From: Fibrobacteria bacterium
GTDB taxonomy: Bacteria > Fibrobacterota > Fibrobacteria > UBA11236
Assembly (NCBI GenBank): GCA_043745805.1
Contig: JAYTSD010000045.1
Span: 134,081-198,080, forward strand
Direction: 5' to 3'
DNA: 64,000 nucleotides
Shown: piece by piece, positions 1 through 64,000 of the stretch
How positions within the stretch are numbered: position 1 is the first letter of the stretch
How the letters are laid out: each line of letters opens with the position of its first letter
Position numbers and translations under genes: made by a program
Notes under the pieces: model-generated
The model's input: only the letters and a program-made list of their open reading frames with translations
Database searches by the model: none
What the model was told of the DNA's origin: nothing

Positions 1-1
1 T

Positions 2-922
2 AATGGTGGGCAAGCTTTGGAAAGTTACTATGGTGCGCCACATTTTTTGATGAGCGCTGGAGGTCAGTACACGGCATATGCGGGACGGAATTTTCCTACG
101 CAGGGTTTTTGGTTAAAAAAAGCGCCTTGGGTTTATGATGTGGTAAGTCGTTCGAGTTCGGTCATTTTAGATCCGGCTATTAAGCAACCTTATGCTTTAA
201 CGGATATTCTGCATTTTAAAGGCGCACAATGGAAAGCCAATAATTTAGCTCTGCATCAAAATTTTCTGTATGGTTATGCCGAGGCTAGCCATCGTAAGGA
301 TTGGCCACAAGCTATTCCGAGTGATTGGCAACAAGATGGGGAAATTATGGATGGCGGAGGATTTGAATTTCGCTTTTATGATCAAAGCCGGCAAGGCGTA
401 TTTATAGTGCTAACGCGCTTGAAAAACCTGCCTTCATGGCGGTTTTGGGAGCGAACTTCTACGGTAAGAGGCACTATCGAAGTGGTGGATACGGCGGAAG
501 CTCATTCCCTAGTTCTTTTTAAGGCAAAAATGCGCCAACAAAACATGCAAACATTAGGTAATCTATTTACTGCAAAACGGTTATATACCACCTACAAGGG
601 TGTTAAATTAACGCTTAATCCAAGCTATGATAATACCCATACGGGCATTGTAAAAATACAAAGCCCACAAGATAAGGCGATTTGGAAACAAGGGTTATCT
701 CCAGTATTCAAAAAAAGTAATAGCTTATTGCAGGTGAATTGGATACAAGCCGATGGCTTATTAGGGCAGGAAATTGCCTCTGGAGATGGTCAAGGTAACT
801 TACAGGTGATTAATCCGCATTTGCAGCAAGAATTAAATATTTGCTTTAAAGAATGGTGGAATCCATGGATAGTTATGCAGGCTTGGCCGGTCCTTGAAAA
901 CAATATCAATAATGTGAAATGA
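2..922 (+). CDS. hypothetical protein, 5'-partial (C-terminal part of a gene starting upstream of the window)
   Basis: Frame is open from position 2 (NGGQALESYY...), so the TTG at 17 is probably internal; no family motif recognised. Confidence 0.6.
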   Translation, partial: NGGQALESYYGAPHFLMSAGGQYTAYAGRNFPTQGFWLKKAPWVYDVVSRSSSVILDPAIKQPYALTDILHFKGAQWKANNLALHQNFLYGYAEASHRKDWPQAIPSDWQQDGEIMDGGGFEFRFYDQSRQGVFIVLTRLKNLPSWRFWERTSTVRGTIEVVDTAEAHSLVLFKAKMRQQNMQTLGNLFTAKRLYTTYKGVKLTLNPSYDNTHTGIVKIQSPQDKAIWKQGLSPVFKKSNSLLQVNWIQADGLLGQEIASGDGQGNLQVINPHLQQELNICFKEWWNPWIVMQAWPVLENNINNVK

Positions 923-1094
923 ATAAATTTTAATACTTAAAAGTAAAATACCAGTTAAAATGGTGAATTCAGAGGAAAATCCAAAGGTTTTGTGTTTCCG
1001 ATTGGCGTCGGCTTCAAATGGCTACCTTAAAAAATCGTATTTGTAATCAAAATGTATGAAGACAGATTTTTTTATTTAGGTGATCTTTATAATA

Positions 1095-1220
1095 GGGTCA
1101 TCGCAGAAAATGTGGGGACCCGAAAAAATCAATGAATGCTGCTGGGGTACATTTGGAAGGACCCTGGTCACTCGAGGAAAAAGCCCGCGCAACGCTTTTA
1201 AACCCGGCAGCATTCGGATT
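1095..1220 (+). ncRNA. candidate structured small RNA in a convergent intergenic region
   Basis: TATAAT at 1088-1093, then hairpin GGGTC..GACCC (1095-1121) and a 13-bp stem GAATGCTGCTGGG/CCCGGCAGCATTC (1134-1146/1203-1215). G-U wobbles form only on the + strand. GC-rich relative to its flanks. Confidence 0.3.
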
Positions 1221-1225
1221 TACTT

Positions 1226-2602
1226 TTAACTCTCTTCGTGAAAATCAATTTTTGCATCCGCATGCACACTGAAACTTCCCTGTCCATTGATTACGATATG
1301 TAAACCAATTTTTTGTGTTTCTAATTTTGCTTTTAAACGATATAAGCGAATTTCAAAATTTGGTTTCTTTTGTCCGGCTAAAAGATTTTGATCTTTTTTG
1401 AAACTGCGATATTCAAATTCCTTTTTGCCTTTGTGAATCAATTCAATTAAAATATTGCGTAGTATTTTTGCAGAAACCGTTTTTAAAAAAATTTTTCCAT
1501 TTAAAATGAGTTGTACTTCTTGAGGTCGATAAATAAAAACAATATTCGCTTCAAGCTGACTAATTAAATTTTGATGCTTGCGCATTAATGCTCCAGCAAA
1601 AATCTTTTCATGTTGTGCCGCATCTTCGACTAAGTGCTTGAGAAATAGGCCATTTTTTAACTGGACTTTTTGATGCTTAACACAAGTCATGTATATAGGA
1701 GCGCTGTATACACACTGGGCGTGGAGCAATATGCGCTGGCGTAAGGGGCAGAAAAAATCCTTTTCCATAAGGATTACTTGCGCTGCGGGAATTTTATATT
1801 TCGCTAAGCTTAACTCATGGCTTTTTAAAAAATCAGTGAAGGCTATTTTGTGACCGTAACATTCACCGTTTATCCATAATTGTTGACCTTTAACGCGTAC
1901 GGAATGATCGGGTAAAATATTATTTATAGAACGAATATCAGATAAATATTGCAACTGTGCAAAAGGCGCCAAGCCTAAAATTTTGGGAGCTTTTAAAATT
2001 TGGGGGCCGACTACAAAATCAAAATTAAAATTAAAGGCATGGGTAAAGGTTTTGTCGGGAATATAAACTAAATAGGATTGTACTGATTTTTTTCCCTCCA
2101 CCTTTTTTACGCGGCGATGAATATGCCCTGGCAAATATTTTTCCGTACACACCGAAATCAAATCAAAAACCATATCATGTGTATCCGTGGCATTGAAGGC
2201 CTTTTGCATCAAGGGATAAAACCAAGCTAAAATTTCTTTACCAGGAAAATAGGTAGCGGCATTATTTCGATAAAGCAGTTTTTCTATGAATTTATTTGGA
2301 GAAACCCCCTTGCTGATTAAAAAAGGTTCCAAATCATTGACCACATAATAATTCCATCGCAATGGAATTTTTCCTTCACAGTGCCAAAGAAAATGCAGCA
2401 GCTCGGCGCCAATCAATATTTTATCGGGATAAACAATAGGGTGTGCTTCCCAAAACTCTAAAATCCATTCCCGTGGAAATAATTGCAACATAGTCACATA
2501 CGAGGCGCGGTGAAAATCGTGAATGGTTAAGGGATCCTGCATGAGATAGCGGGTTTGTTCAAGGGGCGCTTCGTTATCTATCAGCAGTGCTTCTTTGATC
2601 AT
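1226..2602 (-). CDS. putative transcriptional regulator: uncharacterised N-terminal domain plus C-terminal winged-helix-like domain (paralogue of 2617-3969)
   Basis: 458-aa ORF with GGAAAG RBS-like element. C-terminal KILRNIL..EFEY..NFEIRLYRLKAKLE..GQGSF pattern resembles an OmpR/PhoB-like wHTH. Collinear similarity to the neighbour (WFYPLM, FNFDFV, CPLR.RI.L). Confidence 0.6.
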   Translation of the reverse strand: MIKEALLIDNEAPLEQTRYLMQDPLTIHDFHRASYVTMLQLFPREWILEFWEAHPIVYPDKILIGAELLHFLWHCEGKIPLRWNYYVVNDLEPFLISKGVSPNKFIEKLLYRNNAATYFPGKEILAWFYPLMQKAFNATDTHDMVFDLISVCTEKYLPGHIHRRVKKVEGKKSVQSYLVYIPDKTFTHAFNFNFDFVVGPQILKAPKILGLAPFAQLQYLSDIRSINNILPDHSVRVKGQQLWINGECYGHKIAFTDFLKSHELSLAKYKIPAAQVILMEKDFFCPLRQRILLHAQCVYSAPIYMTCVKHQKVQLKNGLFLKHLVEDAAQHEKIFAGALMRKHQNLISQLEANIVFIYRPQEVQLILNGKIFLKTVSAKILRNILIELIHKGKKEFEYRSFKKDQNLLAGQKKPNFEIRLYRLKAKLETQKIGLHIVINGQGSFSVHADAKIDFHEES

Positions 2603-2616
2603 AGGAGTTGCTTTCC

Positions 2617-3969
2617 TTAACCTATTTCGCGGAAATCGATTTTCCGATCACAGATTAAAGTAAAAGTTCCGCGTCCATTTTTCACTATACTTAGGCCTAA
2701 TTTTTCTTGGTCGAGTTTTTCCATTAGGCGATAAAAACGGATTTCAAAATTGGAATTTTTTTGGTGGTTGGATATTTCAAAATCGGCTTTGAACTCTTTA
2801 TACTCAAATTCAGTTTTACCCTCGCGAGTATAGGCGAGAAGAATATCCTTTAAAATTTTGGCGGGGGTATTTTTTACAAAATGTTTTCCATTGAGGGATA
2901 AACTTTGATCTTGAGCATGATAGAACGCACGTATTTTATTTTCTAATTGCTTTACTAATTCCCCATGTTTTTTTTCCAATTCACTTTTGGAAAAGGATTT
3001 TTCTAAATCGGCATCTTCAACCAAATGTTGTAAGAAACTGATTTTTTTCTTTTGCAACTTATGATGTTGCATGCAAATCATGTATAGCGGCGCACCATAA
3101 GCGCAATTGGCATAGAGGACAATGCGTTTGCGGAGTGGACAATAATAATCTTTGTGCAAATGAAATACTTCGGCATCGGGCGCATCAATTTTGCCTAAAT
3201 CAATATCCAATTTTTTCAATAAAGCATAAAAAGTGGTTTTTTTGCCAATCCAATCCCCTTCGACATAGCAATCCGAGCCTTTATATTCGGCCTTTCCGGT
3301 CCATAGTACATCGTCTACGGTGCGTGTATCGCAAATATATTCAACGTTATTAAAAGCAGGCAAAGAAAGAATCTTGGAACTGGATTTGAATTGTTCTCCG
3401 GCCACAAAATCGAAATTAAATTTTACCATATTGCTAAAATTTTTATCGCTACAATAAACCAAATAAGAATGTACCACATTTTCTTTTTCAACTTTTTTGA
3501 CACGGCGACTTATATGTTGCGGTAATAATTTCGAGGTAAAAATATCAATCAGTTTATAAGCCATATCCCAAATATCATAGGCATTAAATACTTTGCCCAT
3601 AAGCGGATAAAACCAAGACAGTATAGTTATACCTGGGATATACGTAGCTTGATTGTTACGGAAGAGAATTTTTTTAATGAAGCTATTTCCGTAAATACCT
3701 TTGGAAATTAAAAAGGGTTCAATAGCGTCACCCGTGGTATAATCCCAAGTGACAGGGACTTTATTATTCGCTTGCCATAAATGCTTAACTAATTCATCAT
3801 CCGCAATGAGGTGTGTGCCCTCTTGAATAGGATATGCAGACCAAAACTCTTCCAGCCAATCCAATGGAAACTCAGCCAGCATGGTAAGATAAACGGAGCG
3901 TTGAAAATCATTAGTGGTTTTTAGCTTTTTATAAGCATTAGTCCATTTATTAATGAGCTGTTGTCCCAA
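2617..3969 (-). CDS. putative transcriptional regulator: uncharacterised N-terminal domain plus C-terminal winged-helix-like domain
   Basis: 450-aa ORF, TTG start with AGAGG RBS. Tail KILKDILLAYTREGKTEFEYKE..NFEIRFYRLMEKL..KNGRGTFTL. Confidence 0.6.
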   Translation of the reverse strand: MGQQLINKWTNAYKKLKTTNDFQRSVYLTMLAEFPLDWLEEFWSAYPIQEGTHLIADDELVKHLWQANNKVPVTWDYTTGDAIEPFLISKGIYGNSFIKKILFRNNQATYIPGITILSWFYPLMGKVFNAYDIWDMAYKLIDIFTSKLLPQHISRRVKKVEKENVVHSYLVYCSDKNFSNMVKFNFDFVAGEQFKSSSKILSLPAFNNVEYICDTRTVDDVLWTGKAEYKGSDCYVEGDWIGKKTTFYALLKKLDIDLGKIDAPDAEVFHLHKDYYCPLRKRIVLYANCAYGAPLYMICMQHHKLQKKKISFLQHLVEDADLEKSFSKSELEKKHGELVKQLENKIRAFYHAQDQSLSLNGKHFVKNTPAKILKDILLAYTREGKTEFEYKEFKADFEISNHQKNSNFEIRFYRLMEKLDQEKLGLSIVKNGRGTFTLICDRKIDFREIG

Positions 3970-4095
3970 TGTAGCCTCTTTAAACGATTCAAATGCCTTG
4001 TCAAATCTGCATTTTTTTAAAGCGGCTTAAACCCTAAATTCGGAGAAAAATAGGGTAAGAGAAAGTAAAATTAAGGTTTTTTAAGTTTTGTAAAT

Positions 4096-4761
4096 TTAAA
4101 ACTTGGCGAAGTAAATTAAGCCTAAAACCAAATTCAAATACTCTTCACTTTTGTTTTCTAAGTCCAATGGCTTATTAATGAATTCATAAAAACGGTTGTG
4201 ACGCAAGCTTTTATACAATAAATTGCTATCGTCATCGGGATTGCCGGTGATTAAAATGAATTTCAAATAAGGTTTGGTTTTATGCACTTCATCGCAAAGT
4301 TCATTACCTCCCATAAGAGGCATAACTTCATCGGTTATGACTAAAGCGACATCGGAATTAGTTCTTATAAATTCCAAGGCTTCCAATGGTTTAGTAAAAG
4401 TTTTGAGAGTTATTTTTTTGCCTAATTTGCGATTGAAAACAAAAAGATTGTCTTCTTCATCGTCGACATAAACTACGAGAGGGTTTTTATTAGTGGTAAC
4501 AAAAAGTTTTTCCAAGTGCTCCAATAGTTTTGCAACGGTAAGATAGGGAAACTCGGTTGGGTTTAAATAATTTTCCAGGTTTAAACGTTTTCCCTCATAT
4601 CGTTTTTCCAATTCATCTTTAATTTCAGAAAAGGCAACTTGATCCACACCAATATCTTCTAGAAAAACTTTATTCGTTTCGCATTCCAACAATGCGGGTA
4701 GTGTTGCGCCATTGTTTTTAAAAACATCATTTAATATTTCATATACTTCTTGTTTTGCCAT
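4096..4761 (-). CDS. ACP-like domain fused to a response-regulator receiver (REC) domain
   Basis: N-terminal about 85 aa have an ACP pattern (FLEDIGVDQV..EIKDELEKRY..TVAKLLEHL). REC motifs YVDDEE, ITDEVMP, ITG and INKP are intact. ATG at 4761 preferred over TTG at 4773. Confidence 0.75.
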   Translation of the reverse strand: MAKQEVYEILNDVFKNNGATLPALLECETNKVFLEDIGVDQVAFSEIKDELEKRYEGKRLNLENYLNPTEFPYLTVAKLLEHLEKLFVTTNKNPLVVYVDDEEDNLFVFNRKLGKKITLKTFTKPLEALEFIRTNSDVALVITDEVMPLMGGNELCDEVHKTKPYLKFILITGNPDDDSNLLYKSLRHNRFYEFINKPLDLENKSEEYLNLVLGLIYFAKF

Positions 4762-4804
4762 GAGAACCCTCAATTATTGTATGCCATCAAAATTAAACCA
4801 CAAT

Positions 4805-5980
4805 TTAAATCATTAAACTTTCAATTTTTAATTCCTTAATAGCTTCTGCGGTAACGATAGCCGTTTTTATAATAGCTTCACGAGTAATTTCGGCGTGAAC
4901 TGAAAAACGAGCAAAACTTTTATCACGCGCTGAAGCTGGAGGAGCAAATACTGAAAATAAAATTCCTTTTTCTTTCATTTTTCCATAAAGGGCGCTAGCT
5001 GTATAGGGGCCTTTAAAAAATACGGATACGATTTGACAATTACTTGGACCAGTGGGAATACCACGTTGATTCAACTCATCCCTTAAAAGTTGAGCCATAT
5101 CCATGCAATGCTGCGCTCTTTGCGGTTCCCGTAAAATAACATTCAAAGCGGCTCTGTGACCCGCAGAGTTTGGTTCAGAAGGTGAAGAACTAAAAATAAT
5201 AGAGTGACAACGAAATCTTAAAAAACGAATGGCTTGTAGGCTTGCTGCGATAAAGCCTCCATTGCCGCCAATAGCTTTGGACAAGCTAACCGTTCGAAAA
5301 GGTACTCTATCTTGTAACCCTAATGAAACGGCTAAACCACCGCCATTTTCTCCAATCATTCCAAAGCTATGGGCTTCATCTAGTACCAAGGCGCAGTTAT
5401 ACTTTTCACATAAAGCAATGTAGGTGGGAAGATCAGCAACTGATCCATCAGTGCTATAATAAGCATCGATGCAAACAATTCCCGTTCCATCTTTTTTGAT
5501 TCTTTTTTCCAAATATTCCGGATCATTATGTTTGATTAAAACAGGTCTTCCTGAAGAAAGTTTCGCACCGGACCATAATGACGCATGCGCTTGATGATCA
5601 ATGTAAATAGGCAAATCAGGTGTAGCTATTGCTTCTAATAAACCGACATTAGCGCACCAACCAGCAGTAGTTACGATTACGTCTTCGCTTTTGAGGCTTT
5701 TTTTTAATACTTCCCCAAATTTTCCATGTTCACCGGTGTCGGCTCCAAAAACCAATGAGGCTACGCTACCTGTGCCAATATTGTTATTCGCTTCATCCTT
5801 GGCTGCTATTACCTCGGGATGGCGAGACAAGCGCAAATAATCATTTTGATGTAATTCAATATAGGCTTTTGAATCTCCAGGTTGATCGAATGGATTCGGT
5901 TGATGGCCATCCATAAAATTCAACCAGTCCTCATAATGTTTGGTTAACCATGGCGTTGTATCTAAATCATCGGAAAGCAT
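4805..5980 (-). CDS. cqsA: PLP-dependent alpha-oxoamine synthase, CqsA/LqsA-like (alpha-hydroxyketone autoinducer synthase)
   Basis: QNDYLRL, AGWCANVGLL, YIDHQAHASLWSG, KHND, DAYYST, DEAHS and SLSKA (PLP Lys). The GWxANVGLL and AHxSLWxG signatures are CqsA/LqsA-like rather than BioF-like (NHASLIDG). Confidence 0.75.
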   Translation of the reverse strand: MLSDDLDTTPWLTKHYEDWLNFMDGHQPNPFDQPGDSKAYIELHQNDYLRLSRHPEVIAAKDEANNNIGTGSVASLVFGADTGEHGKFGEVLKKSLKSEDVIVTTAGWCANVGLLEAIATPDLPIYIDHQAHASLWSGAKLSSGRPVLIKHNDPEYLEKRIKKDGTGIVCIDAYYSTDGSVADLPTYIALCEKYNCALVLDEAHSFGMIGENGGGLAVSLGLQDRVPFRTVSLSKAIGGNGGFIAASLQAIRFLRFRCHSIIFSSSPSEPNSAGHRAALNVILREPQRAQHCMDMAQLLRDELNQRGIPTGPSNCQIVSVFFKGPYTASALYGKMKEKGILFSVFAPPASARDKSFARFSVHAEITREAIIKTAIVTAEAIKELKIESLMI

Positions 5981-6122
5981 GGAACGGTCCTTTTATTATC
6001 TGTATAAATGGTTTGGATTTTGTGGTTTTTTGTGTATGTGAATGAATGTCTTGCTCAAATATGCTTCCGGGCCTTAATATTGCATTTGAAGCTAGAATTT
6101 TTGGCTTTTGAGGAAAAGGTTG

Positions 6123-7682
6123 ATGCTGAGAAAATTCTTTTCGAAGGATTTTTGGAATGGCCGTTCGGAATACCACCGAATGCTTTTTAATACTGACTAT
6201 TCCTTTCAAAAACGTTTTATGATGGTACTGGTATATATAGGCGCACCAGCCAATATATTTTTTCATTACTATGAACAAGATCAAGGTTATCAAGATTCTA
6301 CCATTGGACGTTATGCTATTTCTCTGCTATTAGTTACACTAGTTTTCCTACCGAAGATTATCAAGCAAAATAAATGGCAAATATCGTACTGGGAACTCAC
6401 ACTTTTCATTTTTTTCCCATGTATGAACACCGCCTTCATGCTGATGAATCATGTTAATCAGTATTGGTTTTCCACCTTTATTCTGGATATGGTATTTTTG
6501 GGCATTTTTACCAAATGGTATATGATCCCTTTCCATTACATTTTTGGTAGTGCGGCAATAACATGGTGGTACTTTCACAATACAGGATATGATGCGAAAT
6601 TATTTCAGGCCAATTTAAATGCGCATGTGGCAGCCTTTCTAGGAACATGCGTTGCATCGGGAGTCGTTTTAACTATTGAATATGTTAATAAAAAATCTAC
6701 TGAAGCTAAATTAGCGCTATCTAAAGCGGAACATGATAGGCTCAGAACCTTAGAGCTACAAAAATCAAATGAAGAATTAAAAAAACGTGAGGAAATCATT
6801 AAGGTGTATGTGCGCCCATCCTTGTATGAAGAGTTAGCGGCGGGACATGACCCTCTCAAATTTCAACCTATTATGCTGCCTAAGGCGATTATGTTTTGCG
6901 ACATTCGCGACTTCACTTATTTGACGGAAATTCTTACCCCTTACGAAAAACAAACTTTTCTCAATCAATATTTCACTTTGATGAATCATGCCATTGTCAA
7001 TAATGAAGGCGAAGTAGATAAAATTGTGGGCGATTGTATTATGGGTCTTTTTCCTAATGGCCGCGCAGCCGTACATGCCGCATTGGCCATGCGTAAGGCC
7101 TTGCACACATTTAATAATATGATGTACAACAGTGGTCGTCGAAAAATCCCTAATGGTATTGGCATAGCCAAGGGCGAAGTGATGTTAGGCAATTTCGGAT
7201 CTAATGAAAAACTAGATCGCACGGTGATTGGTGAAGCGGTGAATATAGCTTCACGCTTGGAATCTAAAACCAAAATGTATGGTGTGGAAATTGTGGTGAC
7301 TCAGGATGTGGTCGATGAAATGCAGGGCTATCCCTATATGCGTTGGATTGACAATGCTAAGGTAAAAGGTTCGAGCCGACCTTTGCAGCTTTATGAAATT
7401 TATGGACATCAACCAGATGAAGTGATTGCCTATAAAGAAAAGACTAAAGTCATATTCGAAAAGGCTTTGACTATTTATTTCAATAAAGGTTTTAAAGATG
7501 CTTTACGCATGTTTCAATCTATGTTATCCGAGGTTCCACCGCATAAATACAAAGCGAATGCACCCATGGATAATATTCTCAGCTATTATATTGAGCATTG
7601 CCGAACTTGGGTGAATGACTCCGCAGGGGCTTGGGACTTGCGGAATAAATGGGATGGCATTCATGAGTTTAAAGAAAAGTGA
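6123..7682 (+). CDS. membrane class III adenylate cyclase with an N-terminal CqsS/LqsS-like multi-TM sensor domain
   Basis: About 6 hydrophobic segments including P..TAFMLMN-x5-W; coiled-coil linker; cyclase motifs MFCDIRDFT, VDKIVGD and DRTVIGEAVNIASRLE. ATG at 6123 follows GAGG/AAGG. Confidence 0.85.
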   Translation: MLRKFFSKDFWNGRSEYHRMLFNTDYSFQKRFMMVLVYIGAPANIFFHYYEQDQGYQDSTIGRYAISLLLVTLVFLPKIIKQNKWQISYWELTLFIFFPCMNTAFMLMNHVNQYWFSTFILDMVFLGIFTKWYMIPFHYIFGSAAITWWYFHNTGYDAKLFQANLNAHVAAFLGTCVASGVVLTIEYVNKKSTEAKLALSKAEHDRLRTLELQKSNEELKKREEIIKVYVRPSLYEELAAGHDPLKFQPIMLPKAIMFCDIRDFTYLTEILTPYEKQTFLNQYFTLMNHAIVNNEGEVDKIVGDCIMGLFPNGRAAVHAALAMRKALHTFNNMMYNSGRRKIPNGIGIAKGEVMLGNFGSNEKLDRTVIGEAVNIASRLESKTKMYGVEIVVTQDVVDEMQGYPYMRWIDNAKVKGSSRPLQLYEIYGHQPDEVIAYKEKTKVIFEKALTIYFNKGFKDALRMFQSMLSEVPPHKYKANAPMDNILSYYIEHCRTWVNDSAGAWDLRNKWDGIHEFKEK

Positions 7683-7749
7683 AAGACAATTGAAAGCCAA
7701 GCGTAATAAATTGTCAAAACCCATAAAATAAATTCCGCGCTTAACTTCC

Positions 7750-7778
7750 TTGCGGCAAATTTTTAAACATGCTACAAT
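7750..7778 (+). promoter_or_regulatory. sigma70-type promoter for sthA
   Basis: TTGCGG-17 bp-TACAAT with extended TGn, 33 bp upstream of the ATG. Confidence 0.5.
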
Positions 7779-7811
7779 GAATTATTCTGGTTTTGTATTC
7801 AGGGGATTTGA

Positions 7812-9257
7812 ATGAGTTATAAAGCAGCTCCAAAGCATTATGATTTTGTAATAATCGGTAGCGGCCCTGCAGGCCATGCGGCAGCTATTTGCGCAGCGAA
7901 GGCGGGAGTGAAAACGGCCATTATTGATAGACGCGAGCAGCGTGGTGGCGTGTGTTTACATGCAGGTACCATACCGAGTAAAACTTTACGTGAAGCGGTG
8001 ATGCATTTGCGTGGCGTGCGTTTGCGATCTTTTTATAAAGAAAAAATGAGTGGGCAAGGTCAAATTACTTTGGAAGATTTGCATGTGCGTATTGATAAGG
8101 TTTTAGCGCAACAAATGGATGTGCTGGATCATCAATTGCGTCGCAATGGCGTAGATATTTATTATGGTCAGGCTGAGTTTGAAGATGGCCATACATTGCG
8201 TTTAACCACCTTGGAAGACGGCGAAGTAGGACGCTTACAAGCCGGTAAAATTTTGGTTTGTACTGGCACGGTGCCGCGTCGCCCACCGGAAATCCCTTTT
8301 GATCAAGAAGTTATTTTCGATAGTAATTTTCTTTTTTCTTCCAAAAATAAACGCCTCAATTTGCCTGAGTCCTTAATTATTGTGGGTGCCGGAGTAATAG
8401 GGACCGAGTATGCCAGCATTTTTGGATCGCTCGGTTGCAAAGTTTGGTTGGTGGATCAACGCGATGAATTATTTCGTTTTGTGGATGATGAAATCGCTTT
8501 GCATCTCAGTAAGGATTTGCAAAATGAAGGCGTAGAATTACGCATGGGACATAAAATTGGAAAAATTTCTCGCAGTCCCTCCGGCCAAGCGCGCTTGGAA
8601 TTAGACGGTGGGGAAGTGATTGAAGCCGATGTGCTCGCTTATACCATGGGCCGCACGGCTTGTGTGGAACCCTTACATTTGGAACGCGTAGGCGTTGTGC
8701 TTACTAAACATGGCACGGTGGAAGTGAATGAAACTTTGCAAACAGGACATCCCGATATTTATGCCGCAGGCGATGTGATTGGCTTCCCCGCTTTGGCTTC
8801 CACGAGTTCTAGTCAAGGGATTATTGCCGCGCAAGATGCTTTAGGCTTGCCTGCGCCTACCAAAGCCACGATTTTTCCTTTTGCGATTTATTCCATACCG
8901 GAAATTGCCATGGTTGGTAAAATGGAACGTGAATTGGTCGCAGATAAAATTCCTTTTGCTAAAGGCGTTACGCTTTATCGAGAAAACCCCAAAGCAGCAA
9001 TTATTGGCGATGAAACCGGCGCGGTGAAAATTCTTTTTTGTCCAGACACACATAAAATTTTTGGTATTCATATTATTGGAGACTTGGCTTCGGAATTAAT
9101 TCATATCGGTTTAATGGTAATGAGTTTGGATGGCACGGTGGATACTTTTGTGAATAATGTATTCAATTATCCCACTTTAGCTTCCGCATATAAAATGGCT
9201 GCACGCAATGGCTTAAATAGTTTGGAAGGAAAGAATACCACAAGGGATATTAGCTAA
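7812..9257 (+). CDS. sthA: soluble (Si-specific) pyridine nucleotide transhydrogenase
   Basis: GSGPAG FAD motif; GGVCLHAGTIPSK (single Cys, no redox disulfide); GAGVIGTEYA; VFNYPTL. Confidence 0.9.
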   Translation: MSYKAAPKHYDFVIIGSGPAGHAAAICAAKAGVKTAIIDRREQRGGVCLHAGTIPSKTLREAVMHLRGVRLRSFYKEKMSGQGQITLEDLHVRIDKVLAQQMDVLDHQLRRNGVDIYYGQAEFEDGHTLRLTTLEDGEVGRLQAGKILVCTGTVPRRPPEIPFDQEVIFDSNFLFSSKNKRLNLPESLIIVGAGVIGTEYASIFGSLGCKVWLVDQRDELFRFVDDEIALHLSKDLQNEGVELRMGHKIGKISRSPSGQARLELDGGEVIEADVLAYTMGRTACVEPLHLERVGVVLTKHGTVEVNETLQTGHPDIYAAGDVIGFPALASTSSSQGIIAAQDALGLPAPTKATIFPFAIYSIPEIAMVGKMERELVADKIPFAKGVTLYRENPKAAIIGDETGAVKILFCPDTHKIFGIHIIGDLASELIHIGLMVMSLDGTVDTFVNNVFNYPTLASAYKMAARNGLNSLEGKNTTRDIS

Positions 9258-9320
9258 GGATAATGATTTCGCTTTTAAATAGTTGTTCCTAATTTGGCCT
9301 AAAGTATTTATATTAAGCAA

Positions 9321-9443
9321 GCTCATCCTGTGAGGTTTAGGCCTCACGCAATGAATGCGAGCAGAATTCCGCCAGGACGAAAGTAGCAACGGTACGCATC
9401 AATTTCATGTGCCGTGTCAAAGCTTAAAAGTAGCAGGGTGAGT
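9321..9443 (+). ncRNA. ffs: signal recognition particle RNA (small bacterial SRP, 4.5S type)
   Basis: Helix-8 motif GCCAGG-AC-GAAA-GT-AGCA at 9371-9388. Terminal stem GCTCATCCTG/CAGGGTGAGT followed by a T run. TATATT -10 at 9309. Confidence 0.88.
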
Positions 9444-9445
9444 TT

Positions 9446-9994
9446 TTATTTACTGAGCGAGATGCCAGTTAAAGCCGCGAATTCTTCCAAAGACAATAAA
9501 GTATCTTCTGCATCCATTCTTTCGGAATATAAAATGCCTTCTAAATGATCGTATTCATGTTGGAATATGCGGGCAATAAAATCATGATAAGTGGTATGAA
9601 TTTCTTCGCCATGGCGTGTGGTAAAAGTCACTTCAATTTCCGTATGCCGAGGCACTAAGCCGCGATAACCCGGAATGCTTAAGCAACCTTCCCAGTCTTT
9701 ATGAATTTCCCCTGCTTGGCGAATAATATGCGGATTAATAATAGCCATAGGTTCCATAGTGGGACTATCGGGATAACGTGAACTGGGTTTGGGCGCAAGA
9801 ATAAAAACTCTTAATGAATTTCCTACTTGCGGTGCGGCAATGCCGACACCCATATTTTCATCACCACTACGAATAAGTTCGTCAATAAAATTTTGGAATT
9901 CGGGATCGGTATAAACTTCTACAGCCTTAGCCTTTTGTTTTAAAACTTCGGCGCCACGGGTGTATATGGGGAGTGATGGTTTTGCTGATTCCAT
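9446..9994 (-). CDS. def: peptide deformylase
   Basis: GVGIAAPQVG, EGCLS and QHEYDHLEG motifs. Confidence 0.95.
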   Translation of the reverse strand: MESAKPSLPIYTRGAEVLKQKAKAVEVYTDPEFQNFIDELIRSGDENMGVGIAAPQVGNSLRVFILAPKPSSRYPDSPTMEPMAIINPHIIRQAGEIHKDWEGCLSIPGYRGLVPRHTEIEVTFTTRHGEEIHTTYHDFIARIFQHEYDHLEGILYSERMDAEDTLLSLEEFAALTGISLSK

Positions 9995-10110
9995 GAAATA
10001 ATGATAATTGATTTTTTTTGCGTGGGCTAGTAGGAATATGCATTGAACAAGGTAACAATTCCCCGGTTACCACCCGAACTCTGGGGAACGTCCAAATATT
10101 ATTATGCTCA

Positions 10111-10147
10111 TTAAAGCCCCTAAATACTATACTCTAGGGGGCTTTAA
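10111..10147. repeat. inverted repeat in the def / MFS divergent promoter region
   Basis: TTAAAGCCCC(TA)...(TAG)GGGGCTTTAA; a second weaker TTCCCC..GGGGAA stem lies at 10059-10088. Confidence 0.5.
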
Positions 10148-10175
10148 AAACCGAGTGATGTGGAGAACTTAAAGC

Positions 10176-12038
10176 ATGTTTAAACTTTTAATTCAAAAAC
10201 GATTCGGACCTTTTTTTGGTGTGCAATTCTTAGGCGCATTAAATGACAACCTGTTTAAAAACACCATGGTTATTCTGATAGCCTTCCGAGCGGCCACCGA
10301 GGCGGAATCGGGCATGTTGATTAATTTAGCGGCGGGATTATTTATTCTCCCATTTTTTCTTTTTTCAGCGGTTGCAGGTCAAATTTCCGATAAGTTTGAG
10401 AAGTCTGCTATTATGCGCATGATTAAGGCAGCGGAAATTGGAATTATGTTCATTGGTGCCGTGGGTTTTTATACCGGCCATACGGCGCTTTTATTTGTGA
10501 CGCTTTTTTTAATGGGCGTGCATTCTGCATTTTTCGGTCCGGCCAAATACAGTATTCTTCCTCAGCATCTTGAAGAGCGTGAATTGACCAATGGCAATGC
10601 CTTGGTGGAGCTGGGAACATTTTTAGCCATACTCATAGGTACTTTAGCCGGTGGACTTTTGGCAGGTAAGCAAAATGTAATGGCCATATCAGCTTCCATT
10701 ATGGGCGTGGCTATTGTGGGTTATTTAGTATCCCGAAAAATCCCTCTTGCGCCGGCTATGGATCCCAAACTAAAACTGAATTGGAATTTATTCAGTGAAA
10801 TGGCTTCGCTCACGCGCATCATCAAAAAAAAGGATTCCATTTTTAATTCCATTTTGGGTATTTCTTGGTTCTGGTTTTTTGGAGCCACCTTATTAGCGCA
10901 ATTGCCAAATTTTACGCGACATATGCTGCAAGGTAATGAATCCGTAGTAACCGTTTTGTTGGCCGTATTTTCTGTTTCAGTGGGAATCGGCTCCGTAGTT
11001 TGCGCCAAACTTTCACGTGGAGAAATTGAACTGGGACTCGTTCCCTTGGGCGCATTAGGCATGACATTTTTCCTCGCTGATCTTTCCTTTATTAATTATC
11101 CACCCAGCGCCGAAATCTTAATGGGTGTGAAAGCCTTATTCTCTGGGCCTTATGCAGGCGCGGGCATTCGCGCGATGGTGGATTTGGGCATGGTGGGGAT
11201 ATTCGGCAGTTTATTTATTGTTCCATTGTATGCTTTGATTCAACATCGGTCGGATGAAGAAACTCGCTCACGCGTGATTGCCGCCAATAATATTTTTAAT
11301 GCAGTGTTCATGGTTGTTTCCGCATTAATCACCATGTTACTTTTTAAAATTGGTTTCAATACTGTGCAAATCCTTTTATTTACCGCCATTTTGAATTTGG
11401 TTGTGAGCGCTTATATTTTTCTTTTGATTCCTGAATTTGCTATGCGCTTTGTGGTGTGGATTTTAGCGAGTACTATTTATCGAATAAGTTATAGCCAGCG
11501 ATCGAATATACCACGCCATGGGCCTGCGGTAATTGTCTGTAATCATGTTAGCTTTATTGATTGGTTTGTCATCACAGCGGCATGCCGTCGTCCCGTGCAT
11601 TTCGTGATGGATAATAGCATGTTTAAAAATCCCGTGTTGGGTATTTTTTTCCGTCTCTCTAAAGCCATTCCTATTGCTTCCGCCAAAGAAGATCCGGCGG
11701 TTAAAGAAAAAGCTTTCGAATTGATTTCGAGAGAGTTAAAAAATGAAAATCTCGTTTGCATTTTCCCCGAAGGAAAAATCACGCATGATGGAAACATGAA
11801 TATTTTTCGTCCTGGCGTAGAACGTATTTTGACTCAAGATGCTGTTCCTGTCTTGCCTATGGCTATTCAGGGATTATGGGGAAGTTTCTTCAGTCGCAAG
11901 CGGGGACATGCGATGTCGGGCCTCCCTAAACCCACAAGACGCAATTTAACCATTGCCATTGGCACTCCATTAACACCACTTACAAAAGCCTCGGAGATGG
12001 AAGTAACCGTTAAACAATTATTGCAGTCCATAGCATGA
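10176..12038 (+). CDS. MFS transporter (LplT-like) fused to a PlsC-type acyltransferase
   Basis: About 12 TM MFS domain (GALNDNLFK, AFFGPAKY); C-terminal NHVSFID (HxxxxD) and FPEG motifs. Confidence 0.9.
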   Translation: MFKLLIQKRFGPFFGVQFLGALNDNLFKNTMVILIAFRAATEAESGMLINLAAGLFILPFFLFSAVAGQISDKFEKSAIMRMIKAAEIGIMFIGAVGFYTGHTALLFVTLFLMGVHSAFFGPAKYSILPQHLEERELTNGNALVELGTFLAILIGTLAGGLLAGKQNVMAISASIMGVAIVGYLVSRKIPLAPAMDPKLKLNWNLFSEMASLTRIIKKKDSIFNSILGISWFWFFGATLLAQLPNFTRHMLQGNESVVTVLLAVFSVSVGIGSVVCAKLSRGEIELGLVPLGALGMTFFLADLSFINYPPSAEILMGVKALFSGPYAGAGIRAMVDLGMVGIFGSLFIVPLYALIQHRSDEETRSRVIAANNIFNAVFMVVSALITMLLFKIGFNTVQILLFTAILNLVVSAYIFLLIPEFAMRFVVWILASTIYRISYSQRSNIPRHGPAVIVCNHVSFIDWFVITAACRRPVHFVMDNSMFKNPVLGIFFRLSKAIPIASAKEDPAVKEKAFELISRELKNENLVCIFPEGKITHDGNMNIFRPGVERILTQDAVPVLPMAIQGLWGSFFSRKRGHAMSGLPKPTRRNLTIAIGTPLTPLTKASEMEVTVKQLLQSIA

Positions 12039-13171
12039 AACAAATTAAACCTATGAAACCTATACAACACATTAAATTTTTCCTTCGCAGCATTTTAATT
12101 TTAGGTGCAATTCATGGCGTGCAAGCAAAAGCGCCAGCCACTCCTCAAAGCTGGGCTTTTGTACCGATTTTAATTTCTAATGCAGAAACCGGTGTGCAAG
12201 CAGGCGCGCTGGTTATGCACTTTTTAAATCCCTCCGATAGCTTAAATAAACCCTCTACTATTGGTTTTGCGGCAAGGATTTCCCAAAAGGCACAGATAGA
12301 AATAAATTTTTTTCCGGAATTGTATTTACAACAAAACCTTTATCATATCACGTCCAATCTTAAGTATATCCGTTGGCCCGCCGATTTTTATGGCATAGGA
12401 AATGGCACGGATATTCTCAAGGATAGTGCGGACGCTTATTTGGCACAAGGAGTAGATGGGGATTTAACCCTAGAGCGCACATGGTTTAAAAATTTTTCGG
12501 CAGGACCGCAATTACTAGCAAAGTATGAATTTATTAATCCCAAAGGCAAGCATGGTTTATTAACACCCAATGTGCAAGGGCAAGAAGGCGGCACAACGGC
12601 TGGGCTCGGAATGGTGATGACTTATGATGCCCGTGATGCGATTTATTGGGCGCGACAAGGAACTTTTTTGCGATTTAAAAATGCCTATTATCGCAATGCT
12701 ATGGGCAGTGATTTTGATTATGAAAGTTATACTTTAGAAGCGCGGCAATTCATTCCTATGTTCTCAACCGGCGCATTGGGTGTGTCCGCATTATTGAATT
12801 TAAAGTCAGGTGATATTCCCTTTCGTGAATTGGCGACCGCAGATGGCGATCATAATTTGCGAGGTATTGTGCGCGGAAAATATCGCGATAGAGATTTATT
12901 AGTGTTACAGGCAGAGTATAAAAGTTATTTATCGGATTATAGTTGGATCAGTCATCCTTGGTTTAAGAATCGTTTGGGTTACGCGGTATTTGCGGAAGTC
13001 GGTCAAGTGGCGCATCGAGTAGAGGATATGGATTGGAAAGAGTTTCGTCCCGATTTTGGATTAGGATTACGCTATGCACTGAACCCTTCGCAACGCATGA
13101 ATATCCGCATCGATTTAGGTTTTGTCGACGGCAGTGTGGCTCCCGCTATTAATATCAAAGAAGCGTTTTAA
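12035..13171 (+). CDS. Omp85/BamA-TamA family outer-membrane beta-barrel, no POTRA domains evident
   Basis: Signal peptide; YDARD, LRG..GKYRD, G.GLRY and RIDLG motifs; terminal EAF. ATGA overlap with the upstream gene. Confidence 0.8.
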   Translation: MKQIKPMKPIQHIKFFLRSILILGAIHGVQAKAPATPQSWAFVPILISNAETGVQAGALVMHFLNPSDSLNKPSTIGFAARISQKAQIEINFFPELYLQQNLYHITSNLKYIRWPADFYGIGNGTDILKDSADAYLAQGVDGDLTLERTWFKNFSAGPQLLAKYEFINPKGKHGLLTPNVQGQEGGTTAGLGMVMTYDARDAIYWARQGTFLRFKNAYYRNAMGSDFDYESYTLEARQFIPMFSTGALGVSALLNLKSGDIPFRELATADGDHNLRGIVRGKYRDRDLLVLQAEYKSYLSDYSWISHPWFKNRLGYAVFAEVGQVAHRVEDMDWKEFRPDFGLGLRYALNPSQRMNIRIDLGFVDGSVAPAINIKEAF

Positions 13172-13175
13172 AATA

Positions 13176-14228
13176 TTAAAGCAAAGCATACTCTGGCAAA
13201 GGTCGCACACCCAAGCCGGGGTCATCATTGGGAATTAATAAACCTTGTTTAAAGTTTAACCCCGTAAAAGGATCGTCCTTCAATAGCCAAGCGCCATCCA
13301 AATCCGCATATTCCGCTTTCTGAGCCAATACCGAACCCGCAGCAATTAATACACTGGACTCCAACATACAGCCCACCATCACTTTTAAATGAAGGCGTTG
13401 TGCGGCATTGAGCAAGCGTAAAGCGGGCGTGATGCCCCCGCACTTAACCAGTTTCAAAACCAGTCCATCAAAATGACCGACCAACTTTTCCACATCCTCT
13501 TCCACGATGCAACTTTCATCGGCAAAAATGGGGAAGGGCGCATACTTTTTTAAAGTCGGCATTTCGGCATCAAATTGTGGGAGCAAAGGTTGTTCGAGCA
13601 ATTCAATTTTAAAAGGGGCGAGGGCTTGTATTTTTTGTGTCCAATCTTCTGTGGATCCCGATAACCAAGAGCCATTCGCATCGAGTCGAATATGTGCCGA
13701 ACCCATAGCTGCAATGGCTTGTAGTGCGTTTATATCATGCGCGGCATCCATTTTCACTTTAATGGCAGGGAAATCTTTCAGCTCCGCAAATTTTTCCGCG
13801 AGTTCTGATTTTTCACTTAAGCCTAAAGTGCAGGAGGTGGTAAACGGTTTGGCGGCTTCCCCCCAAATTAAACGTGCCACACTTTTGTCGCGCAGTTTAC
13901 CCCATAAATCCCACAGAGCAATATCAATAGCACATTGCGTAGCGCGGGAAGGCGCCACCATGGGCCAAACTTCATTCCAAATACGAGAAATATCTTCGCG
14001 ATGATTAATGGTTTGCTGTTTAAAATAATCTTGCAAGCCGCATAGCCGCATATAAATTTCATTTGCCTCTTCGCCATAAAAAGCGCTGGGCGAGGCCTCG
14101 CCGTAACCACGCAAGCCATTTTGTTCTACAATCAAAAACACATTACGCACTAGCGGACGTGTAGCATGCGCTAAACGAAAGACATGACGCGGGTGTAAAT
14201 CATGTACAATCGGAAATATTTGTATCAT
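13176..14228 (-). CDS. dipeptide (L-Ala-D/L-Glu) epimerase, enolase superfamily
   Basis: KVK, DAN, EQP, ADES, KLVKCGG, GCMLES and DLDG motifs. Confidence 0.9.
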   Translation of the reverse strand: MIQIFPIVHDLHPRHVFRLAHATRPLVRNVFLIVEQNGLRGYGEASPSAFYGEEANEIYMRLCGLQDYFKQQTINHREDISRIWNEVWPMVAPSRATQCAIDIALWDLWGKLRDKSVARLIWGEAAKPFTTSCTLGLSEKSELAEKFAELKDFPAIKVKMDAAHDINALQAIAAMGSAHIRLDANGSWLSGSTEDWTQKIQALAPFKIELLEQPLLPQFDAEMPTLKKYAPFPIFADESCIVEEDVEKLVGHFDGLVLKLVKCGGITPALRLLNAAQRLHLKVMVGCMLESSVLIAAGSVLAQKAEYADLDGAWLLKDDPFTGLNFKQGLLIPNDDPGLGVRPLPEYALL

Positions 14229-14286
14229 AAGAGATTCCGAATCATTTTATGCAAAACTAGTTTCAACCTTTTGATTTTACTATGAT

Positions 14287-15195
14287 ATGATTTTTAATAT
14301 GCTAGAACGAGTTTTGGGTCAATCCGTATTGGGAGCGCCGCTCCGAGTTTGTTTTAATTTCGATCCCCAAGATTTTTCTGCAGTAAATTTAAGCTCTCCT
14401 TTAACTTTATTAATTGGCGGCACGCATGGAGATGAAAAAGCCACCGTACAGCTATTGGAAAATTATATCGTTAAGCTCACCGACGCGCATTCAGCTCATA
14501 CCCAAACTCTGCCACCTATTCCACCACTCGCCATCATTCCCTTACTAAATCCCGATGGCTATGCGCAAAATACGCGTTATAATGCACGTGGCGTGGATCT
14601 TAATCGCAATTTTACCCATAGCTGGTCTGCCGATAGTGAAGAACCCTCGGGTTCGCATCCACTTTCTGAGCCGGAATCCAAATTTTTACATGATTTTATT
14701 TTGCAATATCGCCCGAGTAAAATTGTGAGCTTGCATTGGGCCTTAGCGGAAATCGAAGCCGACGGGGCGCATAGCCATGCATTAGCCAAGGCTTTATGGA
14801 ATAGTCTTTCTGCAGAAGAACAAAAACCTTATCGTTTACGTTTGCCAATGCCTAAGCCGAATGAATCGGTTGCTTTAACGCCAGGATCCTTGGGGAGTTG
14901 GATAGGTTATCATTTAAATTATGCAGAGGCGCTTGGTCAGGATAGGGATCGGAATACGGTGCAAAATACAGATCACACTATGGCTAACAAGGCTCATACT
15001 AGGCCGGCTATGGTAACTTTGGAATTACCTTATAACCCTCACATCACAAGGCCAAAAATTTTACCAGAATCCCATTGGGAAGAAGTGCAAATGCTTTGGA
15101 AAAATGCTCCCGATACTTATTTACAAGGCGTAGAAAGTGGTGTGCATAAAATGTTACAGGCGGCGGTAATGCATAATAGTCAGGCGCAACTGTGA
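14287..15195 (+). CDS. mpaA: M14 zinc carboxypeptidase, murein peptide amidase A-like
   Basis: GGTHGDE, NPDG, RYNARGVDLNRNF, SEPE, SLH and TLELP motifs; divergent from the Ala-Glu epimerase. Confidence 0.7.
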   Translation: MIFNMLERVLGQSVLGAPLRVCFNFDPQDFSAVNLSSPLTLLIGGTHGDEKATVQLLENYIVKLTDAHSAHTQTLPPIPPLAIIPLLNPDGYAQNTRYNARGVDLNRNFTHSWSADSEEPSGSHPLSEPESKFLHDFILQYRPSKIVSLHWALAEIEADGAHSHALAKALWNSLSAEEQKPYRLRLPMPKPNESVALTPGSLGSWIGYHLNYAEALGQDRDRNTVQNTDHTMANKAHTRPAMVTLELPYNPHITRPKILPESHWEEVQMLWKNAPDTYLQGVESGVHKMLQAAVMHNSQAQL

Positions 15196-16346
15196 AAATA
15201 TTAATTTGCCCATTGGATTGGGGTTTGGGTCATGCCACGCGTTGTATTCCTATTATTCGAGCCTTGCAAGCGTGTGGACATGAAGTGCAAATTGGTGCGG
15301 CGGGTTTAAGTTTAAAGCTGTTGCAAAAAGAATTTCCCCATTTAGCGATCAAAGAATTTTCGGGTTATAATATTCGCTATGCAAATTCGCCGCATTTATT
15401 ATTGCCCTATTTAGCTTGGCAATTTCCAACTTTACTGTGGCGTATTTATCAAGAACGAAAAACTTTGCGCGCTTGGGTTAAACAAGAAAAAATTGAATGT
15501 GTAATTTCCGATAATCGTTATGGTTTATATCACAATAAAATTCCCAGCATTTATATCACGCATCAGCTTTATGTAAAGGCTCCGCAAATAGGTTTGGGTT
15601 TACAAAAAATCGTGGAACAAATGGTATTCGCCGCACAATGGTTTTTTCTGCGACGCTATCATGAAATTTGGGTGCCCGATTATACTGGATCGAAAAATTT
15701 ATCCGGTGCTTTAAGCCATGGCAAAAAGGTTTTACCGCAGGTGTATTATATTGGTCCTTTATCACGATTTACAACGGATAGAAATGCTGAAATAAAAACC
15801 GAAAATTTATCCGAGGATTCATCCAAGGTAATAGCTTTTCTCGCGGTAATTAGCGGCGTGGAGCCGCAACGCAGCCGCTTAGAAAAAATCCTCCGAGAAC
15901 AAATGTCAAGATTATCGGGAACGCGTGTTTTAGTGCAAGGCTTACCCGGAATTAAAACGCAATTTTCTCCGCAAGAAAATACCTTAACCATTTATCCTCA
16001 TCTCGAAGGCGCTTTATTAGAAAAAGCTTTACGCTCTGCGGAAGTGGTAATTACACGCTCCGGTTATTCCACTTTAATGGAGTTGGCGGCACTGCAAAAA
16101 AAACAAGTGATATTAATTCCCACACCGCAGCAAACCGAACAAGAATATTTGGCGCGTATTTTAGAGGAACAGGGCATAGCGAAAGCCGAAGTGCAAGAAG
16201 CTTTAGATTTAGAAAATGCCTTAGCAAGCTTACCGCATTATAAAGGCTTTGGGGAATTGCAAAAATCCATGGGTGAATCGGAGGGATTGCTAAAGTTTAT
16301 CCAAGAACATAAACTTTTAAACACTATAAAATCAGCTAAAGAATAA
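15192..16346 (+). CDS. GT-B glycosyltransferase (GT28/GT1-like)
   Basis: WGLGHATR, RSGYSTLME and PTPQQTEQ motifs. Confidence 0.85.
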   Translation: MKILICPLDWGLGHATRCIPIIRALQACGHEVQIGAAGLSLKLLQKEFPHLAIKEFSGYNIRYANSPHLLLPYLAWQFPTLLWRIYQERKTLRAWVKQEKIECVISDNRYGLYHNKIPSIYITHQLYVKAPQIGLGLQKIVEQMVFAAQWFFLRRYHEIWVPDYTGSKNLSGALSHGKKVLPQVYYIGPLSRFTTDRNAEIKTENLSEDSSKVIAFLAVISGVEPQRSRLEKILREQMSRLSGTRVLVQGLPGIKTQFSPQENTLTIYPHLEGALLEKALRSAEVVITRSGYSTLMELAALQKKQVILIPTPQQTEQEYLARILEEQGIAKAEVQEALDLENALASLPHYKGFGELQKSMGESEGLLKFIQEHKLLNTIKSAKE

Positions 16347-16357
16347 AGAGGATTACA

Positions 16358-18106
16358 GTGAAATTTTTGTCAAAGATAGGGCCAGCTCTTTTTGTTCTCG
16401 CGCTGGTTTTGCAAAATGGAATTCATGCGAGCGAGCCATTAAAAACGAATACGCAAAATCAAAACATTAGCGATAGCTTATTAATATTTTTGCGCCAACA
16501 TGCGGAACAATATTTTGCCACCTTGCAACAAGTGGATTCGATTAAGCCATATCTTATCAGTTACCGTGTAAATGATTCGAGTTATTTTGCTTTTTCAGTC
16601 AATAAAGGAGGCGTAATTGCAAATAGGCAAGGGCAGGGACGGGCGTTGCAGGTGGATGTGCGTCAAGGCAGTCATGAGTTTGATAATACCCATCCTATTC
16701 GGGATAATTTGGATTTTACCGTGTGGGGAGGCTTTCAAAATATTCCTTTACCCATGCGCTTCGATTCATTACTGTATGCGACTACCCTTAAAACCGCTAC
16801 CGATTTTGCTTATCGCTCAGCACAAGATCATTATGCAAAATTGAAAGCAAATAAAGAAGTTCGTCCGCTTGAAAATGGAGAAGGTTGGGATGATGCGCCT
16901 TCGCCGAGCATTCAAAATCAAATCAAAACCACCTTGCCTTGGGGCGAAAGAAAATCTCTCGATAGTCTGTATAAGCGTCTATTGCGGGTTTCGCAGCTCT
17001 TTGCTAATCGCGATAAACTATATGCTAGTGCCCTTGATTTTAGTTTTCAAAAAGTACAAAAGCGTTTTGTGAACACCGAAGGGACAGCAATATGGCATGA
17101 GGAAGTATTAGGCAATATTGGTATTTATGTGGAAACCAAAGCGGAGGATGGTATGGTGCTTTGGCTGAACCATAATTTCTTTTTCAAAACTTTACCGCTG
17201 GATTTTTCCGAAGACACTTTACGCGTTTACACTTTACGCATGCTTAATCAATTGGATACTTTGCGCGCGGCGCCGGTAATGGAAACCTATGTAGGTCCAG
17301 TAATTTTAGAGAATGTCGCTGCGGGAGTTTTTACCCATGAAGTATTTGGACATCGAGTAGAAGGGCATCGTCAAAAGGCGGTGGATGAAGGACAAACCTT
17401 TGTCAAAAAAGTTGGACAAACTATAAGTGCCCCTTTTATTTCCGTAGTAGATGATCCAAGCTTAGAATTTTTTAAAAATATTCCTTTGAATGGTTATTAT
17501 CGCTATGATGATGAAGGCGTTGCAGGACAAAAAGCCGAATTGATTCGCGACGGAAAGTTTAAAGGTTTTTTATTAGGGCGTTCGGTATTAGCGGAACAGG
17601 GCCCTAATAGCCAAAGCAATGGCCATGGCCGAGGATTATTAGGTTTAGCGCCAGTAGCGCGTATGGGCAATACCATTTTAACCAGTAATCAAACAGTAAC
17701 CTTTGCAGAATTAAGAAAGCGCTTAATGAAAATTCTTAAACAAAGCGGCAAACCTTTTGGTTTAATCCTGCACGATATTTCGGGCGGTTTTACGTATACG
17801 GCACGTGACTTGCCGCAATCCTTTCGTGTGGAACCTTTGTATATGTCCCAAGTGTTTGTCGATGGACGTCCTGATAGAATTGTGCGGGGTGTGGATGCGG
17901 TGGGTACGCCACTGGTGAGTTTAAAACAAATTGTAGCGGCTGGCGATGATCCCGCAGTGTTTAATGGCTACTGTGGCGCAGAGTCAGGTTGGGTGCCGGT
18001 TTCGGCGGTAGCGCCGTCACTCTTGATAGAATCTATGGAATTTGAAAGTCGTGCTAAAGATCAAAATCTTCCTCCTTTATTAAATCCTCCGGCGGTGCAG
18101 CCATGA
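16358..18106 (+). CDS. tldD: TldD family metalloprotease with N-terminal signal peptide
   Basis: HEVFGH zinc motif, YDDEG, GHGR, ARMGN and GYCGAESG.VPVS; hydrophobic N-terminus ending IHA. Confidence 0.8.
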   Translation: MKFLSKIGPALFVLALVLQNGIHASEPLKTNTQNQNISDSLLIFLRQHAEQYFATLQQVDSIKPYLISYRVNDSSYFAFSVNKGGVIANRQGQGRALQVDVRQGSHEFDNTHPIRDNLDFTVWGGFQNIPLPMRFDSLLYATTLKTATDFAYRSAQDHYAKLKANKEVRPLENGEGWDDAPSPSIQNQIKTTLPWGERKSLDSLYKRLLRVSQLFANRDKLYASALDFSFQKVQKRFVNTEGTAIWHEEVLGNIGIYVETKAEDGMVLWLNHNFFFKTLPLDFSEDTLRVYTLRMLNQLDTLRAAPVMETYVGPVILENVAAGVFTHEVFGHRVEGHRQKAVDEGQTFVKKVGQTISAPFISVVDDPSLEFFKNIPLNGYYRYDDEGVAGQKAELIRDGKFKGFLLGRSVLAEQGPNSQSNGHGRGLLGLAPVARMGNTILTSNQTVTFAELRKRLMKILKQSGKPFGLILHDISGGFTYTARDLPQSFRVEPLYMSQVFVDGRPDRIVRGVDAVGTPLVSLKQIVAAGDDPAVFNGYCGAESGWVPVSAVAPSLLIESMEFESRAKDQNLPPLLNPPAVQP

Positions 18107-19875
18107 AAACTCTGAAAAAAATAATTTGGATTTATTTGGCTTGTTGCCTAGAACTTGCATTTGCCAGGCCGCATAAAGAAGAAATAAAAAAAGTCAACAA
18201 GTTCGACATGCATAAAGAATTAAATAACTCTGCGGTATTAAAAGCCATGGGTAATGAATTAAAACGCTCGGTGGATAGTTTACGCATTGGTGGCATTGCA
18301 CCATACTTTACCAGTTACCTGCTTTGGGATTTGCATTCTTATCAATTACAAAGCTCATTGGGCGTGACGGAAAATGCGGGTTATGACAATCAAAAAATTT
18401 TGGATGTCGATTTACGCATTGGTAATTATCAACTCGACAATAGTAACTTTCAAGGCGGTTATGTTTTTGGCCCTCGCCTACGCGCCCCTTTGCCGGAAGG
18501 CAATGATACCAATTTAATTCGACAAGCCTTATGGGCTATGACCGATGCCCGTTATAAAGTGGCTTTGGAACAGTATGCACAAAAAAAAGCTTATATTAGT
18601 GGACATAATGGTTATGATACCCTGCTCGATTTCTCACCGCAAAAGCCACAGCAAAATTATTATAGTGAAGAACCTACGGTATTGGATACCGCATCGATTC
18701 GTAAATTAAGTGATGCCTTAAGCGGTCATTTACGCAAAACTCCTTGGCTCGCCGAATCTCGCGTAGCTTATCAATATTATTATACCACTTTTTATTATGT
18801 CGATTCCGAAGGCAGCCGTTATATATTCCGCACGCGTGAGCATACTTTTTTGGTTTCGCTTTTAGTACAAGCCAGCGATGGCGCACCGATTTGGGATTAT
18901 TTACGCATTTCTTCGCGTAACCCACATGATACGGAAACGGATATTGATTTAAGCAAGCCATTTAGTGAAAAGGTTTTGTCTCAATTAAAGGTAAGGGTCG
19001 ATAGCTTGGTGAAGCGTTTAGATAAACTTCGGCAAAGTCCACCCATGATTAATTATCGGGGGCCAGTTCTATTTGCCGGAGCCGCAGCGGGAGAGCTTTT
19101 GCAAAATGTTTTATTAACGCCACAAACCACATTACGTGAACCCGTATCCAATTATGCGGAGCAAAATTTTTTACTGAATTTGTGGGGACGCAAATATTTA
19201 CCTAATGACATTGATGTTACGGATAATCCTTTACGCGAAAGTTATGCAGGAAAAATGCTTTATGGTTATTATCCCTTTGATCATCAAGCGCAAGCGCCTC
19301 AGGCCATAACCTTGGTCAAAAATGGAAAAATTGTAGACTTTTTTCGCGGACGCATCCCTTTTGAAAAATCCAAACCGGCTAGCGAAGGCTTTAGCAATGG
19401 GCATTGGCGTTATAATGGCGGTTTTCCTGGGGTAACCGAATTAAGCTCTAAGCAAAAAAAATCCGAGCAAGGGTTGATCGCTAAGCTTAAGACTTTAAGC
19501 ACGGAAGAAGGAATTGAATACGCTTTGATTTTATCAAAGCCAATCGATGAAGATGCTTTGCGTTTATTAAGACATCCTTTGGCAAATTCTTTTCGCAATT
19601 CGGGAAATGGGGATGGGCATTCCTCATTTAATATGTCTATTCCTTGTGAAATAGACAGCTTAAATTTTAAAACAGGAATGCGTATTCCGGTGCGCGGCTT
19701 AAGTTTTTCCGCAGTGGATTCTAAATCCTTAAGGCAAATTGTAGGAGTAGGGGATAAGCCACATGTGTATGAACCGCAAGCGGCGAGCACCATATTGTGC
19801 CCTTCGCTTTTATTCAGTCTTTTGGATTTAAAAGGCAATCAAAAAACTCAGGCGCATTTACCGTATTTGCCTTAG
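18103..19875 (+). CDS. TldE/PmbA-like partner subunit with signal peptide
   Basis: TldD/PmbA pattern (YRGPVLF, DNP, FD, SNGH, PSLLF) without HExxH; ATGA overlap with tldD; leader ending AFA. Confidence 0.7.
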   Translation: MKTLKKIIWIYLACCLELAFARPHKEEIKKVNKFDMHKELNNSAVLKAMGNELKRSVDSLRIGGIAPYFTSYLLWDLHSYQLQSSLGVTENAGYDNQKILDVDLRIGNYQLDNSNFQGGYVFGPRLRAPLPEGNDTNLIRQALWAMTDARYKVALEQYAQKKAYISGHNGYDTLLDFSPQKPQQNYYSEEPTVLDTASIRKLSDALSGHLRKTPWLAESRVAYQYYYTTFYYVDSEGSRYIFRTREHTFLVSLLVQASDGAPIWDYLRISSRNPHDTETDIDLSKPFSEKVLSQLKVRVDSLVKRLDKLRQSPPMINYRGPVLFAGAAAGELLQNVLLTPQTTLREPVSNYAEQNFLLNLWGRKYLPNDIDVTDNPLRESYAGKMLYGYYPFDHQAQAPQAITLVKNGKIVDFFRGRIPFEKSKPASEGFSNGHWRYNGGFPGVTELSSKQKKSEQGLIAKLKTLSTEEGIEYALILSKPIDEDALRLLRHPLANSFRNSGNGDGHSSFNMSIPCEIDSLNFKTGMRIPVRGLSFSAVDSKSLRQIVGVGDKPHVYEPQAASTILCPSLLFSLLDLKGNQKTQAHLPYLP

Positions 19876-19897
19876 CTATAAGATATACTGGATCAAA

Positions 19898-22357
19898 TTA
19901 AGGAATCTGTGAAGCCATGGCTTCTGGGCTAAATGCCCATAGTTGTGGCTTTTGGAAACTACTCCAACCTTTGATTAAATCTTCCAACCAACTTATTTGG
20001 GAAACGGGTTTAAAGGACACAGAGGCAAGACTACTGAGATTTAAATCCTCAAGCCCTGAAGTACTCGGAATATTTATAATATCCGCACCCTCATGGGCAG
20101 GGTAACCTGCGCGTCTTAAAGTTTCACTTATGGCTTCTTGCATTCCACCAAAGGCATCGGCTAATCCATTGGCAACAGCTTGTGTGCCCGTGAATACGCG
20201 GCCTTCACCTAAGCTGTCAATAGCGTCCCAAGTTTTATGTCTTCCCTTACTCACTTTTTCTACAAAGTCATGATAAAATTCATCCATATGATTATTTAAG
20301 GTTTGTAATTCTTGGGGAGACCAGGGCCTGGCTTCGCTTTCTGCATCTGCATGCGCTGCGGTTTTGACACCGTCGGTGCTGATGCCGAGTTTTTCGTATA
20401 AACCCTTGAGTACAAATTTACCGGATAAAACACCGATGCTACCCACGATGGAATTAGGTTCGGTGAAAACTTTGTCTGCACCGCATAAGGCATAATAGCC
20501 ACCCGAAGCGGCCACGTTACCTATGGTAGCGATTAAGGGCTTGCCGGTTTTTTTGAAAACTTCCAATTCATTCCAAATCAAATCCGAAGCTTGCGCCGAT
20601 CCTCCCGGAGAATTGATGCGTAAAATTAAACCTTTAATATTTTCATCTTCACGCGCAGCGCGAATTTGACGTGCTAAAGTTTCATGTCCAGCGGCATGTA
20701 AAAAAGGATTGTCGGTGCTTTGGCCCATAATAATATCGCCTTCGAGTACAATTAAAGCCAAACGCGGTTTGGGTTTCCATGAAGTAGGGTAAACGCCTTC
20801 GAAAGGAAAGGGATAAGCGTGTGCTTCGGGACCGCCGGCATATTCTAGCATTTGATCGGGTTGTAAAAGCGTATCCACCAAATGCGCGGCTACGGCTTTA
20901 TGCAAACTAATTTGCCCTGCATCAAAGAATTTTTGTAAGGAGTCGCGCGGTACCTTGCGTGCTACGGCAATCACTTCAATATAATGTTGCCATAATGATC
21001 CCATCAGCGAAGATAAATTTGCTCGCGCCTCCTCGGACAAGTTCTTGCGCGTAAAAGGTTCTTCAAAAGATTTATAACGCCCATGTCGTATAAATTGTGG
21101 CTCAATACCCGCTTTATCAAAAAGTCCGCGATAAAAACGCATTTCCGAGGAAAAACCTAAAATGTTAAAGTAACCTGCAGGTTGCAGGGCAATACGCTCT
21201 GCCGCGGTGGCGAGATAATAATTGAGGGGTGAAACTTCTTCTAAATAAGCTACCACATGTTTGCCTTCTGATCGTAAGCGTATAATTCTTTGATAGATTT
21301 CTTCACCGCTACCAAAACCACATTTGGCTTTGCCCAGTTTCAGTAAAACGGTATGGACACGCGGATTTTTATCTAAAGCATCAAAACGTCTTAATAAATC
21401 GAGGAAGGTGATTTCATTAGGTTTAGCAAATAAAGACGGCGCGGCAGCTTCTTCGGTAATGGTTTTGTTCAAATCTAAAATGGCGACTTCGCCGCCTTTC
21501 ACCAGAGCGGGTTGTTTTTGTAAACTGCTAGTTTGCATAGCTAATTCACGACTGTGCGCATGATGGATACGTGTTTTTTGATAAGCAATACCATATTCAG
21601 GGGTAACCTGTAAGCTAATCCCCAATTGAAAGTCGCGTCTTTTGCGATTCCAATCGCCATGCAAAGCAAAACCTAAAGGCAATTGAATATCTTGGAATAA
21701 GCTCCATTGTGCCTTATCCTGCAAGTCATTCAATCCATTTTGTTGCGAGCGCAAACCAATAGTCCATTTCGGTCCTAAACTTTTAGTAAAGCTTAATGGT
21801 CTAAATCCAATGGCGAAATGTGCAAAGCCGGAACTGTCGGTATCGCTTTGCCAAAGGTTTTCGGTAAAATAGCCTACTTTACACCAAGCACCCAATTCTA
21901 GCTGTACGCCTAAATCCCCACTGGCCGAATTGCCGCCATGATAGGGTATAGCATAACGGAAATGCCCTCCAATTTGCAAACTTGGGACAATAGAAAAGCC
22001 TAGCCCTAAATTTAAACGCGTGAGTGGGTTGTTTGGGCTTTGAAAATATTCCAAGCCCAAACCAGTCTCAGAAGATTGATAGCCATATATCCATCCTGGA
22101 GCGGTTGTGAATGAAGCGGGAGATGTGAGGGCATCGAGATAAGCAAGGTTTTGTACCACACCACGTTCTAGTCCTAAAGCCGCAGGATTTCCATAAACAC
22201 CTTGATCAACAGCGATGGCATTATGAGCATTACTGTAGAAGGAAGTCTCGAAAGCGGTTGAATGTTGTGGAGAAAAAAGCAAAAATATACCGGCTAAAGT
22301 CGAGAGACCTTGGATATATTTATTGATAATTGCAGAAAATGACTTGTTTTTTAGCAT
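19898..22357 (-). CDS. sppA: signal peptide peptidase SppA (S49, tandem domains) with a long N-terminal beta-rich extension
   Basis: RINSPGGSA, AASGGYY, GSIGV and GRVFTG motifs; N-terminal NPAALG and alternating beta strands. ATG at 22357 avoids overlap with the divergent gene. Confidence 0.88.
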   Translation of the reverse strand: MLKNKSFSAIINKYIQGLSTLAGIFLLFSPQHSTAFETSFYSNAHNAIAVDQGVYGNPAALGLERGVVQNLAYLDALTSPASFTTAPGWIYGYQSSETGLGLEYFQSPNNPLTRLNLGLGFSIVPSLQIGGHFRYAIPYHGGNSASGDLGVQLELGAWCKVGYFTENLWQSDTDSSGFAHFAIGFRPLSFTKSLGPKWTIGLRSQQNGLNDLQDKAQWSLFQDIQLPLGFALHGDWNRKRRDFQLGISLQVTPEYGIAYQKTRIHHAHSRELAMQTSSLQKQPALVKGGEVAILDLNKTITEEAAAPSLFAKPNEITFLDLLRRFDALDKNPRVHTVLLKLGKAKCGFGSGEEIYQRIIRLRSEGKHVVAYLEEVSPLNYYLATAAERIALQPAGYFNILGFSSEMRFYRGLFDKAGIEPQFIRHGRYKSFEEPFTRKNLSEEARANLSSLMGSLWQHYIEVIAVARKVPRDSLQKFFDAGQISLHKAVAAHLVDTLLQPDQMLEYAGGPEAHAYPFPFEGVYPTSWKPKPRLALIVLEGDIIMGQSTDNPFLHAAGHETLARQIRAAREDENIKGLILRINSPGGSAQASDLIWNELEVFKKTGKPLIATIGNVAASGGYYALCGADKVFTEPNSIVGSIGVLSGKFVLKGLYEKLGISTDGVKTAAHADAESEARPWSPQELQTLNNHMDEFYHDFVEKVSKGRHKTWDAIDSLGEGRVFTGTQAVANGLADAFGGMQEAISETLRRAGYPAHEGADIINIPSTSGLEDLNLSSLASVSFKPVSQISWLEDLIKGWSSFQKPQLWAFSPEAMASQIP

Positions 22358-22392
22358 AATTTTTCTTTTTTTAAATAAAACAAGGAAATACA

Positions 22393-22650
22393 TTGAACAT
22401 AGAAGTAGCAAAAAAAGTCAAAGAGATAATCGCAGAAGTGGTTGGTTTTGACACCAAAGATATCGGTGACGGTGATAAATTCATTCCCGATTATAAAATC
22501 ACTTATGCGGAACGCAAAGCCCTTCTGGCTCAATTAAATGATGCCTTTCAAAGGGAAACCAGTTTTGAAGATTTCTGCAAATTGGATAATGTGATGGCCG
22601 TAATAGAGGCTTATTCCACAGCGGCTACAAGCGCTGATTCCGAAGACTAA
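22393..22650 (+). CDS. acyl-carrier-protein-like small acidic protein lacking the DSL serine motif
   Basis: KVKEIIAEVVG..I....F..D pattern of ACP; DYKITYAE stands in place of DLGADSLD. AAGGA RBS and TTG start. Confidence 0.6.
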   Translation: MNIEVAKKVKEIIAEVVGFDTKDIGDGDKFIPDYKITYAERKALLAQLNDAFQRETSFEDFCKLDNVMAVIEAYSTAATSADSED

Positions 22651-22716
22651 GCTTAATTTTTTAAGCTTAAATTTTTTAATCCTCTTCATACTAATTGCTT
22701 TGAGTTAACCCTAAGA

Positions 22717-23313
22717 TTAGGGTTTTTCTTTTAGTTTCTGAAAATCAACGCATTCCATCGGCTCCAAACGGCTTGCAAATCCGGTTTTTCTTTGCGCGGT
22801 AGTAATTTTGGGTTCTAGCGTATAGCAAATACTCAAAGTATCCCCTGCATCGGTGGGAATAGTAAGGCGAATAATTTTTACATGTACATTCGAATTTTCT
22901 GGAAAAAATTCGCAATAGTCCATTTTGGATTTAATAAATACGCGCCGAATATTTTCATCGAAATTAATTTTCCCTTTAAAATTTTCTGGTAAATTAATCG
23001 GTAGGGTGCTTTCTAAACGTAATTCTAAATCATTATCCTTTTTAACAATTTTACCACCTTTAGGTAATAATAAGCTGCGATGCTCAGGATAGTTTCGATA
23101 AGCCATATAGCTGCGGGTTTTGACTCCACATACTTCGCGTAAATGGGCATCACGATTAAAATCTAAATCATGGCATATTTCTGGCATATCTTCGGGCGCT
23201 ATGGCGTCGCTATGTCCCTTATTTGATGCACAATTCCAAAACGCAAAACTCCAAATAAGCGTTGCCAAAAGACAAAGCTTGCGGAGAATTTTGTGGGTGG
23301 AAAAAATCTTCAC
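22717..23313 (-). CDS. hypothetical lipoprotein
   Basis: Basic then hydrophobic leader ending FWN-C; several Cys residues. Confidence 0.55.
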   Translation of the reverse strand: MKIFSTHKILRKLCLLATLIWSFAFWNCASNKGHSDAIAPEDMPEICHDLDFNRDAHLREVCGVKTRSYMAYRNYPEHRSLLLPKGGKIVKKDNDLELRLESTLPINLPENFKGKINFDENIRRVFIKSKMDYCEFFPENSNVHVKIIRLTIPTDAGDTLSICYTLEPKITTAQRKTGFASRLEPMECVDFQKLKEKP

Positions 23314-23366
23314 TTGAATTCCTAATGTGACCTTATTTTTTATTTCTATTATAACTCTTTACTAGG

Positions 23367-23885
23367 ATGTTGAGAGAAGATAATTATGCTCAGATTAAAC
23401 GGTGGGAAAAATCGCAACAACTTAAAACGTTGCAGAACGAGAACTTCTCTGGGCCTTTGGCGCTTTGCCCCTATCGTGACCACAGCGGAGAAATCGTTTC
23501 CCTTCCAGTGTTCATCGTCCGTATGTATCAAAAAGAACTATGCTGTGTCAAGCCCTGCTTGGTCCATAGCCCCTTGCTCCAAATTCCGCCGTATTGGATA
23601 ACTCGTCAAGGCATCGATTGGGAAAATTATTTACCTGCTATTTTAAAAGCCTATAGATACGACGCAGAAGTTCCTAGCGACTTTGTTCCGCTCCGAAAAA
23701 TTTCAGAAACATTATTAGCCAACTTTGAAAAATTATTGCCACGACAATTGCCCGAGGTTTTTCAAAAAATGCGGGACAATGGATTATTACGCAAACTCGA
23801 TCCACTTTTGCAAAACACTTACCCGTCCGTTTTAAATTGGGCTAATCGGAAAATGTATTTTCAGGATTTCAGAAAAAAAACCTAG
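23367..23885 (+). CDS. hypothetical protein
   Basis: 172-aa ORF filling the gap between two genes; no motif recognised. Confidence 0.5.
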   Translation: MLREDNYAQIKRWEKSQQLKTLQNENFSGPLALCPYRDHSGEIVSLPVFIVRMYQKELCCVKPCLVHSPLLQIPPYWITRQGIDWENYLPAILKAYRYDAEVPSDFVPLRKISETLLANFEKLLPRQLPEVFQKMRDNGLLRKLDPLLQNTYPSVLNWANRKMYFQDFRKKT

Positions 23886-23903
23886 GCCAAAAGATTATCG
23901 AGC

Positions 23904-24368
23904 TTAGGTATATCGAATGCTTACAATGGTGTACCGCTGTGGACCTTTAGGCGTTAATACCGTGATTTTAGCATTCGCTTTTTGGCCTAATAAAGCTTTG
24001 CCCAAAGGAGAATCCAGCGAGATTTTTCCCGCCAAAGGATCGATTTCTTCCGCACCTACCAATTGAATGGCCCACTCTTTACCATCGGCTTTTTGCAGAC
24101 TAATTTGCGCTCCAAAGAAAACGGTGTTTAAGTCTTTAGGTTTTGCGTCAACAACTGTACTATTAAGGATTTTGCTATCTAATTCGCGCAGTCGTTTATC
24201 AATTTCACGTAATTTTTTACGGCCATAAATATATTCTGCATTTTCGGATCTATCGCCTTGTGCCGCAGCAGCAGCAATTTCGATTAATAGTTTGGGGCGT
24301 TGCAATTTGAAGAGGTCATCCCACTCTAATTGCAGTTTTTCCAAACCTTGTTTGCTAATGGGAAGCAT
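23904..24368 (-). CDS. greB: transcription elongation factor GreB
   Basis: AAAQGDRSENAEYIYGRKKLREID and ISLDSPLGKAL motifs. Confidence 0.9.
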   Translation of the reverse strand: MLPISKQGLEKLQLEWDDLFKLQRPKLLIEIAAAAAQGDRSENAEYIYGRKKLREIDKRLRELDSKILNSTVVDAKPKDLNTVFFGAQISLQKADGKEWAIQLVGAEEIDPLAGKISLDSPLGKALLGQKANAKITVLTPKGPQRYTIVSIRYT

Positions 24369-24430
24369 TAGGAGCGCATAAAATTGTAAAAATGCCTGTT
24401 GCCTTGTTGTCCCATAAGGGAAATTAAAGG

Positions 24431-24503
<73 letters not shown>

Positions 24504-24552
24504 AACAGCGGTGTAAATTTAAGCGTATGGGCATTTTCTGTCAACCAATTCG

Positions 24553-24996
24553 TCACTTTTTCTTGACTGAAAACACAATAAGAATTCGATCCAAAGTGTC
24601 TCGAAATTTAAGATCGAGAGTTTCCTCGGTGAAGAGGGTTAATCTTAACATGCGGCGCGTATGAAAAAATTCTGCATGCTGTGAATCTTTTTCGCGATAA
24701 TAAAACTCTTCAATTTGACTGGCCTCAATAATTCCACCACGAATTTTGGTGAGTCGCATGGCAGGCTTGCCGGTATTGTAAAAATCAATAATGACTTTAC
24801 CTTTTTCATTTTTCCAAAAATGGGATCGCGTGGGTTGTCCTCTTAATAGAACTTGAATTAAATAACTTTCATTTCCCCCTTTGTCCTGCCTGTCTAAAAG
24901 CAGTTGTACAACCTGACATTCTGGTGTATCCACTTTCTCTTTTGGCTTTGGCAAATAGGTGTTAAACCCTCTAAAAGGGGGCTGTGAGGAGGCCAT
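24553..24996 (-). CDS. hypothetical exported protein (AMIN-like beta domain possible); may start at CTG 25122
   Basis: KVIIDFYNT and RLTL beta-strand pattern; frame stays open for 42 more codons with a hydrophobic leader ending LQA-Q. Confidence 0.5.
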   Translation of the reverse strand: MASSQPPFRGFNTYLPKPKEKVDTPECQVVQLLLDRQDKGGNESYLIQVLLRGQPTRSHFWKNEKGKVIIDFYNTGKPAMRLTKIRGGIIEASQIEEFYYREKDSQHAEFFHTRRMLRLTLFTEETLDLKFRDTLDRILIVFSVKKK

Positions 24997-25219
24997 GGTC
25001 GTTGAGGAGTTTGGAGAAATGGCACGGGAGGGTGCGGCCTCACCTTGATGTGGTGTTTGCGCCTGTAACCGACCAAAACTAAACCAGAGGTCGAAGACAA
25101 ATATCCATTTTATTAAGTTCAGAAGAAAACCTTATCTACATTTAATGAAATAATCAATTGTCCAGTTAGGGAGATGATATAAAAACATTTAAGCTTTTAC
25201 GCAATTTGGAAATATCAGT

Positions 25220-25894
25220 ATGAGCTTACAGATTAAGGCCATGTTTGATAATATTGCAAGAAAATATGATTTATTAAATCATGTTTTAAGTGCCGGTCGT
25301 GATTTAGCTTGGAGACGCAAAGCGGTGCGTTTATTGGCGAAACAAAATAATTCTCGAGTATTGGATTTATGTGGCGGAACGGGTGATTTTTTATTGGCTT
25401 GGAATAAAAATAATTCTTCCTTAGCCCTAGGTTTGATCGGTGATTTTTCCTTACCGATGTTACGCTTAGCGCAAATCAAAACGCATACTTTTTATGCGGC
25501 ACAAATCGATGCCTTAGCACCGGCGATCAAAGCAGGATCTTTTGACGTGGTTCTTTGTGGCTTTGGCATGCGTAATTTGGATTCTTTACCAGAAGGTATT
25601 CGCCAAGTCAAGCACCTATTGGCTCCAGGCGGAGTTTTTGTGACTTTGGAATTTTTTCGTCCGACCACCTTATTTACCCGATTTTTTTATGCGGTGTTTG
25701 CGCCGATGGCGATTCCAGCTATGGCAGTTTTATTAGCTTCACAAAAACAAGCCTATAAATACTTAGTGAGTTCCATTTTGGGTTTTCGTTCCGCCCAGGA
25801 ATATCAAAAATTATGCGAAGCAAATGGTTTTAAAAATTGTAAAATTGTGAGTTGTGATTTTGGTATCGCCCATATTATTTTGGCTTACGCTTAG
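25220..25894 (+). CDS. ubiE: ubiquinone/menaquinone biosynthesis C-methyltransferase
   Basis: MFDNIARKYDLLNHVLS, LDLCGGTGD and FGMRN motifs. Confidence 0.9.
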   Translation: MSLQIKAMFDNIARKYDLLNHVLSAGRDLAWRRKAVRLLAKQNNSRVLDLCGGTGDFLLAWNKNNSSLALGLIGDFSLPMLRLAQIKTHTFYAAQIDALAPAIKAGSFDVVLCGFGMRNLDSLPEGIRQVKHLLAPGGVFVTLEFFRPTTLFTRFFYAVFAPMAIPAMAVLLASQKQAYKYLVSSILGFRSAQEYQKLCEANGFKNCKIVSCDFGIAHIILAYA

Positions 25895-25914
25895 TATAGG
25901 CCTAGAAAGAGTGT

Positions 25915-26466
25915 ATGAGTAAGTTTTTAATTGGGATAACGGGTGCCTCCGGATCGATTTATGCGCAGCGTTTAATTGCGCATTTAAAAGATTTGCAACA
26001 TGAAGTGCATGTGGTGTGTACGGAAATGGGTAAAAAAGTTTGCGCTTTTGAAAAGATGGAATATGGCTTTGCTTTAGCAGATAAGGAGTATGACTCCAAA
26101 GATTTATTTGCGCCCGTATCGAGTGGCTCCTATCGGCATGATGGTATGGCCGTCATCCCTTGCTCTATGGGTAGTTTAGCAAAAATCGCTTGTGGCCTTG
26201 GTGACAATTTATTGACGCGCTCGGCGGATGTTTGTCTTAAAGAAAAACGCAAGCTCATTATTGTGCCACGTGAAACGCCTATGAGCAGTTTACATTTGCA
26301 GAATCAAAAAACTTTGTCGGATTTAGGTGCAGTTATTATTCCAGCGAGTCCGGCTTTTTATCATTTTCCTAAAACTATTGAAGATTTAGTGGATACCGTG
26401 CTGGCGCGTGTTATGGATCATTTGGGTGTAGAGCATGAAGTGGGAAAACGTTGGCGGAATATGTAA
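25915..26466 (+). CDS. ubiX: flavin prenyltransferase UbiX
   Basis: GITGASG, SSGS, PCSMGSLA, RSADV.LKE and PRETP motifs. Confidence 0.95.
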   Translation: MSKFLIGITGASGSIYAQRLIAHLKDLQHEVHVVCTEMGKKVCAFEKMEYGFALADKEYDSKDLFAPVSSGSYRHDGMAVIPCSMGSLAKIACGLGDNLLTRSADVCLKEKRKLIIVPRETPMSSLHLQNQKTLSDLGAVIIPASPAFYHFPKTIEDLVDTVLARVMDHLGVEHEVGKRWRNM

Positions 26467-26469
26467 AGC

Positions 26470-26511
26470 GCATTTTGTAGGGGCACAAAATTTTGTGCCC
26501 CTACAAAATGC
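26470..26511. terminator. perfect 42-bp palindrome between convergent ubiX and hemB (bidirectional terminator, REP-like)
   Basis: GCATTTTGTAGGGGCACAAAA|TTTTGTGCCCCTACAAAATGC. Confidence 0.75.
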
Positions 26512-26512
26512 T

Positions 26513-27538
26513 TTAAAAATTCTTTTGCGCTCTAATGATCTTAGCCATTTCAATGGCATAATAACTCAGAATAATATCAGCTCCAGCGCGTTTAATGCTG
26601 AGTAAAGCTTCTTCCATTGCTTTTTTCTCATCGAGCCAGCCCATTTTAGCTGCAGCCATAAGCATGGCGTATTCGCCACTGACTTGATAAGCCGCTACCG
26701 GCACATCTACCGCGGCTTTAACCTTGGCAATGATATCCAGATAAATCAAGGCGGGTTTTACCATGACAATATCTGCCCCTTCGGCAATATCCAATTTCAC
26801 TTCGCGCAAAGCTTCGCGCGTATTTGCTGGATCCATTTGATAAGTTTTTTTATCGCCATGTTTAGGGGCTGAGTCTAAGGCTTCGCGGAAAGGTCCATAA
26901 AACGCAGAAGCGTATTTAACTGCGTATGAAAGTATTCCCGTTTCGGTATAGCCATTTTCATCTAGTACCTTACGAATATAACCAATACGACCATCCATCA
27001 TGTCCGATGGGGCCACCATGTCCGCGCCCGCTTTGGCTTGGGCTAAAGCCATTTCGCCAAGTATGCGCAAGGTGATATCATTTAAGATGCGACCATTTTC
27101 CACATAGCCATCATGGCCATCGGAAGAATACGGATCCATAGCCACATCGGTGATCACGGTGATTTCCGGCACGGCATTTTTAATATCGGCAATGGTGGCT
27201 TGTAAAAGGCCATCGGGATTTAAAGATTCTGTAGCGGTTTTATCTTTTAACTTTTCCGGAAGGGCTGGGAAGAGGGCTATGGCGGGAATACCTAATTTAA
27301 AGGCTTCGCGCGCTTGTTTCACAATTAAATCGCGGCTATAACGAAATACGCCGGGCATGGAAGCAATGGCACTTTTAACATTTTTGCCCTCTACCACAAA
27401 TTGCGGCAAAATAAAATTAGAGGGTAACAAGGAGGTTTCGCGTAGCATGGAACGCAAGGCGGCGCTTTTACGATTACGTCTTGGTCTTTGGGTTAAAATA
27501 ATGCGAGTCGAGGAAAGATCATTTTGCAAATGCGACAT
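26513..27538 (-). CDS. hemB: porphobilinogen synthase (Asp-rich, non-Zn type)
   Basis: DVAMDPYSSDGHDG, APSDMMDGRI, YGPFREA, MVKP and YQVSGEY motifs. Confidence 0.97.
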   Translation of the reverse strand: MSHLQNDLSSTRIILTQRPRRNRKSAALRSMLRETSLLPSNFILPQFVVEGKNVKSAIASMPGVFRYSRDLIVKQAREAFKLGIPAIALFPALPEKLKDKTATESLNPDGLLQATIADIKNAVPEITVITDVAMDPYSSDGHDGYVENGRILNDITLRILGEMALAQAKAGADMVAPSDMMDGRIGYIRKVLDENGYTETGILSYAVKYASAFYGPFREALDSAPKHGDKKTYQMDPANTREALREVKLDIAEGADIVMVKPALIYLDIIAKVKAAVDVPVAAYQVSGEYAMLMAAAKMGWLDEKKAMEEALLSIKRAGADIILSYYAIEMAKIIRAQKNF

Positions 27539-27556
27539 TTTTTTCCTTTTATTCTT

Positions 27557-27958
27557 TTACAAATGAGCCCGAATTTGAGCGGCCGTAATTTTTAAGTCTT
27601 CTGGTGGGGCCGGTTTTGCGCGACTAAAAGTTAACTCGCTTTCGGCTTGCAGTGGCACTAAATGAATATGGGCATGCGGTACTTCAAAGCCTGCGATCAG
27701 GACACCAATGCGACGGCAGGAGAGGGCTAGCTTTTGTGCCTTAGCAATACGTTTGGCAAAAACCAAAATGCCTTCCAGCAAGAAATCTTCCACTTCAAAT
27801 AATTCATCGGTTTCGATTTTGGGTATAACGAGAACATGCCCAAGGTTAATGGGGCGAATATCCAAGAAGGAAAAGTAATTTTCATTCTCAAGAATTTTTT
27901 CACATGGAATTTCGCCTCGAATGAGGCGAGTAAAGAGAGTAGAAGCAGGAGCAGTCAT
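27557..27958 (-). CDS. HIT family protein
   Basis: FLDIRP..GHVLVIPK and HAHIH histidine triad. Confidence 0.92.
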   Translation of the reverse strand: MTAPASTLFTRLIRGEIPCEKILENENYFSFLDIRPINLGHVLVIPKIETDELFEVEDFLLEGILVFAKRIAKAQKLALSCRRIGVLIAGFEVPHAHIHLVPLQAESELTFSRAKPAPPEDLKITAAQIRAHL

Positions 27959-28000
27959 GAAATCCCCGTGGGTTGAGGAAAATTACCATTGCACGAAGTA

Positions 28001-28183
28001 TTATTTTACTTCGCGATGAACCGTATGCTTGCGCATAAATGGATTGTATTTCTTTTTCTCTAAACGACCGGATTGTTTGCTTTTATTTTTGGTAGTCATA
28101 TAACGGGATGGTGGAAAACCAGCTGCACGTGCTTCGGTGCATTCCAAGGTGATGACAACGCGTTTACCTTTAATCTGTGGCAT
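28001..28183 (-). CDS. rpmG: 50S ribosomal protein L33 (non-zinc-ribbon type)
   Basis: RVVITLECTE..SRYMTTKN..RLEKKKYNPFMRKHTVHREVK. Confidence 0.95.
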   Translation of the reverse strand: MPQIKGKRVVITLECTEARAAGFPPSRYMTTKNKSKQSGRLEKKKYNPFMRKHTVHREVK

Positions 28184-28261
28184 AATATTCCCTAAGATTT
28201 TTAAATGAGGGCATAAATTAGGAAATTAATGGAAATCCTTCAATGTTTACTCATATGGTTA

Positions 28262-28298
28262 TTTGATGCTTGACATCTGATGTTTGATGCGGTATATT
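28262..28298 (+). promoter_or_regulatory. vapBC promoter and operator
   Basis: TTGACA(28270)-17 bp-TATATT(28293); ACATCTGATGT palindrome and three TGATG repeats overlap it. Confidence 0.7.
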
Positions 28299-28304
28299 AT
28301 GAGT

Positions 28305-28532
28305 ATGAGAACAACATTAGACATAGACGAAGACATCCTTTTTGCAGCCAAAGATATTTCTTCTCACCGTGGATTATCCGTTGGAAAAGTCATATCGGAT
28401 TTGGTTAGAGAGTCCTTAAAGCCGAAATCAACGCCCAAATTTCGCAATGGTTTTCCTTTACTTCCTGATAACCCTAATGCAGGAATTGCCACCTTGGAAC
28501 TGGTCAATCGTTTACGAGATGAAAGTCCTTGA
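28305..28532 (+). CDS. vapB: VapB-type (RHH/CopG) antitoxin
   Basis: MRTTLDIDEDIL..GKVISDLVR..RNGFPLL; overlaps the start of the PIN toxin gene. Confidence 0.85.
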   Translation: MRTTLDIDEDILFAAKDISSHRGLSVGKVISDLVRESLKPKSTPKFRNGFPLLPDNPNAGIATLELVNRLRDESP

Positions 28533-28957
28533 CGCCTTTTTTATTAGACGTTAATGTTTTATTAGCGATGTGTGACAATCGACATGTACATCATGAAAAA
28601 GTGCATGCTTGGTTTGCAAGTAAAGCACATAAAGCATGGGCGACAAGTCCGATGACGGAAAATGGTTTTATACGAATTTTAAGCAATCAACAATATTCCA
28701 ATCCTGTTAGTGACATTATGGTCGCAGCAAATATGCTAAAGAAAATTTGTCTTTTACCAGGGTATCAATTTTGGGTTGAAGATTTTCATATTTGGGACTT
28801 TTTGGATTCGGATAAAATTCTTCGTCATACGCAAGTTACGGATACCTATCTGTTAAGTTTGGCGGTAAAGAATAGTGGTGTTTTGGCAACTTTAGACAAG
28901 CGCATAGACACTTCCCTTGTTAAAGGTGGGACGCATGCATTGGAGTTGATTGAATAA
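28529..28957 (+). CDS. vapC: VapC PIN-domain toxin
   Basis: LLDVNVL, TENGF, TDTYL and LATLD motifs. Confidence 0.88.
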   Translation: MTPFLLDVNVLLAMCDNRHVHHEKVHAWFASKAHKAWATSPMTENGFIRILSNQQYSNPVSDIMVAANMLKKICLLPGYQFWVEDFHIWDFLDSDKILRHTQVTDTYLLSLAVKNSGVLATLDKRIDTSLVKGGTHALELIE

Positions 28958-30007
28958 TCACCCTTTAAATCGTGATTTATCCAAGGCTTTGGTATAGGCC
29001 GCTTCCATTGTGACTTTTCCAGCTTTCACTAATTCCATCAAACAATCATCCATAGTCACCATCCCAATGCCGCGATTGGTTTGCATCAAAGAATTGAGTT
29101 TCAGAGATTCACCCGAACGAATTATACCGGATAGGGCCGTACAATAGAGCAAAATTTCATGCGCGGCATAACGTCGTTTTTCATCAGCACTGCGCAACAG
29201 TTGCTGGGCCACTACACCTTTTAAACAATTTGCTAATAAGGAACGAATTTGATTTTTCTTTTTCGCAGGAAAGACATCAATAATGCGGTCAATGGTTTTG
29301 GCGGCTGAATTGGTATGCAAAGTCCCAAAAACCAAAATCCCCATTTCGGCAGCGGTCAGTGCTAATTCAATGGTTTCGCGATCACGCATTTCTCCAACAA
29401 GAATAATATTCGCATCACTTTTTAAAGCGCCCCGTAATCCGGCCATAAAGGATTTGGTATCTGGTCCTACTTCACGATGCACCACCATGGATTGTTTACA
29501 AGTATGCACAAATTCTACTGGCTCTTCGATGGTGATAATTTTTTTGCGATGATTGGTATTGATATAATCGATAATGGCCGCTAGGGTTGTGCTTTTGCCA
29601 CTACCGGTAGGCCCTGTCACTAATACTAAACCACTTTGAATATCGCCAAATTGTTTGAATGTATCTGGAGCGCCAACCTCTTCCAGCGATAAAACTTTAG
29701 AAGGAATAATGCGAAATACCGCGCCATAACCAAAAAAATGTTTGAGATAATTTGCACGAAAGCGCGCTTTTTGTCCCATGGCATAAGCAAAATCAGCATC
29801 ACCGATGGTTTCATATTTTTCCCAAATATTTTCTTCACAAATTTCACTCAGTATTCTTTTTAGATATAAATCCGTTAAAGGGGGCGCTTCGCCCATTTCT
29901 TCTAATTCACCATTAATGCGAAACTTTGGTTTTTGACCTTGTTCTAAATGCAAATCCGAAGCACCGCGTTTCATTAATTCTTTGAAAAGATTGTCGATCT
30001 CAGCCAT
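28958..30007 (-). CDS. pilT: type IV pilus retraction ATPase (PilT family)
   Basis: ASDLHL, GPTGSGKST, TIEEPVE, VGEMRD and GTLHT motifs; start MAEIDNLF at 30007. Confidence 0.9.
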   Translation of the reverse strand: MAEIDNLFKELMKRGASDLHLEQGQKPKFRINGELEEMGEAPPLTDLYLKRILSEICEENIWEKYETIGDADFAYAMGQKARFRANYLKHFFGYGAVFRIIPSKVLSLEEVGAPDTFKQFGDIQSGLVLVTGPTGSGKSTTLAAIIDYINTNHRKKIITIEEPVEFVHTCKQSMVVHREVGPDTKSFMAGLRGALKSDANIILVGEMRDRETIELALTAAEMGILVFGTLHTNSAAKTIDRIIDVFPAKKKNQIRSLLANCLKGVVAQQLLRSADEKRRYAAHEILLYCTALSGIIRSGESLKLNSLMQTNRGIGMVTMDDCLMELVKAGKVTMEAAYTKALDKSRFKG

Positions 30008-31487
30008 GTTTTCCAGCTTTGAGATATTTTTCAAATTCTTTAGGGTTAATGGCTCGGCTATTCGCTTCTTCGGCACTGATAATTTTTTTTTCTACCAAAT
30101 AGCGCAAGGAGTCATCTAGCAATACCATCCCCGAGGATTTACCCGTTACCATCGCGGTACCTAGTTGATGCGCTTCATCCTTACGTATCATATTGGCTAC
30201 CGCTGAATTGACCATTAACACTTCATAAGCGGGAACTAAACCTTCTCCATCAAGTCGAGGAATGAGTTGTTGGGAAATAACTCCTCGTAAGGATTCGGAA
30301 ATCATATTGCGAATAATGCCTTGCTCTTCAGGAGGAAAGGAATCTATTAAGCGATAAATAGTACGGGAAGCATTTGTTGTATTCATAGTCCCAAAAACCA
30401 AATGACCCGTCTCTGCCGCAGAAACAGCTAACTGTATACTTTCCAAGTCACGTAACTCGCTGATGACCATGATATCGGGATCTTCGCGTAAAGCGGCGCG
30501 CAAGGCACTTTCTTGCGTTAGGCTATGGATTTTTAATTCCCGTTGAGTAATTTGACAACGTGCTGGCGTGTATACGAATTCTAAGGGATCTTCGAGCGTG
30601 ATAATATGATCGGGCCGCGATTGATTGACTAATTCCACCAAAGTATTAAGGGTAGTACTTTTTCCGCAACCTACCGGACCCGTTACCAATACCAAGCCCT
30701 GCGCCCAATGCGTAAGGTCTTTGCATGGTTCTGGTAAACCACTTTCTTCAAAGCTACGCACCCTCACTGGAATAAGTCTAGCGGTAATTTCCCAACCCGA
30801 CCTTTGTTTCATGAGGGTAACACGAAAGCGACCGTGACCTTCGAGTGCGTAAATCGTTTCTAAATCGCCATCGGCTTCAAATTTTTTCAATTGTTCGGGA
30901 GTTAAAAAGGAATGCGTCCAAGCTTTTAAGTTTTCGGAAATTAGTTTTTCGGAAGAGTAGGGTGTGAGTATTCCATAGCGTTTGAAAATAATAGGATTGT
31001 TAACTGACAAATGTATATCGGAGGCGTCATTGCTACGGGCAAAATGCAAAATGTCATGCCAAGAATTTTGGGGGGATAATAATCCATTAGCTGGAGGAGA
31101 ATAGTTTTCAAAATGACTAATTGATATTGAAGATTGGTCTGGAACATTAGGATATGTTTGCTGTTGAGCAATAGATTCTGAAACCGATTGAATAATTATA
31201 TTTCCGACAGGCGAAGTTATTAGGGGAATGGTTTCTTCGATTTTTGCAATAGAAGGTTCCACCGTGGCCACTTGGGATGGGGTTTGTTCATATTCAGGAG
31301 CTACTTCGAGTTTAGTTACATAATCAAGAAGTTGATAATAGGTTTCCTCAAGTAATAAACCTTGATCTACTAAGATCGCTGCAATATTTTTTTCCGGAGT
31401 AATATTAGGCCATATTTTAATCAAATATTCTTGACTGGCCATATTATTGGCCACTATAACTTGGGCCATCAATTCATTATTTATCAT
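30000..31487 (-). CDS. PilT/PilU family ATPase with about 140-aa N-terminal extension
   Basis: ASDIHL, GPVGCGKST, LEDPLE, ISELRD and GTMNT (variant His box). Confidence 0.88.
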   Translation of the reverse strand: MINNELMAQVIVANNMASQEYLIKIWPNITPEKNIAAILVDQGLLLEETYYQLLDYVTKLEVAPEYEQTPSQVATVEPSIAKIEETIPLITSPVGNIIIQSVSESIAQQQTYPNVPDQSSISISHFENYSPPANGLLSPQNSWHDILHFARSNDASDIHLSVNNPIIFKRYGILTPYSSEKLISENLKAWTHSFLTPEQLKKFEADGDLETIYALEGHGRFRVTLMKQRSGWEITARLIPVRVRSFEESGLPEPCKDLTHWAQGLVLVTGPVGCGKSTTLNTLVELVNQSRPDHIITLEDPLEFVYTPARCQITQRELKIHSLTQESALRAALREDPDIMVISELRDLESIQLAVSAAETGHLVFGTMNTTNASRTIYRLIDSFPPEEQGIIRNMISESLRGVISQQLIPRLDGEGLVPAYEVLMVNSAVANMIRKDEAHQLGTAMVTGKSSGMVLLDDSLRYLVEKKIISAEEANSRAINPKEFEKYLKAGKHG

Positions 31488-31508
31488 TGCGCTATAAAAA
31501 GTAAAAAG

Positions 31509-31808
31509 TTAATTTCCACCAGTATTATTGGTTAATAAAGTTGGCGGGTTAATTTCTGGGCAGTTTAAAATCCATGTAAAAGTGTTTTCATCATAAACTT
31601 TGATGCAGCCTTTGGGAACAATCATAGAATCGGATTGACTATATGTAACTTCATGGCGTTGGGAATTTGTCGTTAAGGCAGGTGAAGTGTTTTCTTTGGC
31701 ATCTATCACACAGCCGGTAAAAATAAAAATTATGAGATTTGCGAGCAGAAAATAAATTGTTGAAAAGATCCAAGGAAAAGAACCGCGTATATTTTTGCGA
31801 CTTATCAT
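31509..31808 (-). CDS. small hypothetical lipoprotein
   Basis: Hydrophobic leader ending FTG-C; co-oriented upstream of the pilT pair. Confidence 0.45.
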   Translation of the reverse strand: MISRKNIRGSFPWIFSTIYFLLANLIIFIFTGCVIDAKENTSPALTTNSQRHEVTYSQSDSMIVPKGCIKVYDENTFTWILNCPEINPPTLLTNNTGGN

Positions 31809-32001
31809 ATTTCCAGTATAACATGCGGCAAGTTGAAATCACTAAGGAAAACATAAAATTAACGTATTCTAGGAGTTACCTATGGAAGAAGAACATTGGG
31901 ATGTTTTAGAGTTTAGGGCAATTGTTTAACGAGTTTTTGTTTTTTTTAAATCTTTGCCATTTTTTTAGGTAAGGAGGCGGTATATTCCTTTTTTTCACTA
32001 A

Positions 32002-33267
32002 CTATTGAACTTTCACCAAACCCTGCGCCGCTGATCTACCGGCGATAAAGCCGCTCGCCCAAGCCCATTGAAAATTAAATCCTCCAATTCGTCCATCTAC
32101 ATCACAAATTTCTCCACAAATAAATAATCCTGGGCAAACTCTTGATTCCATAGAATTAAGATGAATTTCAGAAAGTGGTACTCCTCCGGCAGTAACTTCG
32201 GCAATACCGAAACCTTTATCTCCAATTATGGGTAATGGCATATCCATCACGGCTTTTACCAAGCTTTGTCGATCTTTTCGACTAAAACGATTTCCTGGAG
32301 TACGTGGATCAATTTCCGCTGCTAAGCACAAAGCTTCGGCCAAACGTTCGGGAAACAATTCACGCATTAAAGTGAGTGGCATTGCTGCGCCGAGGTCGCG
32401 TAATTGTTCGTCTAGCTGTTCTGGAGAGATATTTGGTAACCAGTTGATCCATAAATTTGCACTCGGATCTTCAAATCGTGCTGCGGTGAGATAACGGCTG
32501 ATATTTAAAGCGCAGGGGCCAGATAATCCGAAATGGGTGCATAAAGTGGAGTCTGTAAATGCTTGTATTTTTTTACCCGTTCCACTACGTGCTTCGAGTT
32601 TGGTTTTTAAAGTGAGTCCACTTAAGGAACGAATAAAATGATTTTCCGCGAGCACTAAAGGAACTAGTGAAGGAAAAATATGCGGAGTAATATTATGACC
32701 TAAAGCGCGAGCCATGGCATAGCCATGACCGTCAGAACCTGTATTGGGTAGGCTACGGCCACCTGTGGCAATAATTACACATTGTGCTTTCAATAACCCC
32801 CAATCGCCTTCAAGACAAAAACCATCCTCTTGCTTTTTGATTTTTTCAACACGTCGGGGAAAATTTATTATTACTCCGGCTTCTTTGCTGGCATGCAATA
32901 AGGCATCTAATATGGAGCGTGCCTTGTCGGTTACGGGAAATAATTTTCCCGTCTCTTCGCGTTTTAATTCGACACCTAGTTTATTGAAAAAATCAATAGT
33001 GTCTTTAACTTCAAAGTGACCTAATACTTTGCGAATAGAATTACGCGAAGAGCCTGCATAATCTTCAGGAGTTACTTCAAAATGCGTAACATTGCAGCGA
33101 CCTCCTCCAGCCGCTAATATTTTTGCACCTAATCGTGTGGCACCATCGAGAAGTACTACTTTAAGATTGGGGGCTGTACGTGCTGCAAATATTGTCGCCA
33201 TAAGCCCTGCGGCTCCTGCGCCTACAACTACTATATCGGCATTTTGTATTAATTTCGGATTTTCCAT
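32002..33267 (-). CDS. HI0933/YhiN (BaiN-like) family flavoprotein
   Basis: GAGAAG, KILAAGGGRCNVT, THFGLSGP, VTAGGV and GGFNFQWAW motifs. Confidence 0.92.
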   Translation of the reverse strand: MENPKLIQNADIVVVGAGAAGLMATIFAARTAPNLKVVLLDGATRLGAKILAAGGGRCNVTHFEVTPEDYAGSSRNSIRKVLGHFEVKDTIDFFNKLGVELKREETGKLFPVTDKARSILDALLHASKEAGVIINFPRRVEKIKKQEDGFCLEGDWGLLKAQCVIIATGGRSLPNTGSDGHGYAMARALGHNITPHIFPSLVPLVLAENHFIRSLSGLTLKTKLEARSGTGKKIQAFTDSTLCTHFGLSGPCALNISRYLTAARFEDPSANLWINWLPNISPEQLDEQLRDLGAAMPLTLMRELFPERLAEALCLAAEIDPRTPGNRFSRKDRQSLVKAVMDMPLPIIGDKGFGIAEVTAGGVPLSEIHLNSMESRVCPGLFICGEICDVDGRIGGFNFQWAWASGFIAGRSAAQGLVKVQ

Positions 33268-33302
33268 TTTCCCCTAATTGCCGATTATTGTATGGCATTA
33301 TA

Positions 33303-34187
33303 TCAATAACCGAAATTAGCTCCCAAAGAATCTATTTTCAATTCTTTCACCCAGATATTACGAAAACGTACGTCACGACCCTCGCTTTGTAATTTAATAC
33401 CATAAGTTAAAGTATCTAAAAATTCTTCTCCACTATGATTACTTAAGCCGGAACCTCCTGTATGTAAGCTCCTATAAGAATGAACAAGTACTCCATTCCA
33501 CCAAACTGAAATCAGAGGGTTGCAAGTCATAGCTTTATTTTTAAAACGAGCATCTTGGAAAATTATATCCAAAGCTTGCCATTGCCCATTCTTTTTATTT
33601 TGGTTTGAAAGCGGTTTATAGTCATCAACGAGGGATCCCATATCATGGTTGCTAGGATTATTTTTAAAATTAATAAACCACGATTTAATTTGTATTTCGT
33701 ATCGACTTGCAACATAGAGGCCACTATTAAAATAACCTTTACTATTGGGATCAAAAGCCTCGTTGACATTGGCATTTGGTTTTATGGTATCAAACGGTTT
33801 GTCATATTCACCCATGCCAACAAATTCACAATGAATACGCATATCTTTAAATATTCCTTGAGTCGCTTGTATATCGTCAAAACCCCATTTGGAATTGCAG
33901 CAAGATTGCAGACTAACTCTATTCGTATCCTTGAGAAACTCCGGATCTCGAACAATGCGAAAAGCGGTTTGCGAGGACGAATTAAAGCGTGGCCAGTTTT
34001 TCCAATTTGATTTCAAGTCTTGCAAAGCGGCTGTACGGCCATGTGAGCCATCAAAAAGTATAATGCTTCCAATTGGAGGCTTGGCCCCAACTCCTTTTGT
34101 GGATAAAGTTTCGGCTAATGTGGAGATGGGGATGGATGCGTTTAGGAGGCAAAAAATCAAGGCATAGCCTTCAACATGTTTAGCCAT
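33303..34187 (-). CDS. secreted DUF1080 (3-keto-disaccharide hydrolase-like) protein
   Basis: Signal peptide; LFDG, NSGLY..RYEIQI, GQWQ..DI.F and LQSEG..VRFRNIW motifs. Confidence 0.78.
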   Translation of the reverse strand: MAKHVEGYALIFCLLNASIPISTLAETLSTKGVGAKPPIGSIILFDGSHGRTAALQDLKSNWKNWPRFNSSSQTAFRIVRDPEFLKDTNRVSLQSCCNSKWGFDDIQATQGIFKDMRIHCEFVGMGEYDKPFDTIKPNANVNEAFDPNSKGYFNSGLYVASRYEIQIKSWFINFKNNPSNHDMGSLVDDYKPLSNQNKKNGQWQALDIIFQDARFKNKAMTCNPLISVWWNGVLVHSYRSLHTGGSGLSNHSGEEFLDTLTYGIKLQSEGRDVRFRNIWVKELKIDSLGANFGY

Positions 34188-34297
34188 TGGCCCGATTCCT
34201 TGCGTACGAAAATATTTTCATTATCGGCTTTTTTGATTTTGGGTTATTATGCTATAGTTTCTTAAATCCTTTACAAGTAATAAGTGTACCTTAAAAC

Positions 34298-34333
34298 AAA
34301 AAAAGACGTACCGGTATTTCTCCGGCACGTCTT
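34298..34333 (-). terminator. rho-independent terminator
   Basis: Minus strand AAGACGTGCCGG-AGAAATA-CCGGTACGTC-TTTTTTT, just after the stop at 34349. Confidence 0.8.
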
Positions 34334-34348
34334 GAGGTCTATCAGAAT

Positions 34349-35197
34349 TTACTTCCAGCTTGAAGCAAAGTCTTGCGCATAGGCTTTGAATCCACGTGGT
34401 GCCTGGCCTAGAATCTCCAGTACAGTATTATTTTGCACAGCCACATATCCTGCCTTCACAAAGGTGAAAAGCAATAAAAGCAATTCCGCATAATCCGCAG
34501 GAACTCCGCCACCTAATAATCCTTGTTTCAATTCTTCCGGCGCAACATCTACATAAGAAACAGGCTTACCCGCAGCCTCAGAGATCAAGGATGCTACCTG
34601 AACATGGTCGAGTAATTCAGAACCAGTCAAGGTGAAGGCCAAATTGTTCAGCTTATCATCAACCAGTAACTTTGCAGCTACGGCTGAAATATCGCGCGCA
34701 TCAATGAATGCAGCTTTGCCATCGCCCGCTGGCAAGCGAATTTGTCCTTGGGCTTTAATTCCATGCACCCAAAAAGTGTTAAAGTTTTGCATAAACCAAC
34801 TGGGGCGCACGATATTATAGGGTATACCAGACTTCTCAAGATCCAGCTCGGCGCGACGCATAGGGGCTTCTGGATTTTGTTCCACACCGATAGCTGTCAT
34901 CAAGACCACTTTTTTGAGTCCAACCGCTTTGGATTTGGCGATAAGGGGCGCGAGTATTTGATATTGATCTGCGTAACCTCCAGGTGAAAGAAAAAAAGCA
35001 CGATCAATGCCCGCGAATGCGGCATCAAGACCTTCGCCGGTTGTTAAATTGAGTGTTACCGTATCAGAAGCAGATGTTGGTTTACTGCTGGTGGTTCGCA
35101 CGGAATGCCCTTGAGCTTTGAGTAATCGAACAATTTCTGAGCCGACTGTACCCGAAGCGCCTACTACGAGAATTTTAGAGGAATTAGCTTGTGACAT
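34349..35197 (-). CDS. NmrA-like NAD(P)H-binding oxidoreductase
   Basis: VGASGTVG, RPSWFMQN and FIDARDI motifs. Confidence 0.88.
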   Translation of the reverse strand: MSQANSSKILVVGASGTVGSEIVRLLKAQGHSVRTTSSKPTSASDTVTLNLTTGEGLDAAFAGIDRAFFLSPGGYADQYQILAPLIAKSKAVGLKKVVLMTAIGVEQNPEAPMRRAELDLEKSGIPYNIVRPSWFMQNFNTFWVHGIKAQGQIRLPAGDGKAAFIDARDISAVAAKLLVDDKLNNLAFTLTGSELLDHVQVASLISEAAGKPVSYVDVAPEELKQGLLGGGVPADYAELLLLLFTFVKAGYVAVQNNTVLEILGQAPRGFKAYAQDFASSWK

Positions 35198-35336
35198 GAT
35201 GTTTCTCCTTTGAGTGTTAAGTTATGAAAGTAAATATCCATCTTGTTTTGAATATTTAAAATGCATAAAAGTCCTTAATACATGTTTATTCGTATAACTA
35301 TTGATATTTTATGACATAAGTGGTATCATTCGAGAA

Positions 35337-36266
35337 ATGGACGTTTTAACCGATATATTAAACTCTGCTGGGCTGCGTAAATCACTATTAGTCCGCCGCG
35401 CAATTTACAAACCTTGGGCCATTCGTTTCCCTTGTGAAAAAAGCATAGGATTTCATATAGTCACACATGGCAAAGCCTATATACGCGCATCTCGTTTCGC
35501 CGAACCTTTATTATTGGATCGCGGCGATATTGTACTTATGAAACGCGGCTTCGATCATGAAGTTGCCACGGATCCAGCTGTTCATTTCGCTAAAGAAATT
35601 GTCGATGATTCGAGTTCAGCGCTTATCCATGCAGAAGATCCTAATGCTAAGCCTTTGGCCATTATAGTCTGCGGAGCTTATCAATTCCAAACTCCACCTA
35701 TACATCCTCTCTTTACCGAATTGCCCGATACACTTGTGATTCGCGCGAGCGAAATTGCTTCGCATAGTCCATTGTATGCAGCCCAGCAGCTTTTGGCTGC
35801 GGAGATGCCGCAAGCTGCGCAAGGTGCAGATTCAGTTGTAAAATCATTAGTGGATTTGATGTTTCATTATATTCTGCGAGATTGGTTGAATCGTAAAACA
35901 GATAGCGAAGGTTCATCTTGGTGGAGCCAAGTTTTCCGCGATGGGCATTTGAGTAAAGCCATTCATGCCATTCATGCCAAGCCTGAATCTGATTGGACCT
36001 TAGATATTCTCGCTAAGACTGCTGGCATATCCCGCGCAGCCTTTGCGCAGCGCTTTAAACGCTTGGCTGGTGATACACCTGCTCATTATGTGGCTAAAGT
36101 GAGAGTACAGCATGCCATGGATTTACTTCGCGCCACCGACGATTCGATGGAACGCATCGCGCAACGCGTAGGTTACGGGGATGCTTTTGTATTTTCCAAG
36201 GTTTTCAAACGTATTCATGGTATATCACCGCGACAATTTCGCACCGGCATAGCTCAAGCGGCTTAG
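35337..36266 (+). CDS. AraC family transcriptional regulator (cupin N-domain), divergent from the NmrA-like gene
   Basis: MDVLTDIL start; WTLDILAKTAGISRAAFA and VGY....FSKVFKR..G.SP HTH motifs. Confidence 0.9.
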   Translation: MDVLTDILNSAGLRKSLLVRRAIYKPWAIRFPCEKSIGFHIVTHGKAYIRASRFAEPLLLDRGDIVLMKRGFDHEVATDPAVHFAKEIVDDSSSALIHAEDPNAKPLAIIVCGAYQFQTPPIHPLFTELPDTLVIRASEIASHSPLYAAQQLLAAEMPQAAQGADSVVKSLVDLMFHYILRDWLNRKTDSEGSSWWSQVFRDGHLSKAIHAIHAKPESDWTLDILAKTAGISRAAFAQRFKRLAGDTPAHYVAKVRVQHAMDLLRATDDSMERIAQRVGYGDAFVFSKVFKRIHGISPRQFRTGIAQAA

Positions 36267-36283
36267 ATAGGAGAGTACTTTAT

Positions 36284-37300
36284 ATGCGAAATTTGTTTCT
36301 CATAGCTCTGGCCAGTTGCGGTTTTTATTTTGGTTATTCAGCAAGTCTCGACATTTTCGGAATTACCCAAATGTATCCCACTAAAGCGGGAATGCGAGAA
36401 TGGAATTCAGCGCATTGGGCAAATGCCAAGGCCCGACGAGTGCAATATGATGGCGATGCTTTTGATCCAACTAATTGGACCGACAATCACAGTGTAGGAG
36501 ATAATGATAGTCTTTACATTGATGGTAAAGGAACAATGCGGCTTTCAGGAACCGGTCCTCGTTTCCATATCAATTCTATTGAGCGATATGCAAATTCCGG
36601 CCCAACACAAAAAGTTTCTCCGCAATCCTTTGTTAACGTTGAAGTGACCGGTTATTATCGCCGACTTACTACAGGCGGCAGCGCTTATGATGGTGCGGAA
36701 ATTCAAGTTCGCACTGATCCATTGGCCCATGGAAGCACGGGCGGGAGTCTTTGTGAAGCAACCGGCTATGCGGCACGTTTTCGTGATGATGGAAATTGGG
36801 ATTTTGAAAAGGAACTTAAACATCCAGGCAGCGGTGTTTATTCCACTCAAGCGGGAAGCGGAGCACCTTTGTTTGGAGGAAAAACTATTCCACTTAATCA
36901 TTGGATAGGCATGAAATTCTTGGTTTATAATTTGGATACGGAGCGCGTTCGCTTGGAACTTTATATCGATTCTGTTTCCGATGTCAATATATCTGGACCG
37001 GCTGGCGGTGGGCATTGGACCTTGGTAGGAGCGATGACAGATGATGGGACGAATTTCCCAAGTGGGGATATTTCAGGTTGTTCGGATTTAACTCCTAAAA
37101 AGGTCATTACTTCAGGCCATGGAACTTTATTGTTACGTACCGATAATGAAGCTTGCGAATGGAAAATGCTTTCAGTAAGGGAAATTACGATTAATGCGAC
37201 AACGCATCTTAATTCACGACCTTCATTAAAGTTGATGCAGTGGAGTTTTTTGCTTCGAGGATATGATTTATTGGGTAGGGAAGAGGTTCAGGGCTTTTGA
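36284..37300 (+). CDS. secreted beta-sandwich protein (carbohydrate-active or lyase-like), C-terminal YDLLGR tail
   Basis: Signal peptide; NVEVTGY, FEKEL.H, WIGMKF and LRTD motifs; GGAG RBS. Confidence 0.55.
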   Translation: MRNLFLIALASCGFYFGYSASLDIFGITQMYPTKAGMREWNSAHWANAKARRVQYDGDAFDPTNWTDNHSVGDNDSLYIDGKGTMRLSGTGPRFHINSIERYANSGPTQKVSPQSFVNVEVTGYYRRLTTGGSAYDGAEIQVRTDPLAHGSTGGSLCEATGYAARFRDDGNWDFEKELKHPGSGVYSTQAGSGAPLFGGKTIPLNHWIGMKFLVYNLDTERVRLELYIDSVSDVNISGPAGGGHWTLVGAMTDDGTNFPSGDISGCSDLTPKKVITSGHGTLLLRTDNEACEWKMLSVREITINATTHLNSRPSLKLMQWSFLLRGYDLLGREEVQGF

Positions 37301-37376
37301 TCCGATAGTGTTTGCTAATAAGGCTGCACTTTGACATGCACCAGCTTTAATAATTCATCAGATCGTATTACGCAGG

Positions 37377-37757
37377 TTACTGTCCCGCTGGAGGTTCCCA
37401 AAGTTCAATTTTGTTACCATCGGGATCTATAACCCAACCGAACTTACCTTGTTCTGAAGAGTCTGTTTTGTCGAGCACATTGCAACCTTCTGTGCGTAAT
37501 GTGGCGAGAAGAGCATCGAGATCAGCCACTCGGAAATTGATCATGAAAGACGACGTACTTGGCTCAAAGTGTTTTGTGTTCTGCGCAAATGGGCTCCAAA
37601 TAGTCATCCCTGGTTGGCTTTCAGGGCCGCCCCATGGAAATATGGCTCCACCCCAATCGGTTACGTCCAAACCAAGATGATCGCGATACCATGTGCCTAA
37701 GCTTTTAGGGTCCGCTGATTTGAAGAATATGCCGCCGATACCTGTTACTCGTTTCAT
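37377..37757 (-). CDS. VOC/glyoxalase family protein
   Basis: RVTGIGGIFF, MINFRV and GKFGWV.DPDGNKIELWEP motifs. Confidence 0.92.
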   Translation of the reverse strand: MKRVTGIGGIFFKSADPKSLGTWYRDHLGLDVTDWGGAIFPWGGPESQPGMTIWSPFAQNTKHFEPSTSSFMINFRVADLDALLATLRTEGCNVLDKTDSSEQGKFGWVIDPDGNKIELWEPPAGQ

Positions 37758-37834
37758 GGTTTTTCTCCTATGGTGATTCTCTGCAAGTATTACGGGGGGG
37801 CTTAATCATGTACTTTGTGAAATGAGTATTAAGT

Positions 37835-38110
37835 TTACCCAACCGCTTTTTTTTCACTAAAAGTTCCTGTGATATACTTATGTATCAAACTCGATATCAA
37901 TGTTTGATAAGGAAGGCCTTCTTGTATGGCCTTTCTTTGTATGGATTCAAAATCATGTACCGTCATTCGAATATTAATTCGTTTATCTTTTTTTGAAGTT
38001 TCCCGTGCTATGGATTGCCACTTTCGATTTTCTCGTTTATCCATTTTAGGTAACACTTTTAAATTTTCTACATGATCTAAAATCTCTTTTTCATATGTAT
38101 CAAGTTTCAT
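37835..38110 (-). CDS. antitoxin (BrnA/CopG-like RHH)
   Basis: KDKRINIRM and EGLPYQTLISSLIHKY motifs. Confidence 0.8.
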   Translation of the reverse strand: MKLDTYEKEILDHVENLKVLPKMDKRENRKWQSIARETSKKDKRINIRMTVHDFESIQRKAIQEGLPYQTLISSLIHKYITGTFSEKKAVG

Positions 38111-38333
38111 TATTTTCTCCTATATAATCGCGAGTTGCTTTTCGATTAGGAATAATTGTTTTAAGAAATATCTTATTTCCATCCCGTATAAACGGTACTA
38201 AGAAGACATAATATCTGATACTAATAACAAAAATATTCTGACCTGCGTATTTTTTCTGATTTGGATGTGGTATTACAGAAGTTACTTTCTCATTTTCTAT
38301 AAAATGAATTACTTCTTCGAACGAAACCCCTAC
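38100..38333 (-). pseudogene. BrnT-like toxin, 5'-truncated
   Basis: GVSFEEV..HPNQKKY..YVFLVPF..FLKTIIPNRKAT; the usual N-terminal W..EKN segment is replaced by the ArsR operator DNA. Confidence 0.7.
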
Positions 38334-38336
38334 TTT

Positions 38337-38360
38337 ACATATTCCCATATGGGAATATGT
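38337..38360. promoter_or_regulatory. perfect 24-bp palindrome, probable ArsR-family operator
   Basis: ACATATTCCCAT|ATGGGAATATGT, 9 bp upstream of the ArsR ATG. Confidence 0.75.
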
Positions 38361-38369
38361 ATTCTATCC

Positions 38370-38714
38370 ATGTCTAGAGCAGCTACTACATCGGATATAT
38401 TCAATGCCGTCGCGGAATCCCATAGGCGTGACATTTTAAATTTTTTGGCTAGCCAAGAGCGATCGGTGGGGGAAATTGTAGCGAAGCTGGGTTTGGAACA
38501 ACCTTCCGTTTCAAAACATCTTCGGGTTTTGCGCGATGTTGATTTGGTGCATGTTCGGCGAGACGGCCGGCAAATGCTTTATCAGACTAATGCCGAAGCC
38601 ATTCGACCCTTGCATGATTGGACCAGCTTTTTCAAACAGTATTGGAGACATTATATTGAGACGAGCCTACCCAGTCTAATCATGACGGGTAAAGGGGTTG
38701 GTCCGAAGTGGTAA
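38370..38714 (+). CDS. ArsR/SmtB family regulator, C-terminus probably replaced at a junction
   Basis: MSRAATTSDIFNAVAE..RRDIL and QPSVSKHLRVL motifs; family resemblance stops after YWRH; no SRPBCC partner follows. Confidence 0.75.
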   Translation: MSRAATTSDIFNAVAESHRRDILNFLASQERSVGEIVAKLGLEQPSVSKHLRVLRDVDLVHVRRDGRQMLYQTNAEAIRPLHDWTSFFKQYWRHYIETSLPSLIMTGKGVGPKW

Positions 38715-38717
38715 GTG

Positions 38718-38870
38718 CTATTTTTGAATAGCCAATTCAATATGCCTAAGATGATGATTTCCATGCCAAGAATAAATAGCTGCGTTTTCAAATAAAGCGG
38801 TTGTCTTTTGGGTGCCGGGGTGATAAAAAGTTCGTTGCCAATCTTTTGATTCTTTATATGTTTCGTATAA
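38718..38870 (-). pseudogene. C-terminal fragment of a YfiT/DinB-family thiol transferase
   Basis: WQRTFYHP...YSWHGNHHLRHI motif; N-terminal two-thirds absent. Confidence 0.7.
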
Positions 38871-38928
38871 TAATAAACGAAATGTTTTTCCCGCATTCAA
38901 AACATACATCTCATTTCATAAGTCAGAC

Positions 38929-40668
38929 TTAGAAATGTATACTCATCCCTGCCCGATATTCCAGCTGATAATTTTCGAACCAATCGACTTTCAGCGTCTG
39001 ATCGAAACCGAAATTCTGGGTCAATAGAAATCTATGTCTCAGGCTCATATTTAACCAAGCCAGTGTTTCTTTGAAATGGCGAAAATCGAAATCCAGAGAA
39101 AATTTTTGGCTTGGAATGGGTGATAAAATCACTCCCGCTAATATGCCCGCAAAAGGATCGAAATGGATTCTTTCTATTGATGCTAAGCTTCCTCCAGTGG
39201 CCAAAGCAAAAATTACGAAGTGATTTCTAAGGGTAACCGGACCCGATTTTCCGAGCCCGATCAACAGGTTGCCGCGCGTTCTGTCGAAACCTAGAGATCG
39301 AGGTCCGCTTTCGAGATCGAGCGAGGCTTTCCAGACAAGGTTATGGATGAAATAAGATGAGGGTTCATAGTTGAACATATCCAATAAGGAAATTCGATTG
39401 AACCAAAGTGCATTGAAAGACACTGGAGTTTCTATTTCTATGCGGCCTAGTACCAGTTCGAAGGCATTGCCAGGGCTTTCACCGAAATCCATTCTATCAT
39501 GGAGGGCCGGTCTAGCTTCGAACACTAATGAGGGGATATGGTTTTTCCCCATCGCGAAGGACATTGCGAACTTACCGGGCTTATGACTATGAGACAAAGC
39601 ACGAGGTGGAGGAACCGGCTCTTGGATATATTGTGGGGCCTTGGTCCTAGCATTTAAAATCAGCGCTTTTTTAGCCATTAGATTAGTATCGGCAATTAGA
39701 GAACTGCCGTAGAGATAGTCCATATGCAGGTTAGCTGCGTCCAAAATTTTAGCAGCGGATATATCCAACGCGGTTAATATGCTCGGATTATAATCGTTCG
39801 CAACCAAATGGCGAAGCTCTCGCTTCTCAGGGTAGGTAAGGCTTTCAATGCGGTGGATTAATTCCGTCTTGATGGAAGGTACAAATACAGTGTCCTTGAT
39901 TAAGGTACTGCGTGATTCCATTTCCCGCAATAATCCTGGTGGTGTCGTTAAAATTCCAGAGCGTATATCGAGATTGGGAATGCTGGCTTCCAATAGAGAC
40001 CGGATATGATAAGCACAATTTTCCGAAAGAAAATAGTAGTAGAAAAATGTTGGTCTAAGTTCCCAGATATGATCGACAACCCGATTCTTTTCCTCCTCAG
40101 AAAGTGCCAATGGAAATAACCATTGCTCCCGCTTATCCAGATAGGCGTATTTCCGCATATTATCATTAAATTGGACGATGGAATAAACGCCTTTAAAATT
40201 GCCGGTTAAGCCATAGAAAATGACATGGAAGATATTCAGGCCATCCACCTTCGCCCCGAAGTTGACTGTATAATCCGTAAGGCCTGCAGTACCAGAAGTC
40301 TGCTTCCTATGCAATTTCAGATAAACATGACCAAAGGCCGAGGGAGGCGAATTGACATAGCTTGATGCAAATACCAAGGAGATCGAATCAACCGCCAAGG
40401 TTTTTTTGAAAGCTTGATAGTCCGGGCAAGTCGGAGTGGGAAGCGGTTTGTTTAAGGTATAGTGGGCCAGTATATAGTGGGCTCTGGCTGGAAACCGACA
40501 TAAGAAATGCTGGTCAGTCGTATCTTCTTGGTTTTGCAGGGCCTGGATATCTGCGACCCATTCGGAATCCGGCTGGAGTTTTCCTTGTTTATGGAGAAAA
40601 AAAGATTCTCCATCTACTTCGCTTTCGATTTTGCCGAAGATGTTTTGGCGATAATGGAGAAGCCTCAT
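38929..40668 (-). CDS. DUF4105 (Lnb N-terminal-like, His/Cys) protein with C-terminal beta-barrel-like region; probably extends to 40743
   Basis: RLLHY, CRFPAR, PSAFGH and YYFLSENCA motifs; terminal Phe. Confidence 0.8.
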   Translation of the reverse strand: MRLLHYRQNIFGKIESEVDGESFFLHKQGKLQPDSEWVADIQALQNQEDTTDQHFLCRFPARAHYILAHYTLNKPLPTPTCPDYQAFKKTLAVDSISLVFASSYVNSPPSAFGHVYLKLHRKQTSGTAGLTDYTVNFGAKVDGLNIFHVIFYGLTGNFKGVYSIVQFNDNMRKYAYLDKREQWLFPLALSEEEKNRVVDHIWELRPTFFYYYFLSENCAYHIRSLLEASIPNLDIRSGILTTPPGLLREMESRSTLIKDTVFVPSIKTELIHRIESLTYPEKRELRHLVANDYNPSILTALDISAAKILDAANLHMDYLYGSSLIADTNLMAKKALILNARTKAPQYIQEPVPPPRALSHSHKPGKFAMSFAMGKNHIPSLVFEARPALHDRMDFGESPGNAFELVLGRIEIETPVSFNALWFNRISLLDMFNYEPSSYFIHNLVWKASLDLESGPRSLGFDRTRGNLLIGLGKSGPVTLRNHFVIFALATGGSLASIERIHFDPFAGILAGVILSPIPSQKFSLDFDFRHFKETLAWLNMSLRHRFLLTQNFGFDQTLKVDWFENYQLEYRAGMSIHF

Positions 40669-40742
40669 CCATTCAGATGAGGTTTCTCCATATCCAAGAC
40701 CGAAACCTAAACATAGGAGGAGAGCAGCGAATAAGGATTGGA

Positions 40743-41393
40743 TTAGGCTTTTATCTTGCTGAAGTAATAATCTGAAACTTTACTCCCGAAGTTAACCACG
40801 TTTTTGCCTTCGGTACGCAAGATACCTTGTAAATCAGCAATAACAGCAGGGGCTTTATCCGATCCTGTTTGGAAGATCTCGTAAACGAGAGCATTCAAAT
40901 ACTTGCCATTGGAACGTGCCAAGTCATCGGCAACCTGCTGATAGTTCATCATTACAAAACGCTTAATCTCGGTATCTTTCTTGAAATCGATAGTTCCCGT
41001 GGAAGCTTCAAGATTAATGAAATAATTGCTAGGTGCATATTCCCACATCGTCTCATTGGAGATGTCGGTGGTTGAAGAGAAGGTGCCAGAAGGAATCAGG
41101 AAATTGAGCAAGAAAACTATGCTCATCTTGCTTTCTACGATTTGTTGCTTTTCGGCATAACCAGTTTTTTTGATCACGAGCCTTGCTCCACCTTTGGCTC
41201 TTGGTATAGCGCCAATAAAAGGGGTTTGACCCAACTCTACACTAGTGCCATCGCCCTTAACAAAGGTTATGCTGGCGCCTTTTACGTTGGAATCCACATT
41301 GATTAATTGGGTTTTACCATTGATCATTCCTGCGCAGCCGATGAAGAGGGCGGTGAGAGGAATGGCGCAAAAAGCAAGCAAGGTATTTTTCAT
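40743..41393 (-). CDS. lipoprotein with PEGA-like domain and helical (DUF3015-like) C-terminus
   Basis: Leader ending FIG-C; VDSNVKGA.I, GQTP and KKTGY motifs; DLARSNGKYLNAL. Confidence 0.65.
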   Translation of the reverse strand: MKNTLLAFCAIPLTALFIGCAGMINGKTQLINVDSNVKGASITFVKGDGTSVELGQTPFIGAIPRAKGGARLVIKKTGYAEKQQIVESKMSIVFLLNFLIPSGTFSSTTDISNETMWEYAPSNYFINLEASTGTIDFKKDTEIKRFVMMNYQQVADDLARSNGKYLNALVYEIFQTGSDKAPAVIADLQGILRTEGKNVVNFGSKVSDYYFSKIKA

Positions 41394-41605
41394 GATATCT
41401 CCGAGTTTAGGGTGTGCAATGTGCCCCAAATGTAGTCACGGCTCATTTTTTTTTTCAACGGTTTGGTAGGATCATTCAAGTTCGATTAATTGAATTGATT
41501 ATTTCCGAATATCTCTTCTAATCATTGATCGATGTGAGCATTAAATTATGGCACTAGAAGCCCAAGATTTTAAAAGTATTTTTTGGGGATGGGGGAAAGT
41601 GAAAA

Positions 41606-41947
41606 ATGAAAATCGACGATAAAATCGCGGAACATTATAAATGGGGAAAAAATTGCGATGGATGGCATTTTCTAAAATCAGAAAATCTTTCTGTTATTAA
41701 AGAGAGAGTTCCGCCTGGCGAATCGGAAAAGTTGCATTATCATACATTTTCAAGACAGTTTTTTTTCGTTTTGCAAGGAGAAGCGCATTTAGAAATTGAG
41801 GGGGTAGTCCATTCTCTTTTAGCTCATCAAGGGATTGAGGTTGCGCCTGGTCAAAAGCACAAATTCAAAAATCAATCGCAAGAAGATGTTGAGTTTCTGG
41901 TTATCTCCTCGCCCAAAAGTCATGGAGATAGGGTAGATCAAGAATAA
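41606..41947 (+). CDS. cupin domain protein
   Basis: HYKWG.NCDGW, HYH..SRQFFFVL.G and SHGDR motifs. Confidence 0.88.
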   Translation: MKIDDKIAEHYKWGKNCDGWHFLKSENLSVIKERVPPGESEKLHYHTFSRQFFFVLQGEAHLEIEGVVHSLLAHQGIEVAPGQKHKFKNQSQEDVEFLVISSPKSHGDRVDQE

Positions 41948-42006
41948 AGCTTAAATTTATAGGGTAACACCGGATTTCCGGCATTACAAACGAAACGAAG
42001 AAAATC

Positions 42007-42461
42007 ATGACCATACGCAATCATTTCGACATAGAAGCACTCCGCAAAATCGGCCACATTGTTGCCGAGACCTTGGAGCTGATGAAGGAGAGTATCGAGA
42101 AAGGTATCACTACGCTAGACCAGGCCGCAAGCTCAATCGAGCGGGCAAAGCTATTGAGGACGAGGCGCATCGCAATGGATTTGAAACCATTCGCAATTTA
42201 ACTGGCCATGGAACGGGCGGAGCGCTGCATGAGTATCCAGATCACATTTATAACTATTTCGAACCGAAGCAAAAAGAGATATTTACCAAAGGCATGGTAG
42301 TGGCTATCGAGACTTTTGTTTCTACGGGAGCGGATTATGCGGAAGAGGCAGGCGATGGCTGGACGCTTACTACGGATGACCATAGCTTTGTAGCGCAATA
42401 CGAGCATTCGCTTATTGTGACTGAGGGAGAGCCGATTATTTTAACTCAGGTGCTAAGGTAA
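42007..42461 (+). pseudogene. map: type I methionine aminopeptidase with internal deletion and frameshift
   Basis: N-terminus ALRKIGHIVA..GITTLD; after about 42120 another frame gives LTGHGTGGALHEYP..GMVVAIETF..DGWT..AQYEHS to TAA at 42459-42461. The middle metal-binding Asp region is missing. Confidence 0.85.
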
Positions 42462-42647
42462 CCGAAACTAATCTATGTATCCGAAGCCGGTTATTGCTAA
42501 TGAAAATAACAGCGCAAAAAGAATTATGGTGATTAGCGCGAATTACATGCAACCCGACTTCGTGTAGGCTATTATGCTTGACTCCAGCCCAAGGGCTGGC
42601 ATGGTATGCAGAAGTTACCCCACACAAAGAAAAGATCGTAGATATTT

Positions 42648-43154
42648 TTATTTTTTCGTAAGGCGTGCCACCAATTCTTCCAGTTGATCCAGGCAAGCGA
42701 CATAGCCTTCCTTGAACCCCATCTTGATTTGGGCTTCGAGATGCTCAATCGAATCGCAGCTGATGTTGTTGGTGACAAGGGTGATGCCATTCTTTTCGGT
42801 GAAGGAGTTATTCCAGGTCGAACCTGTTGTCTCGGGTTTCACATTTCCATTTTCATCGCAGAAGTAGCTTCGGTACACGAAGTTTTTCTGTGGAGTTATC
42901 TTCGAAAAGTTCTTCAATCCCCAAAACTTTTGGCCTTCGGGACTGACCATGGCATACAGCCATTGTCCGCCTTCGGAAAAATCCATGGACTTGGTTTCCG
43001 CCCACCAAGGTTTGGGCGCCCACCATTGTTCCAGTAATTCGGCTTCAGTCCAAGCCGACCAAACTAGAGCGAGTGGCGCATCGAAGGAACGCTTCACCGT
43101 AACCGTTAGGTTATCCTTGTCTATCGTGAAGTTGAAAATTTTCTCTTGATTCAT
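42648..43154 (-). CDS. SRPBCC (AHSA1-like) domain protein
   Basis: RSFDAPLALVWSAWT..LEQWWAP and MGFKEG motifs; ATGA overlap with the ArsR gene. Confidence 0.88.
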   Translation of the reverse strand: MNQEKIFNFTIDKDNLTVTVKRSFDAPLALVWSAWTEAELLEQWWAPKPWWAETKSMDFSEGGQWLYAMVSPEGQKFWGLKNFSKITPQKNFVYRSYFCDENGNVKPETTGSTWNNSFTEKNGITLVTNNISCDSIEHLEAQIKMGFKEGYVACLDQLEELVARLTKK

Positions 43155-43471
43155 TTTTTCCTCGCTTTTAATTGGGTTAATACATTGTCTAGTTGTGTGA
43201 ATCGCTTGGCCATCAAGGCTTTGAATTGTTCTATCCATTTTTCGATTTCATGCATTTTATTCGCCTTCAAATGGTATTGAATTTCCCGCCCTTGCTGTTC
43301 CTGTTCCAATAGATCGCATTCCACCAGAATTTGAATATGTTTCGAAACGGCCTGTCGACTGGTGTCAAAATGCTCGGCCATGGCATTAGGTGTCATGGCT
43401 TGCACGGCCAGGAGCATCACAATGGCGCGCCTAGTCGGGTCAGCAATGGCCTGAAAAATGTCTCTTCTCAT
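43151..43471 (-). CDS. ArsR/SmtB family regulator
   Basis: MRRDIFQAIADPTRR and SRQAVSKH motifs; AGGAG RBS; imperfect GCAA..GGTTGC palindrome upstream at about 43518-43537. Confidence 0.9.
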   Translation of the reverse strand: MRRDIFQAIADPTRRAIVMLLAVQAMTPNAMAEHFDTSRQAVSKHIQILVECDLLEQEQQGREIQYHLKANKMHEIEKWIEQFKALMAKRFTQLDNVLTQLKARKK

Positions 43472-43552
43472 TAAACTCCTTACGGCTAATATGCAGCCGT
43501 TCAGTAGCAAATATACATGCAATCAATCGGTTGCGCAATGGGTTTTTCAAGT

Positions 43553-44255
43553 TTAACGGTAATGCAAGCAGTACGCTTCACCGTAAATCTTTATTAGAAA
43601 TTCGTCGATGACTCCTAATCCATGAACAATTTCACTTTCCACATATGTTGCAGAAATGACTTCATCTTTTGGTCCGCAAAGGTGGTCGAAATACAGGTCC
43701 TGATCAGAGTCTCCAATTTTTACGGGATTTGTTTTCAAATAACCGTATGTTGAATCCGAGGATACCTTGTGAATTTTAAAATCCGATGATTTACAAAAAT
43801 TATTTCTGTTGGAATTTGTAGGATTTATTTCATCATATTTCCACGCTAACTCTTTTGTTTTTTTCTTTATCTCTTTAATATCTGAACAACCTTTTACAGA
43901 TTGGCATATCCCTTTAACGATTGCCTTCGCTCTATCGCTTTCGGGACCACATGTTGGATCTTGGCTAATTTCCGTTTTGACGTAGATATCCGACTCCTTA
44001 TCATTCACGCTATAATACACCGCAACCAATGTTTCCCATTCATGCGCTCGAAGCCCTCTTTTTCCAATAACAGCTTTTTCATTTATATCGAGATATACAA
44101 ATCCTTCTTTAGAAAGAGCCATTATTTGAAGGCTGTAGCGAATCATTTTTTTTGAAATCAACTTCTTCTGTTCCAAGAAAATGCGAAAAATTGGCTCTGT
44201 TGTATGAGCAACCTGAGACCAAAGTGAATACCAAGAAGCAGAGTAATATTTTCAT
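43553..44255 (-). pseudogene. hypothetical lipoprotein split by a frameshift in an A8 run
   Basis: MKILLCFLVFTLVSG-C leader (44255) joins the 43553-44176 frame if the A8 at 44146-44153 were A7. Confidence 0.6.
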
Positions 44256-44406
44256 TGCTCTCTTTGGCGAATTCAAGACCAATTCCATTTGCGATACCAT
44301 TCCATTCTTTTAAACTGGGCTTATTGAGAAATAATTGCTGCTGAGTGAGTAAAGATAGTAGGTTATGAAGAAAATAGAATCAGTATAAAAAATTTTGCTT
44401 TCCCAC

Positions 44407-44950
44407 TCACTGACGCACATTGCGCAAATGTGTAGCGGCTTTACCATCAACAACTTTGTCAATTCGAAATTGCGTTCCAGGTTCACTTATATTCTCGAAG
44501 AGTCTTGTCCCGCCGCCAAATAGAACAGGCGCTAAGGCAATTTCCAATTCTTCAACGATACCCATGCTCAAGTATTGTTGTATCAAGTTTGCTCCGCCTG
44601 CGATACGAATATCACGACTACCAGCAGACTCCCGAGCCAATTCAAGGGCGCGCTCTGCTCCTTCGTTGACGAAGTAAAACGTCGTTCCACCTGGGCGTAC
44701 CCAAGGTTCGCGCTTCTCATGCGTAAGTACATAAACTGGAGTATGAAATGGTGCTTCCTCTGGCCACATGAGTTCACCCATTTCGAACATTCGCTTGCCC
44801 ATAATATTGGCACCAATACGTTATGTGGTGTTTTTCACCATGTCATTAACCGGACCGGTTTCTCCGCCTGGACCGAACTTAAGGTTCTTGCGGAAGTACT
44901 GCAAATTAATAAGCCAGCACATTAATGCTCCCCACTTAGGTCCCCAGATT
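44407..44950 (-). pseudogene. dihydrofolate reductase/RibD-C family protein, 5'-truncated with an in-frame stop
   Basis: GETGPVND..TT*RIGANIMGKRMF..PFHTPVYVLTH..AGGA..PVLFGGG; TAA at 44821-44823. Confidence 0.8.
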
Positions 44951-44954
44951 TGAG

Positions 44955-45290
44955 GTTTCTCGTTTCATTATTTTTTATATCTATTCGCTCACAAGATTTA
45001 CGAGTTACGGGATATCCTTTTTTCCGATAATAAAGAGTATCTTTTGATGTTCCTAAAAGTTTTAGGATATGGTTACGACTCACTTTAAACTCTCCGGAAT
45101 AACCTTCTAATTCTGCCCTTGTCGTTTTGCATCAGTGTCCAACTTTTTTTAAAATCTTAATATCTAGCGTCGCTTCCCCTAAAGCCTTTTTCAGTTCTTC
45201 ATCCACCTGATCCGCGACAACAATGTTTTAAAATTTCCTCTATCATCAGTTCTCCTTTTTTAAGTTTGAACTGGTTCGAAAATTCACTCA
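44955..45290 (-). mobile_element. IS3-family remnant
   Basis: TG-initiated end at 45290, AAGGAG RBS, OrfA tail EELKKALGEATLDIKILKK, AAAAAAAG slippery site (45143-45150), and OrfB start ILKLLGTSKDTLYYR. Confidence 0.6.
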
Positions 45291-45717
45291 AATAAGATCA
45301 AATCCTCAATAGCGCTGCACGACCATGTGAACCGCCAAATAGCCTAATGCTTCCCTTTGGGGCCATAGCACTTATACCGATATTGTTAATTTTTTTTTTC
45401 AATAGTCTGAAATGAATCGGCATGAGTTTGGTTCGCCGAAAAAATGACGCTTAACAAAAGAAACAGATCATATCGGTTAAGAAATGATTTTTGGTGTTTT
45501 TGCATTATTTATTAAAACTTTATTGCCGAATTCATACATAATTTACTTTTTGAATCTTAAGATTACCCACTCGATTTAGAATATGCAATGCAGGTCAAAA
45601 TATTTTTAAAATTATACCTCTATTCTCACCGTGTTATTTAAAACCAGTAAACTGGATTGGAGGTATATTAGACCAAAGTATTGAAGTTCAATATTCGATT
45701 GAAGAGGGTCGTGAATC

Positions 45718-47259
45718 TTGTTAATAATTAACTCATCGCCAAAATTTTCCCAAAGTAATTTTATTCTAGCGATAATTCTATTCGCATCGCTTTATGCAAA
45801 GTCAGTATTTGCCAAAACCATAATCTATTCGGCCCCAGTTGGCATACAAGGTGCATCCGATGTAAAAGTATTAGTCGATGGAAAGCCACTTTTCGTTTAT
45901 AATACACCAGTCAATTTTAATCGTAACTATAGTGAAAATCCGAATTTGGAAATGACTCCTATGGCTTACTTCGATTTTTCAGGCCAGGTTAATCTACAAG
46001 TTATTTTTTCGGGTAAGAAAATTGATAAGGTGGACATACGACCTAAATCTTATGGTATAGCCTCGCAGATAAAATTAGATACGGTGCAATTTTTACTTTC
46101 TCATCCTGGGCAAATAACGTTGGAGATCAATGGCGATTTGCATCGGGCGATACATATTTTTGCCAATCCCGAAGAAATTAATCCGCCCAAACAGGGGGAT
46201 GCAAATGTGCAATACTTTGGACCAGGAATTCATCGGCCTGGGAAAATTCAAGTTCCCACCGGAGGTACGGTTTATATTGCTGGTGGCGCTGTAGTTTATG
46301 GATATATACGCGCACAAAATGTGAAGCAAGTCAAAATTTTAGGCCGCGGCATTATAGATGGGGGAGAATACGATCGTTGGAGGGATGTAATCTATCCCAT
46401 TGGATTAGAGTATTGCCAAGATTGTTCTATGGAAGGCTTGATAATTTTAAATCCGGCAGCTTGGACTTTGCAAGTTTATCAGTCGCAAAATATAAATTTA
46501 CAAAACATAAAAATTATTTCGGCACGCGCAAATTCCGATGGCATAACTATTCAATCCTGTCAGCATGTTAAAGTCAGTAATTGTTTTATGCGAACTTGGG
46601 ATGATAGTTTTGTGATTAAAGATTATGAGGGTAACTCCAAAGATATTACCGCTACGGATTGTGTGATCTGGACGGATTTGGCGCAGTCTCTGGAAATTGG
46701 TTATGAAACTCGTGGCGATTCGTTAACCGATATTAATTTTAAAAATATAGATGTGATACATAATTTACATAAGCCAGTATTAAGTATACATGCAGGGGAT
46801 CAAGGTATTATCCGTAATGTGCATTATGAAAATATTCGAGTGGAAGATGCCACCAATAAATTAGTGGAACTCTGGATTGGGCAAGCAGTATGGAATCACG
46901 GCGCGTTGCGTGGAAAAATTTTGGATATTTATTATAAAAACATTCAAGTTACCGGTGGCCCTTTTGCGGATTCGTATATGTCAGGCTTTGATGGCGCACA
47001 TAATATTGACAATATTAATTTTGAAGGATTAAATATTTTAGGGCAAGATATTTTAAATGCAAATGCAGGAAAATTCAATTTAGCCTCATTTGTTACTAAT
47101 GTGCATTTTACTAAGGCTACCGTTGGGCTATCTCCGCTTTTTCATAAAAACCAAAAAAATGATTTAAGATTAAAAATGCATGGTCATCAATGGGTGGTAA
47201 GCTCTCCCGATCTGAATAATGAGTGGACGGATTTAAAAGGACTATGGAAGAAACAGTAA
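45718..47259 (+). CDS. secreted right-handed beta-helix glycoside hydrolase (GH28-like)
   Basis: Signal peptide; YFGPGIH, VYIAGGAVV, GRGIIDG, NSDGI and WDD motifs. Confidence 0.75.
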   Translation: MLIINSSPKFSQSNFILAIILFASLYAKSVFAKTIIYSAPVGIQGASDVKVLVDGKPLFVYNTPVNFNRNYSENPNLEMTPMAYFDFSGQVNLQVIFSGKKIDKVDIRPKSYGIASQIKLDTVQFLLSHPGQITLEINGDLHRAIHIFANPEEINPPKQGDANVQYFGPGIHRPGKIQVPTGGTVYIAGGAVVYGYIRAQNVKQVKILGRGIIDGGEYDRWRDVIYPIGLEYCQDCSMEGLIILNPAAWTLQVYQSQNINLQNIKIISARANSDGITIQSCQHVKVSNCFMRTWDDSFVIKDYEGNSKDITATDCVIWTDLAQSLEIGYETRGDSLTDINFKNIDVIHNLHKPVLSIHAGDQGIIRNVHYENIRVEDATNKLVELWIGQAVWNHGALRGKILDIYYKNIQVTGGPFADSYMSGFDGAHNIDNINFEGLNILGQDILNANAGKFNLASFVTNVHFTKATVGLSPLFHKNQKNDLRLKMHGHQWVVSSPDLNNEWTDLKGLWKKQ

Positions 47260-47299
47260 CAAAAAAACGCCATGGCTTGGAATTCAAAAAAGCGACTAT

Positions 47300-47525
47300 C
47301 TCCAAAGCCAAAGATTTGGGTAAAGTGCCTGTATTTCTCGCTGCTCACGTTGTGTGACCCATAATTTATTCTGATACTTTTTTTGTCTGTATATAACACT
47401 AAAGTATGCGAAATGCCTTCAATAATCCGAATAAGACAATGCCAGGCCCCATCTATCTCAATCTGCTTATATACTTCGATATGAATTCTTCTTTTGTTAG
47501 CGGAGGTTTTGGTGTAACCTTTATT
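47300..47525 (-). pseudogene. eroded tyrosine integrase C-terminal remnant
   Basis: Across shifted frames, in the correct order: YTKTSANKRRIHI, KAFR(H)T, IMGHT and SEKYRH. Lies next to a tRNA-derived att-like site. Confidence 0.45.
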
Positions 47526-47584
47526 TTCTGAAAGCCTATCAAAGTGGCGAGAAAAACAAATCGATGGAACTCAATATGTTCCCT

Positions 47585-47800
47585 AAAACCCAAAAAACTC
47601 CTCACTACTAAGAAGTTTTTTGGATCGGGTTAAGCGACTCGAACGCTCGACCTTCTTCTTGGCAAGAAACTCATAAGATTTTGCCACCTTTTCTAAAGGT
47701 CACTGTAACACAATAAAACCAAGTATTTAAACTTGATTTTATTGTGTTGTATTTTTTGGTTTATACTCCGCAATCAATCCGGGCACTCTAAGCAGGTGCA
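47585..47800 (-). repeat. att-like repeat copy 1 containing the 3' half of tRNA-Gly(GCC) (47621-47666) and a downstream hairpin
   Basis: Near-identical to 55439-55702; reverse complement CTTGCCAAGAAGAAGGTCGAGCGTTCGAGTCGCTTAACCCGATCCA. Confidence 0.85.
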
Positions 47801-47927
47801 AAGGGTAATGTTCAAACTCAGGTCTTTCCTAAGACTTTTCTTATTGCTTTATTTTTTATGAATGATAATACTTGTAAGATTGTGTCTAGCTGAGAGATCA
47901 AAGATTATCAAGTCAATTCTCCGATAA

Positions 47928-47956
47928 GCTGACTCTTAATCAACGGGTCGAAGGTT
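47928..47956 (+). repeat. tRNA-Lys(CTT) fragment (att-like, degenerate)
   Basis: GCTGACTCTTAATCAACGGGTCGAAGGTT; matches 57147-57170. Confidence 0.65.
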
Positions 47957-48292
47957 AAATCTATTTAATTACCGGCCAGGTAAGCCCAGCCGAGTTTGAG
48001 AAGAGGGCTTGTTTTGTTTAACTGACTGTCTGTGAACAGGGGCACAGATCATTTCCATCGACGTGGAATTTATGTGCAACCATGTATTGAGACGGAGTAG
48101 ACGCAGCGTGCGTTAGTGCTGCGCATTCAAGTATCGCCATGTACATAAATATTGATTTTGATTCGTTCATGTTACCACCAGGTTGTTAAAGAAAGTTTTG
48201 ATTCCCGATAACCTACAATTAAATCAGACCCAACTCTAAATTCTTTTTGAAAGTTTGAGGAGGAGGGTTTTCTGATCTATTGGCTCTGCTTA

Positions 48293-48440
48293 TTGGCATT
48301 TCCATGGGTAATCCATAATATGATGCACGGTATATCTTGGTTTTGGGAATTTCATAAGGTCCACCATCCTATTATAGATTTGGATTGGCTTGGAAGTATG
48401 CGTTTTCATTGGGTTGAAGCAGTCATTTACAAAATCTCTT
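48293..48440 (+). pseudogene. sterol desaturase/fatty acid hydroxylase family fragment
   Basis: HNMMH..WEFHKVHH..DWL...RFHWVE His boxes; both ends are missing. Confidence 0.7.
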
Positions 48441-48449
48441 TGATGATGC

Positions 48450-48588
48450 GCTACAATATTAAACCTTTTTATCGACTAGACTGCGGCGCATCGTCCGCCC
48501 CATAGTGAGTACCTGAAATTCAATGAAAAGAATGGTAATGGTCAAATCATCCTCTACTTAAAACTTCAGCCTTTTTCGGGGGATTACA
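48450..48588 (+). mobile_element. IS3-family right end (decayed OrfB tail plus right inverted repeat)
   Basis: Reverse complement TGTAATCCCCCGAAAAAGGCTGAAGTTTTAAGTAGA matches the IS left end at 63903; decayed RYN..P..EYLK coding tail. Confidence 0.7.
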
Positions 48589-48655
48589 ACTTGGCAATGA
48601 TTCATATCCAAGCAATAAATTGGTTTTTTTCTTTTTGAAAAAAAGACTATGGCAA

Positions 48656-51600
48656 CTAGACTTTGTCCCCACTTTGTCCTTTGAAAATTCGGTAAACCAT
48701 AGGAAGCCCGAATAAAAGAAAAATGCTGGAGGTGGAAAATCCACCGATGACGGCGATGGCGAGTGGTTGTTGCATTTGCGCTCCAGCTCCTAGACCCAAA
48801 GATAGCGGCAAGAGGGCGCAGACGGCTGCGAGCATGGTCATTAGGATGGGCCTTGAGCGATGGAGGATGGCATGAGTAATCGCATTGTCCCAGCTTTCTC
48901 CCGATTCACGGTTGAGATGAATGGCATGCAAAATAAAGACCGCATTTTCTGCGACGATGCCGATGATTAAAATTAATCCTACAAAGCTGGATACATTGAA
49001 GCTTACGCCCGTTAGGCGCAAAGCACCGAGAACGCCGATAAGGGAAAGCGCATTGATAATCAAAATAGCAGTTGGCGCAGCGAATTCGCGAAACTGAATT
49101 AATAGAATGGCGAAGACGAGTAATAAAGCAGCGATGGAGACGATGAGAAGGCCGCGAAAACTTTCTTGTTGATTTTGATAGAGTCCGCCATATTCCAGAC
49201 TAATACCTTGGGGCAAGGCGATTTCTCTTTTTAAAAGATTTTGAATTTCATGTATGGTGCTACCGAGATCACGTCCTTCAATCCTCGCCGTGACAGCCAC
49301 AACTGGTCTGAGACTTTCCCGATTCCATTCCGATTGCCCTTCGGTGACCTCGAAGTTAGCAATATTTTTAAGCGGAATACTTTGACCTTGAGAATTGATG
49401 AGGATGGCACTTTTAATTTTTTCTATATCGCTTCGATAAGCATCGGGATAGCGTATGCGAATGGGAATCATTTTCCCCCCATTTTGAATCCATGAATCGG
49501 CCTTTCCATTTTGCATGGTGGTTAAAATATCTTCCGCTTCTCCTGAGGCAAATCCCGCCAATGCTGCTTTTTGATTATCAATATGGACTAGAAAGGATGG
49601 GCCTGAAATCACTATTCCATTAAATACATCGACGACGCCCGTTACTTTTTCAATCCGCGTTTTAATTTCTTTGGCAAGAGTTTGTAGTTGATCTCGATTT
49701 TCTCCGAAGAGTTTTATTTCGATGGGAGAAGGATTATTGGATAAATCACCGATGACATCGGCCATTAACTGTCCAAAGTCCACGCGCAAAGCTGGCAATG
49801 AAGATTCAATTTGATTACGCATATCACCGATTACCGCTTCAATATCTCGCTTGCGATTTTTTTTCAATTTCACGGTATAGTCGCCGCGATTTGGCTCGGT
49901 TAGAAAAAATCCAAGTTGAGTTCCCGTCCTTCGGGAATAGGCATCCACTTCGGGAAGGGCGACTAGCATTTTTTCAAGTTGTATGAGCATGCGATTGGTT
50001 TCCGCAAGGGAAGTACCTGGGGGGCTTTCATAGTCTATGACAAACGATCCCTCATCCATATCCGGTAAAAATCCCGTTGCCACATTTGTATAAAAATACC
50101 CAGTAACTGCTAAGATACCTAGGGAAATGGGAATGATTGCCCAGCGATAGATCAAAAGTTTTCGCACAGTTTTTTCGAGTGCCTGGTTTGCCCAGGAAGG
50201 TTCTTCTTCGCGTCTGCGTTCTTTATTAATGTCCTTGCCTCGTACAAGGATCAAGGCTAAAAGTGGTGTAAGTGTAATGGAGAAGAAAAAAGAAATGATC
50301 AAAGCAAAAACCATGGTGATGGAAAGCGGTGCAAAAAAACTTCCTGTCAATCCACCTAAAAATGCCATGGGAATATAAATCACCAAGGTGGTCGCGGTCG
50401 ATCCTAAAATCGCAGGCAACATTTCGCGAATGGATTTATCCGCCGCTTCAGAAAAGTTATTTAATCCATAGTTTGATTTTTTGGAAAATTGTGCAAAGGT
50501 ATATTCAATCACTACAATGGAATCGTCGATAATAAGTCCCACGGCGGCGGCAATACCACCCAAGGTCATGATATTGATTGTTTGACCCATTATTTTGAGG
50601 CAAGCGAAGGTGGCGGCTAAGGTAAAGGGAACGACCAAGGCAATGATTAAAGAAACGCGAAAACTTTTTAAGAAAAGGAATAGGATTAACATCGCTAAAC
50701 CGATGCCAATTAAAATGCAATCGCGAGTCGAGTCGATGGAACCGCGAATAAAATCGCCTTGGTCATAATAATTTTCGAGATGCACATCTCCGGGGAGTTT
50801 TAGATTTTGAATGCAGGTTTGTATTTGTTGACCAATTTCAACCGTACTGGCCTGCGGTTGTTTGAGCACGCTAATTAATACAGCATCCGTTCCATGGGCC
50901 GCGGTGCGAATTAAAAGATCCTTCACTGAAAGTTTTACAACCGCCACCGCTGAAATAGGAATGGCTCGCCCCCCTTTTACTGTGACAATAGTTTTTCCGA
51001 TTTCGGTCCAATCTTTTAATAATTCCGATGCAAGAGATAAATAAATTTGATAATGATCTTCGAGTAAACCAAAGGCGGAGATTTGATTTGACTTGGAAAT
51101 GGCTTCGGCTACTTGCGGAGCCGTGATTCCATAGCTTTGTAATTTTTCTGGATTGCATTCGACTAAGTATTCTCGGGTATGCCCACCGGTGACTTCGATT
51201 TTCGCGATGCCGGGAATGCGCATCAAAGCTGGCCTCACTTGATAATAAGCGAGGTCATGGAGCTCGACGGCATTTCTTTTTTCGGAGGTGAGGCTATACC
51301 CTTGAATGGGAAAAACGGAAACGGTCATTTGCTCCGCTTGCACGCTCGCATTTGCTGGCAAGGTATTGCGGATATCGGAAATCTTTCCTTGTAACGTTTG
51401 TAATGATTGTGTGATATTAGTTCCCCATTCCATGGAAATGGAAATCTCCGTGGAGCCGCGGCCCGTTACCGATCGAATTTTTTTCACACCTAGCAAAGAG
51501 CTGGATACTTCTTCAAGGGGTTGGGTCACTTCGGCCATCATGCGTTCAACGGGCTGTTCGCCATTATCGGCTAGAATAGTAATGCGGGGAAAGGTGATAT

Positions 51601-51724
51601 CGGGGAAAAGTGAAACCGGCATGCCCGATAAGGCGGCGATTCCAGATAAGGCCAAAAGGAAGGTAACGAATAAAAAGGCTTTAGCATGCCTCTTCAAAAA
51701 ATCCATATAGGAAAATTTTTTCAT
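48656..51724 (-). CDS. RND efflux permease (AcrB/CzcA family)
   Basis: 1022 aa; FPDITFP, GLIIDDSIVV, GIVAEN and RSRPILMT motifs. Confidence 0.93.
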   Translation of the reverse strand: MKKFSYMDFLKRHAKAFLFVTFLLALSGIAALSGMPVSLFPDITFPRITILADNGEQPVERMMAEVTQPLEEVSSSLLGVKKIRSVTGRGSTEISISMEWGTNITQSLQTLQGKISDIRNTLPANASVQAEQMTVSVFPIQGYSLTSEKRNAVELHDLAYYQVRPALMRIPGIAKIEVTGGHTREYLVECNPEKLQSYGITAPQVAEAISKSNQISAFGLLEDHYQIYLSLASELLKDWTEIGKTIVTVKGGRAIPISAVAVVKLSVKDLLIRTAAHGTDAVLISVLKQPQASTVEIGQQIQTCIQNLKLPGDVHLENYYDQGDFIRGSIDSTRDCILIGIGLAMLILFLFLKSFRVSLIIALVVPFTLAATFACLKIMGQTINIMTLGGIAAAVGLIIDDSIVVIEYTFAQFSKKSNYGLNNFSEAADKSIREMLPAILGSTATTLVIYIPMAFLGGLTGSFFAPLSITMVFALIISFFFSITLTPLLALILVRGKDINKERRREEEPSWANQALEKTVRKLLIYRWAIIPISLGILAVTGYFYTNVATGFLPDMDEGSFVIDYESPPGTSLAETNRMLIQLEKMLVALPEVDAYSRRTGTQLGFFLTEPNRGDYTVKLKKNRKRDIEAVIGDMRNQIESSLPALRVDFGQLMADVIGDLSNNPSPIEIKLFGENRDQLQTLAKEIKTRIEKVTGVVDVFNGIVISGPSFLVHIDNQKAALAGFASGEAEDILTTMQNGKADSWIQNGGKMIPIRIRYPDAYRSDIEKIKSAILINSQGQSIPLKNIANFEVTEGQSEWNRESLRPVVAVTARIEGRDLGSTIHEIQNLLKREIALPQGISLEYGGLYQNQQESFRGLLIVSIAALLLVFAILLIQFREFAAPTAILIINALSLIGVLGALRLTGVSFNVSSFVGLILIIGIVAENAVFILHAIHLNRESGESWDNAITHAILHRSRPILMTMLAAVCALLPLSLGLGAGAQMQQPLAIAVIGGFSTSSIFLLFGLPMVYRIFKGQSGDKV

Positions 51725-52800
51725 GGGATTATGCGAACCTGGGTAGAATCGGCTAAACCATATTGCCCCTCGGTAATTATTTTCAATCCGGCAACTAATC
51801 CTTCACCGGATATTTCTTGCATTTCTTTCGATTCAGGCATGTCCTTCTCTTCAAGATTTGCTTGTGTAGGTAACCTAGACATTACTCCCAATTTTATGGA
51901 ATGCCTATGCGCTAAAGAATCTGTCCCTATAGATAAAATGGTATAGGTCGCATCTTCATCGCTGCGAAGGATAGCCTTTTTGTTTACAAGGAAAACATTT
52001 TTCCGTTCGGCTAAAATTATTTTCGCTTCGCCTGGCAAATCCGCTTTCCAAATATTTTGACTTGAAATTGTGATCTGTTTCACAAACTGCAATCGAATAG
52101 AAAAAGTTTGACTCGTAAGATTGGCTTGAGGATTTAAGGAGGAAACTCTAGCAGCGAATTCTTGATTTGGAAGTGAAGGGAAGAAGAGCAAAGCGGGCAT
52201 TTGTTTTTTCACCTTGGAATTTTCCGTCAGCGGAATATCCGCTTGAAATTCTAAGGATGTGAGGTCAATGATTGTGAATAGGCTTTCATTTTCAAGGACG
52301 CGATCTCCAAGTTGAACATTACGAGAAGAAACGATGCCCGCAAATTTTGCCTTAATGGCGAGTGGGTTCAAAGTGGATTGAGCCAATTGGCGAGCACGCT
52401 CCGCGGCAATTTTATTCTCTTCTCCTTGAGCCTGATGCTCCAAGGTTTCGGCACCTAGGAGGATGGATTCACTTTCATGAGTTATCACCGTTGCCACGGT
52501 TTCACCCGCTCGCACCGTAGACCCTTCTTGCACATTTAAAGATTGGATGCGGCCAGCCAAAGGCGAGGTGATGATTTCTTTTTTAAGCGCCTCGGTATGT
52601 CCTAATACTTGTATCATGTCTTGCGCAGGCCCAAGAATTAAAGGCTCCACTTTAACTAAAACAATGGGTGAAGCACCTTTTGCTTCTTCTTCCCTCTCTT
52701 TATTTTCCTTCGGCTGGCAATCCATGAAAATTAGGGCGAGACTACTGATCAAAAATAAATTTCTGATGAAAGAAAAAAAGCTTATCAAAAAGGCCTCCAT
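51721..52800 (-). CDS. RND periplasmic adaptor (membrane fusion protein)
   Basis: ITSPLAGRI..V.EG, IKAKFAGIV and GLVAG.KII motifs. Confidence 0.9.
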   Translation of the reverse strand: MEAFLISFFSFIRNLFLISSLALIFMDCQPKENKEREEEAKGASPIVLVKVEPLILGPAQDMIQVLGHTEALKKEIITSPLAGRIQSLNVQEGSTVRAGETVATVITHESESILLGAETLEHQAQGEENKIAAERARQLAQSTLNPLAIKAKFAGIVSSRNVQLGDRVLENESLFTIIDLTSLEFQADIPLTENSKVKKQMPALLFFPSLPNQEFAARVSSLNPQANLTSQTFSIRLQFVKQITISSQNIWKADLPGEAKIILAERKNVFLVNKKAILRSDEDATYTILSIGTDSLAHRHSIKLGVMSRLPTQANLEEKDMPESKEMQEISGEGLVAGLKIITEGQYGLADSTQVRIIP

Positions 52801-52831
52801 CTAAATTTTGATTCTTAAAAATATTTTCGAT

Positions 52832-54103
52832 TTATTTGGAAAGATTCAGCCGATGAATTTTTGCCAAAGTGATTTTTAATTCCGTTTGACTTTTAATTAA
52901 GTCCAATTCATTATCCAGCCAAAGTCGATGGGCTTCAAGCACCTCGGAGGCGAGGCCCATGCCCCCGGCATATTTCGCCTTGGTAAGCAAAAAATTATCC
53001 CAAGCAAGTGAAAGGTTTTGGTGAAGATTTTCGCACCGTGCTCGCGAACTCTGCCATTGCAATAAAAGTTTTTTCCATTCGCTAAAATGGGAGCGGCTAT
53101 AGGTTTCCTTTCTTAGACTCGACATTTCCAATTCCATTTTTTTTTGTTTTGTATGTATTCCAGTGAGACCCCAAGCATAAAGAGGTAGGTCAAGATGTAA
53201 ACCTAAGGAAGCGCCCCACATATTCGCTCGATTAGCAGATGAGGCTTGCAGATTTTCCCAAGAGGTGAGAAGACCCATATCGCCAGCCAGCGAAAGCGTT
53301 GGTTTCAATTCCGCTTTTTCTAAGTCGGCAGCTAGTTGAATGCTTTGGAGATCTAATTCAGCCAATTCAAGCTCGGGATTTTTTTGAACTGCATCGACAA
53401 GAAATTCATCCGGTGCCGTCTCCTTTAAATCGCCTTTAATCGATAGGGTATCTTCTAGGTTACTACCCATTAATTCGGCAAGGGTATATTGGGCTGCGCG
53501 TCTTTCAGATAAAGTGGCCTTGGATTCCGATTCTGCAGCCGAGTATTGCAAGCGCGTTTTTAAGACATCGGTATAATTCGATTGGCCAGCTGCATGCATT
53601 TGCGTAACTAGATTTAAATATTCTCCCAATTGATTTTCTCCATGAGTTTTAATCTTCGCTTCTGCTGTTAATCTCAATAGATCAATAAAGGCAATCTCAA
53701 CCTCAAAAAGCAAATCTCCGCGCGAAAGTTTTCCTTCGAGTTGACTTCGTTTAAACTCCAATTCCATTTGCTCGATTTTTATTTTCCTCTTTCCACCATC
53801 ATAAATTGGCTGCTCGACAACTATTTGGCTTCCCACTAAGCCGCCATTAGTTAAGGCAGGATCATATCCAAAATGTTTAGTGATGGGCGCATATTCGACG
53901 CTGCCTTTGAAATTAATTTGCGGATAACTTTGTCTATTGGCTTCTTGTAGCGCAAGATCCGCGGCCTCTAATGATTTGCTAGAAAGAATTCGGCGCGGAT
54001 GATTGGCTTCGGCGCGTTTTAAGCAATCGGATAAAGCAAGCGAATCTTGGGCATTAATGGTCGGCATTAAAATGAAAAAAAGTAAACCAAAAAGGAAATT
54101 CAT
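52832..54103 (-). CDS. TolC family outer-membrane efflux protein
   Basis: Signal peptide from MNFLFG (54103); QPIYDGG, LPLY and YAGG.G...EVLEA motifs. Confidence 0.88.
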   Translation of the reverse strand: MNFLFGLLFFILMPTINAQDSLALSDCLKRAEANHPRRILSSKSLEAADLALQEANRQSYPQINFKGSVEYAPITKHFGYDPALTNGGLVGSQIVVEQPIYDGGKRKIKIEQMELEFKRSQLEGKLSRGDLLFEVEIAFIDLLRLTAEAKIKTHGENQLGEYLNLVTQMHAAGQSNYTDVLKTRLQYSAAESESKATLSERRAAQYTLAELMGSNLEDTLSIKGDLKETAPDEFLVDAVQKNPELELAELDLQSIQLAADLEKAELKPTLSLAGDMGLLTSWENLQASSANRANMWGASLGLHLDLPLYAWGLTGIHTKQKKMELEMSSLRKETYSRSHFSEWKKLLLQWQSSRARCENLHQNLSLAWDNFLLTKAKYAGGMGLASEVLEAHRLWLDNELDLIKSQTELKITLAKIHRLNLSK

Positions 54104-54589
54104 ATTTCTCAAAGTTAGAAACCCCAAATCAATCCAGATGAACTTCCCCGGTTTAGTAGTCAGAAAGTTTGCAAATGGACATTGGGGATACCCGGAATCC
54201 GGAAATGTTTCCATGGATCGTCCGAGGTATACTCATGAGATTCTGTTTTTGGGCGATGGCCGGGCAATGGCAACTCGTACCGAAAAGAAAACCAAGACTA
54301 CTGTAATCATTATGATTGACTGGAACTTTCATCCAACGGTGTGAACCAAAGGTTAAAACTCATGTCATTCACGGGTTTTAGCAATTAGGCAGGCCGAGTT
54401 CTCCATTTCAATCTTTTAGTAAACCCTTTTCCGCAAAAGACAAAGCCCTACAATGATGTACGAAGGAGACATACGATGGAATATGTCTCCTAACAGGGTG
54501 TTGAAAAAGTCTTTTCGATCCCCTGAAAATAGGGTTGAAATGGTGAATGTCTTGGAAAACTTGGATTTCTCGTCCCGGGCATCTTGGAA

Positions 54590-55100
54590 GATGATTTATT
54601 CCCGGGTAAGCTCTATAAATTCCGGTATATTCCAGAGTAATGAAAGCTCACGGTCAGGCCCCCACTTTTTAATTTCGGCGATCGCACCGTCATTCTGTTC
54701 CTCCATATATCGAGCCGGATCCTGGATCATATGTGCCTTCGCCTAGCTAGGTCTCAAAACATTTATTGAGTTTTCATAGAGGGTGGTGCCTAGCCCGTTA
54801 TGGACCACCGGATTTCTTGGGTTGACCGCCAGAGAGGCCCGATAGAATTTTATCGCTGAGTCAGTAAATCCGGAATAGCGATACAAGTCCCCCATTCCCG
54901 CAAGTGCTTTTTCGTTTTGAGGGTTTTGTGCCAGCACACGTCGATAGGAGGAGAAGGCACCTGAATAATCACTTCGTTTTAATCACTTCGTTTTTTCAAC
55001 TGATCGCCCTGCTGCACTATTAAATTATCGGTCTCCAAATCTTGGACAGGTTTGGTAACTGTTGGGTTTGAGTTCTCTGTTTTGACTGCTTTCGATAATT
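54590..55100 (-). pseudogene. TPR-repeat protein, fragmented
   Basis: TPR helices (ALAGMGDLY..AIKFYRASLAVNP..VHNGLG); frame broken by a 14-bp tandem duplication AATCACTTCGTTTT at 54967-54994 and by further shifts. Confidence 0.6.
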
Positions 55101-55341
55101 GGCACGCTGGCATTATATTATTTCTGGCACCACCCACCTTTGACTCGAAGAAGCAGTTTTTTCCCTCAATTTATAATATATCTCTTCGAGTATTCCAGAC
55201 TCTTAATAGCTCGGTATTCAAACTGTTACGCAGATAGCTGGATGGTGTTCTAATATGCTTAGAAATTATTTTCATCGTGATGGCAAAGTTGCCCAATCCC
55301 TTGTTAAGTTTTCTCTGGGGTGGGTACACTTTTGACGATCA

Positions 55342-55410
55342 AGGGGAAAAAGCGACTCGAATGCTCGACCTTCTCCTTAACAAGGGCTGCTCTCCGAGGA
55401 GTAAACACGA
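55342..55410 (-). pseudogene. decayed tRNA-Gly-like sequence
   Basis: Reverse complement ..TTTACTCCTCGGAGAGCAGCCCTTGTTAAGGAGAAGGTCGAGCATTCGAGTCGCTT..; anticodon and acceptor stem are mutated. Confidence 0.55.
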
Positions 55411-55438
55411 TGTTGTTCTACGTGCGAATTTTATTCTT

Positions 55439-55702
55439 AAAACCAAAAAACTCCTCATGACTGAGAAGTTTTTTGGAGCGGGTTAAGCGACTCGAACGCT
55501 CGACCTTCTCCTTGGCAAGAAGCTCATAAGGTTTTGCCACCTTTTCTAAAAATCACTGTAACTCATTTAAAATCAAGTATTTAAGCTTGATTTTATTGTG
55601 TTGTATTTTTTGGTTTATACTCCGAAATACTACCACTTCCTACGTAAATGGGTACACATGTGGGTACACTCCGCAATCAACCCGGGCGCTCTAAGCAGGC
55701 GC
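55439..55702 (-). repeat. att-like repeat copy 2 containing an intact 3' half of tRNA-Gly(GCC) with CCA (55474-55519) and TGGGTACAC direct repeats
   Basis: Reverse complement CTTGCCAAGGAGAAGGTCGAGCGTTCGAGTCGCTTAACCCGCTCCA; TGGGTACAC at 55649 and 55661 (also at 55321). Confidence 0.85.
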
Positions 55703-55934
55703 TAAAGGTACTGTTTGAAAAGAGGTCTTTTCCTAAGGCTAGTCCTTACCCTTTAATCTTTGTTAAGGCTTTTAAACCGCCAAATTAAGGGGGTATAATA
55801 GGAGGAAATTTATTTTCGTTTTAACGACTACGAATATTTATTTTAGTTCTGTAGTATTCACAAAAAAATTAGCAGAACGAAGTATAGAGTCAACTTTTTT
55901 CGACCCTCTAAAAAGTTGACTATTATGGAGGACG

Positions 55935-57098
55935 ATGAAACGAATGAATTTTGTGGCTGTAAGATTATTTTCATTAGTATCACTTTTAACTATGTCATCC
56001 TATTTTATTTCATGGGGGCAAGGACCTGCGCGTGGTTATGTCGATACGATTTCATTATGGACTTCAAAAACTATTTCTGTTTGCTGGGAAAATTTTGAAC
56101 CAGAGTTTTTTGTAGAACGAGGATGGGTGCAGGCACAAATATCTAGCACATGGGAGATAAATTCCGAACTTATTTTTAAAGGATGGGGTAAGTGCAATAG
56201 TCTTGATAAAGGAATAAGAATTCGGATTCAAGATAGCGAAACTGAAGCTCCAAATGTAGCGGTCCTTGGAAAAGGGTTAGACGGTAGGGTAGGAGGGATG
56301 GCTCTTAATTTTAAATTTGCTAATTGGACTGGTGTAGTTGATAGCACGGGGAAATTTGTATCTCCCGGTTGTGCAGCTACAAAAGAATACTGTATTCGTT
56401 CAATTGCTACCCATGAATTTGGGCATGCATTGGGTTTCGCACATGAACAAAATCGACCAGATAAGCCTTCAAGCTGTAAAGAGCCTGCTCAAGGGGCTAA
56501 TGGAACTGTGCTGGTGGGTGCTTGGGATAGTGCTTCAGTTATGAATTATTGCAATACGAATTGGAATGGTGGAGGCAAACTTAGCCCTATTGATATTCAA
56601 ACGGTACAACAATTTTATGGAACTCCTGGCCTAACGAAAATCGAGGAAGGAATTGTTTATCGACATCCGAGTGGAGCGATTATAATTTATTTGCAAGATG
56701 TTTCTGGTGCTCACTCTCAATCCCGTCCAATTATTCCTACTGGCGGTTTTTATTATGAGATTCGAGGTTTGATTGGATCAACACTAAAAATTAAATATCA
56801 GCTTAGGGGTCCGGCTTCATCGTCTTCAGCGAATATTTTCGGTTATCATTACATGTTTGGCTCAGGTCTTGTCGGTACAGTTTTAACTTCAGGATCGTGT
56901 ATACGTAGCTTGGGGTCTTCTAGAGTTGATTGCTTAGAAGAAAGTGTTACGCCGAAAGAAATTATAACTGGTGTTCGCTCCGCAATGGGTGGAAATGTTA
57001 TGATAGGAGGGTATGTTGATCACACATCTGCAGATCAAACAGGACAGGTAGTTTATTGGAGAGCAAATGGCTGGCTTCCGGCTTATGGAGCTTATTGA
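55935..57098 (+). CDS. secreted metzincin zinc metalloprotease (M12/M10-like)
   Basis: Signal peptide; HEFGHALGFAHEQ zinc motif; Met-turn SVMNYC; GGAGG RBS. Confidence 0.85.
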   Translation: MKRMNFVAVRLFSLVSLLTMSSYFISWGQGPARGYVDTISLWTSKTISVCWENFEPEFFVERGWVQAQISSTWEINSELIFKGWGKCNSLDKGIRIRIQDSETEAPNVAVLGKGLDGRVGGMALNFKFANWTGVVDSTGKFVSPGCAATKEYCIRSIATHEFGHALGFAHEQNRPDKPSSCKEPAQGANGTVLVGAWDSASVMNYCNTNWNGGGKLSPIDIQTVQQFYGTPGLTKIEEGIVYRHPSGAIIIYLQDVSGAHSQSRPIIPTGGFYYEIRGLIGSTLKIKYQLRGPASSSSANIFGYHYMFGSGLVGTVLTSGSCIRSLGSSRVDCLEESVTPKEIITGVRSAMGGNVMIGGYVDHTSADQTGQVVYWRANGWLPAYGAY

Positions 57099-57146
57099 TT
57101 AAATAAGAGCTTAGAAAATTTAATAATTCCCTTTGAGTGCATTTAT

Positions 57147-57191
57147 CTCTTAATCAGCGGGTCGAAGGTTCAATCCCTTCAGTACCCATCA
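57147..57191 (+). repeat. 3' half of tRNA-Lys(CTT) (att-like)
   Basis: CTCTTAATCAGCGGGTCGAAGGTTCAATCCCTTCAGTACCCATCA; no 5' half upstream. Confidence 0.75.
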
Positions 57192-57456
57192 GCTTTCCTC
57201 AGTAAAATTGCTGAATTTTGTAAGAATAAGTGATTTTTCTGAGAAAGTAATTTTGGTGGATTCGTTTCAAATACTCCGAAATACCCCCTCTTCCTATCAT
57301 AAAGTGGATACCTTCTCAACTAAACTCTAACCGGGTATCCTGGGCGGATAGTTTCGGTTTCCGAGTTTCTAAAATTGTTGTGGGTTTAAGTTCCTAGATC
57401 TGGATGTGACTTTATTTCCTGCCTCTTCTATCAAGCTATTTTTACTTCGTTCAATA

Positions 57457-58221
57457 TTAGAGCTCTTTGCTCTCTACTCCGTCCAAGCTTTCCACAAGTT
57501 TTTGCGCATAAGTAAAAGAAAATTTTTTTAAGGTTTTTTCATCAAAATAAAACAACCACACAATCATTAATAAATTTGAAATGACTAGACTAGCAATTGC
57601 AGTTCCGGGAAAATGAGATATTTTAGTCAAGTCAAAAAAGGTTCGTTGGAAAATCAACACATTTTCATGAATGAGTATCCAAAAAATGGATAAAAGACAT
57701 GAAATACAGCCAAGGTATTTGATACCTAGCATATTTCTGTGAAATCCGTATGCCACATTCTCTTTAAATAAGAGAGAAAACTTTACTTTATCGCGAGTTT
57801 TTCCTATAAGCCATGCTATTGCGGCCCTATAGCTTTCGTCAGCTAATATTGGATTTTCTCGTTCTTGAGCTTCTGAAGGCATTTTGATTCTCGAAGAGGT
57901 TTTAATAATTGCATGAAATCGTTTTTTTGTTACTGTGTCAATCCTCGAGTCATTGTGCCTTAGAATTATTGTTGACGGTTTCGCCCCCAATTTCAAATAA
58001 AATTTTTCTTCTACTGACTTACCTAATCCACGAATAATGTTTCCTAAAAAATACGCTCCACCGCAGCTGACAAATAGAGTTAATGGAACTGACTGTGTCG
58101 AGTTTTTTGAACCGTAACTGCTTATAAACGCTAGGATAGGTGGCATTAGCAAGATAAGCCCTGGTATTACTCTCGCTTTCCATTCATATGGATCTCTAAT
58201 ACGTTCGAATAAGTCGGTCAT
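57457..58221 (-). CDS. membrane protein (about 4 TM), candidate defence effector
   Basis: Two N-terminal and two C-terminal hydrophobic helices around a soluble domain (RIDTVTK.RFH, EN.AYGF.RN); directly downstream of the WYL gene. Confidence 0.65.
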   Translation of the reverse strand: MTDLFERIRDPYEWKARVIPGLILLMPPILAFISSYGSKNSTQSVPLTLFVSCGGAYFLGNIIRGLGKSVEEKFYLKLGAKPSTIILRHNDSRIDTVTKKRFHAIIKTSSRIKMPSEAQERENPILADESYRAAIAWLIGKTRDKVKFSLLFKENVAYGFHRNMLGIKYLGCISCLLSIFWILIHENVLIFQRTFFDLTKISHFPGTAIASLVISNLLMIVWLFYFDEKTLKKFSFTYAQKLVESLDGVESKEL

Positions 58222-58242
58222 TTTGTTTTCCTGATTGAACAC

Positions 58243-59181
58243 TTAAATCTCAACTCTGTTTGATATATAGGGTTCAATTTCTTTACGGTTTTTTAGTACA
58301 ATATGTTGCGATGTAGATATTTTGTTTTCTACATCTCTAAGTCCAAGCCTTTGAAGCGCATACCACAATAAAGACTGTCGGCATTGCATTTCTGCTGTCC
58401 CATTTTCCATTCCATAATCGTAAGCTATGATTTTTTGTTGGGCCTCTGATAGTTTTGGATTGGGTACAATAACAAGATTAATAATATTTTTCCATTCGGT
58501 ATCATTGTGAGGAAGTCTCATAACCTGATTTGAAAATGAACATTTTTGAATGCGGGCAATAACAAAATCTCGATAGTCTTTTCTTGTGTGGCAATAAGCA
58601 CGTATGTGAAATCTAAAACCATCATATGCTAATGTATGCGGACTTATTGTTCTAGACCCAGGTTCTTGTTTGCTAATAGATTGATACTCAATTTCAAGCG
58701 ATTTTTTTTCACGAATTGCTTGAAGCAACATGAAGAGAACATCGGAAGATAATTGACGATATGGATTCGGAACAGTATCAAATGGTGGATACCAACCTAT
58801 GAAACTACTATTTTCCGGGATTACTTTATCAGCAATCGCAAGAAGATCATTTAAAAACTGGGAAGGCTGAGACGATGAATATTTTGCATGAAATAAATCT
58901 GTCTTTTGATAAACTTTTAAGGCAGGATCATATTTTACATTATCTGGAAAAAGCTCTTTGTACCTCGTGATATCTAATGATGCTTGAGGAACAGAGATAT
59001 TAAAAAACTCACAGAGATCAGAGCGATTAATTTTTCCTTCCCAACAAAGACGAAAATCGATGAATTCTAGCCGCTGATCTTGGCTCCATTTTCCATTTTT
59101 TGAGGGGTTACTGATTGAAGAAAAATCTCTTTGATGCGTTAATTCGTTCAAATTCGGCATTTTAATTCCTGGTCTTGTCAT
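58243..59181 (-). CDS. WYL-domain transcriptional regulator (CapW/BrxR-like)
   Basis: N-terminal wHTH RLEFIDFRL.WEGKINRSDL..QASLDI; WYL domain YQS..RTISPH..RFHIRAYC..DFVIARI. Confidence 0.9.
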   Translation of the reverse strand: MTRPGIKMPNLNELTHQRDFSSISNPSKNGKWSQDQRLEFIDFRLCWEGKINRSDLCEFFNISVPQASLDITRYKELFPDNVKYDPALKVYQKTDLFHAKYSSSQPSQFLNDLLAIADKVIPENSSFIGWYPPFDTVPNPYRQLSSDVLFMLLQAIREKKSLEIEYQSISKQEPGSRTISPHTLAYDGFRFHIRAYCHTRKDYRDFVIARIQKCSFSNQVMRLPHNDTEWKNIINLVIVPNPKLSEAQQKIIAYDYGMENGTAEMQCRQSLLWYALQRLGLRDVENKISTSQHIVLKNRKEIEPYISNRVEI

Positions 59182-59263
59182 GTAACCAATTTATAATTAA
59201 TATAAAAATTATACGAATAAAAACTATACGTATAAACCGGTATTCCGGAGAAAGGAAAGTACA

Positions 59264-60439
59264 ATGTCAGCCACTATCAGTTTTTTCCCCGTTGGTAACG
59301 GAGATATGACCCTAATAAAACTTGCTGATACCGATGCAACAACACTTCTAATTGATGTCAATATTAGGCAAGCAGCAGATAATCCTAAAGAGAATGTTCG
59401 TGATGTTGCTAAGGACTTACGAGAACGGCTTAAGAAGGACCGACATGGACGACCTTACGTTGATGCATTGCTGCTGAGTCATCCAGATCAAGATCATTGC
59501 TCAGGTCTCTTAAGACATTTTCATCTTGGCCCTATAACTGAATATGCCGATGATAATAAAAAAGAGTTCGAAAAAAAAATCGTTGTGCGGGAACTATGGT
59601 CTTCACCGATAGTTTTTCGCCGTGCAAGTAAAGAGCATCCATTATGTGAAGATGCAAAAGCTTTCAATGCAGAAGCAAAGCGTCGAGTGAAGGTAAATAA
59701 AGATCAAAATTTTCAAAATGTTGAAGCAGGTAATCGCATTCTCATACTTGGTGAAGATGAGAATGGCAAAACAGATGATCTGAGTTCCATTCTAGTAAAA
59801 GTCGATGAAGTTTTTTCAAAGATCAATGGTAAGACCACTTTGTTTTTGGAAGCTAGGTTATTAGCCCCTCTTCCTAAAACCGATGACGCGGATGAAGATA
59901 CCCTTTCTAAAAATCATTCAAGCACAATTCTAAATTTGAAAATTGCTGCGAGCTTAACAGAGTCCGATGGATGTCGGTTCCTTACTGGAGGAGATGCTGA
60001 AGTAGCAATTTGGGAAAGAATTTGGATCCGACATAAGAATGAACCCAACGTTTTGACTTATGATCTACTTCAAACGCCGCATCATTGTTCATGGCATAGC
60101 TTGTCTTATGATAGTTGGTCAGAAAAACATAAAGAAGCGAACCTTTCTAAGGATGCGCATTCAGCGCTTTCACAAGCTAGGTCTGGAGCAAGGATTGTAT
60201 CAAGTAGTAAGCCAATTCTCGATGATGATAATGATCCACCATGTATTGGTGCCAAAAATGTATACGTAGAAATAATTAATCAAGTTAACGGAATATTCTT
60301 ATGTACTGGAGAAAATCCACATAAAGATAATCCGGAACCTATTGAATTTGAGGTTAGCCAATTAGGTGTTTCATTCATTAGAAAAAATATTTCGGCTGTA
60401 TCTATTATTACTTCTTCACCAGCGCATAAGGCGGGGTAA
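59264..60439 (+). CDS. metallo-beta-lactamase-fold hydrolase (ComEC/Rec2-like) ending in Gly
   Basis: FPVGNGD, SHPDQDH, GGDA and PHHCS motifs; C-terminus SSPAHKAG. Confidence 0.88.
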   Translation: MSATISFFPVGNGDMTLIKLADTDATTLLIDVNIRQAADNPKENVRDVAKDLRERLKKDRHGRPYVDALLLSHPDQDHCSGLLRHFHLGPITEYADDNKKEFEKKIVVRELWSSPIVFRRASKEHPLCEDAKAFNAEAKRRVKVNKDQNFQNVEAGNRILILGEDENGKTDDLSSILVKVDEVFSKINGKTTLFLEARLLAPLPKTDDADEDTLSKNHSSTILNLKIAASLTESDGCRFLTGGDAEVAIWERIWIRHKNEPNVLTYDLLQTPHHCSWHSLSYDSWSEKHKEANLSKDAHSALSQARSGARIVSSSKPILDDDNDPPCIGAKNVYVEIINQVNGIFLCTGENPHKDNPEPIEFEVSQLGVSFIRKNISAVSIITSSPAHKAG

Positions 60440-62707
60440 TTGGATAAAAAGTATTTCGAACTGGGTGAGTTATGGCCTGACTTGGATCCCAAGCATCTAC
60501 AGTATGAAGCATCAAGGCAACTTTTGGAAGCATGCCTGCGAAACCAGTACTATGAAGTATTAGAACTTCGTAATGCTAAGGGCTGCGATGTGATTGTTGT
60601 TTGCTGCGGAGACGGTTCGGTACCTTCTCGTAATACTATCGGTATACAAGCGAAGGAACGATTAGCAATAGTATATCACCCTGACACAAAACCAATACCA
60701 TACGGCGTTTACGCGACCCGAATCGAATTTCCGGCAACTCTTCACCAAAATCAAGTTCGTCAGGGTATGCCACGTTCACTTTGCCTTTACTTTGAATCTT
60801 GGACACATGTAGAGAGAAGTTGGACTCCTCAACGATATCTCGAAAGAATACTTTGGTGGATAAAAGAAACGGCCAAAGGCACTCTTCATCGGAACGACCA
60901 ACCACTGGAACAGTTTTATTTTGACTCAAAATTCCAAGTATTGTTACCGCCTGATTATATTCGTTTGGTTTTAGAGCCCAGTAAAACATTAATTCTATAT
61001 GAAGTTCCTCATGGACCAGAAGGCCCGAAGATAGTTCGTGGTTCTTTTATTGATAAAGAAAAAGAGCTTCTTAATACCGATCCTTTTATGGATTGTATAA
61101 TATTGAGTATTCCCCCAGTTATTCATGGTTCGGTTCAACCTTATCCATGTAGCCTTGGAGAATTGGAATCTCATTTGAAAGATAGAGGATCTAATGTTTT
61201 TTCTCTTTTGATGGAAAAAATCAAAACAATGGTTCCTTCCAATGGGCTTCCAATTAAACGTCAAAAATTGAAGTATACATTGCTGATTATAAATTTGGCC
61301 ATCATAAGAGAATATGGTTCAGCTCCAGAAAAAAATGATTTAAAAGGATTTATTATTGCTGACGATCTAGTTGGGATCGGACTTGCATCTGGAACTCTAT
61401 TTGATGGTCGTGATCAAAAGGCGTACGTAGAGCAATTTCAAAAAAATATAAATCATTGGGAGAGTATTGAACTTGAGCCAGTTGATGTTAGGGTGTCGCT
61501 TAACAGAAAAGATGCACGTAAGGCATCGGGAGTTTCAGAAGATGGTGCTGAGTTTAATGGTGTTTTAGCAGGGGTTGGTGCACTTGGCGGGCTCTTGGCT
61601 GATTTATGGTCGCGCGAAGGTTGGGGATTATGGACAATAGTGGATGATGATACCTTAAGAGCTCATAATATTGTTAGGCATATTGGAAAAGATGAATTAA
61701 TTGGTCTCCCAAAAGTTGAAGCAGTTCAAAGAATAATCGAAGCTAATTATCCACCAGGACATGTACATTTTCCTGCTATTGTTTCAAAAATTACAGATTT
61801 TAAAAATGAAGATGTTGTAAATGCTATTAAAGCATCTTCATTACTAATTGATATTACTACAACATTGGAAGTGCCAAGAGAATTATCAATCAAAGATGAT
61901 ATTCCTCGTTCGGTGTCTACTTTTATAACGCCATCTGGAATGGCCTCTGTACTTCTTGTAGAGGATAAAAACCGCAAAATTCGTTTATCGTCCCTTGAAG
62001 CACAATATTATAGAGCGATATTAAATAATTCATTTGGACAAAATCATCTTCATGGTCATTTAGGAGATATGTGGGTTGGTGCAGGATGCAGGGATATTTC
62101 AGTGGTACTCTCTAACGAACTGATTAATTTTCATGGTGCATTATTGGCAAGACAGATTAGGAAACTTGTAATAATGCCCGATCCTCGAATTATAATTTGG
62201 AGCTTGCAAGATGAATCAGGTGCTCTTGAGGCAAAGGAAATTGAAATTCACTCCCCAATAATTTTAAATTTTGGAAAATGGCAAGTTACTTTAGACGAAG
62301 GATTGCAGAGAAAAATCAGATCGATGAGGAACGCAAATTTACCAAATGAAACAGGAGGGGTTATTCTAGGTTACTTTGATCAAAAACTTAATACTATTAG
62401 TCTCGTTGATGTCTTACCTGCACCGCCAGATAGTGAAGCTGATGAATCTGGTTTTACCCGTGGAATCGAGAATCTCAAAGAATCCATTGAAAACTGTGCG
62501 CAAAAGACAGGAAGAATTGTTGATTATATTGGCGAGTGGCATTCGCATCCAAGAAACTGTTCTTCTCAGCCGAGCCTATTGGACATAAAGCTTTTTGCCC
62601 AACAAGCAAAAATAATGGCTAGTGAAGGGCTTCCTGTCTTAATGGCAATTGTTGGTGAGAATGACGAGCAATTCTTTCTCTGTGAAGACAAATCGGATAT
62701 ACATTAA
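60440..62707 (+). CDS. prokaryotic E2 - E1(ThiF) - JAB fusion protein
   Basis: E2-like FP..LHQN..SLCLY; ThiF GVGALGG, DDD.L..HNIVRH and GAGC; JAB PNETGG and GEWHSHP..PS..D. Confidence 0.88.
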   Translation: MDKKYFELGELWPDLDPKHLQYEASRQLLEACLRNQYYEVLELRNAKGCDVIVVCCGDGSVPSRNTIGIQAKERLAIVYHPDTKPIPYGVYATRIEFPATLHQNQVRQGMPRSLCLYFESWTHVERSWTPQRYLERILWWIKETAKGTLHRNDQPLEQFYFDSKFQVLLPPDYIRLVLEPSKTLILYEVPHGPEGPKIVRGSFIDKEKELLNTDPFMDCIILSIPPVIHGSVQPYPCSLGELESHLKDRGSNVFSLLMEKIKTMVPSNGLPIKRQKLKYTLLIINLAIIREYGSAPEKNDLKGFIIADDLVGIGLASGTLFDGRDQKAYVEQFQKNINHWESIELEPVDVRVSLNRKDARKASGVSEDGAEFNGVLAGVGALGGLLADLWSREGWGLWTIVDDDTLRAHNIVRHIGKDELIGLPKVEAVQRIIEANYPPGHVHFPAIVSKITDFKNEDVVNAIKASSLLIDITTTLEVPRELSIKDDIPRSVSTFITPSGMASVLLVEDKNRKIRLSSLEAQYYRAILNNSFGQNHLHGHLGDMWVGAGCRDISVVLSNELINFHGALLARQIRKLVIMPDPRIIIWSLQDESGALEAKEIEIHSPIILNFGKWQVTLDEGLQRKIRSMRNANLPNETGGVILGYFDQKLNTISLVDVLPAPPDSEADESGFTRGIENLKESIENCAQKTGRIVDYIGEWHSHPRNCSSQPSLLDIKLFAQQAKIMASEGLPVLMAIVGENDEQFFLCEDKSDIH

Positions 62708-62724
62708 TAAAAAAGGAACTTTGC

Positions 62725-63219
62725 ATGTACCAAAATTTAATAGCAGTTACTTGCAATTTTTGTAAACGTCGCATTTTTTTGGAAAATCTATCTTCAAATC
62801 TTGTTATACAATGTCAGAAGTGTGGGCATCGCTCAATCATTAAAAAAACATCTTCCGATGTACCTGTATCTCAGTGGGAAGCCTTTTTTAAAGGTATGGC
62901 ATACGTAGCTGTAGGTGCAACCGCGGTAACAGTTGGGTATAAGTTTTTTCAAGCTTTAACTGATGAAGATTTTGGTGATGGAGAATTCCCACGTTGGGTT
63001 CGTCATGAAATTAAGCAAAAGCATAAAAAATCATACGGTTGCTATTGTCTTGGTTGCAACATGCGAGTTCGAGACAAAGATTTGGAAGTAGATCATATTG
63101 TTGCTTTCCGAAATGGAGGGCGAACATCGAGAGCCAATGCGCAGATTTTATGTCGATCATGCAATGCGCAAAAGGGCGCACGTAACAGTGTATTCGATTA
63201 CATTAGAGGACGTTGCTAA
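62725..63219 (+). CDS. HNH endonuclease with N-terminal Zn ribbon and hydrophobic helix
   Basis: CNFC..CQKC; CLGC..EVDHI..GG..N.QILCRSCN..KG. Confidence 0.8.
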   Translation: MYQNLIAVTCNFCKRRIFLENLSSNLVIQCQKCGHRSIIKKTSSDVPVSQWEAFFKGMAYVAVGATAVTVGYKFFQALTDEDFGDGEFPRWVRHEIKQKHKKSYGCYCLGCNMRVRDKDLEVDHIVAFRNGGRTSRANAQILCRSCNAQKGARNSVFDYIRGRC

Positions 63220-63902
63220 AAGAAAATAAAGAGTTAAATCAACTACCATGTGGTTTTTTAAACCACCTCGAAGAACTTGGATTCAGGGAGTAAGAGGCTT
63301 ATTTCGCTTTTTCTCTTATCAATTCTTAGCTTTGAGTTTCAACTCCGATATTTTTTCACCGAATTTGCGAGGAGAGGGATACCAGAACTTTCGCCCTGGC
63401 TCCCCCTAGTAGGAATGCCGTTATAACCCGCGCAACGGACATTTCCCGAGGATTATTTGTACCCTTTTGATGGGTTGCAATGTATTCAGGATCACAAGGT
63501 TAAAATAGAATGTTATTTGGTTCATTGCCATTAACATCGCCTTAAACCGACTTTTTATATCGATAAAAAATTGGGTAATTATTGATTATTTATTTTGAGT
63601 TTTTATTTCTTAAAAGCCCGGCACACAAAAATAAAAACGAAAATTGAATTTATTGATTCTCTTATCTCCTTTAAAATCAATAGCTTAACTTTTTAATAAA
63701 TTTAAAAGCGTTACGTTTATTACGCATTACTACATAAAAAAAGGACAAGGTAGACTTCATTTATCAAGTTGACCAAACCCCGTTATTGCGCCCAAATAGC
63801 CTTTTATAAGCTATTTTGACTAAATATCCAGATTAATTCTGCGTATCGACCGAGTTTACGTGATTGGATTTAAAAAATGAAATTTTTTAAATGAAGTTAA
63901 CC

Positions 63903-64000
63903 TGTAATCCCCCCATAAAAGGGTCGAAAAATTAAGTAGAATTTCCATTTATAGAATGAAGGAAGTTCTTATGAAAAAATCACGATTCACCGATGGCCAA
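63903..64000 (+). mobile_element. IS3-family element, left end and start of transposase OrfA (runs off the window)
   Basis: Left inverted repeat TGTAATCCCCCCATAAAAGG..TTAAGTAGA; AAGGA RBS; ATG at 63971 reading MKKSRFTDGQ. Confidence 0.85.

Follow-up and report, generated by a model that had tools for sequence, protein, structure and literature searches.

Can a bacterium make a small lipid-like signal with one enzyme and read it out as a cyclic nucleotide through the protein encoded next door? The question is raised by a sediment bacterium of the Fibrobacterota, in which a gene for a CqsA-like synthase and a gene for an adenylate cyclase lie back to back. A sequence-only reading of the window (the whole 64,000-nucleotide stretch of DNA analysed) had proposed that an alpha-hydroxyketone of the type known from Vibrio and Legionella is made and sensed at this locus. 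The list of open reading frames and their translations confirmed all five genes on which that proposal was built, at the following positions.

1226..2602, minus strand: P0005, a paralogue of P0004
2617..3969, minus strand: P0004, a one-component-type regulator with a predicted OmpR-type winged-helix C terminus
4096..4773, minus strand: P0003, an acyl-carrier-like domain (residues 1-95) fused to a receiver domain (residues ~98-210)
4805..5980, minus strand: P0001, a PLP-dependent alpha-oxoamine synthase (AOS) in a CqsA-like sister clade, a putative signal or lipid synthase
5981..6122, no strand: divergent intergenic region between the synthase and cyclase genes, 142 bp
6123..7682, plus strand: P0002, with a 6TM CqsS/LqsS-type sensor, a coiled-coil linker, a class III adenylate cyclase domain, and a conserved tail of ~90 residues
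6213..6683, plus strand: membrane sensor domain of P0002, residues ~36-192, six predicted helices
6873..7412, plus strand: catalytic domain of the P0002 cyclase, residues ~256-435, PF00211

The sensor and output domains of the cyclase

The open reading frame of P0002 is listed from a TTG at 6108, but translation more probably starts with the ATG at 6123, since the database copy of the protein is 519 residues long. Counted from this ATG, 142 bp separate the divergent starts, in agreement with the head-to-head spacing of ~140 bp described at the outset.

As a reference for the sensor domain, 400 Gammaproteobacteria were sampled, 11 of which encode CqsA above the curated cut-off. At seven of the 11 loci, the neighbours are a ~340-residue receiver (REC) protein and a multi-TM kinase of 430-490 residues, the layout of the lqsA-lqsR-lqsS cluster as defined in passages of PMC3376566. 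Pfam identifies four of these kinases as HisKA/HATPase_c proteins and three of the REC proteins as Response_reg. The N-terminal family of P0002 aligned with the TM domains of the seven CqsA-adjacent kinases over 148 columns (hhalign, Prob 99.2, E 2.2e-19), and the comparison with smaller alignments gave Prob 99.1 and E 6.6e-19, compared with E of at least 0.13 for ten reversed or shuffled controls. By profile comparison, the membrane domain of P0002 is thus homologous to the CqsS/LqsS-type 6TM sensor domain, as had been proposed. Six helices are probable, as judged from reading the sequence and from its collinear alignment to the 6TM kinases; a hydropathy scan picks out three segments in P0002 and five to six in its relatives.

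The HisKA and HATPase_c output of the kinases is absent from P0002 and PF00211 takes its place (E 4e-15, 56 bits), so that a CqsS/LqsS-homologous domain and a cyclase domain are joined in one protein, as the sequence-only reading held. Its statement that the locus lacks a kinase also stands: the genome has 43 HATPase_c matches, and all of them lie outside the 198-kb contig. Aligned with the cyclase OaPAC (5x4t, E 7e-32), P0002 is identical at two metal Asp positions and at Lys, Thr, Asn, and Arg positions. By sequence, it keeps all class III cyclase catalytic residues, identical to those of this active enzyme, which argues for signalling. We take these residues to include the metal-binding Asp pair, the Lys that specifies adenine, and the Asn and Arg of the transition state. 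The catalytic domain is class IIIb-like and closest to OaPAC, bPAC, and CyaB.

The membrane domain could in principle be a plain anchor and its CqsS-type similarity a relic; the cyclase would then be constitutive, or the C-terminal tail would be its sole means of regulation. No other part of P0002 is as poorly conserved as the TM domain, and a simple scan shows only weak hydrophobicity in its helices, both as a plain anchor would have it. However, the motifs in common with the kinase sensors are kept across phyla over 148-153 aligned columns, which is unexpected for a mere anchor, and we consider this explanation very improbable. Divergence is much faster in the sensor domain than in the catalytic domain (26% vs 76% identity in one pair), an observation that favours signalling.

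The synthase and its relatives

P0001 contains both signatures from which it was first recognized as a PLP enzyme, TTAGWCANVGLLEAIA and HQAHASLWSGAKL, and matches PF00155 (Pfam, E 1e-32) as an intact PLP acyltransferase. The top NCBIfam model is NF005526 (CqsA), at 289.8 bits compared with 229 for BioF, 208 and 193 for SPT, and 186 for Kbl. The closest solved structure is V. cholerae CqsA (2wk8, E 2e-50), with PDB scores in the order CqsA (174.9), SPT (145.5), BioF, and Kbl. Residues K235, H132, D201, and H204, which are presumably the PLP-binding lysine and the active-site His and Asp residues, are invariant in a nine-sequence alignment and align to CqsA 2wk8.

In a tree of 55 rows, which contained no curated SPT or Kbl row, the 26-row clade of P0001 (SH-aLRT 100) joins the 11 CqsA sequences above the curated cut-off with an SH-aLRT of 99, to the exclusion of the BioF, SPT-like, and PRK07505-like rows. 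The expected grouping with CqsA and away from BioF and SPT-like enzymes was therefore recovered, but membership in CqsA proper was not: the P0001 clade is the sister of CqsA rather than a branch within it, and its 289.8 bits lie under the curated NF005526 cut-off of 428 bits. Both points count against signalling.

Outside the phylum, the proteins most closely related to P0001 are 47-53% identical to it, and near the closest of them we found no cyclase, P0003-like, or CqsS-like gene, which also speaks against signalling. Their neighbours encode an AMP ligase, a fatty-acid desaturase, a sulfotransferase, DUF1254/DUF1214 proteins, a short-chain dehydrogenase, and an APS kinase or, alternatively, a dehydrogenase and a class III aminotransferase. 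By gene content, these surroundings look like lipid or metabolite biosynthesis. Because P0001 scores below the CqsA cut-off and its relatives lie in lipid-type clusters with no CqsS-like gene, an alpha-hydroxyketone is only a candidate product.

The lipid-type clusters of these relatives support a different explanation, a module for membrane-lipid homeostasis instead of cell-to-cell signalling. Synthesis of an amino-lipid (sphingoid-like, sulfated, or similar) would begin with an intermediate made by the AOS enzyme, and the membrane domain of the cyclase would respond to the amino-lipid or to the condition of the bilayer. Within the same cell, cAMP and the ACP-like-REC protein would jointly feed back on this synthesis. 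We regard this explanation as unlikely, though it deserves to be taken seriously. The kinship of the sensor domain is specifically with autoinducer receptors, which does not suit lipid homeostasis, and no ketoreductase, N-acyltransferase, or other lipid-finishing gene is present in the related cassettes described below.

Recurrence of the cassette and its receiver protein

The cyclase family was compared over 28 genes from one bacterial family, in which there are at least that many. Twelve of them are divergent from an adjoining AOS-superfamily gene (the 12 include locus L011, from the unpublished genome G254), one lies 2.2 kb from an AOS gene, and four are tandem second copies inside cassettes. 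The gene pairing is thus conserved head-to-head in 12 of 28 cases, with five more cyclase genes in or beside such a cassette, in favour of signalling. The other 11 have no AOS gene within the fetched flanks and are orphans, which counts against it. The cyclase occurs in 14 of the 31 genomes of the family and a CqsA-like gene in four of the 31. Six genomes of another family that carry a CqsA-like gene gave no match to the TM-cyclase, again unfavourable to signalling.

The synthases of the 12 cassettes are of three subtypes, CqsA-like (two), SPT-like (eight), and PRK07505-like (two), and the cyclase tree mixes the subtype labels. Strict co-evolution of synthase and receptor is therefore not seen: a cyclase beside a CqsA-like gene and one beside an SPT-like gene are 76% identical in the TM domain and 93% in the catalytic domain. 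These two findings weigh against signalling, and both the SPT-like majority and the indifference of the cyclase tree to subtype favour lipid homeostasis. Yet a first enzyme swapped among three subtypes would be unexpected in a housekeeping lipid pathway, as would the absence of the genes from most genomes of the family. The proposal that the same type of signal is made and sensed here consequently survives in part: the synthase is CqsA-adjacent and the sensor is CqsS/LqsS-homologous, but P0001 does not reach the CqsA cut-off, the sister synthases are SPT-like or PRK07505-like, and the cyclase tree ignores subtype.

The orphan cyclases, and the uncoupling of synthase subtype from cyclase phylogeny, also fit a neighbourhood that is only regulatory. 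Here the cyclase would sense another membrane or external cue, and the AOS product would not be its ligand. The synthase would be controlled either by cAMP, by way of a CRP-like factor that acts at the shared 142-bp region, or by the receiver protein. Divergent promoters are a common device for co-regulation. However, inspection of positions 5981..6122 revealed one weak inverted repeat only, and no regulator site, including a CRP-type palindrome, was seen there. The only detectable relatives of the sensor in our data are receptors whose ligand comes from an adjoining AOS enzyme, and in two other families of the phylum, all four cyclase homologues also face a lipid-signal-type synthase, being head-to-head with PilZ-FeeM (PF21926), another acyl-amino-acid-type synthase. 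A regulatory neighbourhood of this kind is, in our judgement, improbable. Two of these four loci have a CqsA-like gene, an AMP ligase gene, and a radical-SAM gene in the same gene string, and one of the two, L059, also encodes a carrier protein of the true PP-binding type.

The ACP-like-REC gene follows the AOS gene in all 10 cassettes with enough flank. P0003 has 225 residues and a REC domain (PF00072, E 5e-10) with its phospho-acceptor site intact, residues D104, D105, D148, T176, and K201 being invariant in 22 sequences. A profile of 19 P0003-type N termini (95 residues) has the acyl carrier protein NodF as its best solved match (E 3.8e-4, full length), and eight of its 19 matches are carrier proteins, with Pfam PF00550 reaching only E 0.17. 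In a structural model, the predicted helix pattern of this part fits the four-helix carrier fold. The serine that attaches phosphopantetheine is replaced in all 22 family members, by Gln in P0003, in line with the first description of the gene as a pseudo-ACP joined to a receiver. Lacking this serine, P0003 is unable to supply substrate, and a regulatory role is more likely. Its third-best fold match is the LqsR structure 6sy9; we rejected P0003 as an LqsR-type regulator because its ACP-like domain comes first and its REC domain last in 225 residues, compared with ~340 residues, a REC domain in the N-terminal half, and a separate domain at the C terminus.

Bacterial serine palmitoyltransferase systems have dedicated carrier proteins, of which the ACP-like partner is reminiscent, a resemblance that suits lipid homeostasis. 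Docking of P0003 on the synthase is weakly predicted (score 0.60, best control 0.00), which would be compatible with lipid homeostasis as well as with signalling. Of 157 solved complexes, 116 reached the mark for such predictions, as did two of 215 mismatches; those that reached it at 0.60 or under were only 18 of the 157, together with both passing mismatches. At least 65% of the predicted P0003-synthase contacts are common to the runs, with partner pLDDT of at least 77, although the model may remember complexes of carrier proteins with related enzymes.

P0004 and P0005 are 47% identical to each other. P0004 has no Pfam match, and its AF2 model (pLDDT 87.6) places a region of ~330 residues before the winged helix. 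The modelled C terminus superposes on the SaeR DNA-binding domains 4u88_B and 4ixa_A (TM 0.62-0.63, rmsd 3.1-3.2 Å, prob 1.00), with Foldseek E of only 0.03-0.06. The model thus identifies an OmpR-type winged-helix C terminus in this pair, in line with their earlier description as two wHTH-tailed paralogues. Close homologues of P0004 adjoin the cassette at two other loci (L155 and L156), and the family is found in 187 of 296 genomes of the phylum; P0004 is accessory to the cassette.

A candidate self-contained signalling cassette

We favour, with a probability of roughly 55%, a self-contained signalling cassette in which the bacterium makes a lipid-like amino- or hydroxy-ketone itself and the cyclase, on sensing it, relays the signal as cAMP. 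P0001 would use an amino acid and a fatty acyl thioester in a condensation that gives a lipid-like alpha-aminoketone, from which a hydroxyketone may be formed in a further step. The product would partition into the membrane or the medium, no exporter being available to place in the scheme, and would bind the six-helix domain of P0002, which would act through the coiled-coil linker on the class III cyclase dimer. We infer that regulation runs in this direction, with cAMP as the output in place of a phosphorelay. Five cNMP-binding proteins are encoded elsewhere in the genome and could read the cAMP. P0003, unable to carry an acyl group, may dock on the synthase under the control of phosphorylation, which would couple a second input to signal production. 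The kinase would be encoded elsewhere, and the 48%-identical orthologue, elsewhere in the genome, of a GAF kinase that flanks sister cassettes is a candidate. These cNMP-binding proteins and this kinase are both in keeping with signalling, which may be communal.

The arrangement resembles Legionella lqsA-lqsR-lqsS and Vibrio cqsA-cqsS in that an AOS synthase adjoins a homologous six-helix sensor protein, with a receiver-domain protein between or beside them, as in the three-part loci sampled here. In contrast to those clusters, the output of P0002 is a cyclase, P0001 belongs to a sister clade, the domain order of P0003 is reversed, and the synthase subtype is interchangeable among the Fibrobacterota cassettes. 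Bacterial SPT/BioF systems with a dedicated ACP likewise place an AOS enzyme beside a small carrier-like domain, for which four helices are predicted in P0003, and L059, with its true PP-binding protein and AMP ligase, is closer to them; the carrier-like domain of P0003 differs from theirs in having no attachment serine and in being fused to a receiver.

A CqsS-AC2 chimeric cyclase was reportedly engineered by Seth et al. An engineered CqsS-Rv1625c fusion is regulated by CAI-1, according to the portions of Beltz et al. 2016 (PMC4821796) that describe it, which shows that such wiring can work and favours signalling. In both chimeras, as in P0002, a helical linker connects a CqsS-type 6TM receptor with a class III cyclase. 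They are laboratory constructs, presented in a section of a 2025 review as synthetic proof-of-concept cyclases (PMC12414865), whereas P0002 is natural, has a class IIIb-like catalytic domain, and belongs to a sizeable family. The 6TM class III cyclases whose ligand is unknown (Rv1625c/Cya type, and cluster 3 in Beltz et al.) are built like P0002, with an anchor of six helices, a helical transducer, and a cyclase domain that forms homodimers. Unlike in those enzymes, profile comparison places the anchor of P0002 in a family of receptors whose ligands are known, and the adjoining gene is a candidate for making its ligand. We found no description in print of a natural system that pairs a synthase with a CqsS-type cyclase. 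The cassette would allow a long-standing question, whether the membrane anchors of cyclases are ligand receptors, to be put to the test in a natural system.

Locus anatomy and the CqsA-like synthase

The sequence-only reading of this locus proposed a CqsA/CqsS-type circuit with a cyclic nucleotide as its output. An ORF scan with translation bears out its five genes, and the anatomy and homology of that reading are supported.

Genes of the locus in the window, from the ORF scan and translations
1226-2602, minus strand: P0005, winged-helix paralogue
2617-3969, minus strand: P0004, winged-helix paralogue
4096-4773, minus strand: P0003, ACP-like domain fused to a receiver (REC) domain
4805-5980, minus strand: P0001, CqsA-like PLP synthase
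from 6123 (ATG, the likelier start; ORF listed from TTG 6108), plus strand: P0002, class III cyclase with six transmembrane (TM) helices, divergent from P0001

The divergent starts of P0001 and P0002 are separated by 142 bp, a spacer in which no CRP-like palindrome was found, and the genes 3′ of P0002 are housekeeping genes encoding an sthA-type transhydrogenase, a peptide deformylase, and an Aas-like acyltransferase/MFS fusion. The window (G000:C45:134081-198080) belongs to a 3.9 Mb genome that is 99% complete, and its sequence is listed in four DNA runs, all from one sediment study, and in no RNA run. None of the 43 HATPase_c matches in this genome falls on the window's contig, in agreement with the earlier claim that the locus contains no kinase, and the five cNMP-binding proteins of the genome, candidate readers of cAMP, are all encoded outside the locus. 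At the edge of the window, a large ORF (window 2-922; L136:14901-17003, 700 aa) has no Pfam match and a faint metallo-beta-lactamase-like NCBIfam match (E 0.002).

P0001 is an alpha-oxoamine synthase (AOS) by PF00155, and both sequence motifs previously named for it are present. Among NCBIfam models it ranks highest with the CqsA-type autoinducer synthase NF005526 (289.8 bits, under the curated cut-off of 428 bits), followed by BioF (229 bits), serine palmitoyltransferase (SPT; 208 and 193 bits), and Kbl (186 bits). Vibrio cholerae CqsA is likewise its best solved relative (174.9 bits, compared with 145.5 for SPT and 134.6 for BioF). Across nine homologues, neither the PLP lysine nor its partner residues vary, and the sole other family member in the genome is BioF-like. 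Because a search for related loci with the P0001 alignment returned only its close subfamily, and no Vibrio or Legionella locus, labelled references for a tree were taken from a class-wide family search of 400 sampled Gammaproteobacteria centred on genome G296, 11 of which encode a CqsA above the curated cut-off. In the resulting 55-row tree (quick IQ-TREE, LG+G4, SH-aLRT support only), the P0001 clade of 26 rows has a support of 100 and joins the curated CqsA clade at 99, with all curated BioF, BioF-like, SPT-like, and PRK07505-like rows outside this grouping; the tree holds no curated SPT or Kbl row. The phylogeny thus agrees with the proposed CqsA affinity, and, since P0001 sits in a sister clade of curated CqsA, it is by sequence CqsA-like but not CqsA proper. 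Three ORFs of 1,200-1,300 aa (L098:5247-9152, L099:2261-5899, L104:3130-6786), each preceded by a second AOS-like ORF, carry an AOS domain as their C-terminal ~430 aa that nests within the curated CqsA clade.

P0001 has close relatives (47-57% identity) in Myxococcota, Lysobacteraceae, a Pseudomonas, Methylococcales, Acidobacteriota, and further groups, and no cyclase or P0003-like gene was found in these non-Fibrobacterota loci. The neighbours there are either genes for AMP ligase, desaturase, sulfotransferase, DUF1254/DUF1214, short-chain dehydrogenase, and APS kinase proteins or genes for a dehydrogenase and a class III aminotransferase, and therefore point to lipid or metabolite pathways. 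In six loci from Gammaproteobacteria and other phyla (L081, L082, L085, L090, L092, and L093) the subfamily lies in a conserved string (AMP ligase, fatty-acid desaturase, AOS, sulfotransferase, DUF1254/DUF1214, short-chain dehydrogenase, AMP ligase, and APS kinase) that resembles a pathway to a sulfated amino-lipid. The P0001-like gene of L083 and L097 is accompanied by genes for a dehydrogenase and a class III aminotransferase protein of ~965 aa. Two contigs labelled as Pseudomonadota and Polyangia MAGs (L070 and L072) carry a Fibrobacterota-type pair of CqsA-like and ACP-like-REC genes (54-56% identity), which may reflect mis-binning or gene transfer.

The membrane sensor and catalytic domain of P0002

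Residues 1-215 of P0002 have no match among the Pfam and NCBIfam library models, and an ESM Atlas feature search with the N-terminal domain yielded nothing beyond generic MASE-type membrane domains. The kinases whose genes lie close to CqsA-like genes in L059 and L061 were considered as CqsS-like proteins and rejected, having one to three hydrophobic segments and no match to the cyclase N terminus. Curated CqsA loci provided the comparison: in 7 of the 11 fetched, CqsA adjoins a REC protein of ~340 aa and a multi-TM protein of 430-490 aa, with the four multi-TM proteins checked being HisKA plus HATPase_c kinases and the three REC proteins checked matching Response_reg. This lqs-type layout of synthase, REC protein, and kinase matches the description in a 2012 review of Lqs/Cqs systems (PMC3376566). 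A single-sequence search with the cyclase N terminus matched three of these kinases, collinearly across the TM region. When an alignment of 124 cyclase N termini was compared with the TM domains of seven kinases, the profiles matched over 148 columns (Prob 99.2, E 2.2e-19), against E values of 0.13-0.52 for ten controls (two reversed and eight column-shuffled), and a repeat with smaller alignments gave Prob 99.1 and E 6.6e-19 over 153 columns. The two kinds of TM domain share motifs in the loop after helix 1 and, across helices 3-4, the pattern P...T...L.N..N..W..S. Therefore, the profile matches, set against their scrambled controls, place the earlier assignment of a CqsS-type sensor on homology rather than on topology alone.

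The catalytic domain of P0002 is closest to those of OaPAC, bPAC, and CyaB (E 7e-32 to 3e-21), in matches that begin within the helical segment preceding it, and in alignment with OaPAC the positions of the metal-binding aspartates and of the lysine, threonine, asparagine, and arginine are identical. A C-terminal tail of ~90 aa is also conserved in the cyclase family. In P0002 the membrane domain is encoded at window 6213-6683 and the catalytic domain at 6873-7412. Divergence is concentrated in the membrane domain: the cyclases of L053 and L155 share 26% identity there, compared with 76% in the catalytic domain and 80% in the tail, and another pair shares 56% in the TM domain compared with 88% in the catalytic domain. 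Such fast change in the TM sequence fits a diversifying receptor, but also a loosely constrained anchor. A test for co-evolution of synthase and receptor gave a negative result: the cyclase tree is not sorted by synthase subtype.

Recurrence of the synthase and cyclase pairing in Fibrobacterota

P0002 has matches at E <= 1e-40 in 27 of the 296 genomes of the phylum, and 14 genomes have CqsA-like genes at E <= 1e-50. Only three families within the phylum, f1 (that of the window), f13, and f17, have matches that run the full length and take in the TM domain, and the match is limited to the catalytic part in f8, f14, f16, and one f13 genome (G043). We mapped 28 cyclase genes of f1 with their fetched flanks. 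The pairing recurs: 12 are head-to-head with an AOS gene (the window cassette and L047, L049, L051, L053, L054, L110, L155, L156, L004, L015, and L011), or 11 of 27 if L011, from the unpublished genome G254, is set aside. One further cyclase is separated from an AOS gene by 2.2 kb, four are second copies in tandem within AOS/cyclase cassettes, and for the other 11 no AOS gene was found in the fetched flanks. The synthase in the 12 cassettes is CqsA-like in two, SPT-like in eight (best model NF047600, ~342 bits), and PRK07505-like in two.

In f13 and f17, all four cyclase homologues face a PilZ-FeeM gene, a fusion of a c-di-GMP-binding domain with an N-acyl amino acid synthase, followed by a methyltransferase gene (L058:14835-16812, L059:17762-19779, L060:10967-12938, L062:10571-12541). 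On the same strand, L058 and L059 encode an AMP ligase, a radical-SAM enzyme, a CqsA-like protein, and a REC protein, to which L059 adds a carrier protein and two kinases. Sister genomes repeatedly encode a GAF-HATPase_c kinase of ~720 aa no more than a few kb from the cyclase or cassette (L047:11331-13520, L051:3699-5855, L053:2-2038, L050:682-2826, L154:263-2407), and its orthologue in the window's genome is on another contig, at G000:C27:30258-32405.

Accessory proteins and a proposed circuit

In all ten cassettes with enough flank the gene after the synthase is P0003-like, and a second P0003-like subtype is tail-to-tail with the cyclase in nine of them, the exception being the window. The second P0003-like copy of the window's genome (G000:C45:130059-130715; L136:12033-12734; 48% identity) lies ~3.4 kb before the window start, beside genes for a tyrosine recombinase/integrase and a glycosyltransferase. 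All phospho-acceptor residues of the P0003 receiver are invariant in the alignment. The AF2 model of P0003 (pLDDT 85.4) has LqsR (6sy9) as third-best of 500 fold matches; this whole-protein search was dominated by REC domains and uninformative on the N-terminal fold. In the model, the N-terminal 95 residues appear to adopt a carrier-protein-like helix pattern, and their profile matches NodF at E 3.8e-4, with weaker matches to seven other carrier proteins. None of the 22 P0003-family sequences has the attachment serine, and the 272 database members of the family are annotated only as CheY-like. A predicted complex of two P0001 chains with the P0003 N terminus scored 0.60, compared with 0.00 for the best control, with a contact agreement between runs of at least 65% and a partner pLDDT of at least 77. 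The mark for this score is reached by 116 of 157 solved complexes and 2 of 215 mismatches, and scores of 0.60 or less among those passing comprise only 18 solved complexes and both mismatches; the prediction, which used custom alignments and may be influenced by resemblance to solved carrier complexes, lends weak support to docking.

P0004 and P0005 belong to a ~450-aa family with no Pfam match. A fold search with the P0004 model (pLDDT 87.6) identifies an OmpR-type winged helix at the C terminus; a likeness of the N-terminal two thirds to H-NOX and soluble guanylate cyclase was weak (E 0.002-0.2, TM ~0.45 on target) and is not relied on. In L155 and L156 the closest members are encoded on the flanks of the cassette, and a further member of the family is encoded elsewhere in the window's genome (G000:C1:45864-47153). 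The family is not cassette-specific, as it is present in 187 of the 296 genomes of the phylum.

Taken jointly, these observations are compatible with a tentative reading, to which we give a probability of roughly one in three, that Fibrobacterota possess modular ligand-gated membrane cyclases. A receptor domain of the CqsS/LqsS type would be wired straight to cAMP synthesis, and its ligand would come from whichever lipid-signal synthase is head-to-head with it, one of the three AOS subtypes or the PilZ-FeeM N-acyl amino acid synthase. The serine-less carrier mimic, fused to a receiver, would when phosphorylated occupy the carrier docking site of the synthase and so throttle it. The anatomy and homology of the P0001/P0002 circuit are supported; the chemistry and communal nature of its signal are putative.

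The role of six-helix membrane domains in adenylate cyclases is a question of decades' standing, described as a blind spot in a 2025 review (PMC12414865). A 2016 study, which provides the precedent of an engineered CqsS-Rv1625c chimera, holds that the ligands of natural 6TM cyclase anchors are not predictable (PMC4821796). In full-text literature outside subscription journals, we found no description of a natural CqsS-type cyclase or of a CqsA-like gene paired with a cyclase. Because the membrane domain of P0002 belongs to a receptor family with known ligands and a likely ligand-making gene lies 142 bp away, the question of the cyclase anchor becomes testable with two genes. If the proposed circuit is correct, P0002 would be the first 6TM cyclase from nature whose membrane domain has an identifiable ligand, in a quorum-sensing-like circuit with a cyclic nucleotide output. 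CqsA/CqsS-type signalling would then reach into another phylum with a second messenger as its output, and a carrier-protein mimic would be a possible new means of controlling a PLP acyltransferase.

Follow-up and report, generated by a model that had tools for sequence, protein, structure and literature searches.

The response regulator described here, ACP-REC, joins a homologue of acyl carrier proteins (ACPs), which has lost the Ser to which phosphopantetheine is attached, to an intact receiver (REC) domain, and it is operonic with an alpha-oxoamine synthase. By every sequence feature tested, the protein is a two-component response regulator. The family to which it belongs is real and well defined. 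Its identity as an ACP homologue plus a receiver is secure, and we infer from the evidence given below that the degenerate carrier may gate the neighbouring synthase. The gene is located in the window, i.e. the whole stretch of DNA analysed, which comprises 64,000 nt of a Fibrobacteria bacterium (assembly GCA_043745805.1, contig JAYTSD010000045.1, positions 134,081 to 198,080 of the forward strand). The features discussed in the text are listed in Table 1.

Table 1. Features of the ACP-REC region, with coordinates in the window and the basis of each assignment.
Feature	Coordinates	Strand	Basis and remarks
Type A ACP-REC gene (pseudo-carrier/receiver)	4096..4761, including stop	-	ORF, 221 aa; homologues; AF2
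ACP-like N-domain, residues 1-92	4486..4761	-	Profile matches, AF2, VIA-align
REC domain, residues 93-221	4099..4485	-	PF00072, Foldseek, catalytic residues
CqsA/LqsA-like PLP-dependent alpha-oxoamine synthase (putative)	4805..5980	-	PF00155, NCBIfam, PDB; 43 nt upstream of ACP-REC
Membrane-associated class III nucleotide cyclase	6108..7682	+	PF00211 at residues 260-421, E 4.2e-15; divergent from the synthase
unkA, 450 aa	2617..3969	-	126 nt downstream of ACP-REC; looser cluster member
unkB, paralogue of unkA (47% identity)	1226..2602	-	Sequence comparison

Translation of ACP-REC starts with the ATG at position 4761 and ends with the stop codon at 4096-4098 of the minus strand. An alternative TTG start at 4773 is unlikely, since all 36 homologues aligned begin at the column of this ATG and a GAGGG motif is located 6-10 nt 5' of it. 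Scans of positions 900-6400 for sigma-70 promoters and terminators performed no better than those of shuffled sequences. The AF2 model of the full-length protein has a pLDDT of 83.9. Among 870 candidates, 315 database proteins were identified as relatives at E <= 1e-3; the best 120 of these 315 share 48-61% identity with ACP-REC, mostly at 81-100% query coverage.

The receiver was the only domain matched when the single protein was searched against Pfam and NCBIfam (Response_reg, PF00072, residues 96-202; E 5.1e-10; 39.9 bits against a cut-off of 30.2). The AF2 model shows the alternating beta-alpha order with five strands, at residues 95-99, 118-122, 138-144, 167-172, and 193-196. A Foldseek search with the full-length model gave 405 matches at E <= 1e-3, and those among the matches listed were receiver domains; structures 3hv2, 3kcn, and 2rjn were found for REC at E of about 1e-7. 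The PDB search with the single sequence also revealed receivers only (2rjn, E 2.3e-10; 3hv2, E 3.7e-7). By sequence, the receivers of 2rjn and 3hv2, which are of the RpfG HD-GYP type, are the nearest; unlike these regulators, ACP-REC has neither an HD-GYP nor any other enzymatic domain, and its partner domain is N-terminal. The catalytic residues D100, D101, D144 (codon 4330-4332), T172, and K197 are all present in the window protein, and none of them varies in the 160 distinct members of the family. With every residue needed for phosphorylation kept, REC can in all probability be phosphorylated.

The relationship of the N-domain to ACPs is visible only with a family profile, since the window sequence taken alone scores below the PF00550 threshold (12.7 bits, E 0.16; Pfam cut-off 20.8). 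This profile was built from 46 N-domains of the window and the related loci, which have a mean column identity of 40%. Searched against the sequences in PDB, it matched the carrier protein NodF (1fh1) at E 1.9e-4, with residues 1-92 aligned to 1-90. The carrier Ser in the NodF motif LGIDSL falls on the column of Gln41, which lies in the stretch D-I-G-V-D-Q-V (residues 36-42) of ACP-REC and is encoded by the codon at 4639-4641 (ttg on the plus strand, caa on the minus strand). Of the individual N-domains, 14 of 46 matched PF00550 at E <= 10, the best of them at E 9.5e-5.

When 1.84 billion representatives were searched exhaustively in HMMER with the same profile, 40 proteins were retrieved at E <= 1e-3. 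Twenty of these are family members or fragments thereof (46-233 aa), and the other 20 are long proteins (677-5894 aa), each matched in 3-7 stretches. Four long proteins were scanned for PP-binding domains, with a positive result for two: P0137, which contains five PP-binding domains and a reductase, and P0153, which contains three PP-binding domains and a ketosynthase. PP-binding domains were absent from P0136 and P0146, and these two matches are probably spurious. The repeats of P0137 read LGIDSVKLGEILAVVRERYG and are near IGVDQVAFSEIKDELEKRYEG of the window protein, with which they share the Arg present throughout the ACP-REC family. The sequence and fold shared with ACPs (PF00550; NodF and the tandem ACPs of PKS/PUFA-type synthases) extend to two local features: G-x-D before helix II, and an acidic helix II ending in R-(F/L)-x-G, as in P0137.

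Modelling of residues 1-92 with AF2 (pLDDT 81.4) predicted helices at residues 3-16, 41-54, 63-66, and 76-90, with helix II starting exactly at residue 41, the position of the missing Ser. When this model was compared with 48,161 chains in VIA-align, the best match was the ACP 1vku (rmsd 2.6 A over 81 residues), with a Z of 9.0, which is middling, values below about 13 being common for helical models. Among the 50 matches listed, 40 bore the titles of acyl carriers, peptidyl carriers, or synthases containing such carriers, the rest being chains of organellar complexes. Foldseek with the N-domain alone returned nothing at E <= 1e-3; its rows were mostly ACPs at E 0.3-2, and the fold call therefore rests on VIA-align and the sequence profiles. 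Since the evidence from sequence and from fold agrees, we accept the four-helix carrier fold: the N-domain is a true ACP homologue, with a predicted four-helix ACP structure. A reading of this helical domain as a histidine phosphotransfer (Hpt) module was also considered and rejected, because no conserved His occurs among the invariant and near-invariant columns.

The family alignment comprised 160 distinct sequences, namely the best 120 relatives, the ORFs of related loci, and the paralogue encoded in the same genome. Ser was found at the phosphopantetheine column in none of them (0/160). The residues occupying this column are Leu (75), Ile (31), Val (14), Pro (9), Glu (9), Asp (8), Met (7), and Ala (2), with Gln, Phe, Tyr, and Gly occurring once each. 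Since the Ser is absent in every member, the homologues of ACP-REC are not normal carriers, and the N-domain cannot carry an acyl group at the canonical site. Across the aligned sequences, the loss is a trait of the family and not a lesion of the window copy. The remainder of the domain is retained: it is full length in every complete family member, and R54 is conserved in 160, G57 in 149, G38 in 143, and D40 in 134 of the 160 sequences. The net charge of the helix II region averages -3.7, and an acidic residue occupies position 46 in 150/160 and position 50 in 149/160 members. An acidic recognition helix is a feature of ACPs, which the charge of this helix matches. Free-standing or Ser-bearing relatives of the N-domain were not found in the length-limited and exhaustive profile searches. 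The length-limited search gave three matches, all of them fragments of the fused family, and the 10 short matches that were read, out of 13 from both searches, were likewise such fragments. The absence of the attachment Ser, the fusion to a receiver, and the lack of any free-standing form set the N-domain apart from ACPs.

These data bear on a previous reading of the same DNA made from the sequence alone. It had described an N-terminal ACP pattern with Gln in place of the phosphopantetheine Ser, and a receiver with its DD pair, phospho-Asp, Thr, and Lys in place. Both descriptions hold: Gln41 is aligned to the NodF Ser, and all five receiver residues are invariant throughout the family. It had suggested fold prediction of the N-domain and an alignment of homologues for Ser versus Gln as checks, with Ser in most homologues as the outcome that would speak against a mimic; the former returned the four-helix ACP fold with 1vku as its best match, and the latter an alignment entirely devoid of Ser at this column.

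ACP-REC genes occur in 31 genome loci, defined as those encoding a relative that is matched over both domains or is cut by a contig end. The assemblies are titled Fibrobacterota, Fibrobacteria, Fibrobacteres, or Chitinivibrionales for 28 of these loci, and Pseudomonadota, Polyangia, and 'uncultured bacterium' for the other three. In a sample of 201 genomes from the phylum of the window, ACP-REC was detected at E <= 1e-40 in 14 (a count that includes the unpublished genome G194). By family, it was present in 10 of 21 genomes of the window's own family, in none of the 78 of the largest other family, and in 3 elsewhere. The family is thus patchy and almost confined to Fibrobacterota assemblies. 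Several genomes contain 2-6 copies. Three subtypes can be told apart: type A, of about 223 aa, with the motif G-x-D-(L/I/V), to which the window protein belongs; type B, of 233 aa, with H-V-(S/T)-(D/E) at the motif position; and a third subtype with G-L-D-P at this position. The genome of the window contains one type B copy (G000:C45:130032-130733), located 3.3 kb to the left of the window and having the motif H-I-Q-K.

The gene upstream of ACP-REC codes for a member of PF00155 (E 1.2e-32). Its best NCBIfam model is NF005526, with 289.8 bits, which is below the equivalog cut-off of 428. The best PDB match is CqsA of Vibrio cholerae (2wk8, E 2.2e-50), followed by serine palmitoyltransferase (E 1.9e-41), and the PLP-binding Lys is kept, SLSKAI being aligned to SLAKTF of CqsA. 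We regard this protein as a putative CqsA-like PLP enzyme of the alpha-oxoamine synthase fold. Besides the window, an alpha-oxoamine synthase is encoded directly upstream of and on the same strand as ACP-REC in 19 of the 31 loci. The distance from the synthase stop to the regulator start ranges from -8 to +54 nt in all 19, with an overlap in four of them. ACP-REC is therefore operonic with this synthase, which uses acyl thioesters, as fits the 43-nt gap in the window and the earlier placement of the gene beside it.

The synthases next to ACP-REC fall into three subclasses: CqsA/LqsA-like (the window, L001, L003, L004, L006, L007, L014, and L021, with L002 partial); serine-palmitoyltransferase/BioF-like (L005, L008, L009, L010, L012, L015, L016, L022, and L023); and PRK07505-like (L017 and L019). 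The other 12 of the 31 loci lack a synthase beside ACP-REC, and the regulator copies there are more divergent; one of them, L025, is cut at a contig end, so that its upstream side is missing. Neighbouring genes in these loci include those for methyltransferases (some of them cyclopropane-synthase-like), a fatty acid desaturase, and a type III PKS-like protein, and a gene for a 128-aa SnoaL-like protein is recurrent. These 12 loci count against a model in which the regulator gates the synthase. No true ACP genes were detected in the 31 loci by tblastn at E <= 0.01, with six carrier-like stretches of the window genome and one P0137 repeat as queries, a search in which divergent ACPs would be missed. 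Downstream of ACP-REC, homologues of unkA are present beside the regulator in L005, L008, and L019. Neither unkA nor unkB had a match in Pfam, NCBIfam, or PDB sequence searches, and ESM Atlas gave sub-threshold leads only; one of these leads suggests that the C-terminus of unkA may be an OmpR-type winged helix.

The two domains of the regulator relate differently to the synthase. The identity of N-domains tracks that of the adjacent synthases (Spearman 0.77 for 19 pairs, i.e. 171 comparisons), being 0.40 within and 0.26 between synthase classes, but the 171 comparisons are not independent, and co-inheritance together with unequal evolutionary rates could alone produce this pattern. For receivers, the corresponding coefficient is 0.14, with identities of 0.66 within and 0.64 between classes. 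The deepest fork in the tree of the regulators is also weak (56/80). The pattern fits a design in which the N-domain would be specific to the synthase and the receivers would share one kinase.

The same comparison enters into two other explanations. According to one of them, only the receiver matters, either as a CheY-like diffusible partner or as a phosphate sink for a GAF kinase; the N-domain would be a relic in decay, or an appendage that stabilises or dimerises the protein. The far higher conservation of REC (pairwise identity about 0.65 versus 0.26-0.40 for the N-domain), the modest column identity of the N-domain profile, and the occurrence of several paralogues per genome would agree with this. 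A relic, however, would not be expected to co-diverge with the synthase or to remain full length with R54, G38, D40, and G57 so well preserved, and forms devoid of the N-domain or otherwise standing alone were not found, the three short matches being fragments. We consider this explanation improbable.

The second is that the N-domain is a ligand-sensing input domain, which has lost the cofactor but kept the acyl pocket. The free hydrophobic signal or an acyl intermediate, bound non-covalently, would then modulate the phosphorylation or dephosphorylation of the receiver, and ACP-REC would act as a receptor for the signal in the cytoplasm rather than as an enzyme regulator. ACP folds enclose acyl chains, and the Ser column is mostly hydrophobic, with Leu, Ile, or Val in 120/160 members. 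The position of the domain N-terminal to the receiver is unusual for an output domain, and its variation with the synthase class is what a product-specific pocket would show. Yet the surface of helix II has remained acidic, as is typical of partner recognition, and the invariant R54 together with the G38/D40 motif points to a conserved protein interface and not to a variable ligand pocket. To our knowledge, there is no precedent for a ligand-sensing role of such a domain, and we think this quite improbable.

No histidine kinase domain was detected in the 51 ORFs of 100 aa or more in the window, which agrees with the sequence-only reading, but the claim of a missing kinase does not extend to the genome. 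In other loci, a GAF histidine kinase of 720-780 aa adjoins ACP-REC. The window lacks it because the orthologue of this conserved kinase is encoded on another contig, C27 (G000:C27:30255-32411, 719 aa; 44-49% identity over about 715 aa). The C27 kinase has a soluble N-terminal region, followed by two adjacent hydrophobic helices at residues 192-229, and a GAF domain. Its homologues (44-62% identity) are encoded within 6 kb of ACP-REC in 8 of the 31 loci: convergent and immediately downstream in L004, L006, L007, L017, and L018; one gene further in L002; a few kb off in L008; and as a fragment at the end of L001. With a total of 45 HATPase_c matches in the window genome, an orphan regulator would not be unusual in itself.

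At E <= 1e-80, the GAF kinase was identified in 17 of the 201 genomes of the phylum sample (G194 included). It is present in 13 of the 14 ACP-REC-positive genomes and in 4 of the 187 negative ones, figures that are evidence of co-inheritance and not a statistical test, because related genomes are not independent. In six genomes, kinase and ACP-REC are located on one contig, at distances of 40 bp to about 5 kb. The synteny and co-occurrence in these related genomes suggest that the conserved GAF kinase with two transmembrane (TM) helices, encoded on C27 in the genome examined here, would be the kinase of ACP-REC.

The C27 kinase gene is divergent from an operon that codes for a FeeM-like protein, a haem-oxygenase-like (HO-like) iron enzyme, and a second FeeM-like protein. 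The same operon follows the kinase in L006 and L018, so that the window displays only part of the conserved set. The complete set includes the synthase, type A ACP-REC, the GAF kinase, the FeeM-like/HO-like/FeeM-like operon, the cyclase, and type B ACP-REC, and is split between two contigs in the window genome. The cyclase of the window has hydrophobic segments in its N-terminal half, and its homologues (46-55% identity) are encoded in 13 of the 31 loci. Twelve loci contain type B, which adjoins a cyclase in nine of them; it is located directly upstream of the synthase in L001 and L003, and beside type A in L018.

The recurrence of the cyclase in these loci as well as in the window, its adjacency to type B, and the divergent arrangement of the kinase and the FeeM-like operon here, in L006, and in L018 are the main points in favour of a further explanation. 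Here the N-domain would serve as a general module for binding proteins, and ACP-REC, once phosphorylated, would act on the cyclase or on another enzyme of the cluster, such as the FeeM-like acyl-amino-acid synthases, setting the output of a cyclic nucleotide or a second signal instead of gating the alpha-oxoamine synthase. The presence of 3kcn, a receiver from an adenylate cyclase homologue, among the closest solved relatives of REC is in line with such a role. Type A, however, is tied to the synthase by the constant short spacing in 19/19 loci while the cyclase gene is on the other strand, and its N-domain co-diverges with the synthase subclass. An adaptor of this kind appears unlikely to us.

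In the explanation that we favour, the degenerate ACP is a phospho-switched output module, which docks on the synthase and gates it; we put its chances slightly below even. The pseudo-carrier would dock at the surface used by a carrier or a thioester donor, and phosphorylation of D144 would alter the docking, so that signal synthesis would be gated at the protein level and not through transcription. More speculatively, and judging from gene content alone, the product of the membrane cyclase might be read by the GAF domain of the kinase, which would close the loop.

Docking of the N-domain on the synthase, which the sequence-only reading had proposed for its ACP mimic, is weakly supported by the co-divergence described above and by complex prediction; the ACP homology of the mimic has been borne out. 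The predicted complex of two synthase copies and the N-domain scored 0.59 (runs 0.54, 0.61, and 0.59), which is classed as 'weak support' and lies in a band where wrong predictions outnumber right ones, except for pairs considered likely beforehand. The best of three control predictions scored 0.00. At least 89% of the contacts are shared by the runs, and the partner has a pLDDT of 77 or more. In the calibration of this score, 116 of 157 solved complexes and 2 of 215 mismatched pairs attained the mark, and only 18 of the 157 but both of the passing mismatches did so with 0.60 or under; our job departs from that calibration in using its own alignments and two synthase copies.

Some alpha-oxoamine synthases other than CqsA take acyl-ACP as a substrate. 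Against a carrier-docking surface on the window synthase, the characterised CqsA uses SAM and decanoyl-CoA and not acyl-ACP (PMC3376566). Furthermore, the synthase cannot be the only partner of the ACP-REC family, because type B is usually located beside the cyclase. A wider form of the gating model would treat ACP-REC proteins as phospho-switchable decoy carriers, which mimic a carrier at the thioester-donor site and through which two-component signalling would act directly on small-molecule synthases. Each of the three subclasses of alpha-oxoamine synthase would have its matching domain variants, as other lipid or polyketide enzymes might also, and the whole would be wired into a loop of membrane cyclase, GAF kinase reading the cyclic nucleotide, and regulator. 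This wider form is possible but doubtful.

The cluster can be compared with the characterised quorum-sensing modules CqsA/CqsS and LqsA/LqsS, which signal through alpha-hydroxyketones. The window synthase is closest to V. cholerae CqsA and keeps the PLP lysine. It differs in scoring below the NCBIfam cut-off and in being clustered with a class III cyclase, and in sister loci ACP-REC follows serine-palmitoyltransferase/BioF-like or PRK07505-like enzymes. The sensor kinases CqsS and LqsS are of a multi-TM type, whereas in the kinase associated with ACP-REC a soluble N-domain is combined with two TM helices and a GAF domain.

ACP-REC had also been named an unusual counterpart of LqsR, and this stands with regard to its position. 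Like ACP-REC, LqsR of the Legionella lqs cluster and PhcX are response regulators clustered with an autoinducer synthase of the PLP-dependent CqsA/LqsA type, and the LqsR receiver (6sy9) ranks sixth in Foldseek (E 4.9e-7), with a weak sequence match (E 1.8e-5). The likeness does not extend to the architecture. LqsR begins with the receiver, followed by a degenerate GGDEF-like output domain with a five-stranded beta-sheet (PMC10653808); the order in ACP-REC is reversed, the receiver being C-terminal and the other domain a four-helix ACP homologue. On that basis, ACP-REC is an analogue of LqsR by cluster position, and not a homologue or a member of the LqsR family.

Response regulators are known to act on DNA and RNA, on a small number of protein partners, or via enzymatic domains. 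Full-text literature searches revealed no fusion of a receiver with an ACP-like domain and no pseudo- or degenerate ACP in such a role, nor did the literature searched contain a carrier-protein mimic as the output of a response regulator. The combination of a receiver and a carrier mimic appears to be undescribed; the phospho-gating mechanism is plausible but unproven. If ACP-REC gates the CqsA-like synthase, autoinducer production would be controlled post-translationally, which would be a new kind of quorum-sensing feedback and a case from nature in which a catalytically dead carrier has been put to regulatory use. For free-living Fibrobacterota, our analysis delimits a conserved signalling supercluster that had not been described so far; besides an alpha-oxoamine synthase and two pseudo-carrier regulators, it contains a GAF kinase, a membrane cyclase, and FeeM-like synthases.

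The two genes directly downstream of the regulator, unkA and unkB, encode 450-aa paralogues that share 47% identity. A third copy is located on contig C1 of the same genome (G000), and homologues flank the regulator in three of the related loci (L005, L008, and L019). By eye, the C-terminal 100 aa of these proteins resemble an OmpR-type winged helix; this likeness, as well as the Trans_reg_C clusters found in the ESM Atlas at 0.86, is taken only as a lead.

A type B paralogue of the regulator, in which the motif position reads H-I-Q-K, lies 3.3 kb to the left of the window. Between it and the cluster lie genes for an XerC/D-like recombinase, a glycosyltransferase, and an unknown protein of 700 aa; the C-terminus of this last protein is encoded at the window's left edge. 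Within the window, a 91-aa frame weakly matches the PP-binding domain (E 0.0023) and is likewise devoid of the D-S-L motif.

At five sites, a gene of the third subtype of the family is directly followed by one for a 128-aa protein, SnoaL-like in three of the five loci (E <= 1e-6). These sites are adjoined by methyltransferase, desaturase or epimerase genes; no alpha-oxoamine synthase lies beside them. Elsewhere, one family member has a gene for a Tae4-like type VI amidase effector ~2.4 kb further downstream, probably an unrelated neighbour.

The far end of the window encodes a WYL-domain protein, an unknown protein of 391 aa, a 755-aa protein in which prokaryotic E2, ThiF-like E1, and JAB domains are fused, and an HNH nuclease. 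The set looks like a ubiquitin-like conjugation module; modules of this kind are tied to phage defence.

Features of the window, of its genome (G000) and of related loci (L numbers)
Feature	Position	Strand	Remark
Type B pseudo-carrier/receiver paralogue	G000:C45:130032-130733 (= L079:8033-8734)	-	233 aa
700-aa protein, C-terminus	window 2-922
unkB	window 1226-2602	-	paralogue of unkA; no known family
unkA	window 2617-3969	-	450 aa; no known family
unkA/unkB third copy	G000:C1, ~45864-47189
PP-binding match	window ~22414-22608	+	91-aa frame
Conjugation-like gene set	window 58243-63219
GAF histidine kinase region	G000:C27:24000-38000 (L080)		orthologue of cluster-associated kinase
Third subtype (G-L-D-P)	L009:7884-8935
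Third subtype (G-L-D-P)	L022:7850-8901
Third subtype (G-L-D-P)	L026:5992-7043
Third subtype (G-L-D-P)	L029:1227-2278
Third subtype (G-L-D-P)	L030:5995-7046
Tae4-like gene	L012:5695-6333	+

The GAF histidine kinase gene on contig C27 is divergent from an operon for two FeeM-like proteins, of 525 and 533 aa, with the gene for a haem-oxygenase-like iron enzyme of 220 aa between them. In two related loci, L006 and L018, the GAF kinase is followed by the same block. This suggests a second signal pathway, of the N-acyl-amino-acid type, under the same system.

Follow-up and report, generated by a model that had tools for sequence, protein, structure and literature searches.

The question whether class III cyclases, the nine mammalian enzymes included, have receptors for six-helix membrane anchors goes back decades (PMC4821796; PMC12414865), and for Rv1625c/Cya from M. 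tuberculosis and the mammalian membrane adenylyl cyclases the anchor-as-receptor hypothesis is long-standing (PMC4821796). The best support for the idea so far comes from artificial chimeras in which the membrane domain of the sensor kinase CqsS is joined to a cyclase (PMC4821796; PMC12414865). The engineered CqsS-Rv1625c chimera was stimulated 4.8-fold by CAI-1 (Beltz, Bassler & Schultz 2016, PMC4821796), and such regulation shows that coupling of CqsS to a cyclase is physically possible. When 1616 six-helix modules were clustered in that work, the CqsS type stood separate, with only local matches to cyclase anchors (PMC4821796). A 2025 review still terms CqsS-cyclase fusions synthetic, and the literature searched describes CqsS-cyclase chimeras as engineered only.

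Here, we describe a gene, found in a stretch of 64,000 nucleotides from a sediment bacterium of apparently Fibrobacteria origin (the window), whose product, judged by its sequence, looks like a naturally occurring membrane cyclase in which anchor and receptor are one and the same. It shares with CqsS of Vibrio cholerae and V. harveyi and with LqsS of Legionella pneumophila the six-helix, short-loop sensor module and the adjacent gene for a pyridoxal phosphate (PLP)-dependent synthase of the CqsA/LqsA type, the latter belonging here to a sister clade and scoring below the family cut-off. Unlike CqsS and LqsS, it has a class III cyclase as its output and not HisKA-HATPase(-REC). It thus combines a CqsS-type six-helix receptor with a class III cyclase, as do the engineered CqsS-Rv1625c and CqsS-AC2 proteins (PMC4821796; Seth et al., bioRxiv 10.1101/694877); those are laboratory constructs of class IIIa, whereas the protein described here occurs in nature, is of class IIIb and comes with a stalk and a C-terminal extension of its own.

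Architecture of the receptor-cyclase

The gene (6123..7682, + strand) runs from ATG to stop and encodes 519 amino acids, in agreement with the preliminary description of this DNA, and the database protein P0001 is likewise 519 amino acids long. An alternative upstream TTG start at 6108 would give a product of 524 amino acids; membrane residues are numbered below in the 519-residue form. The strings GAPANIFFHYY (6240-6272), GYQDSTIGRY (6285-6314), FCDIRDFT (6894-6917), VDKIVGDCIM (7014-7043) and DRTVIGEAVNIASRLE (7215-7262), on which that description drew, are all found at these positions. Its summary of the membrane pattern points to a string that exists, but the dotted form G.PA..F.YY is one position short, the true order being G-A-P-A-N-I-F-F-H-Y-Y. 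Four DNA runs, all from a single study, contain the stretch, and two of them may be where it came from; no RNA run is listed.

In an AlphaFold2 model of the 519-residue protein (mean pLDDT 89.0, pTM 0.62), the last of six membrane helices extends into a long helix, after which come the class IIIb cyclase domain and a tail of helices. The N-terminal cytoplasmic tail and the six helices (residues 1-192; 6123..6698, +) make up the CqsS/LqsS-type sensor module, as delimited by the model helices, hhalign and HMM matches. The modelled membrane helices comprise residues 33-53, 60-75, 84-108, 113-129, 132-154 and 158 onward and are joined by loops of 2-8 residues, and basic residues read from the sequence lie in the N-terminal tail, in the loop between helices 2 and 3 and after helix 6. 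Six helices joined by short loops, with both the N- and C-termini inside the cell, are also the arrangement of the CqsS/LqsS-type module (PMC4821796). The predicted signal-transmitting stalk (6699..6866, +) consists of the cytoplasmic continuation of helix 6, which ends near residue 229, and of a second, short helix formed by residues 232-239; residues 158-229 form one unbroken helix in the model. Residues from about 224 to 260 align with the pre-catalytic helix of OaPAC, and at least 90% of the 28 relatives share R231, P232 and S233. The catalytic domain (residues 249-431; 6867..7415, +) is supported by the PF00211 match, by the match to OaPAC and by Foldseek. It is followed by a C-terminal extension of about 88 residues (432-519; 7416..7679, +) with modelled helices at 432-453, 457-468, 485-498 and 503-509, which is 32-58% identical, mostly 51-58%, to the 24 relatives that cover it and has invariant residues A460, P472 and D483 across the 28 relatives.

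Rv1625c/Cya and the mammalian membrane adenylyl cyclases are built from the same kinds of parts, with six anchoring helices, a helical stalk and a class III domain. Superposition of the full-length model on 7yzk_A, taken for the comparison with the Rv1625c and mammalian type, is poor (rmsd 15.4 Å over 441 columns, 16% identity). What sets the present anchor apart from theirs is its assignment to the CqsS/LqsS family and the adjacent gene for a candidate source of the ligand.

The membrane module belongs with CqsS/LqsS sensor domains

The kinship of the membrane module was assessed against nine sensor kinases that adjoin synthases scoring above the cut-off of the NCBIfam model NF005526 (CqsA/LqsA). 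These references, picked by the score of the neighboring synthase, stand in for the named Vibrio and Legionella proteins. All nine carry HATPase_c and HisKA (HisKA falling below its 26.9-bit cut-off in eight of them), and two carry REC. As only PF00211 follows the membrane module in the window protein, it belongs to the sensor-domain family and not to the kinase family.

When 25 modules of the window's family were aligned with the nine reference sensor domains by hhalign, the probability was 99.4% (E 3e-21, 148 columns); with the six cyclase-borne modules alone it was 98.4% (E 8.7e-15, 170 columns), and with the window module alone only 84% (E 7.5e-6). Twelve controls, namely the reversed target, ten column-shuffled profiles and an unrelated multi-helix membrane family, all gave at most 0.6% (E at least 0.09). 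An HMM built from the nine reference domains found this ORF as its sole match among the 5235 ORFs of the genome (E 4.7e-5), and among 1012 ORFs of 34 other loci it matched only three cyclase homologues (E 2e-11 to 3e-5). Direct phmmer comparison gave E-values of 5e-5 to 0.13 in a small database, and pairwise identity is low. On this profile evidence, the membrane region of the cyclase has diverged, but the statistics place it clearly in the CqsS/LqsS sensor-domain family. The preliminary description had proposed just such a CqsS-like domain on a class III cyclase and had suggested a profile comparison with the CqsS/LqsS membrane domain, the lack of a match to count against the idea; the match obtained is significant, and the proposal stands.

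No Pfam model matches the membrane module either on the window protein or on the nine reference sensors, and this is the probable reason that such fusions go unannotated. Among the best 25 NCBIfam families listed for each of 12 kinases there is no CqsS-specific model, and a sequence search of the PDB returned no chain like the CqsS-type module (no match for a reference sensor and one chance match, E 0.47, for the window protein). A word-index protein search with the membrane region, an insensitive method, found only the protein itself (one among 658 candidates); repeated with a 19-sequence alignment and longer targets, it found only five proteins, all cyclases, the method being too insensitive for a census. 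An ESM Atlas look-up, made as a look-up with neither alignment nor structure search, gave only unnamed clusters and generic MASE-type membrane sensor families, at scores of 0.93-0.97.

Motifs held in common with CqsS/LqsS-type sensors are an acidic residue and an arginine after helix 1, a proline in helix 3 and L-x-N-x5-W-x2-S/T across helices 3 and 4, with helix assignments from a review (PMC3376566). According to the same review, W104 and S107 in helix 4 of V. cholerae CqsS are involved in discriminating the head group of the ligand (PMC3376566). In the window protein, the corresponding motif is LMNHVNQYWFST (6441..6476, +), another of the strings quoted earlier, which covers the end of helix 3 and the start of helix 4 and aligns with N-x5-W-x2-S of the sensors. 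At this spacing the reference sensors have N in 9/9, W in 7/9 and S in 8/9, and N109, W115 and T118 of the window protein fall in the same columns. The earlier placement of the Trp and Thr at the W104/S107 positions is thus upheld by the columns of the nine reference sensors, the V. cholerae numbering being that of the review. W115 is kept in 19 of 26 cyclases of the family, and the residue equivalent to S107, which is Thr in the window protein, is Ser in 22 of them.

Divergence from the sensors is considerable. Of the 35 columns conserved in seven or more of the nine reference sensors, the window protein agrees at only 9, and the majority residue of its family matches at 18. The window protein lacks the first-loop P-Q and the helix 1 G-F-P; in helix 6, where V. 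cholerae CqsS has the specificity residues F162 and C170, a Phe present in 9/9 sensors and 20/26 cyclases is Leu; and an Asp of 8/9 sensors is replaced by a Lys that is invariant in 26/26 cyclases. D58, R63, N109, W115 and T118 are residues that the window protein has in common with the kinases. None of the 28 relatives departs from P99 or N109, and at least 90% of them have R63; these three, together with W115, are the positions most conserved in the sensor kinases.

The catalytic domain

The catalytic domain matches PF00211 with E 4.2e-15 (56.2 bits, cut-off 21.9). By sequence, its closest solved relatives are OaPAC (115.5 bits, E 3.4e-32) and then bPAC, CyaB of P. aeruginosa and CyaC of S. 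platensis, with E-values from 3.4e-32 to 2.7e-15 for the four. The same proteins are the top Foldseek matches of the model (E 6e-14 to 1e-10, 25-32% identity), and the whole model retrieves only cyclases. D260, K300, D304, T367, N374 and R378 align with identical residues of OaPAC and are invariant in 28/28 relatives. Both metal-binding Asp, the Lys/Thr specifiers and the Asn/Arg pair, all of which the preliminary description had recognized, are therefore present, and they lie on one chain, as in the homodimer type. The Lys/Thr pair marks subclass IIIb and a preference for ATP. One guanylate cyclase, Cya2 (2w01, E 3.6e-17), is listed among the sequence matches with E below 1e-15. The domain is a predicted class IIIb adenylate cyclase, with the same preceding helix as in OaPAC, bPAC, CyaB and CyaC. 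It differs from these in that its input is a membrane sensor module, not BLUF or other soluble domains, and in the extra C-terminal helical domain.

The neighboring synthase and the cassette

A gene that the preliminary description did not mention lies divergent from the cyclase gene, 142 bp apart. It encodes a CqsA/LqsA-like, PLP-dependent alpha-oxoamine synthase of 391 amino acids (4805..5980, - strand; PF00155, E 1.2e-32), for which NF005526 is the best NCBIfam model. Its NF005526 score of 289.8 bits lies below the curated cut-off of 428, so that it is not an equivalog of CqsA; its bioF score is 229.3. An unrooted tree from a quick search puts it in a clade of 17 rows whose sister group (SH-aLRT 99) is made up of 11 CqsA/LqsA synthases that exceed the cut-off, and this sister pair is separate from the other synthase of the genome, from the serine-palmitoyltransferase (SPT)-like and PRK07505-like partners found in relatives and from an 18-row gammaproteobacterial clade. 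The protein has DEAHSFG from residue 201 and SLSKAIG from residue 232 (Lys 235), and we take the D-x-x-H of the one and the Lys of the other to be the PLP-binding motifs of alpha-oxoamine synthases. The genome has only two alpha-oxoamine synthase genes and only one CqsS-like module, and the two genes described here are its sole such synthase-sensor pair. A CqsA-like gene from the clade of the window's synthase also occurs in a Fibrobacteria MAG, where it adjoins a hybrid kinase that bears this module family (E 9e-9).

The ORF coordinates leave an intergenic region of 142 bp (5981..6122) between the two divergent genes. Promoter-like sites in it number 7 against 13.1 expected and terminator-like sites 2 against 3.7 expected, and its inspection for operators and CRP-type sites turned up nothing convincing, one 8-nt inverted repeat and a CRP-box-like half-site being all that it contained.

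Behind the synthase lies a gene for a receiver protein of 225 amino acids (4096..4773, -), made up of an N-terminal domain of about 95 amino acids with no assigned family and a receiver domain (PF00072, E 5.3e-10). Its phospho-acceptor set, D104, D105, D148, T176 and K201, is invariant in 21/21 homologues, and in 11 of 23 related loci, too, the receiver gene comes after that of the synthase. An ACP-like identity was considered for the N-terminal domain and rejected, PP-binding being matched in two of 21 members (best E 0.079) and the attachment position having no Ser. Two receiver proteins, which are constant in the cassette, could be the real regulators. Next comes a 450-amino-acid protein that may be a one-component regulator (2617..3969, -), one that would combine a ligand-binding fold with a winged-helix DNA-binding end. 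It has no Pfam or NCBIfam match, and it is kept at the end of the cassette in loci L070, L072 (two copies) and L081 (a fragment). In the model (pLDDT 71.6), its C-terminal part resembles the DNA-binding domains of SaeR and BaeR (probability 0.99-1.00), and its N-terminal part has a weak likeness to H-NOX (probability about 0.9). A tandem paralogue of 458 amino acids (1226..2602, -) is 47% identical to it over 431 residues (E 2e-147).

By the ORF list and Pfam, the cassette of the window includes no kinase gene, and an HMM search over the 5235 ORFs found no CqsS-type kinase in this genome. Nor is there another sphingolipid-type gene in the cassette, which otherwise holds only receiver proteins and the putative regulator. 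The genome encodes five proteins with cNMP-binding domains and two class III cyclases.

Relatives of the module and of the cassette

A search of 1.84 billion representatives yielded 31 relatives, among which five carry the module on class III cyclases, four on hybrid kinases of CqsS architecture, five on other kinases, two on GGDEF domains, two on PP2C phosphatases and one on a Ser/Thr kinase. Going by these domain architectures, the spread of the CqsS/LqsS-type module over output domains is the behavior of a mobile sensor module. The cassette itself, with the cyclase divergent from synthase and receiver, is present again in 11 of the 23 related loci, which are apparently from Fibrobacteria. 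The membrane module of the window protein is 21-37% identical to those of 25 relatives, and the catalytic domain is 61-69% identical to those of 24 and 45% to that of one. In 61 related genomes (kin and not independent, G425 among them), module and receiver protein occur together in 14, the module alone in one and the receiver protein alone in four.

The partner synthases of the relatives belong to three clades, CqsA-like, SPT/BioF-like and PRK07505-like; the SPT-like ones match NF047600 best, at 338-349 bits, which is below its cut-off. The type of partner is not clustered on the tree of the membrane module, where it changes 10 times; shuffling gives 11.1 changes on average, 48 of 200 shuffles are as low, and this test lends no support to co-diversification of synthase type with the membrane-module tree. 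Two orthologous cyclases, whose modules are 77% and catalytic domains 94% identical, stand beside synthases that are only 26% identical. Fourteen of 26 cyclases have no synthase within flanks of 0-7 kb on each side, several of which stop at contig ends, and eight such cyclases form one clade (SH-aLRT 98).

A model of ketone sensing and its alternatives

The architecture of the protein, the homology of its module, the intact catalytic residues, the pairing of the genes and their recurrence in relatives were computed here; that the neighbor's product is the ligand, where it binds and whether it activates or inhibits are what we infer. The reading that we favor, with somewhat more confidence than doubt, is that a homodimeric class IIIb adenylate cyclase with a diverged CqsS/LqsS-type sensor reads the ketone of the neighboring synthase as cAMP. 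An outline of the process would be as follows: the divergent CqsA-like synthase makes a lipid-like amino- or hydroxy-ketone, which partitions into the membrane and binds near the periplasmic ends of helices 2-4, around D58, R63, N109, W115 and T118, a site placed there because the residues shared with the kinases are there. The conformational change would pass along helix 6 into the unbroken cytoplasmic helix of about 35 residues and alter the pairing of the two catalytic domains, and thereby the synthesis of cAMP, which may act via some of the five cNMP-binding proteins of the genome. The net result would be quorum sensing of the CqsA/CqsS type in which the phosphorelay is replaced by a direct second-messenger output.

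The module might instead sense a membrane lipid, the state of the membrane or a foreign signal, and the synthase might make a structural or storage lipid, the cassette then serving lipid homeostasis and not cell density. We think this unlikely. In its favor, three synthase clades share the position, one of them SPT-like, the partner type does not follow the module tree, one synthase has been cleanly swapped for another next to orthologous cyclases, and eight cyclases of one clade do without a synthase. However, the partner in the window is of the CqsA-like clade and not SPT-like, no further gene of sphingolipid type accompanies it, and the recruitment of three clades to one divergent position argues for a functional tie between product and cyclase. 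As the swaps among three clades brought no matching change of the module, we can only infer the link to the ligand. Alternatively, the module could be a mere anchor and dimerisation device inherited from a sensor ancestor, with control exerted by the receiver proteins or the C-terminal extension. Receivers with phospho-acceptor residues intact in 21/21 flank the cyclase and co-occur with the module in the related genomes, the extension is well conserved in most relatives, and many sensor-conserved positions have been lost from the window protein, all of which would suit such a device; it would have no need, however, of R63, P99, N109 and W115, the very positions that the kinases conserve most, and the window cassette has no kinase gene. 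We consider it improbable.

Two further readings would undo the assignment of one or other domain, and we give both very little credence. The likeness to CqsS and LqsS could reflect hydrophobic composition and a convergent six-helix design without common descent; Beltz et al. leave remote homology and convergence undecided for other cyclase anchors (PMC4821796), and the low pairwise identities and modest phmmer values reported above would fit convergence as well. This is largely refuted by the gulf between the true comparison and the reversed, shuffled and unrelated membrane controls, by matches that stay in register over 148-170 columns with common polar motifs, and by an HMM that was built from the references only and picks just these proteins. 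Likewise, PF00211 spans both adenylate and guanylate cyclases, so that the catalytic domain might be a guanylate cyclase, or it might be catalytically dead, but the Lys/Thr pair and the four other catalytic residues are the same as in OaPAC and do not vary in the 28 relatives, and the nearest solved proteins are mostly adenylate cyclases.

Extending the favored model from the single locus to the lineage is more tentative, and we would put it a little on the doubtful side: a sediment lineage, apparently of Fibrobacteria, may run a quorum-sensing-like system that reads a lipid amino- or hydroxy-ketone signal as cAMP by means of a CqsS-type receptor-cyclase and without a phosphorelay, some receptors being linked to synthases of three exchangeable clades and others forming a clade of synthase-less 'solo' receptors.

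Implications

If this wider reading holds, a natural protein would show for the first time that a class III adenylate cyclase has a ligand receptor in its six-helix anchor. A candidate source of the ligand 142 bp away, the natural variation of at least 25 relatives and the conserved polar residues of the membrane region provide handles by which the receptor hypothesis can be tested by ordinary means. Signaling of the alpha-hydroxyketone type would be widened past the Proteobacteria and past two-component output, and the CqsS/LqsS module emerges as a mobile one, carried by cyclases, GGDEF domains, PP2C phosphatases and several types of kinase.

Domain organization and catalytic part of the cyclase

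The gene at 6123–7682 (+) encodes, from its ATG, a protein of 519 aa, the length also found in the database copy; an alternative TTG start at 6108 would extend it by five residues. The sole Pfam match on this protein is the class III cyclase domain (PF00211, E 4.2e-15) in the C-terminal half, and no Pfam or NCBIfam model matches the first ~200 residues. In an AlphaFold2 model built from 28 homologues (mean pLDDT 89.0, pTM 0.62), this N-terminal part forms helices at residues 33–53, 60–75, 84–108, 113–129, 132–154 and 158 onward, separated by loops of 2–8 residues. The sixth helix is unbroken to residue 229 and is followed by a short helix (232–239); downstream of this stalk come the cyclase fold and then a helical C-terminal extension (432–509). 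The N-terminal tail, the loop joining helices 2 and 3 and the stretch that follows helix 6 all carry basic residues, a distribution that fits a cytoplasmic location of both termini. The extension (7416–7679, +; ~88 residues) has no assigned function; it shares 51–58% identity with most relatives, and A460, P472 and D483 in it are invariant.

The nearest solved structure to the catalytic part is OaPAC (E 3.4e-32), with bPAC, CyaB and CyaC next, and a Foldseek search with the model gave the identical ranking. The segments FCDIRDFT, VDKIVGDCIM and DRTVIGEAVNIASRLE align with OaPAC so that the two metal-binding Asp, the Lys, the Thr, the Asn and the Arg all agree, just as the preliminary description had it. 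These six residues (D260, D304, K300, T367, N374 and R378) are invariant in all 28 family members. A Lys/Thr pair is a sign of ATP preference and of subclass IIIb. The enzyme is very probably an adenylate cyclase.

Homology of the membrane module to CqsS/LqsS sensors

Reference sensors were picked via their partner synthase, not by name. NF005526, the NCBIfam equivalog model for alpha-hydroxyketone autoinducer synthase, was searched against 400 genomes of one class; its 428-bit cut-off was passed by genes in 11 genomes, and beside these genes lie seven membrane kinases built like LqsS and two hybrid kinases built like CqsS. When the membrane region of the cyclase was compared by phmmer with all ORFs of these synthase loci, the top five were reference sensors, aligned in register but with weak E-values (5e-5 to 0.13, in a small database). 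Profile–profile comparison with the nine sensor domains gave 99.4% (E 3e-21, 148 columns) for 25 modules of the window family, 98.4% (E 8.7e-15, 170 columns) for six cyclase-borne modules alone and 84% (E 7.5e-6, 142 columns) for the window module alone, against at most 0.6% and E of at least 0.09 for the controls (a reversed target, 10 targets with shuffled columns and, from the same loci, an unrelated multi-helix family). When an HMM made from the nine sensors only was run on the genome's 5235 ORFs, the cyclase ORF was its single match (E 4.7e-5), and at 34 other loci (1012 ORFs) it picked up the three cyclase homologues and nothing else. No Pfam model for the module matches on the window protein or on the nine sensors. 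The architecture of the cyclase and the homology of its membrane module to the CqsS/LqsS sensors can, on these comparisons, be assigned with little doubt.

In the joint alignment, the module and the sensors have in common an acidic residue and an Arg after helix 1 (D58, R63), a Pro in helix 3 (P99), the L-x-N closing helix 3 (N109) and the Trp opening helix 4 (W115). Three positions after W115 stands T118, which is Ser in eight of nine sensors and 22 of 26 cyclases. W104 and S107 of Vibrio cholerae CqsS are described as helix 4 residues engaged in head-group discrimination (PMC3376566), and the proposal that the Trp and Thr of the cyclase correspond to them is consistent with this placement, the alignment running via the nine sensors rather than the V. 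cholerae sequence. The window module is identical at 9 of the 35 columns conserved in at least seven of the nine sensors (family majority, 18 of 35); Leu stands where each of the nine sensors has a Phe in helix 6, and the sensor Asp between helices 4 and 5 is replaced by a Lys invariant in 26 of 26 cyclases. Because of these three features, the module is regarded, by its sequence, as a diverged member of the sensor-domain family.

The module is also found on other output domains. An exhaustive phmmer search with the membrane region against 1.84 billion representative proteins (E ≤ 1e-3) gave 32 proteins including the query. Among the 31 relatives, the module is joined to a class III cyclase in five, a hybrid kinase (HisKA-HATPase-REC) in four, other histidine kinases in five, GGDEF in two and a PP2C/SpoIIE phosphatase in two, and lies behind a Ser/Thr kinase in one; the remaining 12 have no recognised domain (10 are short, 72–345 aa, and one has 644 aa). 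In this spread the module behaves like a mobile sensor rather than an anchor tied to a single enzyme.

Neighbouring genes and distribution of the cassette

Divergent from the cyclase, 142 bp apart, lies a gene for a PLP-dependent alpha-oxoamine synthase (4805–5980, −), with its Lys and His motifs kept. Among NCBIfam families the CqsA/LqsA model scores highest on it, with 289.8 bits, which is less than the 428-bit cut-off but more than bioF reaches (229.3). In a 56-row unrooted tree (quick search) it belongs to a clade of 17 rows, the sister group (SH-aLRT 99) of the 11 bona fide synthases, and stands apart from the other family member of the genome and from the remaining clades. In the whole genome (3.95 Mb, 99% complete) there are just two genes for alpha-oxoamine synthases and a single CqsS-like module, whose gene adjoins one of the two; class III cyclases also number two, and cNMP-binding domains five.

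Next comes a 225-aa receiver protein (4096–4773, −) with an N-terminal domain of no known family, and a second copy lies 3.4 kb before the window start (L093:8033–8734, −, L093 being the window's own surroundings). Such proteins have 224–234 aa with a conserved N-terminal domain of ~95 aa; all 21 homologues keep the acidic pocket and the Asp, Thr and Lys unchanged, though no kinase gene is present in the window's cassette. The N-terminal domain weakly resembles, by sequence, an ACP-like helix bundle without the Ser (DxGxD, then V, I or Q), and a PP-binding match appears in only 2 of 21 (best E 0.079).

Behind these genes lie a 450-aa protein (2617–3969, −) and its tandem paralogue (1226–2602, −; 47% identity), neither with a Pfam or NCBIfam family; a third copy is on contig C1 of the same genome, and in relatives the protein is conserved at the cassette end. 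In a medium-confidence model (5 sequences, pLDDT 71.6), the C-terminal part resembles OmpR-type winged-helix DNA-binding domains (SaeR/BaeR, prob 0.99–1.00) and the N-terminal part, which is larger, shows weak similarity to H-NOX (prob about 0.9, TM about 0.47). As modelled, it may be a one-component regulator binding a hydrophobic ligand.

The nearest named relatives of both synthase and cyclase come from Fibrobacteria/Fibrobacterota MAGs, which makes Fibrobacterota the probable phylum of the host. Among 61 related genomes screened (tallies include the unpublished genome G425, which enters these counts alone), the module is present in 15, counting the window's own: 14 of 31 in the same family, 12 of 15 in one genus of that family and 0 of 29 in four other families of the class. 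In a comparison of 23 loci with 25 further cyclases, the cassette recurs in 11 (one of them rearranged): the cyclase is flanked by the convergent gene of a receiver protein and by a divergent alpha-oxoamine synthase, behind which come another receiver protein and, in some cases, the 450-aa protein. Identity of the window protein to the 25 relatives is 21–37% in the membrane module and, in the catalytic domain, 61–69% in 24 and 45% in one. In another Fibrobacteria MAG, a synthase of the window clade adjoins a hybrid kinase with the same module family (HMM E 9e-9).

At three further loci, two titled Fibrobacteria/Fibrobacterota and one Pseudomonadota, membrane-GAF-HATPase kinases of ~730–780 aa (L002:1921–4125, L003:7930–10119, L009:2941–5295) adjoin a pair made up of the CqsA-like synthase and the receiver protein. 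Their membrane part has no match to the cyclase module, so synthases of this clade may work with another type of sensor as well. Just past the cyclase of another locus is a 606-aa protein (L001:11117–12937, +) that weakly matches the FeeM-type N-acyl amino acid synthase domain (E 3.7e-6), possibly another lipid-signal enzyme.

Synthase partners and the ligand

Is the product of the neighbouring synthase the ligand? The partner is CqsA-like in the window and two loci, serine-palmitoyltransferase (SPT)/BioF-like in seven and PRK07505-like in two, and partner type shows no clustering along the tree of membrane modules (it changes 10 times, versus 11.1 on average after shuffling, and 48 of 200 shuffles came out as low). 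In two related genomes, the cyclases L080:7477–8994 and L081:7034–8551 are orthologous (77% identity in the module, 94% in the catalytic domain), and their synthases, CqsA-like (L080:9372–10586) and SPT/BioF-like (L081:5600–6883), share 26% identity; by these identities, this is non-orthologous replacement of the synthase. The fetched flanks of 14 of the 26 cyclases, eight of them one clade, contain no synthase.

These observations would fit three enzyme types yielding similar long-chain ketones, a tolerant receptor, or a ligand other than the neighbour's product. Yet the fact that three synthase clades were drawn to one divergent position argues for a functional tie to alpha-oxoamine chemistry. 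Synthases of the wider CqsA-like clade also occur in a different gene context (L007, L008 and L011, about 6000–12600 in each), with a sulfotransferase, DUF1254/DUF1214, a short-chain dehydrogenase and an AMP-dependent ligase. Such a gene set suggests a lipid pathway, of the sulfonolipid type or another, rather than signalling, so clade membership alone is no proof of a signalling role.

In the proposed mechanism, a lipid-like amino- or hydroxy-ketone would bind the periplasmic ends of helices 2–4, the change would pass via the continuous helix 6 and the stalk to the catalytic dimer, and cAMP output would rise or fall. An engineered CqsS-Rv1625c chimera is reported to be stimulated 4.8-fold by CAI-1 (PMC4821796), which indicates that receptor–cyclase coupling works. 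On balance, we lean towards regulation of the cyclase by a neighbour-made ligand through the membrane module.

In the clustering of 1616 six-helix modules described by Beltz et al., the CqsS type forms a cluster of its own with 56 members, whose matches to cyclase anchors are no more than local, homology versus convergence being left undecided by the authors (PMC4821796). A 2025 review presents CqsS-cyclases as synthetic proof-of-concept constructs (PMC12414865). No natural CqsS-type/cyclase fusion is described in the literature searched by full text. The window protein is a known sensor module and a known enzyme, joined as so far known only from the bench. A partner synthase accompanies this natural fusion, which offers a direct way to test the hypothesis that cyclase anchors are receptors.
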